From the IMG/VR virus record IMGVR_UViG_3300049135_000042, positions 1 to 41,745 of that record: a stretch of DNA of 41,745 nucleotides; one strand, 5' to 3'. Positions 1-41,745 of this stretch are shown here, piece after piece (position 1 is the stretch's first letter; each line of letters begins with the position of its first letter). The notes below the pieces were generated by a model. It saw only the letters and a list, made by a program, of their open reading frames with translations. It was not told where the DNA came from and made no database searches. The DNA comes from a virus (lineage: Duplodnaviria; Caudoviricetes). The translations under genes were made by a program, and so were the position numbers.

Positions 1-722
1 GCGTAGGTCACGTCCACGGGCTCGGTGACCGGCGCGGCGGCGGCCTCGACGCGCACGGGCTCGCTGGCGACCTCCTTGACGGCGCGCAGCTGCTCGCGGA
101 TGTACTCGGCCGACGTCGGGACCCACTTCGCGAGGTCGTGCGCGGCGGTCTTCATCCACATGGCGACCTCGTCGGAGGACCACGGGCTGAACGACTTCCC
201 GGCGGTGGAGGACGCCTTCTTGGCCCGCTCGATGCGCGCCTTGTTGACGACGACCACCTTGGAGATCGCGCCGTCCTTCATGACGGCGTAGGCGTAGGCG
301 AGGCGGATCGCGCCGCGGTCGTCGGCATCCCAGTCGATGCGGTGCCGGGGGCGGTCGTCGACGCCGGGCGTGTAGTCGAACCCGTCGTTGACGAACACCG
401 GCTCGACGATCACGGAGGACACGGCGCCGGCGCGGTACATGAGCTCGATCTCGCCCTGGTAGCCGACGATGCCCTGGATCTTCCCGGAGCGGACGGTGAG
501 GTAGTACTCCTTCGAGCCGGGCTGCAGTCCCAGGCGCGCGGCCTCGGACAGGGCGTTCATCGCCGAGCCGGGATCGTTGTTCGCGGCGGCCCACAGGTCC
601 TTGGACTTGCGGACAGCGGCGACGGCGGCGTTGAGCCACCCGTCGGACTTCTCGGCGAGGTGGGAGGGGAGGACGCCGGTCAGTTCGGTGGCGTGCTGGC
701 GGATGACGAGGTCGGCGCTCAT
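1..722 (-). CDS. recT: RecT-family ssDNA annealing protein (3'-truncated by window edge)
   Basis: Manual translation from ATG at 722: MSADLVIRQHATELTGVLPSHL...EAARLGLQPG..EYYL...GIVGYQGEIELMYRAG...SPWSSDEVAMWMKTAAHDLAKWVPTSAE, which are RecT motifs. ATGA-coupled to the upstream YqaJ exonuclease; no stop inside the window. Confidence 0.9.
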   Translation of the reverse strand, partial: MSADLVIRQHATELTGVLPSHLAEKSDGWLNAAVAAVRKSKDLWAAANNDPGSAMNALSEAARLGLQPGSKEYYLTVRSGKIQGIVGYQGEIELMYRAGAVSSVIVEPVFVNDGFDYTPGVDDRPRHRIDWDADDRGAIRLAYAYAVMKDGAISKVVVVNKARIERAKKASSTAGKSFSPWSSDEVAMWMKTAAHDLAKWVPTSAEYIREQLRAVKEVASEPVRVEAAAAPVTEPVDVTY

Positions 723-1567
723 GCTGCGGCCTTTCGGGTGCTGGGCAGCCCGTTGGCTGCCTTGAGGAAGGGGGTGCCGCCGTTGCGCGCCTGGCGGGTC
801 AGGAGGGTGATGTCGTTCCAGACGGCGCGCTGGGCGTTGCCCATGAGGTCGGCGATCTCGTTCTTAGCGAGCTGCTCGGCCTCGGTGGCGCCGGTGACCT
901 GCTCCCGGGCGTCGAGCCAGCGCACGGCCAGCTCCTCGGGGACGTCTACCGACTCGGGGTCGATGTCCGGGTGCAGCTGGCGGATCGCCTGGTACGTGTG
1001 CTCCGAGCCGTCGAGCAGGGGCGCGACACCGGCCTTGAGCGAGTCCATGAACGCGCGCGCCTCGGCCACCAGGTACTCGATGCGGTCGTTGTCACGCTCG
1101 ACGAGGTGCTCGACGAACTCCATGGAGACGTCGGCCACGACGTAGCAGCGCTGCGCACCGGTGACCCAGAGTTCCCACTGGACCTGGTCGTAGTAGCCGA
1201 CCGGGACACCGGCCGCCCACTCCCAAGACAGGCGAGACGTCTTGGCTTGGACGAGGTTGCTGAACGGCTCGTCCTCGCCGTGGTAGACGCCGTCCGGCGT
1301 GGCGCCGGCCCACCCGTCTCGCTCGGCCCACGCACCGGGGCGCACCGTGAACTCGGGGTGCTGGTCGGCGAACCACTGGAGCAGCACGGGCTCGAGGTAG
1401 TGCCCGTACGTCATGACGGCGGTCTGCGGCTGGGGCTCGAGGTCGCCGTGCATGCGGTGCCAGAGCGAGAACCGGGACTCGTACGGCGACGTGCCGACGA
1501 CGGCGGAGATCTTGCTGGCGGTCATGTACTTGAGCCACTCGGCGCTGCCTGGCTTGGGTCCGGTCAC
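719..1567 (-). CDS. YqaJ/RecE-like exonuclease
   Basis: GSAEWL..MTASKISAVVGTSPYES..SLW, GHYLEP, ATPDG, QAKT, YYDQVQWEL motifs; adjacent to recT. Confidence 0.9.
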   Translation of the reverse strand: MTGPKPGSAEWLKYMTASKISAVVGTSPYESRFSLWHRMHGDLEPQPQTAVMTYGHYLEPVLLQWFADQHPEFTVRPGAWAERDGWAGATPDGVYHGEDEPFSNLVQAKTSRLSWEWAAGVPVGYYDQVQWELWVTGAQRCYVVADVSMEFVEHLVERDNDRIEYLVAEARAFMDSLKAGVAPLLDGSEHTYQAIRQLHPDIDPESVDVPEELAVRWLDAREQVTGATEAEQLAKNEIADLMGNAQRAVWNDITLLTRQARNGGTPFLKAANGLPSTRKAAA

Positions 1568-1701
1568 GAGGTGACCTCCTTCTCGTCGTACGTCGCCTCG
1601 ATGCGGGCGAACTGGATTTCGGTGTCGAACACGTCCAGGCGGATCCCGGCGCCGACGAGCAGCGCGCGGGCGGACTGGGGCAGGTCTGTCTCGGTGCTCA
1701 T
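1564..1701 (-). CDS. small hypothetical protein (45 aa)
   Basis: MSTETDLPQSARALL...EKEVTS; 4-bp start/stop overlaps with both neighbours. Confidence 0.6.
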   Translation of the reverse strand: MSTETDLPQSARALLVGAGIRLDVFDTEIQFARIEATYDEKEVTS

Positions 1702-2009
1702 GACTCGCCCCTCTCGTGCTTCTTGATGCGGCGTCGCACCGTCTCGGGTGCGACGCCGGCGAGGTTCGCGATGTCTCGCAGCGACTCGCCCGCGTCTCGC
1801 ATGGCCGCCATCTCGGCCGGAGTCAGGTCCCGTGTCTCGGTCGCTGTCTCGGGCGGCGTCTCGTCCAGCGCGACCTCGTACTCGACGGCCGAGACGACCG
1901 CACCGCACCACGCCTTGATCTCGTCCTTCGTCTCGGGGCAAGACGCGAGGTGTCTCACGTACGTCCCGACGTCGGCGGGGATGACGGAACCGCAGGTGTG
2001 CCTGATCAC
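1698..2009 (-). CDS. HTH DNA-binding protein
   Basis: C-terminal MRDAGESLRDIANLAGVAPETVRRRIK helix-turn-helix; coupled overlaps. Confidence 0.7.
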   Translation of the reverse strand: MIRHTCGSVIPADVGTYVRHLASCPETKDEIKAWCGAVVSAVEYEVALDETPPETATETRDLTPAEMAAMRDAGESLRDIANLAGVAPETVRRRIKKHERGES

Positions 2010-2137
2010 TGGTCGTCACCTCCCTTGCTCGGGTTGGCCTGCTCGTTCTTCACACGCGGCTCGGCCTTGATGGCGTCGCGCAGCCGGTCCAGGGCTTCGG
2101 GCGTCCAGTCCTCGGGGCGCTGGGGAGGGGTGCTCAC
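2006..2137 (-). CDS. small hypothetical protein (43 aa)
   Basis: Manual translation MSTPPQRPEDWTPEALDRLRDAIKAE...GGDDQ; GTGA overlaps at both ends fill the gap exactly. Confidence 0.6.
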   Translation of the reverse strand: MSTPPQRPEDWTPEALDRLRDAIKAEPRVKNEQANPSKGGDDQ

Positions 2138-2433
2138 TGGATGACCTCCACGTTCTCGGGCAGGACGAGCACGGGCTTGCGATGCAGGCCCTCGACGACG
2201 AGCACGGCGCGGTAGTGCCGCTCTGGCCGGTACGTGAGGGGCTCATCCCAGCCGCCGAACGTCTCGCCGTCGGACAGGGTCCGGAGGCCGACGACGATGC
2301 CGCCGTACGTCCCGGTCATGTACGGGTCCGGCTCCCAGACCTTCCGGCGGGGGGTGGCCGGCGGGCAGGCGCGGCGCAGGGGTCGCTTGAAGCGGACCGG
2401 AGTGCCGAGCCGGAGCTGGTCGAGGCCGCTCAT
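2134..2433 (-). CDS. hypothetical protein
   Basis: MSGLDQLRLGTPVRF...VLPENVEVIQ; ATGA overlap with the exonuclease stop. Confidence 0.65.
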   Translation of the reverse strand: MSGLDQLRLGTPVRFKRPLRRACPPATPRRKVWEPDPYMTGTYGGIVVGLRTLSDGETFGGWDEPLTYRPERHYRAVLVVEGLHRKPVLVLPENVEVIQ

Positions 2434-3161
2434 GCCGCACCGCCCGTCCACGCCTGCATCGGCCACTGGCCGTCGATGACGATCAGCGAGCCGTCGTCGT
2501 TCGTCTGCCCCTTGCGGGCGAAGTACTGCTGCAGGTCGGCGGCCTGGTCGCGGCGGAGCGAGACCTGCCAGCGCCACAGGTCCTGGAGCGTGCTCGGCAT
2601 CTGGGCGTCGTGCTGCTCGCCCATGCGCCGGGCCAGGGCCTGCGCGGCGTACGCGTCGGCGCCAGCCGTGTGCCAGTTCTCCAGCTCGACGCCGTACCGC
2701 GCGCACGTCGGGCCGAGCTGGCGCTGGCCGGAGCCCTTGACGTACCGGTCGACCTGCTTGTCGATGACCATCGGGTCGATGACCGGGCCGGCCAGCACCA
2801 GCGGCTTGCCGAGGTGGCGCCGGAACTCGCGGTCCGCGATCGTGAAGTCGAACGACGCGTTGTAGGCGACGATCGGGATCTTGCGCTCCCAGACGTCCTC
2901 GATCGCTGCGAGCAGGATGCGCAGCGCGGGGACGGGTTCGATGCCGTCCGCCTGGACCTGCTCCGTGGTGATCTTGTTGATCGCGGTCGCCGCGGCGGGG
3001 ATCTCGATGCCCGGATTGATCAGCAGGTCCAGCGACTCGGTCTGCGTCCCGTCCGCGTCGTACACGTCGAGTACGGCGGTGACGATGCGGTCCTGCTCGA
3101 CGTCCGTGCCGGTGGTCTCCGTGTCGAAGGCCGCGAGGGGGCCTTCCCACCAGGCGGTCAC
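2430..3161 (-). CDS. DnaQ-like (DEDDh) 3'-5' exonuclease
   Basis: ExoI FDTETTG, ExoII YNASFD, ExoIII HTAGADA. Confidence 0.9.
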   Translation of the reverse strand: MTAWWEGPLAAFDTETTGTDVEQDRIVTAVLDVYDADGTQTESLDLLINPGIEIPAAATAINKITTEQVQADGIEPVPALRILLAAIEDVWERKIPIVAYNASFDFTIADREFRRHLGKPLVLAGPVIDPMVIDKQVDRYVKGSGQRQLGPTCARYGVELENWHTAGADAYAAQALARRMGEQHDAQMPSTLQDLWRWQVSLRRDQAADLQQYFARKGQTNDDGSLIVIDGQWPMQAWTGGAA

Positions 3162-3544
3162 AGAACGCCTCCCGAGACGTCGACGTCGACCAGGTCGCGC
3201 CCGGTCGGCTTGGCATTGTCCAGGACATCGTCAGCGCGCTCGGCGACGCAGCGGTCGCAGCCGCACTCCTCGTCGCTGCTGGCGTGCAGCCAGTCGAGCT
3301 CGGCGACGATGGCGGACCACGAGCCGTACACGTCGACCAAGATCTGGACGAAGTGTTCGCCGTCGGTCCAGACCGCGTTGAGGTCGTGACCGCGTCCGGG
3401 GCGGGTCTCCTCGGCGAACTCCAGGACCCACCCGTACCCGTCGGGGTTGTCGCTGGGTTCCACGCCCTGCGCGTGGATGTCGGCGATGGCTTCGAGCCAG
3501 CCGCGGGCCTGGCGCTCGGTGAACTGCTCCTTCGCCGCGCTCAT
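3158..3544 (-). CDS. hypothetical protein
   Basis: MSAAKEQFTERQARGWLE...ECGCDRC; coupled overlaps. Confidence 0.65.
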   Translation of the reverse strand: MSAAKEQFTERQARGWLEAIADIHAQGVEPSDNPDGYGWVLEFAEETRPGRGHDLNAVWTDGEHFVQILVDVYGSWSAIVAELDWLHASSDEECGCDRCVAERADDVLDNAKPTGRDLVDVDVSGGVL

Positions 3545-3747
3545 GCCGAGGCCTTCCACGGCGTCCACGTGATGGTGTGCTCGATGACGTGCCCGAAGTA
3601 CCGGTCGACGACGGCGGCCGTCGGCTTGACCGGCCGGGCGGGTGTGCGGTGGTGGACGACGGCGTGCTGGTCGTCCGTGCACACACAGACCGTGTAGTCG
3701 GTGCGGGCGAGTTTCGGCTTGGGTGCGGCCTTGGTCTTGGTGGCCAT
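3541..3747 (-). CDS. hypothetical protein
   Basis: MATKTKAAPKPKLARTDYTVCVC...WTPWKASA; TGATG overlap upstream. Confidence 0.6.
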   Translation of the reverse strand: MATKTKAAPKPKLARTDYTVCVCTDDQHAVVHHRTPARPVKPTAAVVDRYFGHVIEHTITWTPWKASA

Positions 3748-4040
3748 CAGCGCTGCACCACCCTCGTGACCGAGAACAGCTCGCGGGCCAGGATGTGGCC
3801 GCCGGTGATGTGCGCCTCGCGGTCGGCGGCGGCCTGGCCGGCGTGCATGCCCCAGCGGTCGGCCTGGCCGTCGCGGTGCTGTCCGTTCGAGCAGAAGCAC
3901 ACCGTGAACTGCTCGGGCAGGCGGCGGGCGTCGTGGATGTCGCCGTGGTCGACGATGACGAGACCGTCCTTGGGGACCTCGTCGACGTAGGCCTGGGCCT
4001 CGGGCTCGGGGCGGTGGAAGTCGATGGCGGTGTTCATCAC
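3747..4040 (-). CDS. hypothetical protein
   Basis: (V)MNTAIDFHRPEPEAQAYVDEVP...; GGGGAGTGATG start overlapping the stop at 4037. In frame with the upstream ORF (see findings). Confidence 0.55.
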   Translation of the reverse strand: MMNTAIDFHRPEPEAQAYVDEVPKDGLVIVDHGDIHDARRLPEQFTVCFCSNGQHRDGQADRWGMHAGQAAADREAHITGGHILARELFSVTRVVQR

Positions 4041-4871
4041 TCCCCACCGCCCAGGATGGCGAGGATGGAGCGCGCGTCGGACCGGTAGTTCTCGCTGGTG
4101 CTCGGGTCGGCGTCGTCGATATCCGTGTAGTCGCCGTAGTGCTGGGCGAGCGCGGCGGCCATCTCCTCCTGCGTCACGGCCCTTCGTGACCTTGAGCGTG
4201 GTCGTCGGGCTGTCCGGCAGGAAGTCGATGACGTCGCCCTCCGTGTGGAGGAACGTGCCGTCGTAGCCGTTGATCTCTCGGCGTGGGCCATCGATCAGGT
4301 CGACCGAGGCCCAGGCGTAGCCGCCCTCGCCGTCCTGCGTGTTCGGGGCCAGGCGGATCACGTGCCTTCGCGGGACGCCGCGAACGATCGCCACGCCGGT
4401 CGTCCGCGGCTGCCACTCGGGCTTGGGCGCGGGCTGGTGGGCGGTGAGGGTGACCGAGGGGTGCTCCCGGACGGGCCACCCGCCGACGTACAGACCGGTG
4501 CCGCCGGGGTTGTAGACCTCGCCCGTGATGAAGAAGTCGCGGAACTCGGGGTTCTCCGCCTTGACCGTGACCGTCACCGTGTCGCCCGCCTTGACCTTCG
4601 ACGGGTCGAGCGGGGCGGGGGTGGCCGAGTGCTGGTTGCACGTGTCCTCGGTCCCGGCTCGGCAGACACACCGGACGAGGTTGGCGTTCGCCCTGACGAC
4701 CTCGGCCGAGGCTGCGCGCGGCACCTCCGGGTCGAAGCCGGCGGTGTCCAGGTATCGGTAGGTGACGTCGGTTCCGGCCTCGATGATCTCGAACGTGGAG
4801 CCGTGCGGGCCCTTGGCGTCGTAGGTGTCCTGCCATGCCCAGACCTGCCCGGGCTTAATGTCGGTGCTCAT
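4037..4871 (-). CDS. hypothetical protein, apparently frameshifted near 4180
   Basis: Starts MSTDIKPGQVWAW at 4871 (ATGA-coupled). Coding-like sequence switches frame near 4180 to VTQEEMAAALAQHYGDY...LGGGE, stopping at 4037. Confidence 0.5.
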
Positions 4872-5125
4872 GCTGTGGCTTCCTTCGCGAAGTGGGGACG
4901 CCGGACGACGGTCTCGGCGGGGTGGGTGACGGCGCGCAGGCACGGCGTCCGGTGCTCGTCGATGTGGTAGCGAACGGTCGTGCCAGGTCGCTCGGCAGGA
5001 AGGGCTGCGGGGTCAGCGACGGCCGCCGTGAGGTGCGAGCGCGACGGGGCGCACCGGCAGTGCTCGTCGATTCCGTGCCACGTGCCATAACTGCAGCGCC
5101 AGCCGCCGCCTTCGGGGTGCCTCAT
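4868..5125 (-). CDS. hypothetical protein (Cys/His-rich)
   Basis: MRHPEGGGWRCSYGTWHGIDEHCRC...KEATA; coupled overlaps. Confidence 0.55.
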   Translation of the reverse strand: MRHPEGGGWRCSYGTWHGIDEHCRCAPSRSHLTAAVADPAALPAERPGTTVRYHIDEHRTPCLRAVTHPAETVVRRPHFAKEATA

Positions 5126-5433
5126 GGGGCCACCTCCGTGTAGCTCAGGTGGACGGTGGTGGTGATCTCGTCGACCGTGCGTTCGTAGGTGATGGTCAGG
5201 GAGGCGCTGTCGGCCTGATGCGGGCGACCGGCGTCGCGGAGCCGCTTCACCCGAGCCTCGAACGCCTCGCGGGCGGTCATACCCGGTGTCGGGGTAGTCC
5301 ATGTCTGGGTGCTGGTGATGTGGACCACATGGCGAGCCGGTGCGTTGCGCTGCTGCGCTATCCGGGCCAAGAGGTCGGGGTCCTTGCCGCGACCTCCCAT
5401 GGTCGCCATGCCTTCGCGGTCGAAAGTGCTCAT
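5122..5433 (-). CDS. hypothetical protein
   Basis: MSTFDREGMATMGGRG...TEVAP; GGAGG RBS and ATGA overlap. Confidence 0.6.
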   Translation of the reverse strand: MSTFDREGMATMGGRGKDPDLLARIAQQRNAPARHVVHITSTQTWTTPTPGMTAREAFEARVKRLRDAGRPHQADSASLTITYERTVDEITTTVHLSYTEVAP

Positions 5434-5552
5434 GACGCACCTCCGAGCATCCGGACCAGGCCGACGACGGACCATGCCCCGAAGACCAGGACGACGACGG
5501 CGCCCAGGGCCATGATGAGGTGGTTGCTCGTGTGGGCGTGATGGCGGGTCAC
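5430..5552 (-). CDS. small membrane protein
   Basis: MTRHHAHTSNHLIMALGAVVVLVFGAWSVVGLVRMLGGAS; a single hydrophobic helix. Confidence 0.6.
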   Translation of the reverse strand: MTRHHAHTSNHLIMALGAVVVLVFGAWSVVGLVRMLGGAS

Positions 5553-5908
5553 GAGTCCGCTCCGTTCGCGATCTCCAGCAGAACGTCCGCGTGGCACGGC
5601 TGGCCGAGCGGGCACCAGCACGCGAGGTCGCGGTCGGCGAGCTCGGCGACGACCTCCTCATGCGAGAAGCGCGGCGCGTTGTTCGTCAGGACCATCGAGC
5701 GGTAGATGTCCACCACATGCTGGGCATCCATGACCGGGATCGGGATCGGCCTCTGCGGGCTGGGCCAACCCGGACCCACCCAGTAGGCGTCAGGGTCGCC
5801 GACGCGGAACGGGTTGCCCCACCGGGAGCCACGGCCCACGTAGACGGCGCCATCCGGCATCCGCCAGCCCTTGGTCCGCTTCCGCTGGATCCGCTTCGGC
5901 GCGCTCAT
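5549..5908 (-). CDS. DUF4326-family protein
   Basis: PKRIQRKRTKGWRMP..AVYVGRGSRWGNPF...LACWCP..PCHADVLLEIAN signature. Confidence 0.85.
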   Translation of the reverse strand: MSAPKRIQRKRTKGWRMPDGAVYVGRGSRWGNPFRVGDPDAYWVGPGWPSPQRPIPIPVMDAQHVVDIYRSMVLTNNAPRFSHEEVVAELADRDLACWCPLGQPCHADVLLEIANGADS

Positions 5909-6156
5909 GAGTCTGCTCCGAGGAGTGCGGTGCGGACGCGGCGTGCCTCGACGGTCCAACGAGCCTTCGTGTCCGGGTCGACGGTGCGCCACGCCTGGGG
6001 TTCGGTGCCGCGCAAGATACGCGCGAGGTCGTCCAGGTCATCCAGCACGGCGGCGAGGGTGTTGCGGATGACGACGTCATCGTCAAGGCCGCAGTCATCC
6101 GCGTTGCGCAGTGCCTCGATGCCGCGTTCGATGCCGGGTGTGGTCTTGATGCTCAT
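5905..6156 (-). CDS. hypothetical protein
   Basis: MSIKTTPGIERGIEAL...LLGADS; coupled overlaps. Confidence 0.6.
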   Translation of the reverse strand: MSIKTTPGIERGIEALRNADDCGLDDDVVIRNTLAAVLDDLDDLARILRGTEPQAWRTVDPDTKARWTVEARRVRTALLGADS

Positions 6157-6776
6157 GACGCACCGCCCACACACGAGGCCTTGGCGTCGCGGTAGTCAGC
6201 CTTCGCCGCGTCGATGTCGTCCCAGAGCTGGATCGCGTCAGCCTCGTGGCCCTTGTACTCGGACTGGCCACGGGTCTTCATCATGACCACGGCGGTCGTG
6301 ACGTTCTCGTAGTCGACGAAGGTGCGGTCGGCCAGGGTGAACGCCTTTGCGCAGGACTGCGGGGCGTCGAGGGTCATCGCGCCGTAGCCGTAGCCGATGA
6401 GGACGCCGAGCAGGGCTGAGAACCCGGCGCGGTAGACGCGCTCGCTCGGGGGGCGCAGGACGGAGCCGGTGAACGTGGGCGGGCGGAGGTTGCGGAGGCG
6501 GCTCGCGAAGGTCGACTTGGCGGTGCGTCGGCGGGGGGCGAGGTGCTCCAGCGCCTCCTTCTCCGTCCGCTTGGCTGCCCCGAACGGCTTGGGCCCGGCG
6601 AGCACGGTCAGCCAGAGGCCGCCAGCGATCCGGTTCAGCACGCCGCGCACGTCCGCCTCGGACAGCGGATTCGAGTCCAGCCTGAACTCCGGGAGTTCCC
6701 GGCCCACGCTGGTGGTGGCGAGGGGTGCGCGCAGGCGGGTCAGCCATGCCGGCCTGCGGGTGTGGCGGCCGGTCAT
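6153..6776 (-). CDS. membrane protein
   Basis: MTGRHTRRPAW...; TM segment AGFSALLGVLIGYGYGAMTL, then a domain bounded by two Cys. Confidence 0.6.
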   Translation of the reverse strand: MTGRHTRRPAWLTRLRAPLATTSVGRELPEFRLDSNPLSEADVRGVLNRIAGGLWLTVLAGPKPFGAAKRTEKEALEHLAPRRRTAKSTFASRLRNLRPPTFTGSVLRPPSERVYRAGFSALLGVLIGYGYGAMTLDAPQSCAKAFTLADRTFVDYENVTTAVVMMKTRGQSEYKGHEADAIQLWDDIDAAKADYRDAKASCVGGAS

Positions 6777-7042
6777 GACAGCACCACCTTCCGGCACTCA
6801 CGGACGCGGGCAAAGAAGGCGTCGCGCGCCTCGATCTCCGCTTCGACGTCTCGGCCTCGTGACGCGTCCTCGTAGATGAATGCGGCATCGAGCACCCGTG
6901 CCCGTGCCTCCTGACGGTCCAGCTCGACGATGCTCGGGGTCTCATGCGGCACATGGGCCGGGCGGGACAGCACCTTGGCGAGCGTGCGGTCGGACAGGGG
7001 TGCGGCGAGAGGGCCGTGGTCCTGGGTCGTGTCGCTCATCAC
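6773..7042 (-). CDS. hypothetical protein
   Basis: 89-aa ORF with coupled overlaps and GGAGG RBS. Confidence 0.6.
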   Translation of the reverse strand: MMSDTTQDHGPLAAPLSDRTLAKVLSRPAHVPHETPSIVELDRQEARARVLDAAFIYEDASRGRDVEAEIEARDAFFARVRECRKVVLS

Positions 7043-7221
7043 GCCTCCATCTCGATGTGGCGGGCGCCGCGGGTGCGCACGGCCTCTGCGGTCTCGTCCG
7101 TGGCGGGGAGGGTGGCGCCGGCGAGACGCTGGGGCGGGCCCTCCTCGGGCTCACCGTTCGGGAAGCCGTACTGCCACTCGCCGGCGAGGGCGCCGGTGGG
7201 GTCGTTCGTGTGGTTCGACAT
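7039..7221 (-). CDS. hypothetical protein
   Basis: MSNHTNDPTGALAGEWQY...; GAGGAG RBS 6 nt upstream. Confidence 0.6.
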   Translation of the reverse strand: MSNHTNDPTGALAGEWQYGFPNGEPEEGPPQRLAGATLPATDETAEAVRTRGARHIEMEA

Positions 7222-7307
7222 GCGATACTCCTCAGTGGTGGCGCCGATCCGTCCGGGACTCACATGCCAGGGGCGGGTCGGCGTTGCTGCGCCTGGGGCC
7301 GGTTGGC

Positions 7308-7523
7308 TCAGGCGGGGATGCGCTCGGTCTTGCCGCGCTCAACCCAGGCGCGCAGGTCGTCGGCGAGGATGAGCGGCTTGTTGACCTGTCGGCCGTTGAC
7401 GTTCGGGTAGTGCACGGGCAGGTCACCGGCGCGGACTGCGCGGCGGATCACGTCGACCGAGACACCGGATGCGGCGCCAGCCCCGAAGACGTCGAAGCTC
7501 ACGGGGGCGATGGGTGCGTTCAC
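7308..7523 (-). CDS. excisionase-like HTH protein
   Basis: AGAASGVSVDVIRRAVRAGDLP...LILADDLRAWV (HTH_17/Xis-like); follows the antirepressor. Confidence 0.7.
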   Translation of the reverse strand: MNAPIAPVSFDVFGAGAASGVSVDVIRRAVRAGDLPVHYPNVNGRQVNKPLILADDLRAWVERGKTERIPA

Positions 7524-8278
7524 GACGCGGCTCCGATCTCTGCGGTGGTCAGGTGCCGCAGCAGGTACTGCAGCCCCTTCGGCGTGACGCGGATGGCCGG
7601 CGGGTCCAGGACCAGCTCGCCCGTGCGGGGGTGGTAGTGGGACATCGGCAGGATCGACAGGCGCCCGACCTCGATCGCGGTCTGCTTCGCGTGCCAGCGG
7701 CCGTCCCCACCGCGGTAGATCCACCCGAGGGTGTGCAGCAGGGAGAACAGGCGGTCGCGGCCCATCGGGACGCCAGCGCGGGACCGGAGCGCCTTCGCGG
7801 CGTCGGCGACAGCGAGGTCGCCGCCCGCGTCGAGCAGCCGGTCGGCGACCTGCGCCTTGGGCTCCAGCTCAGCGACCACCGCCTCCGCGCGGTCCGCGCG
7901 GTCCGCCTCGGCGATGACGAGCTGCGCGAGCTGGCGCGGGGAGAGCTCGGTGACCTGGTAGCCACCCGTCTTCCGAATCGCTGGGAGCACCTCGTGCGTC
8001 ACCCAGCGGCGGAACGGCTTCGCAGCCGGGGAGTCGCTGCGGACGATGACGTCGTACATGCCGGCCTCGGTCACCGTGGTGACACTCTGGCGTCCGCCAA
8101 GGGTGTCTGTCTGACAGACACCCTTCACGTCGTCGTCGAGACGGGCCGCGACGACGGCGGTCCGTGCGATGCCAAGGACCCGGCATAGGTCGGCGAGCAC
8201 GAACCACGGCTCACCCTGCTCGTCCGTCACGACGCGAACGTCTGCGCCGTCGAACTGGAACGGCTGGACGGCGCTCAT
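7520..8278 (-). CDS. antirepressor (BRO-N + ANT/KilAC)
   Basis: FQFDGADVRVV..GEPWFVLADLCRVL...FRRWVTHEVLPAIRKTGGY (Bro-N); ELEPKA...VADAAKAL...GRDRLF...VTPKG (ANT). Confidence 0.92.
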   Translation of the reverse strand: MSAVQPFQFDGADVRVVTDEQGEPWFVLADLCRVLGIARTAVVAARLDDDVKGVCQTDTLGGRQSVTTVTEAGMYDVIVRSDSPAAKPFRRWVTHEVLPAIRKTGGYQVTELSPRQLAQLVIAEADRADRAEAVVAELEPKAQVADRLLDAGGDLAVADAAKALRSRAGVPMGRDRLFSLLHTLGWIYRGGDGRWHAKQTAIEVGRLSILPMSHYHPRTGELVLDPPAIRVTPKGLQYLLRHLTTAEIGAAS

Positions 8279-8583
8279 GCGGCACCTGCCCGGCCGTGCA
8301 CGAGGACGTCGGGGAACTTGGGGACGGACACCTCGGCCAGCGACTCGGCCTCGGTGCCGTCGTCCTCGGGGGCGGCGTATTCCGCGGCGATCTGCTCGTA
8401 TGCCTCCAGCTCCGCACGACTGAACGGGTGCTCGCCCTCCTCGGCGATGATGGTCCGCTGGATGCCCGCCATGAACAGTGCGTGGTCGCGCAGCGCCTCA
8501 CGGGTGATCGGCTCGCCGGTGGACTCCCAGCCCTTGCGGAAGCTGGCGATCATTGAGCGGGCGTGGTCCATGGCGGCGCTCAT
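8275..8583 (-). CDS. hypothetical protein
   Basis: 102-aa ORF with ATGA overlaps at both ends. Confidence 0.6.
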   Translation of the reverse strand: MSAAMDHARSMIASFRKGWESTGEPITREALRDHALFMAGIQRTIIAEEGEHPFSRAELEAYEQIAAEYAAPEDDGTEAESLAEVSVPKFPDVLVHGRAGAA

Positions 8584-8696
8584 CGGTCCGAGCCCTTGTC
8601 CTCGGTGCCGACGCCGTTCATGCGGTCGATCTGGCCGACGGGCTCGTCGTGGCCTTCGGCGACGAGGATGCTGAGGACCTTGTCCTTGATGCTCAT
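8580..8696 (-). CDS. small hypothetical protein (38 aa)
   Basis: MSIKDKVLSILVAEGHDEPVGQIDRMNGVGTEDKGSDR; AGGAG RBS; stop overlaps the next ATG. Confidence 0.6.
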   Translation of the reverse strand: MSIKDKVLSILVAEGHDEPVGQIDRMNGVGTEDKGSDR

Positions 8697-8771
8697 GGGA
8701 TACTTCTCCTGTTCGTTCGGAGGCCCGGTTGCTCGTGGTGTGGAGCCGGGCCTCTGGCTTGCTCGGTACTC

Positions 8772-8785
8772 AGTGGATATGCACT
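8772..8785. promoter_or_regulatory. putative repressor operator (AGTGGATATGCACT)
   Basis: One mismatch to the palindrome AGTGCATATGCACT; similar copies at 9053, 9095 and 11096. Confidence 0.65.
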
Positions 8786-9041
8786 AGGCGGCGGCGACAG
8801 AAGACACGCGGTCAACTGGTGCGACGATCTCCGCGAGCGGGACGTTGAGGGCGCGGGAGATGCGGATCAGCTCGGGGAGCGTGAACGGCACCTCGCCGTT
8901 GTACTTGCGGGAGAACGTCGGCTGCCGCATGTCCAGGCTCCCGAGGATCTCGTGGGGCCGGACGTTGAGGCGAGCCATGGATGCACGCACCTCAGCGGCG
9001 ACTATGGCGACCGTCTCGGCGGTGTCGGCGTTGATCTGCAT
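8784..9041 (-). CDS. Cro-like XRE HTH regulator (probably leaderless)
   Basis: EVRASMARLNV..EILGSLDMRQPTFSRKYNGEVPFTLPELIRISRALNV; divergent from the repressor and first gene of the early operon. Confidence 0.8.
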   Translation of the reverse strand: MQINADTAETVAIVAAEVRASMARLNVRPHEILGSLDMRQPTFSRKYNGEVPFTLPELIRISRALNVPLAEIVAPVDRVSSVAAA

Positions 9042-9076
9042 GTCTGAACGGTAGTTCATATGCACTGTCCGCGCAA
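9042..9076 (-). promoter_or_regulatory. early lytic promoter with operator in its spacer
   Basis: Minus strand TTGCGC-N17-TACCGT-N6-ATG; operator AGTTCATATGCACT at 9053-9066. Confidence 0.7.
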
Positions 9077-9094
9077 GTATCAAAACTGGGGTCT

Positions 9095-9122
9095 AGTGCA
9101 TATGTCATCCGCCGGGTACCCT
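9095..9122 (+). promoter_or_regulatory. operator AGTGCATATGTCAT and putative repressor -10 (TACCCT)
   Basis: Palindrome variant at 9095-9108; TACCCT at 9117-9122 lies 9 nt before GTG 9132. Confidence 0.5.
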
Positions 9123-9437
9123 GACGCTACTGTGGACACACTCAACCAGGCCGTCAGCGCTGCAGTGCGCGACATCATGGCGGACCATGGCATCACCCAG
9201 CAGCAGGTGGCGGACCTCCTCGGACGCTCACAGGCCTACGTCTCGCACCGGCTCATCGGCCGACGCGAGCTATCCCTCGACATCGTCCAAGCGGTAGCCA
9301 ACCTCACTCACATGTCCCCGCGGGCTGTGATGGTCGAGGTTTCTGAGCGTATGTCCTCAATATCAGACCCCAGGCCGGAGGCCGCCGCGGACACGGCGCC
9401 TGCACCGCTTGTGGGTCAGGCAGATGGCGAAGGTTGA
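9102..9437 (+). CDS. immunity repressor (XRE HTH, no peptidase domain); alternative start GTG 9132
   Basis: VRDIMADHGITQQQVADLLGRSQAYVSHRLIGRRELSLD HTH; lies between cro and integrase. Confidence 0.85.
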   Translation: MSSAGYPDATVDTLNQAVSAAVRDIMADHGITQQQVADLLGRSQAYVSHRLIGRRELSLDIVQAVANLTHMSPRAVMVEVSERMSSISDPRPEAAADTAPAPLVGQADGEG

Positions 9438-9646
9438 GCCGGCACGCGAGCACCGGGCAGTAGAACGGACATCCTCCCCGCGACAGTGCGGGTCCCTGCG
9501 TTGAATCCCCCATAGCGGGTAATCCTGCGCTATGCATGGATCTGCGTAGACCGTTTTCTCCGGCAATCACCCGGGTGAATGGCGCATTATGCCGCGATGT
9601 GGAACGACCCGTGCAAAGTGATGGAATAAGCCTCACCAACAGGACA

Positions 9647-9678
9647 ATCCCCCGTCGGGCATGTCGCCGACGGGGGAT
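9647..9678. terminator. hairpin terminator between the convergent repressor and integrase genes
   Basis: ATCCCCCGTCGG-N8-CCGACGGGGGAT, a perfect 12-bp stem. Confidence 0.7.
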
Positions 9679-9714
9679 ATGTCTGTCGTGAGACGAGTTG
9701 GACGCATGTCCACA

Positions 9715-11046
9715 TCACGATGGTGATAGGCCGGATTCTCCCGTGTCGACCCCCAGCCCGAGCGTGCCGGCAACCGTTGACAGCGCGGCGAGCGTCCGAG
9801 CCCGGTCGGTGTGCAGGTAGGCCTGTGTGCTCAGGATGCTGGCGTGCCCCATGATCGCAGTGATGGTGGAGTCGTCCACGCCCGCAGCCCGCAGCATCGT
9901 CGCCGCAGTGTGCCGACCCTCGTACTCGTACGGCAGGCGTCCGTGGATCTCCGGCCCACGACCCGGGTTCGGCTCGGTGATCGCGACCTGGGCAGCGTGG
10001 CAGAGCTCATACCAGACGGCGCGGTCCTCGTCGGAGGCCTGTGGGCTACCGTCCGGGCGCGGCCACACCAGGCCGTGTGGGGACTTCGGTGCCGCCTCGC
10101 GCCAGGTGGTCAGTGCCGAGGCCATCCACGGCACAAGCGGGATCACGCGCTTGCCTGACTTCGTCTTCGGCCGCACAAGGTGCGTGGCGCCGGCGAGCTG
10201 CCGCGCTTCGTACCCGCGGGGCACCCGGAAGCCCGAGGTGCGGTCACGAGCGACGCGGTAGGGCAGAGGCTGGAGCTGCCAGGAGACGTCGAGGTGACCG
10301 GCCTCGAGGTCGACGGCGTCCCACGTCAGGCCGAGGCATTCCCCAGGCCGCATGCCCTGGAGCAGAGCGGCCACCCAGCGGGACGCATCCGGGCGCTGGG
10401 AGGCCACCTGCAGGATGGCCAGCGCGTCCGGCAGCGGGATCGCGTCGCGGTCGTTCTCGCCGGCCCCCGGGCCTTCCACGAGCAGCACGCGCTGCGGGAC
10501 GGCGTATCCCTCCATGATGGCGTCGCGCAGCATCTTGAGCAGCACCGCGTGCGCGCGCTGCACCGACGACGGCTGGGCGCCCGCGACGTCCATGTAGCGG
10601 TGCAGAGCTCGCACGTCCGCCGGGGAGAGCTGGTCGAGCCGCCGGTGCCCGATCGACGGGATGATCGAGTTGCGGATCTGTGACCGGTCCGTGGCCCATG
10701 TCCGGGGGCGCATGGTGTCGACCCGGTTCTCCAGCCAACGCTCGGCCCATGCCTTCACGGTGGACTTCCCGCCGGCGGCTGCACCCTCGCCGTCCTGGAC
10801 CTTGAGCAGCGCCTGGCGCAGCTTCTGCTCGGCACCCTTCTTCGTGGTCGCGGTGACCTTGGGTCGCCGCCGGGTGCCGCGCTTGGTGAAGCCGGCGTCG
10901 TAGGTGCCGACCCACCGCCCGGGGCACTTGTGCTTGGGTCGGACCTTACGGGTCTTCCCGTCCTCGCCGACGGCGGCGACGGACGGGGGGCAGGTGGGTG
11001 TGCACTCCTGGAACACGGTGCCGGTTCCTTTGAGCCTCTGGGGCAT
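9715..11046 (-). CDS. int: tyrosine integrase
   Basis: GMRPGECLGL (R), PKTKSG (K), YEGRHT (HxxR variant), MGH, TQAYLH (Y). Start MPQRLKGTG; adjacent to attP. Confidence 0.95.
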   Translation of the reverse strand: MPQRLKGTGTVFQECTPTCPPSVAAVGEDGKTRKVRPKHKCPGRWVGTYDAGFTKRGTRRRPKVTATTKKGAEQKLRQALLKVQDGEGAAAGGKSTVKAWAERWLENRVDTMRPRTWATDRSQIRNSIIPSIGHRRLDQLSPADVRALHRYMDVAGAQPSSVQRAHAVLLKMLRDAIMEGYAVPQRVLLVEGPGAGENDRDAIPLPDALAILQVASQRPDASRWVAALLQGMRPGECLGLTWDAVDLEAGHLDVSWQLQPLPYRVARDRTSGFRVPRGYEARQLAGATHLVRPKTKSGKRVIPLVPWMASALTTWREAAPKSPHGLVWPRPDGSPQASDEDRAVWYELCHAAQVAITEPNPGRGPEIHGRLPYEYEGRHTAATMLRAAGVDDSTITAIMGHASILSTQAYLHTDRARTLAALSTVAGTLGLGVDTGESGLSPS

Positions 11047-11062
11047 CGTTCGGCCTCTCGTA

Positions 11063-11083
11063 GGGAGCCATCGGGGGAGCCAT
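11063..11083 (+). repeat. integrase arm-type sites, left pair (GGGAGCCAT x2)
   Basis: Direct repeats at 11063 and 11075, mirrored by a pair at 11289 and 11301 with the same 12-bp period. Confidence 0.6.
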
Positions 11084-11095
11084 TCAGAGCCTACG

Positions 11096-11109
11096 GGTGC
11101 ATATGCCAT
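11096..11109. promoter_or_regulatory. operator-like site over the putative int promoter
   Basis: GGTGCATATGCCAT just upstream of a minus-strand -10 TAGGCT (11088-11093). Confidence 0.5.
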
Positions 11110-11166
11110 AACCGCATCTTTGCAGGTCAGACCGCTTTTAGTGTGCCATAACTGACCCCTATCCTA

Positions 11167-11212
11167 TCACTCGTAATGAGAAGGTCGTCAGTTCGATTCT
11201 GACAGGCGGCTC
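11167..11212 (+). other. attP core = 3' half of tRNA-Thr(CGT)
   Basis: TCA-CTCGTAA-TGA anticodon arm, GTCAG-TTCGATT-CTGAC T-arm, AGGCGGC-TC acceptor strand. No 5' tRNA half upstream; phage genes on both sides. Confidence 0.9.
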
Positions 11213-11221
11213 AAGTGGATC

Positions 11222-11258
11222 GGCCCCGGAATCTCAACGGTTCCGGGGCCTTCCTCTT
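11222..11258 (+). terminator. terminator downstream of the att core
   Basis: GGCCCCGGAATC-TCAAC-GGTTCCGGGGCC followed by TTCCTCTT; would terminate the reconstituted host tRNA after integration. Confidence 0.75.
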
Positions 11259-11288
11259 GCCCGGCCATAGCTGCCTAAAACAGGCCAA

Positions 11289-11309
11289 GGGAGCCATTAG
11301 GGTAGCCAT
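11289..11309 (+). repeat. integrase arm-type sites, right pair (GGGAGCCAT, GGTAGCCAT)
   Basis: Same motif and spacing as the left pair. Confidence 0.6.
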
Positions 11310-11372
11310 TCGTCCTTCGCTACTCGGCCCGCGTCATTCCGGGAAGCCCCCACCTGTGGAAAGATCCCCCCC

Positions 11373-11684
11373 ATGGCCGCCGAGATGCCCGCCCCACCCC
11401 TGCCCCTGAACGTCACGGGCGGCGACGGTGACGGCGAACGCACGGGGTACTGGACCGTGACGGGCTCGCAGGACCCGCGCGAGGTGGAGGCAACCATCAC
11501 CCGGGCGACGTCGCCGGACGACGGTCACCTTTTCTTCGCGTGGGACCTGACCCAGCGGACCCACCCGAAGCACAACGGCGTGCGCTCGTACATGGACACG
11601 ATCAAGGAGGGCTTCGCGCCGACGTTCGAGCAAGCGCTGGCAGAGCTGACCGAGGCGTGGGTGCAGCTGCTCGGGACGACGTAG
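11373..11684 (+). CDS. hypothetical protein, att-proximal accessory gene
   Basis: 103-aa ORF with normal amino-acid composition and high GC3, opposite in strand to the late operon. Confidence 0.7.
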   Translation: MAAEMPAPPLPLNVTGGDGDGERTGYWTVTGSQDPREVEATITRATSPDDGHLFFAWDLTQRTHPKHNGVRSYMDTIKEGFAPTFEQALAELTEAWVQLLGTT

Positions 11685-11752
11685 TCCCACCCCGCTTACA
11701 TTCCGGCGGCAGATGCCAAGTTTCCGGCCGTTCGCTTGGATATGGGCATAGC

Positions 11753-11785
11753 AAAACCCCCTCCCACCCGAAGGTGAGAGGGGGT
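11753..11785 (-). terminator. intrinsic terminator
   Basis: Minus strand ACCCCCTCTCACC-TTCG-GGTGGGAGGGGGT-TTT: cUUCGg loop, one G-U pair, U tail. Confidence 0.85.
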
Positions 11786-11801
11786 GTGCTTCCACGCGAG
11801 G

Positions 11802-11877
11802 TGATGCGGGGCCCGGAGTTCAACCGGGGTCCATGCGGCTCACGAAGTCCGTCGCTCTAACCCTGAGCTACCCCGCG
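11802..11877 (-). ncRNA. degenerate tRNA / tRNA-like RNA
   Basis: CGCGGGG TA GCTC AGGGTTA GAGC G ACGGA CTTCGTGA GCCGC ATGGAC CCCGG TTGAACT CCGGG CCCCGCA TCA. Acceptor, D and T stems intact; anticodon arm and T-loop aberrant. Confidence 0.75.
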
Positions 11878-11924
11878 CCTCGCGCTTCTGGTCGGCATCA
11901 CGGCCCGACCCGTACCGTGTGCAT

Positions 11925-11946
11925 AGTGTAGCGAGAGGGTCTGACA
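11925..11946 (-). promoter_or_regulatory. PafBC-type promoter for the tRNA-like RNA
   Basis: Minus strand TGTCAG-ACCCTCTCGC-TACACT = TGTCRG-N10-TANNNT. Confidence 0.6.
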
Positions 11947-11947
11947 C

Positions 11948-12331
11948 TCAGGGCTGGCGGTTGGGCACGATCCCCACGGACAGCGCACCGAGAGCGGCGA
12001 TCAGCACCAGGAGCCAGGACGACGCCGGGATCGAGCCGTTCACGATGAGCGGGACGGCCGCCTGCAGCGCGGTGCCGACGACGGCGACGATCGCCTTGGC
12101 GTACCGGCCGACGCCGGACGGCAGGTTCGGCACCAGGTAGACGGCCAGCGCGTTGACGAGCGCCAGGCCGATGCCGAACCGCTCGTCCAGCACCACGACG
12201 CCGTCGGTCAGCGCCGCAGCGAGCACGGTGAGGGCCGCCGTCAGGATGGCGACGATGGCCTTCGAGTACTTGCTGGGGAGCTCGACGGGGTCGAAGGTCA
12301 GGATCTCGGAGTTGTCGGGGAGGTGGCTCAT
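11948..12331 (-). CDS. holin
   Basis: Four hydrophobic helices in two internal repeats (Y.KAIVA...VPN); directly after the endolysin. Confidence 0.8.
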   Translation of the reverse strand: MSHLPDNSEILTFDPVELPSKYSKAIVAILTAALTVLAAALTDGVVVLDERFGIGLALVNALAVYLVPNLPSGVGRYAKAIVAVVGTALQAAVPLIVNGSIPASSWLLVLIAALGALSVGIVPNRQP

Positions 12332-12334
12332 CGG

Positions 12335-13204
12335 TCAGTTCTCCTTGCGGGTCAGGGTGATCTCGCCCTCCAGCGGAAGGACGACCTCCTCCAGGGCGGC
12401 GTCGATCTTGTCGCCGAGGAGCTTGAGCAGGGTGTCCGGATCGATGCCCTTGGACTCGGCCAGGGTGCGGATGATCGCGGTCTGCGCCGCGTCACGCTTC
12501 TCCGCCTTGGCGAACCCGGCGCGGTTCTCGATCAGGAGGCGACGCAGCGCGGCCGTGAGCGAGAGCCGGTCCTGCTCCTTCGGCTTGCCGGCCGGGCCGT
12601 CGATGACCCGGCCGTCGACGATGTCGAGGATCTTCTTGATGTTGTTCTCTGCGGCGGCGCTCATGTCGTCGTCCTCCTGGGTGGGCTTGGCGTTCTTCTG
12701 GGTGTCACGCTCGGGCTTGTAGACGCGGTGCCAGGGCTCGCCGATGGATCTGCCCTCGTCGTCGGTCCAGCCGTGCTTCTCGAGGATCGGAGTGGCGAGC
12801 CTGCTCCGGGCGTTGCCTGTGGTGCGGTAGGCGCCGAAGTCGTCGACGTCGACCGCGACCCCCCATCCGTGGTTCGAGTTGCCAGGGATGGCCGCCGGTG
12901 CTCCGGACGTCCGCACGTAGCGCGCGCCCTTGTACCAACGGACGTCGCCGAATGGGCCATTGCCGCTCGCCTGACGCGAGTACCGCTCGAAGAAGAACCG
13001 CTCCTGCTCGGCGAGGCTCCGGTTCCAGCCACGGACCGTGAGCACGATCCCGGTCTTCGCCTTGACCTCGGCTCGCGCGCGGTTCCAGGACTCGGCTGCG
13101 TCGCGACGGAGTTCCGCCTTGCCGTAGTTCTCGCCGTCGAGCGGGGCGAGGAGCGAGGCTGGCACGTTCCCGTTCGTGTAGGTCTTGCCGGCGAAGGTGG
13201 CCAT
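12335..13204 (-). CDS. endolysin, M15/VanY-like Zn peptidase
   Basis: RSLAEQ..FF.RY, AAIPGNSNHGWGVAVDV (SxHxxGxAxD), EPWH. Confidence 0.9.
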   Translation of the reverse strand: MATFAGKTYTNGNVPASLLAPLDGENYGKAELRRDAAESWNRARAEVKAKTGIVLTVRGWNRSLAEQERFFFERYSRQASGNGPFGDVRWYKGARYVRTSGAPAAIPGNSNHGWGVAVDVDDFGAYRTTGNARSRLATPILEKHGWTDDEGRSIGEPWHRVYKPERDTQKNAKPTQEDDDMSAAAENNIKKILDIVDGRVIDGPAGKPKEQDRLSLTAALRRLLIENRAGFAKAEKRDAAQTAIIRTLAESKGIDPDTLLKLLGDKIDAALEEVVLPLEGEITLTRKEN

Positions 13205-13211
13205 GTCGCTC

Positions 13212-13925
13212 CTAAGGGGTCGGGGTGGGGCTCGGCGCTGGGGGCTCGATGACGGGCGGCGTGGGCGCCCGGCAGGACAGGGTCACGGCGCCGTCGGCCG
13301 CGATGGTGAAGCCCACGACGGTCTCGCCGTCGGGGCAGGCGTAGGTCCCGGGCTTCGCGGCGCCCTGGGGGCCACGGTCGCCGGTATCGCCCTTCGCGCC
13401 GGTATCGCCCTTCGGCCCTTGGATGCCCTGGATGCCCTGAGGACCGGTGAGGCCGATAGGCCCCTGCTCTCCGGTGGCGCCAGCCGTGCCAGTGAGGCCG
13501 ATGTCGCCAGGCTCGCCCGGCGCACCTCGCGGGCCGATTGGTCCACGCGGTCCGGTCTCTCCAGGCGGCCCGGTGCGCCCCTGGGGGCCAGTAGCGCCAG
13601 TGAAGCCACGCTCACCCTGTGGCCCCGGGATGCCCTGGGCGCCAGCCGGGCCCGCCACGGGCGTGTTCGCCACGACCTCAGCGGCCTGCTTGCACAGGTC
13701 GCGGCCGTCGAGGTCGAGAGAGCCCTGGGACTCACACGCCTGCTGCACCTGCTCAGCCAGGGACGCGGCAGAGGTCTCCGCGGTCTCGGCGCGAGTCTGC
13801 GTCTCGTGCCACAGCACCAGGAATAGCGCCAAGGCCACCATGCCGGCCGCGACCAGGGCGATGTTCTGCTTGAACCGACGGCGCGGTTCGCGGGCGACCT
13901 GCTCGGCCCGTTCCACTTCGGTCAC
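13212..13925 (-). CDS. membrane-anchored collagen-like protein
   Basis: N-terminal TM ([18 protein letters not shown]), Cys-pair helical segment, about 33 G-X-Y triplets, then a Cys-pair and Pro-rich tail. GTG start overlaps the upstream stop. Confidence 0.8.
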
Positions 13926-14236
13926 GTCGTGCCTCCCTGGGCGGCGCCGAGCTCGTACAGCCGGCGGTACTTCGCTGCCTCGTCCTCGGCTGCCCACTTC
14001 GCGCGGCGAGCGTCCTCGTAGAGCGTGCTGAGCGCGTCGACCTTGGCCGTCAGCTCGGCGATCTCCTTGGCGTGGCTGGCCTTGGCCGACTCGATCGCCG
14101 CGGCGGTGCTCGTTTGCACCTCGGCGATGTGGTTCTGGTACTGGCGTCGGTCGGCGTAGTTCTGCCGGAGCAGGTACCCGATGATGGCGGCGGCGAAGAG
14201 CGTTATGCCGCCGGTGCCGAGCAGGGTCGGGTCCAC
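13922..14236 (-). CDS. membrane protein (TM + coiled coil), lysis cassette
   Basis: [23 protein letters not shown] followed by a heptad-like helix. Confidence 0.7.
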
Positions 14237-14263
14237 ACGGGCCCCCTTCATTCGTGGTGGGGG

Positions 14264-15151
14264 TCAGAACACCTTGTAGACGTCCACGGCCTCGGTGCCG
14301 CTCACCTGCGCGCCCGTGGCACCCTTCGCGACGCCGGTGTCCACCGACGCCTGATCGGGGCACACGTGAGCCCAGACGCGCTTGCCGAAGCTGAGGATGA
14401 AGTCCCAGTCCTCCTGCGGCGCCGAGCCCCCGAAGTTGAACCCGAGGACATCCCACTGGGCCTGCGAGTTGGTGACCATCGTCCGGTCGTCGGTCGAGTA
14501 GAACGCGCCCCAGGACTTGTACCCCCGGGCCCGCAGCGCCGTCGACCACGCCGAGTTGCCCCCGACCCACTTGCCGATCCAGCGCGCGGGCCCGCCGTTG
14601 GCGTCCATCAGGTTGAGCAGCTGGGCGTAGTGCGCCGAGCCGATGTTCTTCGGGTCGATCATGATGACGTGCGTCTTGCCGTACTTCTCGATCAGCTCCT
14701 CCAGCCGCATGAACGGCTGCGGGGAGCGCTCGGGGTGACCCGCCGGCGGCTTGATCTGCTGCGCCTGGATCTGCGCCCAGGTCATCGCGGAGATGTTCGG
14801 GAACGTCCCGCCGCCGTAGACCACCGCGTTGATGCTCGGGTCGTGGCAGCCGATGAAGACGCCGTCGGACGTGCGCTGTGTGGACCACTCCAGGCAGCCG
14901 AAGCCCTCGATCACGGCCTGCGTGTACGCCCTCAGCGAGTGCTCCGGGTACTCCGCACTGCCGCCGCGGTGCGCCATGTAGACCATGGGCCGCGACAGCA
15001 TGTCCGTGACACTCGCGTACCCCCGAGGGATGCTCAGCAAGGGCTGCTCCAGCGGCGTGGCCGTCGTCCCGTCCCAGTAGGCGAGCGTCGTCGGACCGAG
15101 GTTCTCCTCGCCGTCCCAGTAGTCCAGGGGGTCGATGTAGATGCGCGTCAT
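14264..15151 (-). CDS. glycerophosphodiester phosphodiesterase (GDPD)
   Basis: AHRGGS..PEHSL.AY..A...LEWS.Q.TSDGV.I..HD motif. Confidence 0.88.
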
Positions 15152-15152
15152 A

Positions 15153-16532
15153 TCAGGCCACCGGGACGATGAACTGGCCGCCGCCGTGGGTGGCGCTGGA
15201 CGCGGTCGAGTGGGTGACGGTCGCTGTCGGGATCGGCGTTGCAGCGAGGTCCTTGATCATCACGGTCAGCGTCCGTGGCGCGACACCGCCAGCCGAACCT
15301 GTCGCGAACCCGAGCACGGTGAAACCGTCCGAGGCGGCAGGGTCGGACGCCGCGTCGTGCATGACGAACAGGACCACCTTGTGGAACGGGACGGTGGCCG
15401 TCGCGAAGCTCTGGATCGAGCAGCCCGTCGTCGTGTTCGAGTTGATCGTCGCCGCCGACCGGTTGGATCCTGAGGTGTATGCCGGCCACGCGGACGCGAC
15501 CAGCGATCCGGGGACCACGAAGCAGACGCCCATGCGGCGGGCGGTCTGGCCGTAGGACGCGGTGACCGTCGACCCCAGCGCGGACAATGCCGTCGAGTCC
15601 GTGACGCGGTAGACGTAGGCACCCGTGTCCCGCGTGTGGTTCGCGGAGTAGTCGATGATCTCCACCCACCCGGAGTCGCTGACCGAGATGTCGCCACCTG
15701 TCGCGGCAGGGTCGAAGCCGGGGATGAAGATCACCGCGTCGCCGATCGCCACCCCAGCAGGGACGGGGCAGGAGACCGTGGTGCCCTCGGAGTCGTGAGA
15801 GACGGTCTCCACCGTCGGCGGCTCCGGGACCACGCCCGACGGGATGTAGCCGAGCAGCCCGGGAGACGTACCCAGCGGAGGCTCGGTGCCCGCGGGGATC
15901 AGGAGGATGCCCGAACCACCACCACCGCCGGACTCCAGCGCGGCCAGGCGGGACTCCAGGTTGGTGACGGTCTCGATGCCCTGGGTGCCCGTGTGGCTCC
16001 CGCGGTCGCGGTCGGCCGTCGAGGCCGCGGCAGTCGCGTTCGCGACGAGCGTCCCGGTCTCTTCCTTCGTGTAGTGCCGCACCATACTTCGCGCCGCGGT
16101 GTCGTACTGCGTGTGCGGGTCACCGGTGGTCAGGTTGGACAGCAGGCTGTGGTCGGTGACGCCGCCGCCGCCGGGGTTCGCGAGGATGTAGGCCTGGAGC
16201 TCGGAGAGAGCGGCGTCGGCCGCTGCGTGGGCGGCGGCCGCGGACTGCCGCGACGCCTCCTCGAACCAGATCGGTCCGCGCAGACCTGACCCGGCGTCGT
16301 ACCAGTCCACGAGGACGGTCTCGGGATTCTCAGTGTCGATGTAGACCGTAGGCGTCGTGGCCGCCTGCGTCACCGTTACCAGAGACGACGGGATCGGGTC
16401 CCCGGCCGCGTCGAAGATCGGGTACGGGGTCGTGGTGTTGCGCGTGACTACCTGGACCTGTTGGCCCTTGAGTGCGGTGTTGGGCTCCAGGGTCGTCGCG
16501 TCGAGCACCCACGCCGGGTAGATCGGGTACAT
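15153..16532 (-). CDS. tail fibre / receptor-binding protein
   Basis: Position after the minor tail genes; HSLLSNL..GDPHTQY and HTGTQ fibre-type motifs, Gly linkers, beta-rich C-terminus. Confidence 0.7.
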   Translation of the reverse strand: MYPIYPAWVLDATTLEPNTALKGQQVQVVTRNTTTPYPIFDAAGDPIPSSLVTVTQAATTPTVYIDTENPETVLVDWYDAGSGLRGPIWFEEASRQSAAAAHAAADAALSELQAYILANPGGGGVTDHSLLSNLTTGDPHTQYDTAARSMVRHYTKEETGTLVANATAAASTADRDRGSHTGTQGIETVTNLESRLAALESGGGGGSGILLIPAGTEPPLGTSPGLLGYIPSGVVPEPPTVETVSHDSEGTTVSCPVPAGVAIGDAVIFIPGFDPAATGGDISVSDSGWVEIIDYSANHTRDTGAYVYRVTDSTALSALGSTVTASYGQTARRMGVCFVVPGSLVASAWPAYTSGSNRSAATINSNTTTGCSIQSFATATVPFHKVVLFVMHDAASDPAASDGFTVLGFATGSAGGVAPRTLTVMIKDLAATPIPTATVTHSTASSATHGGGQFIVPVA

Positions 16533-16544
16533 AGGTCAGGCCTC

Positions 16545-17516
16545 TCAGTCGGTCGTGAAGCCGCAGGCGTCGACCTGGAGCGATGCACCCGCGCCAGTGA
16601 GGTCCACGAACTGGATCAGTCCGTCAGTGCCGAGCACCACGCGGACGGCCGTCCCGTCAGAGAACGTCATCGTGGACCACCGCGACATCGCCGTCGGTCG
16701 GCACCCGATCCCTGAGGGGACCCGCGCCGGGGTGTGGGTGCCGACCGCAGGATTTCCGGAGGCCGGCCGGACAGCGCCGCGGAACCCGACGCTGGTCCCG
16801 ACCCGGCGCACGCTCGCGGTGCGCCCGGGCACGTGCTCCCACCCCAGCTGGGGAATCAGCGAGACCCAGCCCGTGTCGAAGACGGTCACGCCCGTGGCGT
16901 TGGGCGGGCTCCACTCCTGGACCCAGTCCACGGCAGAGCCCACGACGTCCCGACGCCACTTCGTGCCCGCACGTGTCGCCGTGTCGCCGAGCGGTGCGTT
17001 GGCCGGGAGCGAGGCACCCGCGGGAACGAGGTGATGGTGGCCGATGCGGGACCGCAGGTCGGTCACGATGGCCTCGTTCAGCCCCTCGCCCTCGATGCGG
17101 CGGATCGCGTACAGCAGCAGGTCCCGCGTGCCCGTCGGGTTATACGAGGCTGCGGGCAGCGCCGTCGAGCCTTCCGTGCCCTGGATGCGGTACAGCTCGA
17201 GGTTCGTGGGTCCGGTCGTGAGGCGGCCCACGATGAGGTCCGTGCGCCCCGCCGTGCCGCCACCACTCGAAGCCGGGACCGATAGCGACTGTGAGGTCGC
17301 AGCGGGGACCTCGAGGCCGAAGCCGTCGACCACGAGACGCGACGGGATCGTCGGCGAACCGATCTCCACCGTTGACCCCTCAGGAGGCTTGGTCAGACCG
17401 AACGCCGACCCGTCGGTGTCGCAGACGATGCCGGTGCGGCCGGCGAACGCGGCGCGCCACCCACGGTCGGTGAAGATCTCGTTGAACTCGGGCTCGAATA
17501 CCTGTACGTCAGCCAT
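16545..17516 (-). CDS. minor tail (baseplate) protein
   Basis: RTDLIVGRL segment and DTGW...VRRVG..V.FRG C-terminal module typical of actinophage minor tail proteins. Confidence 0.75.
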   Translation of the reverse strand: MADVQVFEPEFNEIFTDRGWRAAFAGRTGIVCDTDGSAFGLTKPPEGSTVEIGSPTIPSRLVVDGFGLEVPAATSQSLSVPASSGGGTAGRTDLIVGRLTTGPTNLELYRIQGTEGSTALPAASYNPTGTRDLLLYAIRRIEGEGLNEAIVTDLRSRIGHHHLVPAGASLPANAPLGDTATRAGTKWRRDVVGSAVDWVQEWSPPNATGVTVFDTGWVSLIPQLGWEHVPGRTASVRRVGTSVGFRGAVRPASGNPAVGTHTPARVPSGIGCRPTAMSRWSTMTFSDGTAVRVVLGTDGLIQFVDLTGAGASLQVDACGFTTD

Positions 17517-17517
17517 A

Positions 17518-18705
17518 TCAGTAGCTCCTTTCGAGCCGGGCCATGCGCAGGAGCAGCCGGTTGACGCGGGCCGCTTCCTTAGTGGATCGGGACTCGGACC
17601 CGGGGGTGCCGATCACGATTCGGGGTTCGGCCGGCTGCCCGTTCTCGATGCGCGTGTGGGCCTCGCGGACCGTGTTGTCCACCGGCGCCGGGCGCCCCGC
17701 GAGCTCGACGCCCACCCGGGAGCCGACGTCGTAGTCCGTGCGGTACCTGGTGTCCGGGCCCTCGGCCACGGTGAACTCGACGCTGGTCGGCGAGGCGCTC
17801 TCCGCGAGGCGCTCGGTCAGGGCGTCGGTGATGTCGTCCACGTCGTCGGTCTGGCGCTGGTCGATCAGGAGCTCTGAGCGATACCCCCACAGGGAGACCG
17901 CAGCCTCGTCGGACAGGCGCGTGGCCTGCCGCGCTTCTTTCTCGCCAGCGGAGAACGCGATCACGTCGGTGGCCTCGGCGGCCTCGAGACGGTACCGGTA
18001 CGTGCCGACGAACCCTGTGGCCCGTGCGACGCCCGGGGTGCCGAACACGACGTTCTGGGAGACGTCCTGCACCTCGTCGATCGTCAGCAGCAGGCGGGGT
18101 GTCCCGGTGGACTCGTCGTGCACGACCCGCACGCGCAGGCCCGCGCCCTCGGCGAGCTCGGCCACCAGGTCACCCAGGACGTCCATGCGGGCCTTGCGCG
18201 TCGTCGTCCCGCCGCGCCCCAGGGAGGACGGCAGGACCAGGCCGGACAGGCGCCGGTTCGTGATCGGCGCGGCGGGCCCGAGGTGGGCGCCGATGTACGC
18301 CAGGATCAGGTCTTCGCGTGTGCCCGTGCGCGTGTCGTGGGAGACGTCAAACTCGGACGGCGTGGACGTGATCGCGTGCGTCGGGTCGGGGTAGCAGTGG
18401 CGTCCCCAGAGCGGCTTGTTGTCCTCGATGAACCCGACCGTGGTCTTGTCGATCAAGACGCCCTCGTCGTTGTACTCGTACACCCGCTCGACGAGCCGGG
18501 TCCGCCCCGAGACGACCTGGTTGTGGCCATCGAAGAGAATGCATCCCGTGTTCGCGGTGAACATCGGCAGCGAGTCCCCAGGGGCCTCCAGCACCCACGT
18601 GCCGGGCAGGTTGTGCCGCTCCACCAGGTCCAAGGACGTGTAGTGGGCGATGGGGTCAGCGGTCCGGGTGAGATCCCCGTTGCGGGGGTGGATCGTCCAG
18701 GTCAC
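17518..18705 (-). CDS. minor tail protein (ReqiPepy6 Gp37-like / Tal)
   Basis: Start MTWTIHPRNG (GTG overlapping the Dit stop); ERHNLPGTW and YRTDYDVGSRV motifs; follows Dit. Confidence 0.8.
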   Translation of the reverse strand: MTWTIHPRNGDLTRTADPIAHYTSLDLVERHNLPGTWVLEAPGDSLPMFTANTGCILFDGHNQVVSGRTRLVERVYEYNDEGVLIDKTTVGFIEDNKPLWGRHCYPDPTHAITSTPSEFDVSHDTRTGTREDLILAYIGAHLGPAAPITNRRLSGLVLPSSLGRGGTTTRKARMDVLGDLVAELAEGAGLRVRVVHDESTGTPRLLLTIDEVQDVSQNVVFGTPGVARATGFVGTYRYRLEAAEATDVIAFSAGEKEARQATRLSDEAAVSLWGYRSELLIDQRQTDDVDDITDALTERLAESASPTSVEFTVAEGPDTRYRTDYDVGSRVGVELAGRPAPVDNTVREAHTRIENGQPAEPRIVIGTPGSESRSTKEAARVNRLLLRMARLERSY

Positions 18706-19634
18706 CAGAGCCCCCTGTGTAGTCCACGCCACGTCAGCCGGAGCAGCGTCGCCGGGGTGGCTCCCGGTGCGGCGACGTCCACGAGCGTGGTGCCGAGACC
18801 GAACGGCACCAGGCGGGAGTCCAGGCTGAGCGACCCAGCGGCCGGCGCACCGTCGAGGCGGATCGACTTCCGGCGCGGGTCGGTGACGATCCGCAGCGTC
18901 TCCCCACCGGGCACGCCCTCGGGCACGGAGATCCGCAGGCCAGAGTTGGCCGTGATCAGCACGGATTCTGCCGGGCCCGTGATCTCGATCGTCGGGTAGA
19001 CCGGCACCGCAGAGGCCATGTTGACCGGGGTGTTCGACCCTGCGACCGCAGAGGTGGACAGGTGAATCGATCCCCACAGGCCACCCAGGAACGGCGCCGT
19101 GTCCTGCTCGAGGATAAACGGCTGGGTCTGCTCAGACCGGTCCTCAGCGAACGGCTGCGGAGCGACGAGGTCCAGGACCCGGTTCTGTCGAACCTGGGAC
19201 GGCTGACCGTCACCCTCCAGCCCACCCTGGTAGACCAGTCCAATTTGCCGTGTGCCCCGCGGCGAGGTGGCCACTAGGCGGAAGTTACCGTCCGGGCCGA
19301 CGCCGTTGGTCGGGTCGGTGATGTCCAGAATTCGCTGGATCGCGTCCCAGGTCTGCACCCAGGACTCGCCGCCGATCGTCACGGGCAGGAGCACATGGCG
19401 TGGCAGGGTCGTCACGTCGGTCAGCATGGCGCCGGCCATGTCGGGAGCGGCTGACAGATAAGTACTGACCGGGGGTGCGTCCAGCCCGACGGCGCCTGCG
19501 CGCCATCGGACCGGGCCTGAGGAGAGCTCCACGCGCTGGGTGCCGTCCCACGACTCCAGCCACATCAGGACGTCGGGTGTGCGGACTGGTGCGACGACGG
19601 TTGGGCGCGGCGATACCAGAACGAGGAACGACAT
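18702..19634 (-). CDS. distal tail protein (Dit)
   Basis: Directly after the tape measure; GLDAPP, APQPF, VYPTIEITGP motifs. Confidence 0.8.
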   Translation of the reverse strand: MSFLVLVSPRPTVVAPVRTPDVLMWLESWDGTQRVELSSGPVRWRAGAVGLDAPPVSTYLSAAPDMAGAMLTDVTTLPRHVLLPVTIGGESWVQTWDAIQRILDITDPTNGVGPDGNFRLVATSPRGTRQIGLVYQGGLEGDGQPSQVRQNRVLDLVAPQPFAEDRSEQTQPFILEQDTAPFLGGLWGSIHLSTSAVAGSNTPVNMASAVPVYPTIEITGPAESVLITANSGLRISVPEGVPGGETLRIVTDPRRKSIRLDGAPAAGSLSLDSRLVPFGLGTTLVDVAAPGATPATLLRLTWRGLHRGLW

Positions 19635-19642
19635 CGAGCCCC

Positions 19643-22093
19643 CTAGAGACTAAGTAGCTCGGCGTGGCGGATGGCCCCGACGACCGTCTGGCCGGTGACC
19701 TTGTCGCCGTAGTTGTTGATCACGGGCGCGTACGTCGTCGACGAAGGTGCGGCGTTCCCGCCAGACGACATGAGTGCCGCCGTCTGTGGCGCGGGAATCA
19801 CCGTCCCCGCCTGGGCGAAGCGGACCAGTTCTGGCCCCTGCTCCCCGACGAGGACGTCGCCGTACTCAGGTCCGACGGGACCGCCGGACGCACGCTTCGT
19901 GACGTACTGCGACGGACCCTCGCCGATGACCTGCAGGATCGAGGTGATTGTCACGGTCTTCTGCGACGGGATGGCGTCGATCTCACCCTTGATCCCTCGG
20001 GCCTTGGCGGAGGCGTTGTCCTGCAGGTTGGCCTCGGTCAGGACCTTCTTCGGGATCAAGCCGTACCTGTCAGCCAGCCTCCCGGCCTCGGCCCTCGTCA
20101 GCCCCATAGCCTCCATCTGGTCGATGAATGCTCCACGAGCTGACTCCACGCGCCCACGCAGAGACTTCTGTCCCTCGCCGGCCGCCGCTGCGGCAGAAAC
20201 CTGGTCGTACAGGCTGTCGCGGACGGCGCGGACCTGTCCGTCCAGGCGCTTGCCGGTCTTGGTGGTCGTGTCGAACTGGCCGTTGAGTACGCGCACCTGC
20301 AGCTGCGAGCCGTCGGCCGCATAGCCCACGCCCGCGATCTCGCCAGCCAGCCGGTTCGTGGCGTCTGATAGAGCGGCGTTCTTGATGAGGCCGTCGCCGA
20401 GGTGGTTGAGCTTGTCCTGTGCTGGGTCCAGGCCGTTCTCGATCAGGTTGGTGCGGATCGCGTCGGCCGTCACCTCGGTGCCCTCGTCGAACTTGCCGAG
20501 GTTGTCGACGGCGTCCGCAGCCCAGTCACGGAACGCCTTGCTCTCCTGGTCACCGGGCAGGGCGAGGTCGATCGACGTGGCCAGTTCGGACATGCCTAGG
20601 ATCAGCGGGCCCAGCGAGCCCCCGAAGTCGCCGAGCGCCTCGATGCCCGACGCCGCGCCATCGACGACCGCGCGCCCGAAGTCGATCGCCGCGTTGGCGG
20701 CGTCGAACAGGAACGTGACGACGGCCTCACGGTTCTCCGAGACGAAGGTTGCGAACCCCTCGATCTGGGGCGCGAACGCCTCAGCCAGGGCACCCTTGAT
20801 GCCGTCCCCTGCGAGTTCGATGCTCCGCTGGGCGGACGCGATGGCGCCTGCCGTGTTGTCACCCAGGGTGTCCAGGGCGGACTGTGCGGCACCCTCGACG
20901 GCGCCGAGCTGGCCGACGGCACTTGACAGGTCCATCGCGAGCAGCGCGGCACCGAGATCTTCGGCCTGGGTGCCGAACAGGGCGACGGCCGCCGCGTCGC
21001 GCTTGGCCGGGTCCTCGATCTTGCGCAGTCCGTCGAGTACCGCGTCCAGGCCTTCGGCAGCCTTGGGGCCGCCCGCGGCGATCTGGTCGCTCATCTTCTC
21101 GGCGTTCAGGCCGACAGCCTCGAACCCCTCGGCCGATAGCTCAGACCCGTCGACAGCGCGGATCGAGAACTCCTTGAGTGCGTCTGCTGCGACGTCGGTG
21201 TCGCGGGCGCCGGCCTTGACCGCCTGCGACATCAGTCCGAGTGCCTCGGGGCCCTCCAGCCCGATCTTGCGGAACTGGGTGCCGTACTCGTTGAAGGTGT
21301 CCAGCAGGTCCTCGGACACGTTGAGGCCTGCCTGCTGCCCCTTGATGATCAGGTCGAACGCGCCCTGAGCGTCCTTCGCGAGACCGGTGCGCAGAATCTG
21401 CGCAGTGGCTCGGGCCACGTTGGGGATGTCCTCGCCCAGGATGTCGGCCACGCCAGACAGCGACTGGATGACCGCCTGCGCGTCACGCTGGGTCGCCTCA
21501 GGGTCGAGGAGGCCGGACTGCACGGCGATCCGCGCGGTGTCCATGTTCGCCGCGATGGACTCTCCGAAGTTTCCCGCGTACGCCTCGCCAGCCGCTGCGC
21601 CCAGGCGTGCCACGGTGGCCTCGTCGAGGCCCGTGGCGGCCGCTAGGCGGTCCGCCCGCACCTCGACGGCTAGGCCGTCCTGGAAGCCCTGCACGACAGC
21701 CTCGCCCGCCGCTGCGGCGATGCCCACGATGGCGCCCGCGATCGGGATAGTCGCCAGGGCACCGACGATGCCGGCCGCCATGTTCTTGCCGGAGCGCCCG
21801 CCGCCGTCCTCGCCCGCATCGTCAGCCTTGTCCGCCAGGCCGTCGAGCGCGTCCTCGGCCGGGGAGACATCCGCGTCCACGGTGATCTCGGGACGGGACG
21901 ACTCCAGGCGGCCAGCCCCGGACTCGACCTTGTCCATGCCCGCCAGCGCGTCCTGCACGTTGGCGTCGACCTGGACCGTGGGGCGCGCGCCCTCGATTTG
22001 CCTGTTCCGGGTCTCGACCCGGTCCGCAGCCTGATCGAAGTCCTTCACGTCACCGGTGAACCGGGACTCCAGCTCCGCTACGACGAGGGCCAT
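19643..22093 (-). CDS. tape measure protein
   Basis: 816 aa, Ala/Gly-rich; DLLDTFNEYGTQF..GARDTD.AADALKEFSIR core; C-terminal RASGG..VGEQGPE. Confidence 0.93.
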   Translation of the reverse strand: MALVVAELESRFTGDVKDFDQAADRVETRNRQIEGARPTVQVDANVQDALAGMDKVESGAGRLESSRPEITVDADVSPAEDALDGLADKADDAGEDGGGRSGKNMAAGIVGALATIPIAGAIVGIAAAAGEAVVQGFQDGLAVEVRADRLAAATGLDEATVARLGAAAGEAYAGNFGESIAANMDTARIAVQSGLLDPEATQRDAQAVIQSLSGVADILGEDIPNVARATAQILRTGLAKDAQGAFDLIIKGQQAGLNVSEDLLDTFNEYGTQFRKIGLEGPEALGLMSQAVKAGARDTDVAADALKEFSIRAVDGSELSAEGFEAVGLNAEKMSDQIAAGGPKAAEGLDAVLDGLRKIEDPAKRDAAAVALFGTQAEDLGAALLAMDLSSAVGQLGAVEGAAQSALDTLGDNTAGAIASAQRSIELAGDGIKGALAEAFAPQIEGFATFVSENREAVVTFLFDAANAAIDFGRAVVDGAASGIEALGDFGGSLGPLILGMSELATSIDLALPGDQESKAFRDWAADAVDNLGKFDEGTEVTADAIRTNLIENGLDPAQDKLNHLGDGLIKNAALSDATNRLAGEIAGVGYAADGSQLQVRVLNGQFDTTTKTGKRLDGQVRAVRDSLYDQVSAAAAAGEGQKSLRGRVESARGAFIDQMEAMGLTRAEAGRLADRYGLIPKKVLTEANLQDNASAKARGIKGEIDAIPSQKTVTITSILQVIGEGPSQYVTKRASGGPVGPEYGDVLVGEQGPELVRFAQAGTVIPAPQTAALMSSGGNAAPSSTTYAPVINNYGDKVTGQTVVGAIRHAELLSL

Positions 22094-22097
22094 GCGG

Positions 22098-22786
22098 TCA
22101 CCCCCCGAGGTTCTTGCGCAGTCGCGAGCTGGGCTCGGCGAGCAGGCGGAAAATCAGGCCACGCAGGGCGGGCCAGGGCTGCTCGAAGATCCGGTCTGGG
22201 GCGATGTGGAAGATCGCCGCGAGATCGGCTACGACGAGGGGCCAGCGGGTGAGGATGTCCCACCAGTCGACGGAGTGGCCGGGGCCCTGCCCGCCGCCTT
22301 GCGCGAGGCGCTCCGGCGGGGGGTCGTACCGCTCGTAGAGGCCCGTTTCCGGGTCGTACTCGCCGCGTCCGACCTCGTTCCAGTCCTCGATGCTGTCGAG
22401 GGCGCCTTCGCTTTTGGGCCCTTCTCACCGGCCGCCGTGGCGTCGATGTACTGCTGCGCCCGGGCCTCGCCTTGCACCCAGGCGATCAGGGCGATGGTGA
22501 GGAGGTGACCGCGGACCGGGATCGGCACATCGTCAGCCTCCAGGCGGGCGGCGACCTTCTTGCCGAAGCCCACAATCTCCTGGGAGTCCTCGCCGACGGC
22601 CGCCGCGATCGCCGCGGTCCGCTCCTCGCTGTCCGGCCTGCCGACGGCCGCAAGCAGCATCGCGCACCGCAGGCGCCGCGCCGGCCCCGGCGGCGGGATG
22701 ACATACTCGACGCCCTCCCACGGCAAGGTGATCGAGTCCTTGGCCTCGATCACCTTGAGGTGCTCGGTCAGGCCGGAGAGTTCCAT
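22098..22786 (-). CDS. tail assembly chaperone, -1 frameshift product (G-T)
   Basis: Slippery C-CCA-AAA at 22412-22418. The -1 frame reads SEGALDSIEDW...WWDILTRWPLVVADL...WPALRGLIFRLL..SRLRKNLGG to TGA at 22098, just before the TMP start. Confidence 0.85.
22229..22786 (-). CDS. tail assembly chaperone (G)
   Basis: Between the major tail and TMP genes; low-complexity Ser/Thr/Arg tail after the slippery site. Confidence 0.85.
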   Translation of the reverse strand: MELSGLTEHLKVIEAKDSITLPWEGVEYVIPPPGPARRLRCAMLLAAVGRPDSEERTAAIAAAVGEDSQEIVGFGKKVAARLEADDVPIPVRGHLLTIALIAWVQGEARAQQYIDATAAGEKGPKAKAPSTASRTGTRSDAASTTRKRASTSGTTPRRSASRKAAGRAPATPSTGGTSSPAGPSS

Positions 22787-23301
22787 CAGGCGCGGCCCAC
22801 GAACGGGTTGCTACCGAGGCGTACAGCCGGCCCCTGGCCGGTGATCGTGACGGCCTTGCGCTCCAGGTTGCCGTCGTCGACCGGCACGAGGGCGACGGTG
22901 CCGACACCCTCCCAGGCTCCCGAGGGGTCGCCCACGGTGCCGGTCTTGGGCGCGTTGTACCAGCGCACGCGGACCGTGGCCGCCGAGCCGACGGCGTCAC
23001 CGAACGCGGCGTCGAGGATCGCGTACTCGTCCACGAGCTCCTGCGTCGCCGAGAGGCGCGCGAAGATCGTGCGGAACGCGAGGACCCAGGACCACGCCGA
23101 TACGTCCTGGTTGGCGGCGCCGAGGTCGTCGTTCGTCTGCGCGTTGTCCAGCACCGGGGTCATCGTCGGGACGATCTGGTCGCAGCGGCGGATCGTGATG
23201 AAAGCGCCCGCACCCGCCTCGGCCGCGGCATCCCAGATGTCGATCAGGTGCTCGTATCGGCGGCCGTACTCAGCGGTGGCAGGCAGGTTGGAGTCGTACA
23301 T
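22786..23301 (-). CDS. major tail protein
   Basis: Synteny; VRVRWY...AWEG...ITGQG tail-tube pattern. Confidence 0.8.
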   Translation of the reverse strand: MYDSNLPATAEYGRRYEHLIDIWDAAAEAGAGAFITIRRCDQIVPTMTPVLDNAQTNDDLGAANQDVSAWSWVLAFRTIFARLSATQELVDEYAILDAAFGDAVGSAATVRVRWYNAPKTGTVGDPSGAWEGVGTVALVPVDDGNLERKAVTITGQGPAVRLGSNPFVGRA

Positions 23302-23305
23302 GGGA

Positions 23306-23713
23306 TCAGCCCTCCGGGGTGACGAGATAATTCAGGGTCAGCTCGGTGCGGCGGTTGCCATCTGCGCCGAGAGGAAGCGGGCCGGATGCCCACTCGGACG
23401 AGAGCCCCTGCGTGCGGGGCATGCGGGCGAACACGGCGTCCACCGCGTCGGCGAGGTCATCGGCCGACTTCGGGTCGCCCGGCTTGCCACGGACACGGAC
23501 CTGCACCAGGCGGGCGCCGCGGTAGTCGTCGTTCGTCAGGGGTCCCGTGCCGCCGTAGCGGGTGATGCCCACGGCCTGGTCCGGCGAGGTGCCGATCGGG
23601 CCGTAGAAGACCCCCACAACGTTGGCTGGGATGGGGCCGGACGGGTTCCATACGCCGACTCCGGCCGTGTTGAGGATCTCGGCCATGGCCACAATCAGGT
23701 CGGAGTCCTTCAA
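23306..23713 (-). CDS. tail terminator
   Basis: TTG start after GGGGGTGA; PDQAVGIT.Y, VQVRVRG, LGADGNRR.E...NY. Confidence 0.8.
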   Translation of the reverse strand: MKDSDLIVAMAEILNTAGVGVWNPSGPIPANVVGVFYGPIGTSPDQAVGITRYGGTGPLTNDDYRGARLVQVRVRGKPGDPKSADDLADAVDAVFARMPRTQGLSSEWASGPLPLGADGNRRTELTLNYLVTPEG

Positions 23714-23769
23714 TGGATCACCCCCTGCATCCGTATGCGCGCGGGCGCGCGAGTGGCACCATCGCTGGC

Positions 23770-23973
23770 ATGAAGAACTGGAAAAAGTGGGCCATCTGGG
23801 CCCCGGTCGCCGCCTGGGTTCTGCTCGTGGTGGCGATGTTCGTGTCCGAGGACGTGCTGCTCGCCGTCGGCTGGACCACGCCCGTGTTTCTGCTGTTCCT
23901 GGGCGGGGCCGCGGTGATCGTCGCGGCGGCCGTGAAGTACCTGCGGAAGCCGGCACCCAGCCGCGAGGACTAG
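23770..23973 (+). CDS. small two-TM membrane protein, antisense moron
   Basis: MKNWKKWAIWAPVAAWVLLVVAMFV...LLFLGGAAVIVAAAVKYLRK; fills the gap between two neck genes. Confidence 0.75.
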   Translation: MKNWKKWAIWAPVAAWVLLVVAMFVSEDVLLAVGWTTPVFLLFLGGAAVIVAAAVKYLRKPAPSRED

Positions 23974-24305
23974 CCGAGCTTGCGGCGGATCGCGGCGCTG
24001 ATGATCCGCTCCACCTCGGCGATGCTCTCGAGGCTGGCCGACTCCAGGAACTTCGCCTGACCGGTCGGGTGACGAGCGGTCAGGTTCTCGTGGACGGGTA
24101 CGGCGTAGTCGAGGTCAGAGACGACCGCGGACTGCAGCTCGCTCTCCGTAGCGGGCACGACGGTCTGCGAGGAACGCAGGTCGCCGTACTGGATCGGAGT
24201 CCGTGCGACAGATACGCCACGCACGTGCTCTGCCGACAGGTTCAGCCCATCGGCCATGCCTTGCCGGGCGAGCGCGACCAGCTCGGCCGCCGACGTGGTC
24301 GTCAT
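23970..24305 (-). CDS. neck protein (HK97 gp10-like)
   Basis: TPIQYGDLRSS, YAVPVHE, GQAKFLE motifs. Confidence 0.8.
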   Translation of the reverse strand: MTTTSAAELVALARQGMADGLNLSAEHVRGVSVARTPIQYGDLRSSQTVVPATESELQSAVVSDLDYAVPVHENLTARHPTGQAKFLESASLESIAEVERIISAAIRRKLG

Positions 24306-24314
24306 GACGGCCTC

Positions 24315-24629
24315 CTACTCCAGCGCCAGGTCGACGCCGTCCAGGTCGGGGTCACCGGTCTGCGGCTGGCTGCGGGTGATGACCTGCCGCTCGCCGTCCT
24401 CGCCGGGCAGCTGCACGAGCGAGCCGGGTGGCGCGACGGTGCCGGCCGGGCAGTAGACGGTCGCGGTGGACACGACCTCGGCGCCGTCGGGCCCGCGCAC
24501 ATGCCGCGAGGACTCGTCCACCAGGGCCTTGACCTCGACGGCGGGGGCGTAGACGTTGCCCATGCCGCCCGAGCCGGTCAGGGCGCGGATCGTGACCGTC
24601 TGGTCGTACCAGTCGTCCCAGACGCTCAT
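24315..24629 (-). CDS. head-to-tail stopper
   Basis: QTVTI...GSGGMG.VY..VRGPDGAEVVS...PPGS.V.LP; synteny. Confidence 0.8.
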   Translation of the reverse strand: MSVWDDWYDQTVTIRALTGSGGMGNVYAPAVEVKALVDESSRHVRGPDGAEVVSTATVYCPAGTVAPPGSLVQLPGEDGERQVITRSQPQTGDPDLDGVDLALE

Positions 24630-25048
24630 CCGTAGACCCTGACGCCGCGGAACAGCCCGAGGTCGGTGAGGTACCCCATGGCCTCGTCGGTCAGGCCGCT
24701 AGCCGCCTGGGCGCGTGCCGCGGCGGACTGCTCAGCGCCGGCGTAGGACACGGACCGGGGGCCCATGCCCTTCGACGCCACGACGCCGCTGGAACTCGCG
24801 ACCGTCGTCGGGTCGATGCCCGACGACACCCAGGTGGTGACCTGAGCGCACACGGCGTCGCGGAACCCCGCGAGCACATCGGTGTCCGACGGCTTCCCGG
24901 CGGCGTCGCTGTCGTAGAGCACCGTCCTGGTCGCGGTGCGCACCATCTGTGACGCCTTGGCGATCAGTCGCGCGACGTTGGCCGGTGGGCTGGTGAGCAG
25001 CCAGGGGTCGGCCGCGAGGTCGGCGGTGGTGGCGTAGACGAGGACCAT
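24626..25048 (-). CDS. head-to-tail adaptor
   Basis: MVLVYATTADL...LIAKAS..V...DAVCAQV...GPRSVSY; GGAGG RBS. Confidence 0.82.
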   Translation of the reverse strand: MVLVYATTADLAADPWLLTSPPANVARLIAKASQMVRTATRTVLYDSDAAGKPSDTDVLAGFRDAVCAQVTTWVSSGIDPTTVASSSGVVASKGMGPRSVSYAGAEQSAAARAQAASGLTDEAMGYLTDLGLFRGVRVYG

Positions 25049-25067
25049 GGGCACCTCCGGGGGGTGA

Positions 25068-25189
25068 TGGTGGGCGGGCGCAGGAGGGGTCGTCGCAGGG
25101 CCCGAAAGACCGGCAAGAGAAAGCCCCTGCCCACACCTTCGCGCGAGTTTCACGTGGGGTTGCCGGCGCGCGTTGACGCCCGCCCACCA
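25068..25189 (-). ncRNA. unclassified structured RNA element
   Basis: Perfect 13-bp closing helix with four internal complementary pairs, some crossing; G-U pairs favour the minus strand. Confidence 0.5.
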
Positions 25190-25196
25190 AGTTGGG

Positions 25197-25228
25197 GCGC
25201 GCGGGCGGAGGCAGGTCCGCCCGCGCGC
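25197..25228 (-). terminator. GC-rich hairpin after the Ig-domain gene
   Basis: GCGCGCGGGCGGA-N6-TCCGCCCGCGCGC, 13-bp stem, no U tail. Confidence 0.6.
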
Positions 25229-25232
25229 GGTC

Positions 25233-25760
25233 TCAGGCAGCCGTGACCGTGATTGCCGCGGTGTCGGTCTCGCCGCGGTAGGCGCCGGTGATGGTCGCCG
25301 AGCCAACGGCCACGGCGGTCACCATGCCTGCGGCGTCCACGGTCGCGACGGCCTCGTCGGACGTCGTCCACTCCGTGTCGCCGGTGACGACCTGGGTGGT
25401 CGTGGTGTCGAGCAGCGTCGCGGTGGCCGTGAGCTGCTCGGTGGCGCCGGCGACGACCGATGCCGCAGCCGGGGTGACGGCCAGGGACGCGATCTCGGCC
25501 TGGAACGACAGCATGTGCGCCGTCTCCGCCGCCTCCTGAGTGGCGGCCGTGCCGGACACGTCCCCCGGGGTGACCGGGTGCATGCCCTGCGATCCGTGGA
25601 TCTCGGGGGAGATCACGGTCGGGCCGTGCGGGTTGCCGAGCTCGCCCGGCTCGCCCGCGTTGGTGGGCGGCAGGTAGTCCACCGGCTGCGGGTCGACGGC
25701 CGCGTCACGCAGCGAGCTGCCGACCTGGACGTCGGTGACGGTGCGCGGGTCCGTGGTCAC
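25233..25760 (-). CDS. Ig-like (Big_2) domain virion decoration protein
   Basis: C-terminal SLAVTPAAASV..GATEQLTATA...WTTSDEAVATVDAAG.VTAVAVGSATIT. Confidence 0.8.
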   Translation of the reverse strand: MTTDPRTVTDVQVGSSLRDAAVDPQPVDYLPPTNAGEPGELGNPHGPTVISPEIHGSQGMHPVTPGDVSGTAATQEAAETAHMLSFQAEIASLAVTPAAASVVAGATEQLTATATLLDTTTTQVVTGDTEWTTSDEAVATVDAAGMVTAVAVGSATITGAYRGETDTAAITVTAA

Positions 25761-26197
25761 TGGTCGTCACCCCCGTCCTGCGACTTGCCGTCGCCCTGGT
25801 CACCCTGGTCACCCGTGGGCGCCTGGGGGTCGGCCGGCGGTGGGGTCGGGGTGGCCGGGACGCCCTCGATGGCCTTGAGAAGAGTCGACCGGTTCTTGCC
25901 GGCCTTCTCCGCGTCGACGACGCGCACGAGCTCCGCGTCGCGTGCCTCCGGGTCGCTGTCGTCGAGGCCGTCCAGGTAGGCCCTGACCTCGGCGATGTCG
26001 TGCTTCGCGGGGTCGAACGGACCGTCGTCGGCACCCGCCTCCTCGACCGTGTACTTGCGCCGCTCGAGGTACGCCTTGACGCCGTCGGGCAGCGTCTCGT
26101 CGGTCTCGGCGACACCGTTCTTGAACTCGACGGCGAACGGGCCGAAGCTGGTGCGCTCGTTGAGGCCCTTGACCGGGCTGGTGATCTTCGTGGGCAT
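25757..26197 (-). CDS. head-associated protein
   Basis: MPTKITSPVKG..VEFKNGVAET; helical EVRAYL...RVVDAEKAGKNRSTLL; follows the major capsid gene. Confidence 0.7.
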   Translation of the reverse strand: MPTKITSPVKGLNERTSFGPFAVEFKNGVAETDETLPDGVKAYLERRKYTVEEAGADDGPFDPAKHDIAEVRAYLDGLDDSDPEARDAELVRVVDAEKAGKNRSTLLKAIEGVPATPTPPPADPQAPTGDQGDQGDGKSQDGGDDQ

Positions 26198-26229
26198 GTC
26201 CCCTCCCAAGGGGTCGTGTGGCTGCGGGC

Positions 26230-26263
26230 CACGACCGGGCGCCCGTTGGAGCGCCCGGTCGTG
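26230..26263 (-). terminator. hairpin after the major capsid gene
   Basis: CACGACCGGGCGC-N8-GCGCCCGGTCGTG, 13-bp stem. Confidence 0.7.
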
Positions 26264-26271
26264 AGAGGGGG

Positions 26272-27234
26272 TCAGGCGACCTTGACGCCCCGCAAGACCG
26301 CCGCGGCCTTGGTCTTCTTGAGGGCCACGGCGACCGGGCCCATCTCGACCTCACCGGTCTTGACGGCACCGGACGAGGTGAAGTCGGGCAGCCACGACTT
26401 GATAACCCGGCCGCCCATGGTGGAGACGCCGTGGAAGCCGTCGCGGGCGATGCGCACGGCGTAGATGTCCGTGGTGCCGGTCCCGCTGATCGGGATGACA
26501 GGGTCGGACGTGCCGGGCTTGTCGCCGAGGTCGAGCAGCGGCGTACCGCGCCACGTGGTGACGGTCTGGCCGAACGCGGTGATCTCGCCGAGCTGCGAGA
26601 CGTACTCGGCGATGGACTGCAGGGCCATGAGCGCGTCCGCGTTCATGAGGTACGCGGACGGGTCGCCGTCCATCTTGGCGCGCAGCTGGCGCAGGTGGCG
26701 CAGGGCGGCGAGGCCCTGCACGCGGTCGGCCACGCCCACCCAGTCCGAGCCGGCCGCGCCGGGGGCGAGGGTGATCTCCGTGCTCGACCCGGCCAGCGCC
26801 TTGTCCAGCCCGTCGAAGACGCGGTCGTCCTCGCTGCTGTCGCCGTAGATCACGGCATCGCAGAACTCGGCGACGGTGGCCTTGACCTTCTCCTGCGACT
26901 GGAAGGCAACCTCGCCGGACGCCGCGGCGCCGATCTCGGCCAGGATGCGGTCGATCTGGTAGGCGCCGCCCAGCACCTTGAGCTCGACCGAGTACTTCTG
27001 GGTCGTGGCCTCGGTGGGCGCGTACTCGCTGTTGATCGCGCGGAAGCCGGCGGTCGACGTCGAGATGATGCGGCGGTAGCCGTACTCGAGCGTGGCGCCG
27101 CCACCGGCGGGGTTCACGACGTCGTCGAAGACCAGCTGGTCCAGCAGGTAGCTGTTCCGGCGGAACTCGTCGATGATCGCGGGGTCGTACGCCTGGACGG
27201 CGTTCTGCTTGGACTGGGCAAGGGTGACGGGCAT
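26272..27234 (-). CDS. major capsid protein
   Basis: MPVTLAQ...IIDEFR...FRAINSEY...LGGAYQIDR...FDGLDK...KAAAVLRGVKV; follows the scaffold. Confidence 0.92.
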   Translation of the reverse strand: MPVTLAQSKQNAVQAYDPAIIDEFRRNSYLLDQLVFDDVVNPAGGGATLEYGYRRIISTSTAGFRAINSEYAPTEATTQKYSVELKVLGGAYQIDRILAEIGAAASGEVAFQSQEKVKATVAEFCDAVIYGDSSEDDRVFDGLDKALAGSSTEITLAPGAAGSDWVGVADRVQGLAALRHLRQLRAKMDGDPSAYLMNADALMALQSIAEYVSQLGEITAFGQTVTTWRGTPLLDLGDKPGTSDPVIPISGTGTTDIYAVRIARDGFHGVSTMGGRVIKSWLPDFTSSGAVKTGEVEMGPVAVALKKTKAAAVLRGVKVA

Positions 27235-27261
27235 GGGGATGCTCCTGTGGGGTCAGACGGC

Positions 27262-28047
27262 TCAGGTGCCGTAGTGCTGGCGGACGGCGTCGTCGACGCT
27301 GAGGTCCTTGGCGGTGCGCTGCTCGCCGGACCCGCCGGCGTGGTCGACGCTGCTCGCCCCGGCCGCCCGGGCTCGGAGCGTGGGGTCTGCGGTCGTCGCG
27401 GCCTTGATGGCTGCGGTGACCTTGGTGTCGAAGTCGGCCGCCGCGGGGTCCAGCCCGGCGATGGCCTTGGTGAAGCTGTTGCGGTCAAGCAGGGCGACCG
27501 GGTTGGCCCCGGCGGTCTGCGCGGCCTTGAACACGGCGAGCTCGACCCGTGCGGTGCGTGCTGTCTCGGTGGCCTCCTGGGCCTTGGTGGCGAGTGCTGC
27601 GGGGTCGGGCGGGGTGTCGTCCTGGACGAGGCCCAGGGCCTTGCCGATGTCCTTCGCGATGGCGTCCCGCGCCTCCTGGGCGGCGGTGGCCTTCGCCTTG
27701 GTCCGGTCAGCGCCGTTCTCCTTGCGGAGGTCGGCGATCATCGCGTGCAGCGCGGGTACGTCCGTGGGGAGCGTGTTGGCCGCGGGCGGGGTTGTCGGCT
27801 CGGTCGCTGCGGGCGCACCAGGCGCGGGAGCGGCAGGGGCCGGCGGGGCGGTGCTGCCGGTCGCGCCCGAGTCGACTGCGGGCGCGGCGGGGGCAGCGGG
27901 TGCAGCCGGAGCTGCGGGGGCTGGTGCGGCAGGCGCTCCAGCGGTTCCGGCCGCTCCGGCGTCCGCGGTCATGAACCGGAGCCGCGCGAAGCGGGGGTCG
28001 GTCAGGCCGGGGGTGGGCAGGATCGGCAGGCGGGTGAAACGGGACAT
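27262..28047 (-). CDS. capsid scaffolding protein
   Basis: AGGAGG RBS; Ala/Pro linker, LRKENG..R coiled coil, LLD..SF; directly upstream of the major capsid gene. Confidence 0.85.
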   Translation of the reverse strand: MSRFTRLPILPTPGLTDPRFARLRFMTADAGAAGTAGAPAAPAPAAPAAPAAPAAPAVDSGATGSTAPPAPAAPAPGAPAATEPTTPPAANTLPTDVPALHAMIADLRKENGADRTKAKATAAQEARDAIAKDIGKALGLVQDDTPPDPAALATKAQEATETARTARVELAVFKAAQTAGANPVALLDRNSFTKAIAGLDPAAADFDTKVTAAIKAATTADPTLRARAAGASSVDHAGGSGEQRTAKDLSVDDAVRQHYGT

Positions 28048-28070
28048 GTGACGCCTCCTGGGCGGGTCGA

Positions 28071-28092
28071 TGTCGGTGGTTCGCCGTAAGTT
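28071..28092 (+). promoter_or_regulatory. PafBC-type promoter for the antisense small gene
   Basis: TGTCGG-TGGTTCGCCG-TAAGTT = TGTCGG-N10-TANNNT. Confidence 0.65.
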
Positions 28093-28145
28093 CAACGGCG
28101 AGACCCGCGCGCACCAGGCGGGCGGGGAGATCGGGGAGGGGTGTC

Positions 28146-28322
28146 ATGTCGACCAACCAGGAAGCGCAGACAAAGCTGGAGACGGCGATCGGCGTCTTGG
28201 CTGATCGGGCTGCGGAGCACGCCGAGGCCGGAGCACCGACCGGAGCTCGGGACCTCGCAGAGGGGGCGAAGGAACTGGCCGAAGCGCACGCATGGCTCCG
28301 GTCGTCTGCACAGCCGCATTGA
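28146..28322 (+). CDS. 58-aa helical protein, antisense moron (missing from the ORF track)
   Basis: MSTNQEAQTKLETAIGVLADRAAEHAEAGAPTGARDLAEGAKELAEAHAWLRSSAQPH; GGGGAGGGG RBS; fills the gap up to the minor capsid stop. Confidence 0.75.
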   Translation: MSTNQEAQTKLETAIGVLADRAAEHAEAGAPTGARDLAEGAKELAEAHAWLRSSAQPH

Positions 28323-28325
28323 CGA

Positions 28326-29492
28326 CTACGCGACGTTGCCGAGGTCGATCTGTTCGCGGTTCCTCTGGCGGACCAGGCCGGTCTCGGCGACGTGGTCGCG
28401 GATCTTGGCCTGGTAGGCGCGGACCCGTGCGTTCGCGGCGCGCTTCTCGGCGTCGCCGACGGCGGCCATGGCCTCGACCTTCACCTTGCGGGTCTCGCGC
28501 TCGAGGTAGCGCAGCTTCTGCCGTGCCGCCTCGGCGTCAGGGTCGTAGTGGGTGACGTCCTGGATGACGGACAGGCCGGGCAGGTACGCCACGGTGGAGC
28601 ACCGGCAGTTCGGGTGCCGCCAGCCGGCGTGCTTGGCCTGATCGAGGGTGGCGGCCACGTTGACCGTGATCTCGCCGTCGCCGTTCGCCCGCGGGACGCG
28701 GATACGCCCGGTCGGGCCGCCGTCGGTGCGCAGAATCTTCCCGGACCAGCGGGCGCAGCGTTCGCACGCCCCGGAGCCGACGACGATAGACACCAGCGAG
28801 ATGCCGTGGTCCTGCATCGTCGCGATCTTGGTGTCGTCGTACGCCCGCCGTGTCGCCGAGCGGGTGGCCATCTCGACGTAGCTGGCGAGGTTCCAGCGGC
28901 GGCCGGCCTTGTCGACGAACCCGGTGACGCCCTGAGCGAGCAGGCGGCCCCACGCGCCCTGCTGGGCGGTGTGGGTCGTGCCGAGGCCAAGCGGGACGTC
29001 GGTGGCGAACGCTGCGATGGCGCGGCGGTAGACGTCGTCGGGATACCGCAGCACCCGACGCACCACGTCGTCGAGCGCGTTGGTCAGGTCGGCGCGGATC
29101 GCAGCGGCAGCCGCGGCCCCGGACAGGACGGACGCGGCCACCACGGACGTCGTGGGTGCCACGGCGGCTGCCGTCGCCGCGCCGGTGGTCCCGACAACGG
29201 CGGACAGCTCGGCCAGCGCCGCGGTGATGCCCCGCGTCTGGGCCGTGGCCAGCACCCGGTCGAGCACCTCGGGAGACGTCTGCTGAAGCCAGCGTGCGAC
29301 GCGCGTCGACTCGACCGACAGGGCTCCGAGGTTCAGGATGCGCTGCGGACTGTCCTCGCCGGCCTCGATCCCGGCCCGGACCTGGAGCGCGACGGCGCCG
29401 ACCAGGCGCCGCTCGGCCGAAGAGAACAGCTCCACGAGCTCGGCGACGAGCCGGTCGAGGCCGTCACGGTCGTCGGGGATCCACTGCGCCAT
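28326..29492 (-). CDS. minor capsid protein (phage minor capsid 2 / MuF-like)
   Basis: GVTGFVDKAGRRW.LASYVEMATR, C..C..W.GK, HPNCRC, LRYLER. Confidence 0.88.
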   Translation of the reverse strand: MAQWIPDDRDGLDRLVAELVELFSSAERRLVGAVALQVRAGIEAGEDSPQRILNLGALSVESTRVARWLQQTSPEVLDRVLATAQTRGITAALAELSAVVGTTGAATAAAVAPTTSVVAASVLSGAAAAAAIRADLTNALDDVVRRVLRYPDDVYRRAIAAFATDVPLGLGTTHTAQQGAWGRLLAQGVTGFVDKAGRRWNLASYVEMATRSATRRAYDDTKIATMQDHGISLVSIVVGSGACERCARWSGKILRTDGGPTGRIRVPRANGDGEITVNVAATLDQAKHAGWRHPNCRCSTVAYLPGLSVIQDVTHYDPDAEAARQKLRYLERETRKVKVEAMAAVGDAEKRAANARVRAYQAKIRDHVAETGLVRQRNREQIDLGNVA

Positions 29493-29495
29493 GGG

Positions 29496-31106
29496 CTACC
29501 CCTCGTCGTCCGGGTCCGGCTCCTCGGGGTCTCGCTGCCCGATCGCGAACGGGTCGGCCAGCGGCGGAGCCTCCTGCTGCAGGATGAGGTCTCGCTCGGC
29601 CGCGACCTGCTCGGGCGTCCAGTCCGGGTGGACCATCTGCACGCGGGTCTCGATCGACGCGGCCTGCGCGGCCTTGAGCTGCTGGGCAGTGGACGCCAGG
29701 GCGAGGACCGAGTCCTGCACGGTGTCGGCGAACGTTGCTCGCAGGCCCTCGTCGTTGAGCCCGCTCGTGGCGAACACCGCGGTGTCGATGGTGAGCATCT
29801 TGCCCACCAGGTGGAGCAGCGCGGGCCGCTCGTGCCGGATCTTGCGGTCACGCGTCAGGTAGGAGCGCCGCTCGCGGGAGTGGACCTCGGTGGCAGTCAT
29901 CGTGCCGCCGCCCTCGACGCCGTCGGACAGCGTCTGGGAGGAGTAGCCGGCGGTGGAGATGATGCGCTGCACCTGGTCGTCGATGACGCGCAGGTGCTCC
30001 TCGACCCGGATGTCGAACTGCTGGGCGGTGATGAGCTTCTGTCCGCTGCCGTCCTCGAGCGGCGGCATGCGCACGCCCTCGTAGACCTCCTTGTCGAGGT
30101 TGAACGAGGCGCCGCGACCGGGGCCGAGCGTGTCGAGCATGGATTCGGGCACGATCAGGCGGGCCTTGGCGAGGCGGATGTCTCGCATGAGCGAGCTGTA
30201 CGCCTCGTCGGCGGCGTCGAAGAACGGTTCGCACTGGTCGAAGTCGGAGCGCCCGAGGTGCTTGCCTACCGGGTTCTTCCGCCAGGACCGGTTCGGCGTC
30301 TGGTTCGGGATATACGCCACGGCCAGGCCGGGGGTGCGGCCGGCGACCACCGCGCCGTCGGAGTCCACGAGGCGCGCGAGCGGGGCGGTGACCGGGTCGT
30401 CGGCCAGGGCCATGAGCCGGCCGAGGTTGTCCTTCGTGCCCTCGTACAGGCCGTGCAGCGTGATGCCGATGCCCTGGCCATCAAGCTCGTGCCGCTCGAG
30501 GTGACGGCGGACGGTGCGCCCGTCGTCGGCGACGACGTGCCAGAACGTGACGGCGACCAGGCGGCCCCAGCGGAACTCGGGCCAGGCGGCGTCGGCGTCC
30601 ACGGTGGACAGGAACGGCCGCTTGAGCAGGTCGGCGTCCCATGTGACGCGGTGGAAGCGTCCGCCGAGCGCCGCGCCGACCTCCGCACCGGTGGCCAGGA
30701 CGTCGTGGAAGCCGTCGTCGACGTACTCCAGCAGCCGGTCCTGCGTGACGCTCTTGTCGCTCCGCTCGGCCTCGTCGCCGACGCCGAGCCGGGGCGGCTC
30801 GGAGTACAGCAGGTCGGCCGAGACGCGGGCGAGGTCGGTCGGGATCGGCAGGTGGATCTGCGCGCGCCGCGGCTGGGTCAGGTCGACCTGCGGGCGGCCC
30901 CACCAGAACCGGGCTGCGGCGCCGACGACGCCGCCGGCCAACTGCGAGGGCCGGACCGTCTGCCCCGAGGTTCCGGTGCGGCTCTGGTAGACGCTGGTGA
31001 GCACGCCGGGGTCGCCCTGGTACCAGGCGTCCCACTCTTCGAGCTTGGGCCGGATGTTCGCCAGCGCGGCGGGCGGCCAGACCTGGTTCGGCGTGGGGAG
31101 GGGCAT
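29496..31106 (-). CDS. portal protein (SPP1/A118-like)
   Basis: MPLP....WPP, IHLPIPTDLAR.SADLL, GRSDF, TATEV; follows TerL. Confidence 0.92.
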   Translation of the reverse strand: MPLPTPNQVWPPAALANIRPKLEEWDAWYQGDPGVLTSVYQSRTGTSGQTVRPSQLAGGVVGAAARFWWGRPQVDLTQPRRAQIHLPIPTDLARVSADLLYSEPPRLGVGDEAERSDKSVTQDRLLEYVDDGFHDVLATGAEVGAALGGRFHRVTWDADLLKRPFLSTVDADAAWPEFRWGRLVAVTFWHVVADDGRTVRRHLERHELDGQGIGITLHGLYEGTKDNLGRLMALADDPVTAPLARLVDSDGAVVAGRTPGLAVAYIPNQTPNRSWRKNPVGKHLGRSDFDQCEPFFDAADEAYSSLMRDIRLAKARLIVPESMLDTLGPGRGASFNLDKEVYEGVRMPPLEDGSGQKLITAQQFDIRVEEHLRVIDDQVQRIISTAGYSSQTLSDGVEGGGTMTATEVHSRERRSYLTRDRKIRHERPALLHLVGKMLTIDTAVFATSGLNDEGLRATFADTVQDSVLALASTAQQLKAAQAASIETRVQMVHPDWTPEQVAAERDLILQQEAPPLADPFAIGQRDPEEPDPDDEG

Positions 31107-31110
31107 GGGC

Positions 31111-32430
31111 TTACTCCTCTCCGGCGCCGGGCGCGGTGTCGAGGGCGGGTGCGAGGGGGATGAGGTCGCGCCACCGGTCACGCGGTGTGTAGACGGTGTA
31201 GCGCAGGGCGTCGGCCTCGTCGTCGTTGGACTTGACCGGTGCGGTCTCGCCGCGCTTGGTGGCCTTCTCGTCCCAGACGTAGCCGGGCAGGCGCTCGATC
31301 AGGTGCTTGCACCGGTCGGACACCACGAGCTTGTCGACGGCGAGCAGCGCGGCGACGGTCCGGATGCCGGGCAGCACCTGCTTGTGCGCCTTCATGACGT
31401 TGCGGTGCCCGTCGTGGAACAGCTGCAGGCCGAACGTCGCTGAGGCGTGGTCGTAGGCGATCCACTCGGGTGCCCAGGCGGGGCGTGCGGCCAGCCAGCG
31501 CTGCAGGTCGGCGGAGTGCTCGCCGATGGTCATGGAGCCGGGTGCCCACTCGTCGAGGATGTACAGGCAGTGCTCGCGGTCGTGCCCTGGTCGGGTGTCG
31601 GGTCCGATGCCGAGCAGGTAGCCGCGGGTGGCGTGCACGGTGCCGTAGTCGGCGCCGAACGACAGGACGCGGTCCATGGTCGGGAGGTCGTCGGCCGGCA
31701 TGACGTGCCGTGCCTCGTCCCAGCCCTCGTACACGGCGCCGGCGGCCTGGACCCACTCGCCGAGGATGAAGCGGCGGTACCAGAGGCCCGTGTACTCCTT
31801 GCAGATCTGGGCGACGTACGCGGGGTCGAGGAACGTGTTGTCGGTGAGCCGGAACTTGAAGACCTTGTAGCCGAGCTCGACGGCGCGGTCGACGACCTGC
31901 TTCTTGAACCAGTGCGCCGGGCCGTCGGGGTTCGTGGTGGCGAACAGGCGCGCGCCCGGGACGGACATGCGGCCGAGCAGCTGGGTCCAGAACGCCTCGG
32001 CCACCAGGGTCGCCTCGTCGACGTACGCACCGGCGACGGTCAGGCCTCGTAGGACCATCTCGGCGCGGGCGTCGGACGCGCCGAGCACGTGCACGGTGCG
32101 GCCGAGGATCTGCGCGGTGGGTGCGCCGGCCGTGTACCGGACGTGCTGGGCGAGCTTGCCGAAGATCGCGGGGTCCTGGAGCGGCTGGAAGACGTTGCGG
32201 GCCACGGACTCGCGGGTGCGGCCGATGACGACGAGCGCGCCGGTGGTGGGCGCGGAGCGGACGAACAGCAGCCAGGCGATCAGGGAGGCGATGGTCTTGC
32301 CGGCGCGGATGCTGCCGTGCCAGACGTTCACGCGGGCGGTGGCGCGGGCGATGGACCATGCCTGCTTGGGGGTGAGCCCGGCGGCGACGACGGCGACCAT
32401 GGCGGCCGTGACGGCCTGTAGCGCGGTCAC
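31111..32430 (-). CDS. terL: terminase large subunit
   Basis: Walker A GSIRAGKT, Walker B AYVDEA, TTNPD, nuclease DYG and DDEADALRY. Confidence 0.95.
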   Translation of the reverse strand: MTALQAVTAAMVAVVAAGLTPKQAWSIARATARVNVWHGSIRAGKTIASLIAWLLFVRSAPTTGALVVIGRTRESVARNVFQPLQDPAIFGKLAQHVRYTAGAPTAQILGRTVHVLGASDARAEMVLRGLTVAGAYVDEATLVAEAFWTQLLGRMSVPGARLFATTNPDGPAHWFKKQVVDRAVELGYKVFKFRLTDNTFLDPAYVAQICKEYTGLWYRRFILGEWVQAAGAVYEGWDEARHVMPADDLPTMDRVLSFGADYGTVHATRGYLLGIGPDTRPGHDREHCLYILDEWAPGSMTIGEHSADLQRWLAARPAWAPEWIAYDHASATFGLQLFHDGHRNVMKAHKQVLPGIRTVAALLAVDKLVVSDRCKHLIERLPGYVWDEKATKRGETAPVKSNDDEADALRYTVYTPRDRWRDLIPLAPALDTAPGAGEE

Positions 32431-32942
32431 GGCGTCTCGGTCTCGTCCAGCCCGGACTCGTCGGCCACGGCCTCGACGGCGGCGGCGAACATGTCCAGCA
32501 GCGAGGAGGCCTCGGCGACGCCGGCGTCGGCGTCGTGCTGGTCGATCTTGAGCGAGCGGTCGATGGCCGTGGTGGCGGCCTGCATGATCGAGAGCTTGTC
32601 GCGGAACGGGGGTTCGTCGACGTCGTGCTCGGTGTACGTGTTGTCCTTGCCGCCGATGTTGTACACCTTGGCGGGCTGCCACATCGCCTGGCGGAGCCGC
32701 TGGGCATCGAGCAGGAGATCCCGCTTGAGCTCAGCGCGTAGGGCTTTCGCGTCGAGGATCTTCGCCTCGGTGGCCCGCACGGTGTCGGTGCGGTCGGACC
32801 GGACGCCGAGCTTGGCGGCCTGGTTGGCGACGGCACCGCGGGACCGGCCGAGCTGCCTGCCGATCTCGGACTGTGCGACGCCGTTCGCGACGAGCCGGCG
32901 CAGCGTGTCCTGCTCGTCAGCGGTCCAGGGGCCAGTGGCCAT
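32427..32942 (-). CDS. terS: terminase small subunit (HTH)
   Basis: N-terminal HTH QSEIGRQLGRSRGAV; GAGGTGG RBS; coupled to terL. Confidence 0.8.
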   Translation of the reverse strand: MATGPWTADEQDTLRRLVANGVAQSEIGRQLGRSRGAVANQAAKLGVRSDRTDTVRATEAKILDAKALRAELKRDLLLDAQRLRQAMWQPAKVYNIGGKDNTYTEHDVDEPPFRDKLSIMQAATTAIDRSLKIDQHDADAGVAEASSLLDMFAAAVEAVADESGLDETETP

Positions 32943-32975
32943 GTGCGACCACCTCGCCTCCAACCGGGCATGCGA

Positions 32976-33005
32976 GAGGCCCGACCTCTGATGAGATCGG
33001 GCCTC
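32976..33005 (-). terminator. leader hairpin before terS
   Basis: Minus strand GAGGCCCGATCTC-ATCA-GAGGTCGGGCCTC (13 bp, one G-U). Confidence 0.6.
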
Positions 33006-33010
33006 CCGTC

Positions 33011-33072
33011 CGACACGAATGTCAGTACAACACGAACGATGTCAAGTCATCGACACGCTGTCAACCGACACG
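33011..33072 (-). promoter_or_regulatory. late promoter region with TTGACA boxes and CGACACG repeats
   Basis: Minus-strand TTGACA at 33040-45 and 33059-64; CGACACG at 33011, 33051, 33066 and CAACACG at 33028. Confidence 0.6.
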
Positions 33073-33807
33073 CGCAAGCCGCAACGTCTGGGCGAACCGC
33101 GCCGCGGCCTGCGCATTCAGTGGCCGACGGCGCTGGGCCCTCTGCCACTCCAGCGGTGTGATGGCGTGCGCCCCGTCCTCGCTGCACACCATGTCGCCGA
33201 CCGCCGAGGCGCCGGGGTGCATGAAGACCCGGTACTCGCCCTGGCAGGCCACGCGCTGCCCGAGCTCGGAGGTCCCGTGCTCGGTGCAGTCGATGCCGGT
33301 ACGCATCCACCGGGCGCCTGAGGGCCATGCGGTGCGCCGTGCGAGCCCTGCGAGCCGCTCGGCGTCGTCCATGAACTCGATGCGCAGGTGCTCGTCCTCG
33401 TGGTGGAGGAAGTGCCCCAGGCGCTCTGTGGCGATGTGGTGGGCGAGTTCCCCGGTGTCCTGGCTCGGAGGTGCCCACGGAGCAGCGTGGACCCCTGCGT
33501 CAGCCCATGGGGGCATGACCGTGCGTTCGACGGTCACCTCCTCCATGAGCACCCGGGCGAGGAACCGGACCCAGAGCGCCAGCTCCTGCCGCACGTCGGC
33601 CACGTGAGCGTCGATGGGGGCACGAGAGGCAGGCTTGCCACCGCCGGACCCTGGCGTGGATCCAGCGGCGAGCAGGACGGCCAGGACGGGCCACGTGTCG
33701 GCGATGGTGAGCAGCTGCTCGCGGACCTTGCCGAACGTCTCGGTCTCGGCATCCTCGTGCGCGCGGGCGAGCAGCGGGGCGACCGCTCGGCTGCGGCGTC
33801 GGCTCAT
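33061..33807 (-). CDS. putative late-gene regulator (Cys-containing)
   Basis: Last early gene before the late promoter; GGKPASRAPID and C-terminal Cys/His cluster. Function inferred from position only. Confidence 0.55.
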   Translation of the reverse strand: MSRRRSRAVAPLLARAHEDAETETFGKVREQLLTIADTWPVLAVLLAAGSTPGSGGGKPASRAPIDAHVADVRQELALWVRFLARVLMEEVTVERTVMPPWADAGVHAAPWAPPSQDTGELAHHIATERLGHFLHHEDEHLRIEFMDDAERLAGLARRTAWPSGARWMRTGIDCTEHGTSELGQRVACQGEYRVFMHPGASAVGDMVCSEDGAHAITPLEWQRAQRRRPLNAQAAARFAQTLRLARVG

Positions 33808-34160
33808 GTGTGGTTTCCCTTCCCGGAGTACCAGGGCAGTGCGAGCCCGTCGTCCTTGCGGCGTGGCACGAGGTGCAGGTGGAGGTGGAAGACGGACTGC
33901 GTGGCGGCGCGGCCTCGGGAGGTGATGAGGTTCAACGCCGCGCCTGTGGTTCCCGCGTACAGCGAGGCGTCGTGCATCGTCTGGGCGGACACCTCAGGGT
34001 TGGCAGTGAAGTCGGAGACGTGGCGCCGCGGGATGAACAGGATGTGGCCCGCCGTGACCGGGTTGATGGGCACGATGGCGATGGTGTGGTGGTATGACGC
34101 GACCAGTTCGGCGGGCGCGTCGCCGGCGGCGATCTCGCAGAAGATGCAGGTGTCAGCCAC
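33804..34160 (-). CDS. HIT-family nucleotide hydrolase
   Basis: CIFC, PINPV..GH.L.IPRRH, QSVFHLHLHLVPR histidine triad. Confidence 0.93.
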   Translation of the reverse strand: MADTCIFCEIAAGDAPAELVASYHHTIAIVPINPVTAGHILFIPRRHVSDFTANPEVSAQTMHDASLYAGTTGAALNLITSRGRAATQSVFHLHLHLVPRRKDDGLALPWYSGKGNHT

Positions 34161-34752
34161 GGCCGTCCTCCTCGTTCTCGCTCGGCACGGCCTGGCTATC
34201 GACGACGACCGCCTGCACGGGTCCCTGCTCGCCGACGATGTACGGGTGCGGCGTGACAGGCCCGCCCGACGCCCTTCCCGCCACCGCCTCCCGCACCATC
34301 CGGGCGGCGATGATGGCGCCGTCGGCGTGGAACTTCTGGGCGAGGGCGAGGACGCGCTCGACCTGGGCCTCGGCAGGCTCCTGGGTGGCGATCTGGGTGC
34401 CCTCAGCAGGCACGCCGACCTGCCCGACCTCGTTGCTCCCGCTGCACTCCCACTTCGCGTGGTTCGCCGCCTTGGGGCACCGCTTGTTCCCGCAGTCGGG
34501 GCAGACGCTCATCCGGGACGGGAGGCCGGTGGGCTTGCCATCGAGGATCAGGCCCGGGTCGCAGGCGGCACACGGGCAGTCGGTCCTGCGCACGAGCGGG
34601 TCGAGCGGGCTAAGCGGGTCGAACACGGGCACGGTGGAGCAGCGGCAGGGCCCCGGCCGTTCCGTCTGCCGGATGGCGGCAGCGACCTCCTGCAGCCCGT
34701 CCGCGATGCCCTGCAGCGCGGCGATCTGCCGGTCGGAGATGGAGTTGGTCAT
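34153..34752 (-). CDS. hypothetical protein with Cys clusters
   Basis: MTNSISDRQ...CPCAAC...MSVCPDCGNKRCPKA.NH..EC. Confidence 0.6.
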   Translation of the reverse strand: MTNSISDRQIAALQGIADGLQEVAAAIRQTERPGPCRCSTVPVFDPLSPLDPLVRRTDCPCAACDPGLILDGKPTGLPSRMSVCPDCGNKRCPKAANHAKWECSGSNEVGQVGVPAEGTQIATQEPAEAQVERVLALAQKFHADGAIIAARMVREAVAGRASGGPVTPHPYIVGEQGPVQAVVVDSQAVPSENEEDGRG

Positions 34753-34970
34753 GTGGTTGTTCCCTTCGGGTCGGGCGTCACGTCGGGGTGTCCGACGGCG
34801 CACTGCGAGCAGTACCGGGCCCGTGTCCCGAACTTGACGACGTCGCTCCGGAGCACGGTCACGAGGGCGTAGCGGTCGCCCCGGCTGATCCGGCCGGCGT
34901 GCGCCCACATGTACGCGTCGGCACACTGGTAGTCCTTGCGTGCGGTCTGCCAGCGGGTCACGGTGCTCAC
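34749..34970 (-). CDS. small Zn-binding-like protein
   Basis: MSTVTRWQTARKDYQC...I.RGDRY...YCSQCA; coupled overlaps. Confidence 0.6.
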   Translation of the reverse strand: MSTVTRWQTARKDYQCADAYMWAHAGRISRGDRYALVTVLRSDVVKFGTRARYCSQCAVGHPDVTPDPKGTTT

Positions 34971-35104
34971 GCCTTGCCCTCCGCGGTCTTGGTGTGCCCG
35001 CGGTGCATGTCCTCGAACGCCGCGGCGATCGCGCGGCCGAGGTCGCTGTCGGGGGCGTCGACGCTCTCGCCGCAGCTGGAGCAGGCGGCCTGCGGGCGGC
35101 TCAC
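34967..35104 (-). CDS. small hypothetical protein
   Basis: MSRPQAACSSCGE...MHRGH; GTGA overlaps. Confidence 0.55.
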   Translation of the reverse strand: MSRPQAACSSCGESVDAPDSDLGRAIAAAFEDMHRGHTKTAEGKA

Positions 35105-36012
35105 TGGGTGCCGCCCACGGCGAGGTAGGTCGGGCAGGGGTACTGGCCCTGGCACTCGGTGCAGAGGTGGTCCGGGCCGTGCCGGTGCAGCGCCCGCACC
35201 CGCTCGACCTGGGCGCGCGCCTCGTCCAGCTGACGACGGAGCGCACCGAACTCGGCCCGCAGGATCTCTGCGTACGACCCGTCGTGCAGGATGTCGGTGT
35301 CGATCTCGGCCACGAACTCCCCGACGTCCTGGAGGGGCTGCACGGCACCGCAGTGCCGCCTGTGCCACTCCTCGCGGGTCAGGCCGTCCTGGTGGAGGTG
35401 ACGGCACTGCTCCACCGCGAGCCTGGCACGCTCCTTGGCCTCGTACCGCTCCCGCTCCAGCTCGTCGGCTCGGTAGGCGAGGAGGTCGACCACGTACCCG
35501 CCGAGCACGGTCTCCTCGGTCGCCGCGATGTGCCGGAGCTTGTCGCCGAGCGAGATGGCCCCCTGGCCGAGCGGGATCAGGCACTCGGTGCCCTCGGTCC
35601 CGCCGTGGGGCGTGCTGGGGTCGACGATGCCGCCGGTTGCGGGGGCGGTGCGCAGGGCCTCACGCCCGTCCACGGACATGCAGGTCCCCGACAGGTGGGC
35701 GTCTCCGCAGAAGCACCGGGGGCTCGGGCTGGCCACCTCGAGGCCGGTCGGCACCTTGCCCCAGATCATGGTGTGCTCTGTGATGTCCTCGCCGCGCACA
35801 GGGCTGTGGGTCGCGCAGAACGGGTGGACGTAGACGCCGAGGCGTGCGTGGTACCACCAGCGGTGTCCGGGCTCGAACGCGACGCCGCAGACGTCGCACG
35901 GGGTCGTCGGGATGCTCGCGGCGTGGGCAGGCGGGTTCACCGCGGGGTCCATGCCGGCGGACTCGTCGATGTGGCAGGCGCTCAGCGCCGGGTCGGGCAC
36001 GGGGGCGTTCAC
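35101..36012 (-). CDS. hypothetical protein (Cys-rich, coiled coil)
   Basis: 303 aa with CDVC..HPFC, and VERVRALH...CTEC...YPCPT at the C-terminus. Confidence 0.6.
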   Translation of the reverse strand: MNAPVPDPALSACHIDESAGMDPAVNPPAHAASIPTTPCDVCGVAFEPGHRWWYHARLGVYVHPFCATHSPVRGEDITEHTMIWGKVPTGLEVASPSPRCFCGDAHLSGTCMSVDGREALRTAPATGGIVDPSTPHGGTEGTECLIPLGQGAISLGDKLRHIAATEETVLGGYVVDLLAYRADELERERYEAKERARLAVEQCRHLHQDGLTREEWHRRHCGAVQPLQDVGEFVAEIDTDILHDGSYAEILRAEFGALRRQLDEARAQVERVRALHRHGPDHLCTECQGQYPCPTYLAVGGTQ

Positions 36013-36293
36013 GCTGCGGCTCCGGCGGCGAGTTCGTACGTGGCGGCGAAGATGTCCGGCTTGCAGGGGTAGAACTCGCCCTGGACACCCCGGATCACGT
36101 AGTCGCCAAGGTCAGCGCGCATGTCGCCCTCCAGGGTCTTGATGACCAGGTAGGGCTCGAGGAACGGGAGCGATGCCTGACCGCCGTTGTCCGTGATCCA
36201 CTGGGCGATCGCACGGTGATTGTTCAGGTCGTCGACGACCTGCATGGCCTCGATGACGACGGGCTTCTTGCGGTACTTCGTGGGCTGGCTCAT
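36009..36293 (-). CDS. conserved small phage protein (KKPVVIEA...TLEG...GEFYPCKPDIF family)
   Basis: Widespread phage motif KYRKKPVVIEAMQ...IKTLEGDM.A..GDYVIRGVQGEFYPCKPDIF..TY. Confidence 0.8.
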   Translation of the reverse strand: MSQPTKYRKKPVVIEAMQVVDDLNNHRAIAQWITDNGGQASLPFLEPYLVIKTLEGDMRADLGDYVIRGVQGEFYPCKPDIFAATYELAAGAAA

Positions 36294-36568
36294 CGGTGTT
36301 CCTCTCGTTCGGCGCGGCGGCAGTCGCCGCACCAGGGGTCTCCGGCGCCGGTGCTGCCGCCGGGCTGGTCGGGGTGGGTGGGGCAGTGGTCGGCGGGCTT
36401 GCTGGACCGTCGGGGGATGGTGGCGATGACGTCGCGGACCAGGGCGGCGCCTTCGGAGTTGACGCGCTCCTGGACCGCGGGGTCGCGCAGCTGCTCGAGC
36501 GGGGGCGGGTCGTAGTCGGGACCGGGCCCGCGGATGAACGGCGGCGGGTCGGCGGGTGAGTCCGTCAT
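36290..36568 (-). CDS. hypothetical protein
   Basis: 92 aa with CPTHPDQP...CGDCR; coupled overlaps. Confidence 0.6.
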   Translation of the reverse strand: MTDSPADPPPFIRGPGPDYDPPPLEQLRDPAVQERVNSEGAALVRDVIATIPRRSSKPADHCPTHPDQPGGSTGAGDPWCGDCRRAEREEHR

Positions 36569-37188
36569 GCGGCGCCCCTCTCCTGAGGGCTGGCCGGGAA
36601 GTTCAGCCAGGCGAACTCGCCGAAGTGCTCACGGGCTGCGGCGTCGTACGCGCGGGCGGCGTCTTCGGCCGTGGCGAAGTAGCCGAGGTGGCGCCGGCGG
36701 CCGTTCACGCCTATCTTCGCCCGCCACTTGCTGTGGCTCTTGGCCCAGCAGACGCCCTTGAAGCCTGAGGTGTTCTTCCGGTTGCGGGTCGCGTTGCGGG
36801 CGTTCTCCTGCGGCGTCGCCTGCCGCAGGTTTGCGCGGCGGTTGTCGAGACCGTCGCCGTTGCGGTGGTCGGTCAGGGGCCAGCCCGTCAGGAACCTGTG
36901 CAGGCCGATCGTCGTGACCCTGCCGTCTCGCCGTGCGCTGTGCCTGACGTAGGTGACGCCGGCAGGGTCGAGGATCACGTGCCACGGGCCGGCAGCCATG
37001 ACCAGCTCGTAGTCCTCGAGGTCGACCTTGGCGACGAAGCCTTGGGTGAGGGGGATCTCGGCGTACTCGATCACCTGCTCGTCGGGTCCGGGGTCGTCGT
37101 CGAGCTCTCGTGCCGCCTCGGCCTCGGGGGAGCAGCCGGCGTGCGAGTAGTGGGACGACTTGCCGCAGAAGTCGCAGAGGCCGGTCAC
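36565..37188 (-). CDS. HNH endonuclease with C-terminal AP2 domain
   Basis: IPLTQG..A.VD.EDY, LHR, DHRNGDGLDNRRANLR..T..EN, TSGFKGV.W...WRA.I...LGYF...EDAARAYD.AA...FGEFA.LNF. Confidence 0.92.
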   Translation of the reverse strand: MTGLCDFCGKSSHYSHAGCSPEAEAARELDDDPGPDEQVIEYAEIPLTQGFVAKVDLEDYELVMAAGPWHVILDPAGVTYVRHSARRDGRVTTIGLHRFLTGWPLTDHRNGDGLDNRRANLRQATPQENARNATRNRKNTSGFKGVCWAKSHSKWRAKIGVNGRRRHLGYFATAEDAARAYDAAAREHFGEFAWLNFPASPQERGAA

Positions 37189-37385
37189 AGCTCCTCCGCG
37201 CAGTCGCAGGGCTGGGTGAGCCAGCAGGTCGGGCAGATGGGCGCGTCGCGCTCGGGGTGCGGCAGGTCGTCGCAGTCGGTGTGGACGAGCACGCCGCCGG
37301 CGTCGGTGTACTCGACCTGGTCGCCGGGCTGGATGGGCTCGTCGCAAGAGCCGCAGCGGCCGTGGTACTGGGCGGTGAAGGTCAT
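37185..37385 (-). CDS. small Zn-finger protein
   Basis: FTAQYHGRCGSCDEPIQPGD...VHTDC...CPTCWL..PCDC; GGAGGAG RBS. Confidence 0.7.
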   Translation of the reverse strand: MTFTAQYHGRCGSCDEPIQPGDQVEYTDAGGVLVHTDCDDLPHPERDAPICPTCWLTQPCDCAEEL

Positions 37386-37451
37386 GCGGCTCCTCCGGGG
37401 ATGACTCGCAGTGCGGGGGTGGTGTCGAGCAGGTGGCGGGCTGGTGCGTGC

Positions 37452-37931
37452 TCATGCGGGCTTGTCTCCGATCTGGTGGGCGAGGGTGACCGGGGGCACG
37501 GTCTGCACGAGGTGCCCGACGGCGGGCATGCGCCGCGTCCCCTCGATCTGCGCAGGCACCTCGACCCCGACGGCGTCACATGCACGCTTGGTCGCGGCGT
37601 CTTCCGTCTTGCCGTCCCCGATGGCGCGGACATAGGCCCGAAGCCACGCGACGTCGTCGGCCACGCTCAGTTCGGCCGGCGGGACGATGCCGCCGATGGT
37701 CTCGGTCCGCTTCCGCCGGATCGCCCGAACCCCAGCGTTCACGTGGATCGGCATCAGGTAGTCCGTGCTCGAGCGGCGGTGGGCGATGATCGCGGCCTTC
37801 CCGTCGGCGGGGGTGACGACGTCGTCGAGCACGTCGGCCCAGGCGCGGGCAGCTTCCTCGGTGACCTCACGGTTGTCGGTCGCCGCGGCGTAGGCCAGGA
37901 GGGCGGCACCGACGGCGGGTGAGACGGGCAT
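37452..37931 (-). CDS. putative helicase loader/inhibitor
   Basis: LLA.AAATDNR.......AWADVL.......AI..H.......MP pattern, directly after the replication initiator. Confidence 0.55.
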   Translation of the reverse strand: MPVSPAVGAALLAYAAATDNREVTEEAARAWADVLDDVVTPADGKAAIIAHRRSSTDYLMPIHVNAGVRAIRRKRTETIGGIVPPAELSVADDVAWLRAYVRAIGDGKTEDAATKRACDAVGVEVPAQIEGTRRMPAVGHLVQTVPPVTLAHQIGDKPA

Positions 37932-37933
37932 GG

Positions 37934-38803
37934 TCAGGCTCCTTCGATCTGGCGGAGGTGGACGACGTTCTCGGCGGCCTCTTCGGCAGCCAGGCGTTCA
38001 GCGAGGGCGAACCCGTCGCGGACCTTGTCGCTCGTGGTGCGCTTGCCGGAGGGGCGTGCCTTGGCCTCGGTCGCGAGGTCGCGTTCGGTGCGCCACTCGG
38101 CGATGCGGCCGGGCAGCTTCCCGTCGCGGTGCAGGGCGTTGATCAGGGCCGTGGTGTTGCGGATCGGCTTCGGGCCGGCCTTGAGGTCGACCAGGAAGTC
38201 GCGCACCTCGGACTGGGCGAGGCCAGCAGAGGCGAGGAGCTTCTTCGCGTCGAACTCGGGCTGATCGAAGTCCGGCGGCGGCTCGTCGTACGCGCGCGTT
38301 ACGGGGGGCGCCGGTCTCTTCTTGCTTGAGTAAGTAGATGGGGAGGGGGCCGGGGCCGGGGAGGATTCCCCCCCGATTCCTAGACCCGATCGCCCCCCCG
38401 ATCGGGTACCTGACGGCGCGTAGACGGGGTCGGCCTGGCAGAACTCGCACTCAGGCACGTGCAGCTTCCGGCGGACGTGCCACCGAACGTGGTTCCCCTC
38501 ACGCCCGCCCTCGGACTCCTTCTCCCGCTTCGCCCGGATGCTGGCGGCGTCCGGCTGGTAGTCGAGCCAGTCGTGGAACTGCCACCCACCCTCGGACGCC
38601 TCCCATAGCCCGACCGTGACGAGCGATCGAGCGTCGGCTGGCGAGCCGTCGAGCATCCGGAGCATCCCCTTGGGCACGTGCCCGTCGGTGAGCTGGTCCA
38701 TGCACCACGAGAGCGCCGTGGTCCACAGTGCGCGGCCACCCTTCGAGGCCATGCGCCACTTGATGGACGAGTGGAGCTTGTCGTCTACGAGCCCGTAGGG
38801 CAT
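37934..38803 (-). CDS. replication initiator protein
   Basis: VDDKLHS..KW......ALW..ALSWC..QLTDG.VP...LV.VGLWE....WQFHDW.DYQP N-terminal domain of actinophage Rep proteins; low-complexity linker. Confidence 0.8.
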   Translation of the reverse strand: MPYGLVDDKLHSSIKWRMASKGGRALWTTALSWCMDQLTDGHVPKGMLRMLDGSPADARSLVTVGLWEASEGGWQFHDWLDYQPDAASIRAKREKESEGGREGNHVRWHVRRKLHVPECEFCQADPVYAPSGTRSGGRSGLGIGGESSPAPAPSPSTYSSKKRPAPPVTRAYDEPPPDFDQPEFDAKKLLASAGLAQSEVRDFLVDLKAGPKPIRNTTALINALHRDGKLPGRIAEWRTERDLATEAKARPSGKRTTSDKVRDGFALAERLAAEEAAENVVHLRQIEGA

Positions 38804-39282
38804 GGGACCTCCTCAGTGGTGTCGGCGGCGTAGACCGCGAGGGCGTAGGCCTGCCAGATGTCGGCGCGGAACCCGTAGAACCAGCCCGGCTCGGCCTTGG
38901 TGCCCTTGCCATGGTTGGGCTGGCCGGGGGCGAACCGGTCAACGAGCGCCTGGCGCAGGTTCGAGTCGTTCGCCTTCGCGTTGTGGCAGTGGTGCACCTT
39001 GACCGGGTGGCGCTTGATGAGGTCGGCCTCCTCCGAACGGGTGTACTCGGCAGCCTGTGCGAAGCGCCCGATCCACACGCAGGTCTCGAAGACGTCGGCA
39101 CCGACAGACATGCCGTAGGAAGCGACCATTTCGATCACGACCCGTCCGACAGCCTCGGTCGCGATGCAGTAGAGGACTTCGCTGTTCGGCGCCTTGCCGA
39201 AGCGGAGCGGCTTGAGGTCGCCGTCGATGACGACCCACCCGGACTCGTGGTTGCCTGGGTCGATGGCGAGGAGTCGGCTCAC
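38785..39282 (-). CDS. RuvC-like Holliday junction resolvase
   Basis: LLAIDPG..SGWV, VVIE, DIWQAYALA acidic motifs. Confidence 0.75.
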   Translation of the reverse strand: MSRLLAIDPGNHESGWVVIDGDLKPLRFGKAPNSEVLYCIATEAVGRVVIEMVASYGMSVGADVFETCVWIGRFAQAAEYTRSEEADLIKRHPVKVHHCHNAKANDSNLRQALVDRFAPGQPNHGKGTKAEPGWFYGFRADIWQAYALAVYAADTTEEVPCPTGS

Positions 39283-39590
39283 GCGGCATCCGCCCGCCGG
39301 CGGGGGTCGCCGTACGCCACGCTGTCCGCCTCCAGCGCTGCCAGACGCATGGCCTGCAGCTCCTCGGTGTCGTGGTGCTGGGCGATGTAGACGGGCAGCA
39401 GGACGCGCGCCTGGGCGACCGTGTGGGCGCCGATCTCGGCCTGCTTCCGGCGTGCCCTCAGGCGGCGCTCTGCGACCCGCGCGCGGCGCTCGGCGACGGC
39501 GTCGGCCTCCTCGCGGACGAGGGCGGCGGCGGCCTGGCGGACGACGTCGGTCATGCGCTCGTAGTCCTCGGGTGCCGGTGCGCGCTTCAC
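39279..39590 (-). CDS. hypothetical protein
   Basis: MKRAPAPEDYERMTD...; GGAGG RBS; GTGA overlaps. Confidence 0.6.
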   Translation of the reverse strand: MKRAPAPEDYERMTDVVRQAAAALVREEADAVAERRARVAERRLRARRKQAEIGAHTVAQARVLLPVYIAQHHDTEELQAMRLAALEADSVAYGDPRRRADAA

Positions 39591-39925
39591 GCCGCTTCCT
39601 CCTGTCGCCTCTTGGCGAGTCGCGCACGCTCCACACCGTTCAGGCCGGCGAAGATCCCGTACCGCCCGGTACGCGCGTTCCCCTCGGCCTTGAGCGCGGT
39701 GTCGAGGCATGCCTGGCGCGTCTCGATGGGGCACGTGGCGCAGATGGCCTTGGCCTTCTTCTCGCGCTGGACCTTGGCCTCCCCGCGTTCACCGTCGCCC
39801 TCGAAGAACAGGTCGAGGTCGTCGTCGCACGGGCGGGCGTTGGGGGAGATGACGGGCACAGGGCCGGGCAGTGCCACGGTGCGGTGCTTGGGGATGTTCT
39901 GCTTCCCGCGGTAGGCGCGCATCAC
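39587..39925 (-). CDS. whiB: WhiB-family Fe-S transcription factor
   Basis: C..D.DLFF...AKAICATCP....CLDTAL...YGIFAGL...ER: four Cys plus a G[IV]xxG turn. Confidence 0.88.
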   Translation of the reverse strand: MMRAYRGKQNIPKHRTVALPGPVPVISPNARPCDDDLDLFFEGDGERGEAKVQREKKAKAICATCPIETRQACLDTALKAEGNARTGRYGIFAGLNGVERARLAKRRQEEAA

Positions 39926-40122
39926 TTCTTCTCCTTCCCGATGCCAAGCAGGCTCCAGAAGCCCTTGCCGGTCTCGGTCTCGGCCTTGCCGCTCTCGCCA
40001 GGGAGCCGGCGCGCGATGTTGCGGCGTGCGTGCTCGGCGTCCCTCGCGATCTGGGCTTCGGACTTGGCGATGCTCGGCATGTGGGCGCTGTCGATCTTCT
40101 TGATGTCGTCTGGCGGGGTCAT
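39922..40122 (-). CDS. small hypothetical protein
   Basis: 66 aa; GGAGG RBS; coupled overlaps. Confidence 0.6.
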   Translation of the reverse strand: MTPPDDIKKIDSAHMPSIAKSEAQIARDAEHARRNIARRLPGESGKAETETGKGFWSLLGIGKEKK

Positions 40123-41738
40123 GCCGCCACCTCCCCGGTGATGGCCTCGACGACGGCGGACACGAGGTCGCGTGCGGCGGGCGGGGTGACGGCGTTGCCG
40201 GCGAGCTTGACCTGCTCGCGGCGGTTGCCCGCCATGAGGTAGTCGGCGGGGAACGCCATGGCCTGCTTGATCTCGGACGGCTCGAGCATCCGGAAGCGGA
40301 CGTCGTCGAGGTCGAGGGTGGGTCGGTCGGCCTGGAGCACCGACTGGTGGCCGGCCGTGGTGATGGTGCGCACGGGCTCGTAGGCGGGCGTGGTCATCTC
40401 GGGCCCGCCACCGTTGTTGCGGTGGATTAGTGCGTGGCGGTCGATGGTGGTCACGGTGGGCAGCGCGTCACCGGCGGGCCGGGCGTTGCCGTTCCCGTAG
40501 TAGGGGACGACGAGCCCGTGGTGGTTGCCCGACGCGGTCACGGTGCTGATCGGGTCGGACGCGGCCCGTGCGGTCGAGCCGCCGCCGCGCAGCTCCGCGA
40601 GGAACGGCGGGAACGCCAGCCCGGTCTCGGATCGGGTGGTCATGGTGCGCATGGCCCGCTCGGTGCTGATCGGCTCCTTGCCGTCGCGGCCCTCGACGGG
40701 CACGGCGACCGGGTGCCAGGCCATGCCCTTGGAGTCGGTGGTGTGGAGCGTCCGCAGCGGCTCGCCGACGGGCCAGGAGCGCATATATCCGTCCGCCCGG
40801 CCGTAGCCCGGGTGTCGCGGGTTGGTGGCGTCGTAGGTGTTGCCCAGTGCCTCGACGTGGACCGGCGTCCAGTACCGCTCGATGCCGACCTGGATGCGCC
40901 GCATGGTCTTCTCGGCCAGCGGCTTGTCACGGTCGCCGAGCCGCACGCCCGGGTTGGACCAGTCGATGATCGAGGACGCCGGGAGCCATGCGGGCTCGAC
41001 GACCTGGTTACGGCACGCGACGTTCGGGCACCGGTAGAGGTACTGGGAGCGGTAGCGCCCGGGGCGGGTCTGGCCGTTGCCCTTCTTCCACCACTGCATG
41101 GCGTCCACGACGGTGTCGCAACCGGGACAGTACGCGCGGGGGCGCTGCATCCGTTCGAAGTCCGGGGCGGGGGTGCCCATCTTCGTGAACGCGATGTAGA
41201 CGCGGTCGCGGGACTGCGGCGCCGGGAGCCCGCCGGCCTGGGCGTGCATGCTGTTCAGGCTGATGACGCGGTGCCGGTACCCCATCGACTCCATGGCCGT
41301 GAGCCACGCCTGGAACAGGCCACCACGGGTGCCAGTGGGTGATGCCCAGTCGACGACCTCGACGACGTTCTCCACGAGCACGGCGCGGTAGTCGTGCGCC
41401 TCGGTGAAGCGGACGACGTCCCACATCGTGGCCCGGGACCGGTCGGCAGCGGCGTCGGGCAGGACATCGCCGAACAGGTCGGGCTGGGTGGGCAGCTTGC
41501 GCCCCTTGGCGCGGGAGTGGTTGGTGCACTCCGGGGAGGCCCAGAGCAGGTCGGTGCGGGGCACGAACCGGGGGTCGGTCTGGGAGATGTCGGCCTGGAG
41601 GTGGTCGACGTCGGGGTGATTGCTGTTGTGGGTCTCGATCGCGCGGTCCCAGTGGTTCGCCGCGAGGCGCACGGTCACGCCGGGGACCTGCACGGCGCCG
41701 GTCGAGGAACCGCCGGCCCCACAGAACAGGTCCGTCAT
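40119..41738 (-). CDS. DNA (cytosine-5) methyltransferase (true start may lie just beyond the window)
   Basis: Motif I DLFCGAGG, IV SPEC, VI ENV, VIII QSRDR, X GNAV; no partner restriction enzyme seen. Confidence 0.93.
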   Translation of the reverse strand: MTDLFCGAGGSSTGAVQVPGVTVRLAANHWDRAIETHNSNHPDVDHLQADISQTDPRFVPRTDLLWASPECTNHSRAKGRKLPTQPDLFGDVLPDAAADRSRATMWDVVRFTEAHDYRAVLVENVVEVVDWASPTGTRGGLFQAWLTAMESMGYRHRVISLNSMHAQAGGLPAPQSRDRVYIAFTKMGTPAPDFERMQRPRAYCPGCDTVVDAMQWWKKGNGQTRPGRYRSQYLYRCPNVACRNQVVEPAWLPASSIIDWSNPGVRLGDRDKPLAEKTMRRIQVGIERYWTPVHVEALGNTYDATNPRHPGYGRADGYMRSWPVGEPLRTLHTTDSKGMAWHPVAVPVEGRDGKEPISTERAMRTMTTRSETGLAFPPFLAELRGGGSTARAASDPISTVTASGNHHGLVVPYYGNGNARPAGDALPTVTTIDRHALIHRNNGGGPEMTTPAYEPVRTITTAGHQSVLQADRPTLDLDDVRFRMLEPSEIKQAMAFPADYLMAGNRREQVKLAGNAVTPPAARDLVSAVVEAITGEVAA

Positions 41739-41745
41739 CGTCAGG

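Follow-up and report, generated by a model that had tools for sequence, protein, structure and literature searches.

Phage T4, a lytic phage, encodes two stable tRNA-like RNAs of unknown function, species 1 and 2, in its tRNA cluster, and papers on PARIS and on retrons reportedly describe phage tRNAs that counter tRNA-targeting defence. The counter-defence tRNAs treated in the available parts of PMC10264068 and PMC12445682 are phage-encoded and tRNA-derived, have an altered anticodon arm, can be charged and replace the host tRNA that has been cut. Inactive allo-tRNAs and irregular tRNAs next to toxin-antitoxin loci are odd cloverleaves from soil that apparently stand outside translation and are linked to conflict; as far as the accessible text of PMC5389517 describes them, they have acceptor branches of 12 bp (8/4 or 9/3) and long variable arms. 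The YrlA RNAs have a permuted order of T arm, acceptor and D arm (YrlA/Yrn1; PMC4201824, accessible in part; Rfam RF02553). In tRNA-dependent lysogeny, a single tRNA-like gene lies near attP of a temperate actinophage, and the portion available of PMC10865867 describes an att core of about 10 bp together with a phage tRNA of the disrupted isotype.

Here we describe a tRNA-like RNA gene from a virus record of 41,745 nt (IMGVR_UViG_3300049135_000042), which is called the window throughout. Judged from its sequence, the RNA appears most similar to non-decoding tRNA mimics and seems to fall outside the initiator tRNAs, decoding tRNAs, YrlA/Y RNAs, allo-tRNAs and tRNA-dependent lysogeny. It is likened to T4 species 1 and 2 by description only. 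With the counter-defence tRNAs it shares the phage origin, the derivation from a tRNA, the altered anticodon arm and a proposed role in counter-defence, but its acceptor is extended, its promoter motif is of the DNA-damage type, and a usable anticodon is missing. In contrast to YrlA/Yrn1, it has neither a Ro60 neighbour nor the Ro60 motif, it lacks an Rfam match to that family, and its arms are not permuted as those of YrlA are. Compared with the allo-tRNAs, the core is of the 7/5 type (6(+1)/5, with a 1:72 mismatch), the variable region has 6 nt, and a helix of 8-9 bp follows beyond an internal loop. It resembles tRNA-dependent lysogeny in being a single tRNA-like gene near attP of a temperate actinophage; however, the core here comprises 46 nt of a tRNA-Thr, the RNA is Met-like, attP can rebuild the target tRNA-Thr, and the RNA also travels with another integrase.

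A separate observation concerns Streptomyces phage Zeigle (MT684596, about 16082-16165; L245:1453-1535). An unannotated gap between its tRNA-Pro and tRNA-Gly genes reads as a circularly permuted tRNA-like RNA, with a T arm, a loop-closed acceptor and a D arm on the closing stem. It is YrlA-like in order and has no Rfam match.

A tRNA-like unit between the lysis genes and attP

The window is the 41.7-kb record of a temperate siphophage with 70% G+C, and structural, lysis, integrase, repressor and replication genes are present. The tRNA-like unit lies on the minus strand between the holin gene and attP of this actinobacterial phage from soil. The features of the region are:

11948..12331, minus strand: gene for a holin-like membrane protein, the last gene of the late operon, 3′ of the gene for a VanY-type endolysin
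11925..11946, minus strand: PafBC-type promoter motif TGTCAG-N10-TACACT, which begins 2 nt downstream of the stop codon of the holin gene and bounds the swappable cassette on its upstream side
11890..11910, minus strand: leader hairpin, in window-type alleles only; a 32-nt insertion relative to the diverged copy L001
11878..11885, minus strand: 5′ strand of the extension helix, 8 bp with pair probabilities of 0.65-0.99 (9 bp in L001)
11804..11877, minus strand: tRNA-like cloverleaf with a 1:72 mismatch, 6-bp acceptor, 4-bp D stem, 6-nt variable region, 5-bp T stem and U73
11835..11852, minus strand: arm at the anticodon position, 3/5 pairs and an 8-nt loop; the hypervariable part of the family
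11794..11801, minus strand: 3′ strand of the extension helix, which leads straight into A-CCA in L001 but not in the window
11786..11793, minus strand: trailer word GGAAGCAC, 8 nt, kept in all three variants
11752..11785, minus strand: intrinsic terminator of 13 pairs (hairpin 11785-11756) with a UUCG loop and a T-rich tail; downstream boundary of the cassette
11167..11212, plus strand: attP core, all 46 nt of which match the 3′ end of an actinobacterial tRNA-Thr(CGT)
11109-9715: gene for a tyrosine integrase, next after the attP core

The first of these genes was assigned as a holin gene from its position and hydrophobicity. The original prediction was a unit of promoter, cloverleaf and UUCG terminator, and all three were found at the predicted places of the minus strand. 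The promoter motif consists of TGTCAG at 11946-11941, a spacer of 10 nt and TACACT at 11930-11925, and its presence suggests that the RNA is transcribed separately from its own promoter. No terminator was found between the holin stop codon and the tRNA-like RNA, and therefore read-through from the lysis operon is also expected; the terminator at 11752..11785 is likely to be the end of the lysis transcript.

The details of the cloverleaf were likewise as predicted: C1.A72, a perfect D stem (GCTC/GAGC, 4/4 pairs) and T stem (5/5), the T-loop TTGAACT and no encoded CCA. The anticodon arm is distorted, with three good pairs out of five and an 8-nt loop closed by an A.G mismatch, and the flanks at 11885-11878 and 11801-11794 extend the acceptor by the proposed 8 bp.

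The 46 nt of attP are the 3′ part of tRNA-Thr(CGT) in many actinobacteria, including Promicromonospora iranensis. A prophage in G284, a genome of the P. iranensis family, shares a lysis-region gene and both positions of the promoter motif with the window, and its lysin is 47% identical to that of the window. From the attP match and the similarity to this prophage we infer that the host is likely to be Promicromonospora-like.

Two further elements were noted in the neighbourhood. An ORF of 103 aa (11373-11684, plus strand), from a family without a name, lies between attP and the cassette and faces the terminator; it has five homologues, none of them named, and relatives occur at the same site in L202 and L203. 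A tRNA-Glu called by ARAGORN at 13287-13365 was treated as false: a collagen-like gene occupies the opposite strand, and Rfam did not support the call.

Resemblance to elongator tRNA-Met

The expectation that tRNA-finding programs would return a pseudo or undetermined call was borne out. ARAGORN called the window cloverleaf tRNA-???, and the Rfam tRNA model scored it at 37.1 bits, compared to 50.8-77.1 bits for the 51 tRNAs of a relative of the likely host. Folding of the 171-nt unit gave a z value of -2.78, and an alternative 9-bp pairing of the acceptor had a probability of 0 upon folding. Helices of at least 8 bp between leader and trailer were found at none of the 51 host tRNA genes (the longest had 7 bp), whereas two phage copies have 8 and 9 bp. 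The absence of CCA alone is of little information, because only 15 of the 51 host tRNA calls have an encoded CCA end.

Bacterial initiator tRNA-fMet is characterized by a 1:72 mismatch, a D stem with A11-U24 (GAGC/GCUC), the CAU anticodon, three G-C pairs in the anticodon stem and A73. The acceptor had been called initiator-type, and this assignment was not upheld. The D stem GCTC/GAGC is of the elongator Met type and not the A11-U24 type of initiators, CAU and the three G-C pairs are absent, U73 replaces A73, and the acceptor pairs 2-7 occur in both kinds of Met tRNA, initiator and elongator, in the host family. Position 1:72 is C1.A72 in the window, G1.G72 in L001 and C1.U72 in the initiator of the host relative. 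Among the 51 host tRNAs, elongator tRNA-Met was the best global match of the window copy, although by a small margin (60.5 vs. 58.5 for the initiator). For L001 the elongator match was 62, and its first 15 nt are identical to that tRNA. Elongator tRNA-Met is thus nearest to both full copies, with the initiator a close second for the window copy only, and the cloverleaf appears to be derived from, or to converge on, elongator tRNA-Met.

Homologues and the variable anticodon arm

A cassette of 207 bp that is 97.6% identical to the window and bounded by the holin stop and the terminator was found in record G005 (L008/L204). The identity stops at 11744; other segments common to the two records are 69-90% identical, and holin, lysin and integrase differ. 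Record G004 (L001/L208) carries the diverged copy L001, which was missed by ARAGORN and Rfam with default settings. Three soil contigs contain near-identical copies, which show 1 difference in 209 nt (in a contig with different flanking sequence at either end), 3 in 169 nt and 1 in 135 nt. Of six sequencing runs compared with the window, out of 24 listed, X3 and the sole RNA run (X24) do not cover the unit, a result that bears on its expression in neither direction. A third variant is known in part from one soil contig with a depth of 3.35. The set thus comprises three variants, two of them in full.

The comparison of the window with L001 revealed no changes in the 12 acceptor nucleotides of pairs 2-7, the 8 of the D stem, the 6 of the variable region and the 10 of the T stem, and U73 and a 1:72 mismatch occur in both. 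Two of 7 letters differ in the D-loop and 4 of 7 in the T-loop. In the anticodon stem, 5 of 10 nucleotides are changed, and the loops have 8 and 15 nt. By-eye pairing of the L001 arm gave 5/5 pairs around the 15-nt loop, with G30-C40 replaced by A30-U40. In the third variant, all eight listed changes fall inside the anticodon arm, from which an arm with 5/5 pairs (G29-C41 replaced by U29-A41) and a 7-nt loop without U33 follows; six further differences near the contig ends were not itemised. The extension helix of the window and L001 differs by two one-sided changes that preserve pairing, and no pair with a two-sided change was present in the alignment, which has three rows only.

None of the three variants has the combination of a 5-bp anticodon stem, a 7-nt loop and U33 that a decoding tRNA has. 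The arm seems to have been rebuilt each time, the stem being kept via compensatory changes and the loop never being canonical. Together with the fixed acceptor, D and T stems, this argues that the RNA is neither a decoding tRNA nor a product of scattered decay. The original prediction of a tRNA mimic instead of random decay is therefore in agreement with the comparison, as relatives carry no normal tRNA at the site and the changes are not scattered over the arms. Its further claim of a preserved elbow applies to L001, which has a canonical T-loop and the complete set of G18/G19 with U54-U55-C56 and A58. The window allele retains the elbow in part: C56 is changed to G, which removes the G19-C56 pair, and host tRNA-Met has 2 nt more in its D loop.

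The RNA family appears to be rare in the collections searched, because no copy was found in the cultured phages, plasmids, metagenome scan and host genomes. An exact D-arm pattern gave no hits in viral contigs, and a strict pattern gave none in GTDB contigs. A pattern of D arm and variable region returned seven loci, namely the two known copies, three ordinary tRNA clusters and two chance matches. The combination of promoter and D arm returned 37 loci, none of them of the family, in an incomplete scan that also missed the matching L001, and the pattern scan of metagenomes returned 14 loci, again none of the family. BLAST against cultured phages and plasmids yielded only short tRNA or chance pieces. 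In 337 genomes of the family of P. iranensis (G001), seven weak matches were found, and all were due to chance when inspected; L010 was likewise a chance match and not a homologue. A covariance model (R2) matched in 126 of 151 genomes with at most 46.8 bits, compared to 107-126 bits for the training copies, and the best 15 matches, which were inspected, were ordinary tRNAs. At one of the 37 loci, in a high-GC phage (L051:601-720), a PafBC-type motif immediately precedes a normal tRNA-Arg(ACG), which may be chance.

Lengthened acceptor and 3′ end

The extension helix of L001 has 9 bp, begins at the likely start of transcription, 7 nt downstream of the -10 box, and leads into A-CCA. The predicted RNA of 105 nt would look like a tRNA whose acceptor exceeds the normal length by about one turn of the helix. 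In the third variant, CCA comes immediately after position 72. Energy minimisation supports the acceptor, T and extension helices of L001 but does not favour its D and anticodon arms: the cloverleaf has -48.2 kcal/mol compared to -57.4 kcal/mol for the minimum free energy structure, and the pair probability of the D stem is 0.01. These two arms are based on the similarity to tRNA.

The window allele is the allele seen most often. It looks derived, because the A-CCA tail is gone (a gap of 8 nt relative to L001), G56 is present and the leader contains the 32-nt insertion. The missing tail, G56 and two mismatches in the anticodon stem indicate that it may also be a weakened form.

The PafBC-type motif and a swappable slot

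The promoter was predicted to be of the PafBC type, and the motif indeed fits the consensus tGTCgg(N10)tA(N3)T, as given in the accessible part of PMC8635444, including the strict GTC and the lack of a -35 box. No sigma-70-type promoters were found in 11000-12500. The motif is enriched in the window, with two occurrences compared to 0.12 expected and at least two in 0 of 100 shuffles. The second occurrence (28071-28092, plus strand) precedes an ORF of 58 aa (28146-28322) that is antisense in the head operon, has no NCBIfam match and is absent from five related records; a near-identical motif in the same orientation is present in the G284 prophage (C7:21886).

Nine related records cover the site behind the last gene of the lysis region, and eight of them have the motif there: the window, L202, L203 (twice), L204, L205, L206, L208 and L212. 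It is absent from L247. L207 ends before the site and is outside this count, and the integrase or holin relatives L249, L002 and L003 have no motif in their records. When five related records were scanned together, the motif occurred five times, always at this slot, and control matches were 0. The tRNA mimic is carried by three of the nine records and is lacking in the other six. Instead, L203 has a different tRNA-like RNA, L202, L203 and L212 have short RNAs, and L206 and record 11 of X8 have nothing. The promoter therefore seems to mark a swappable slot that holds other small RNAs or nothing, and the RNA is dispensable, since some relatives have an empty slot or no slot at all.

The cargo of the slot is diverse. 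The tRNA-like RNA at L203:8684-8850 (IMGVR_UViG_3300049139_000039) stands behind the same promoter motif, is unrelated and consists of an acceptor and T arm, a long variable arm and a second T-loop-like hairpin at the anticodon position, with no proper D arm. It has a weak match to tRNA-Sec (E 0.99) and no homologues in cultured phages or the 337 host-family genomes. A further promoter with a short RNA and a terminator lies just upstream (8487). L202:8852-9000 encodes an RNA of about 85 nt with a terminator, which has a similar continuation in the soil run X2, and L212:6439-6530 an RNA of about 30 nt with a terminator; neither belongs to an Rfam family. In L205:9835-9940, the slot promoter runs antisense into a predicted hydrophobic ORF of 27 codons, by eye similar to a type I toxin-antitoxin arrangement.

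In bacteria of the likely host group, PafBC-type motifs numbered 85 compared to 4 controls in P. iranensis and 80 compared to 5 in G284. The 30 host ORFs behind the motif include radA, gyrA, gyrB, ogt, nth and genes for a DEDD exonuclease and a CBASS phospholipase; 14 of the 30 have no NCBIfam match, and several are not repair genes. WYL regulators gave 8 and 11 matches in the host group, among which PafB and PafC were not told apart. The CBASS phospholipase gene of P. iranensis (L232, G001:C1:603096; NF041079, above cut-off) lies 16 nt behind the motif, which suggests a damage-induced host defence.

Possible functions of the RNA

The reading that we favour, tentatively and at rather less than an even chance, is that the RNA is a decoy, timed by DNA damage, whose target is a host protein that recognises tRNA from the acceptor/T/D side, and by CCA where present. 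From the observed anatomy, conservation pattern, slot and tie of the motif to host repair genes we infer the following functional steps. PafBC, the host sensor of single-stranded DNA and DNA damage, would activate the promoter at induction and during lytic replication, and late read-through from the lysis operon would supply more RNA. The RNA would adopt the fold as drawn, in which the extra helix holds the 5′ and 3′ ends together. It would neither be charged with methionine nor decode, because the loop with CAU and U33 is absent, and the long form would stay outside translation, because about one helical turn too many separates its CCA end from the elbow. By titration of a defence protein or toxin that attacks tRNA by reading the acceptor or CCA, e.g., toxSAS, tRNA acetyl- or nucleotidyl-transferases or a Cas12a3-like protein, it would aid the lytic cycle.

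The retained acceptor, T and D parts and closed ends, with CCA in two variants, speak for a partner that recognises tRNA by its upper half, and the timing by DNA damage together with late read-through fits a helper of the lytic phase. Variable cargo in one frame of promoter and terminator would be the pattern of accessory conflict genes. Defence proteins that read the acceptor or CCA do exist (PMC11559606 and PMC12851939, in the parts available). The published phage tRNAs that overcome tRNA-targeting defences are, according to the available text of PMC10264068 and PMC12445682, replacements of the cut tRNA and not decoys, which counts against the decoy reading. A wider version is possible but unlikely: the slot would hold swappable small-RNA weapons wired to PafBC, timed by the same signal that switches host defences on, and the acceptor lengthened by one turn would make the RNA a decoy against tRNA-targeting immunity while translation is avoided.

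Several other explanations were considered. An improbable one is that the tRNA fold is a processing or stability element at the 3′ end of the lysis transcript, either a site for cutting by RNase P and 3′ trimming or a protective cap. RNase P reads just those parts of a tRNA that are conserved here, and the absence of a terminator behind the holin gene is in accordance with this view. However, the RNA has a promoter motif of its own, it is missing from six of the nine records, a strong terminator hairpin already caps the transcript, and L001 encodes A-CCA at a helix end that is flush with the 5′ end.

Equally improbable is decay with hitch-hiking, in which a phage tRNA-Met or an L001-like mimic is degenerating and the window allele is a relic in a frame of promoter and terminator. 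The window allele has indeed lost A-CCA, C56 and two stem pairs compared to L001, and the slots of L206 and record 11 of X8 are empty. Against decay, the changes are confined to the loops and the anticodon arm and are accompanied by compensation, no relative has a normal tRNA at the site, and the allele is near-identical in G005 and three soil contigs, whereas one of these runs shows 33 differences over 286 nt of neighbouring sequence.

The original prediction proposed a decoy for tRNA-targeting toxins or anticodon nucleases. The decoy has been kept as the best reading, but the anticodon nuclease as its target is weakly supported, with unrelated loops of 8, 15 and 7 nt. In that version the RNA would bait VapC, PrrC/RloC, PARIS or OLD, and the changing loops would reflect an arms race against different nucleases. 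A stem is present at the anticodon position of all three variants, and damage-activated tRNases exist, RloC reportedly being one. The body copies Met tRNAs, which are known VapC targets (PMC10264068, accessible in part). Yet these enzymes read the sequence of the anticodon loop or stem, according to the available parts of PMC12851939 and PMC12445682, and here that sequence is unrelated between the variants and the loops are unlike any host loop. The anticodon loop alone is free to vary, which argues against both decoding and anticodon nucleases and fits a partner at the acceptor/T/D side better. We regard the anticodon-nuclease decoy as less likely than the acceptor/T-side decoy and, taken by itself, as quite improbable.

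The same low standing is given to a prophage-borne defence or growth brake, in which the RNA would be made in response to single-stranded DNA of an invading phage and jam RNase P, the CCA enzyme or EF-Tu. The slot, being next to attP, is a typical place for cargo, the motif also precedes the host CBASS gene, and some inactive allo-tRNAs are toxic in E. coli (PMC5389517, accessible in part). However, the phage's own induction and late transcription would trigger the RNA as well, and this should harm the burst.

That the RNA mimics a Y RNA with the arm order of Deinococcus Yrn1 and hijacks host Ro60 is very unlikely. The paired ends and a bulge adjoin a tRNA-like domain, Yrn1 has the D arm, an odd anticodon arm and the T arm in the same order (PMC4201824, in the part available), and 13 of 30 genomes from the likely host genus encode Ro60. 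Nevertheless, the motif GNCGAAN0-1G is absent, no match to YrlA (RF02553) was found at E <= 1, none of the three phage records, which may be incomplete, has a TROVE gene, the Y RNAs of the host genus are of the permuted YrlA type, and the trailer resembles host Y RNAs no more than expected by chance (146-224 of 500 shuffles). The Ro60 genes of that genus (L305-L308) are preceded by one to three YrlA-like RNAs below the Rfam cut-off. Least probable of all is a functional suppressor or +1 frameshift tRNA: the 8-nt loop holds CGT/TCG, which ARAGORN reads as tcgt, and the third variant has a 7-nt loop, but the L001 loop has 15 nt, no anticodon is common to the variants, the third variant lacks U33, and the 1:72 mismatch is combined with the lack of a matching set of synthetase identity elements.

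In the literature searched, mostly without subscription papers and supplements, neither this RNA nor any phage tRNA mimic driven by PafBC was described, no paper linked PafBC and prophages by title or abstract, and the damage-type promoter, the swappable slot and the lengthened CCA-bearing acceptor were not encountered. The supplements of PMC5389517 and PMC4201824, which contain many RNAs, could bear on the novelty. Whether RNA decoys against tRNA-targeting immunity exist could be tested directly with this conserved, non-decoding mimic, its natural arm variants and, as controls, the empty slots. The slot suggests that actinophages borrow the host PafBC response for the timing of small RNAs.
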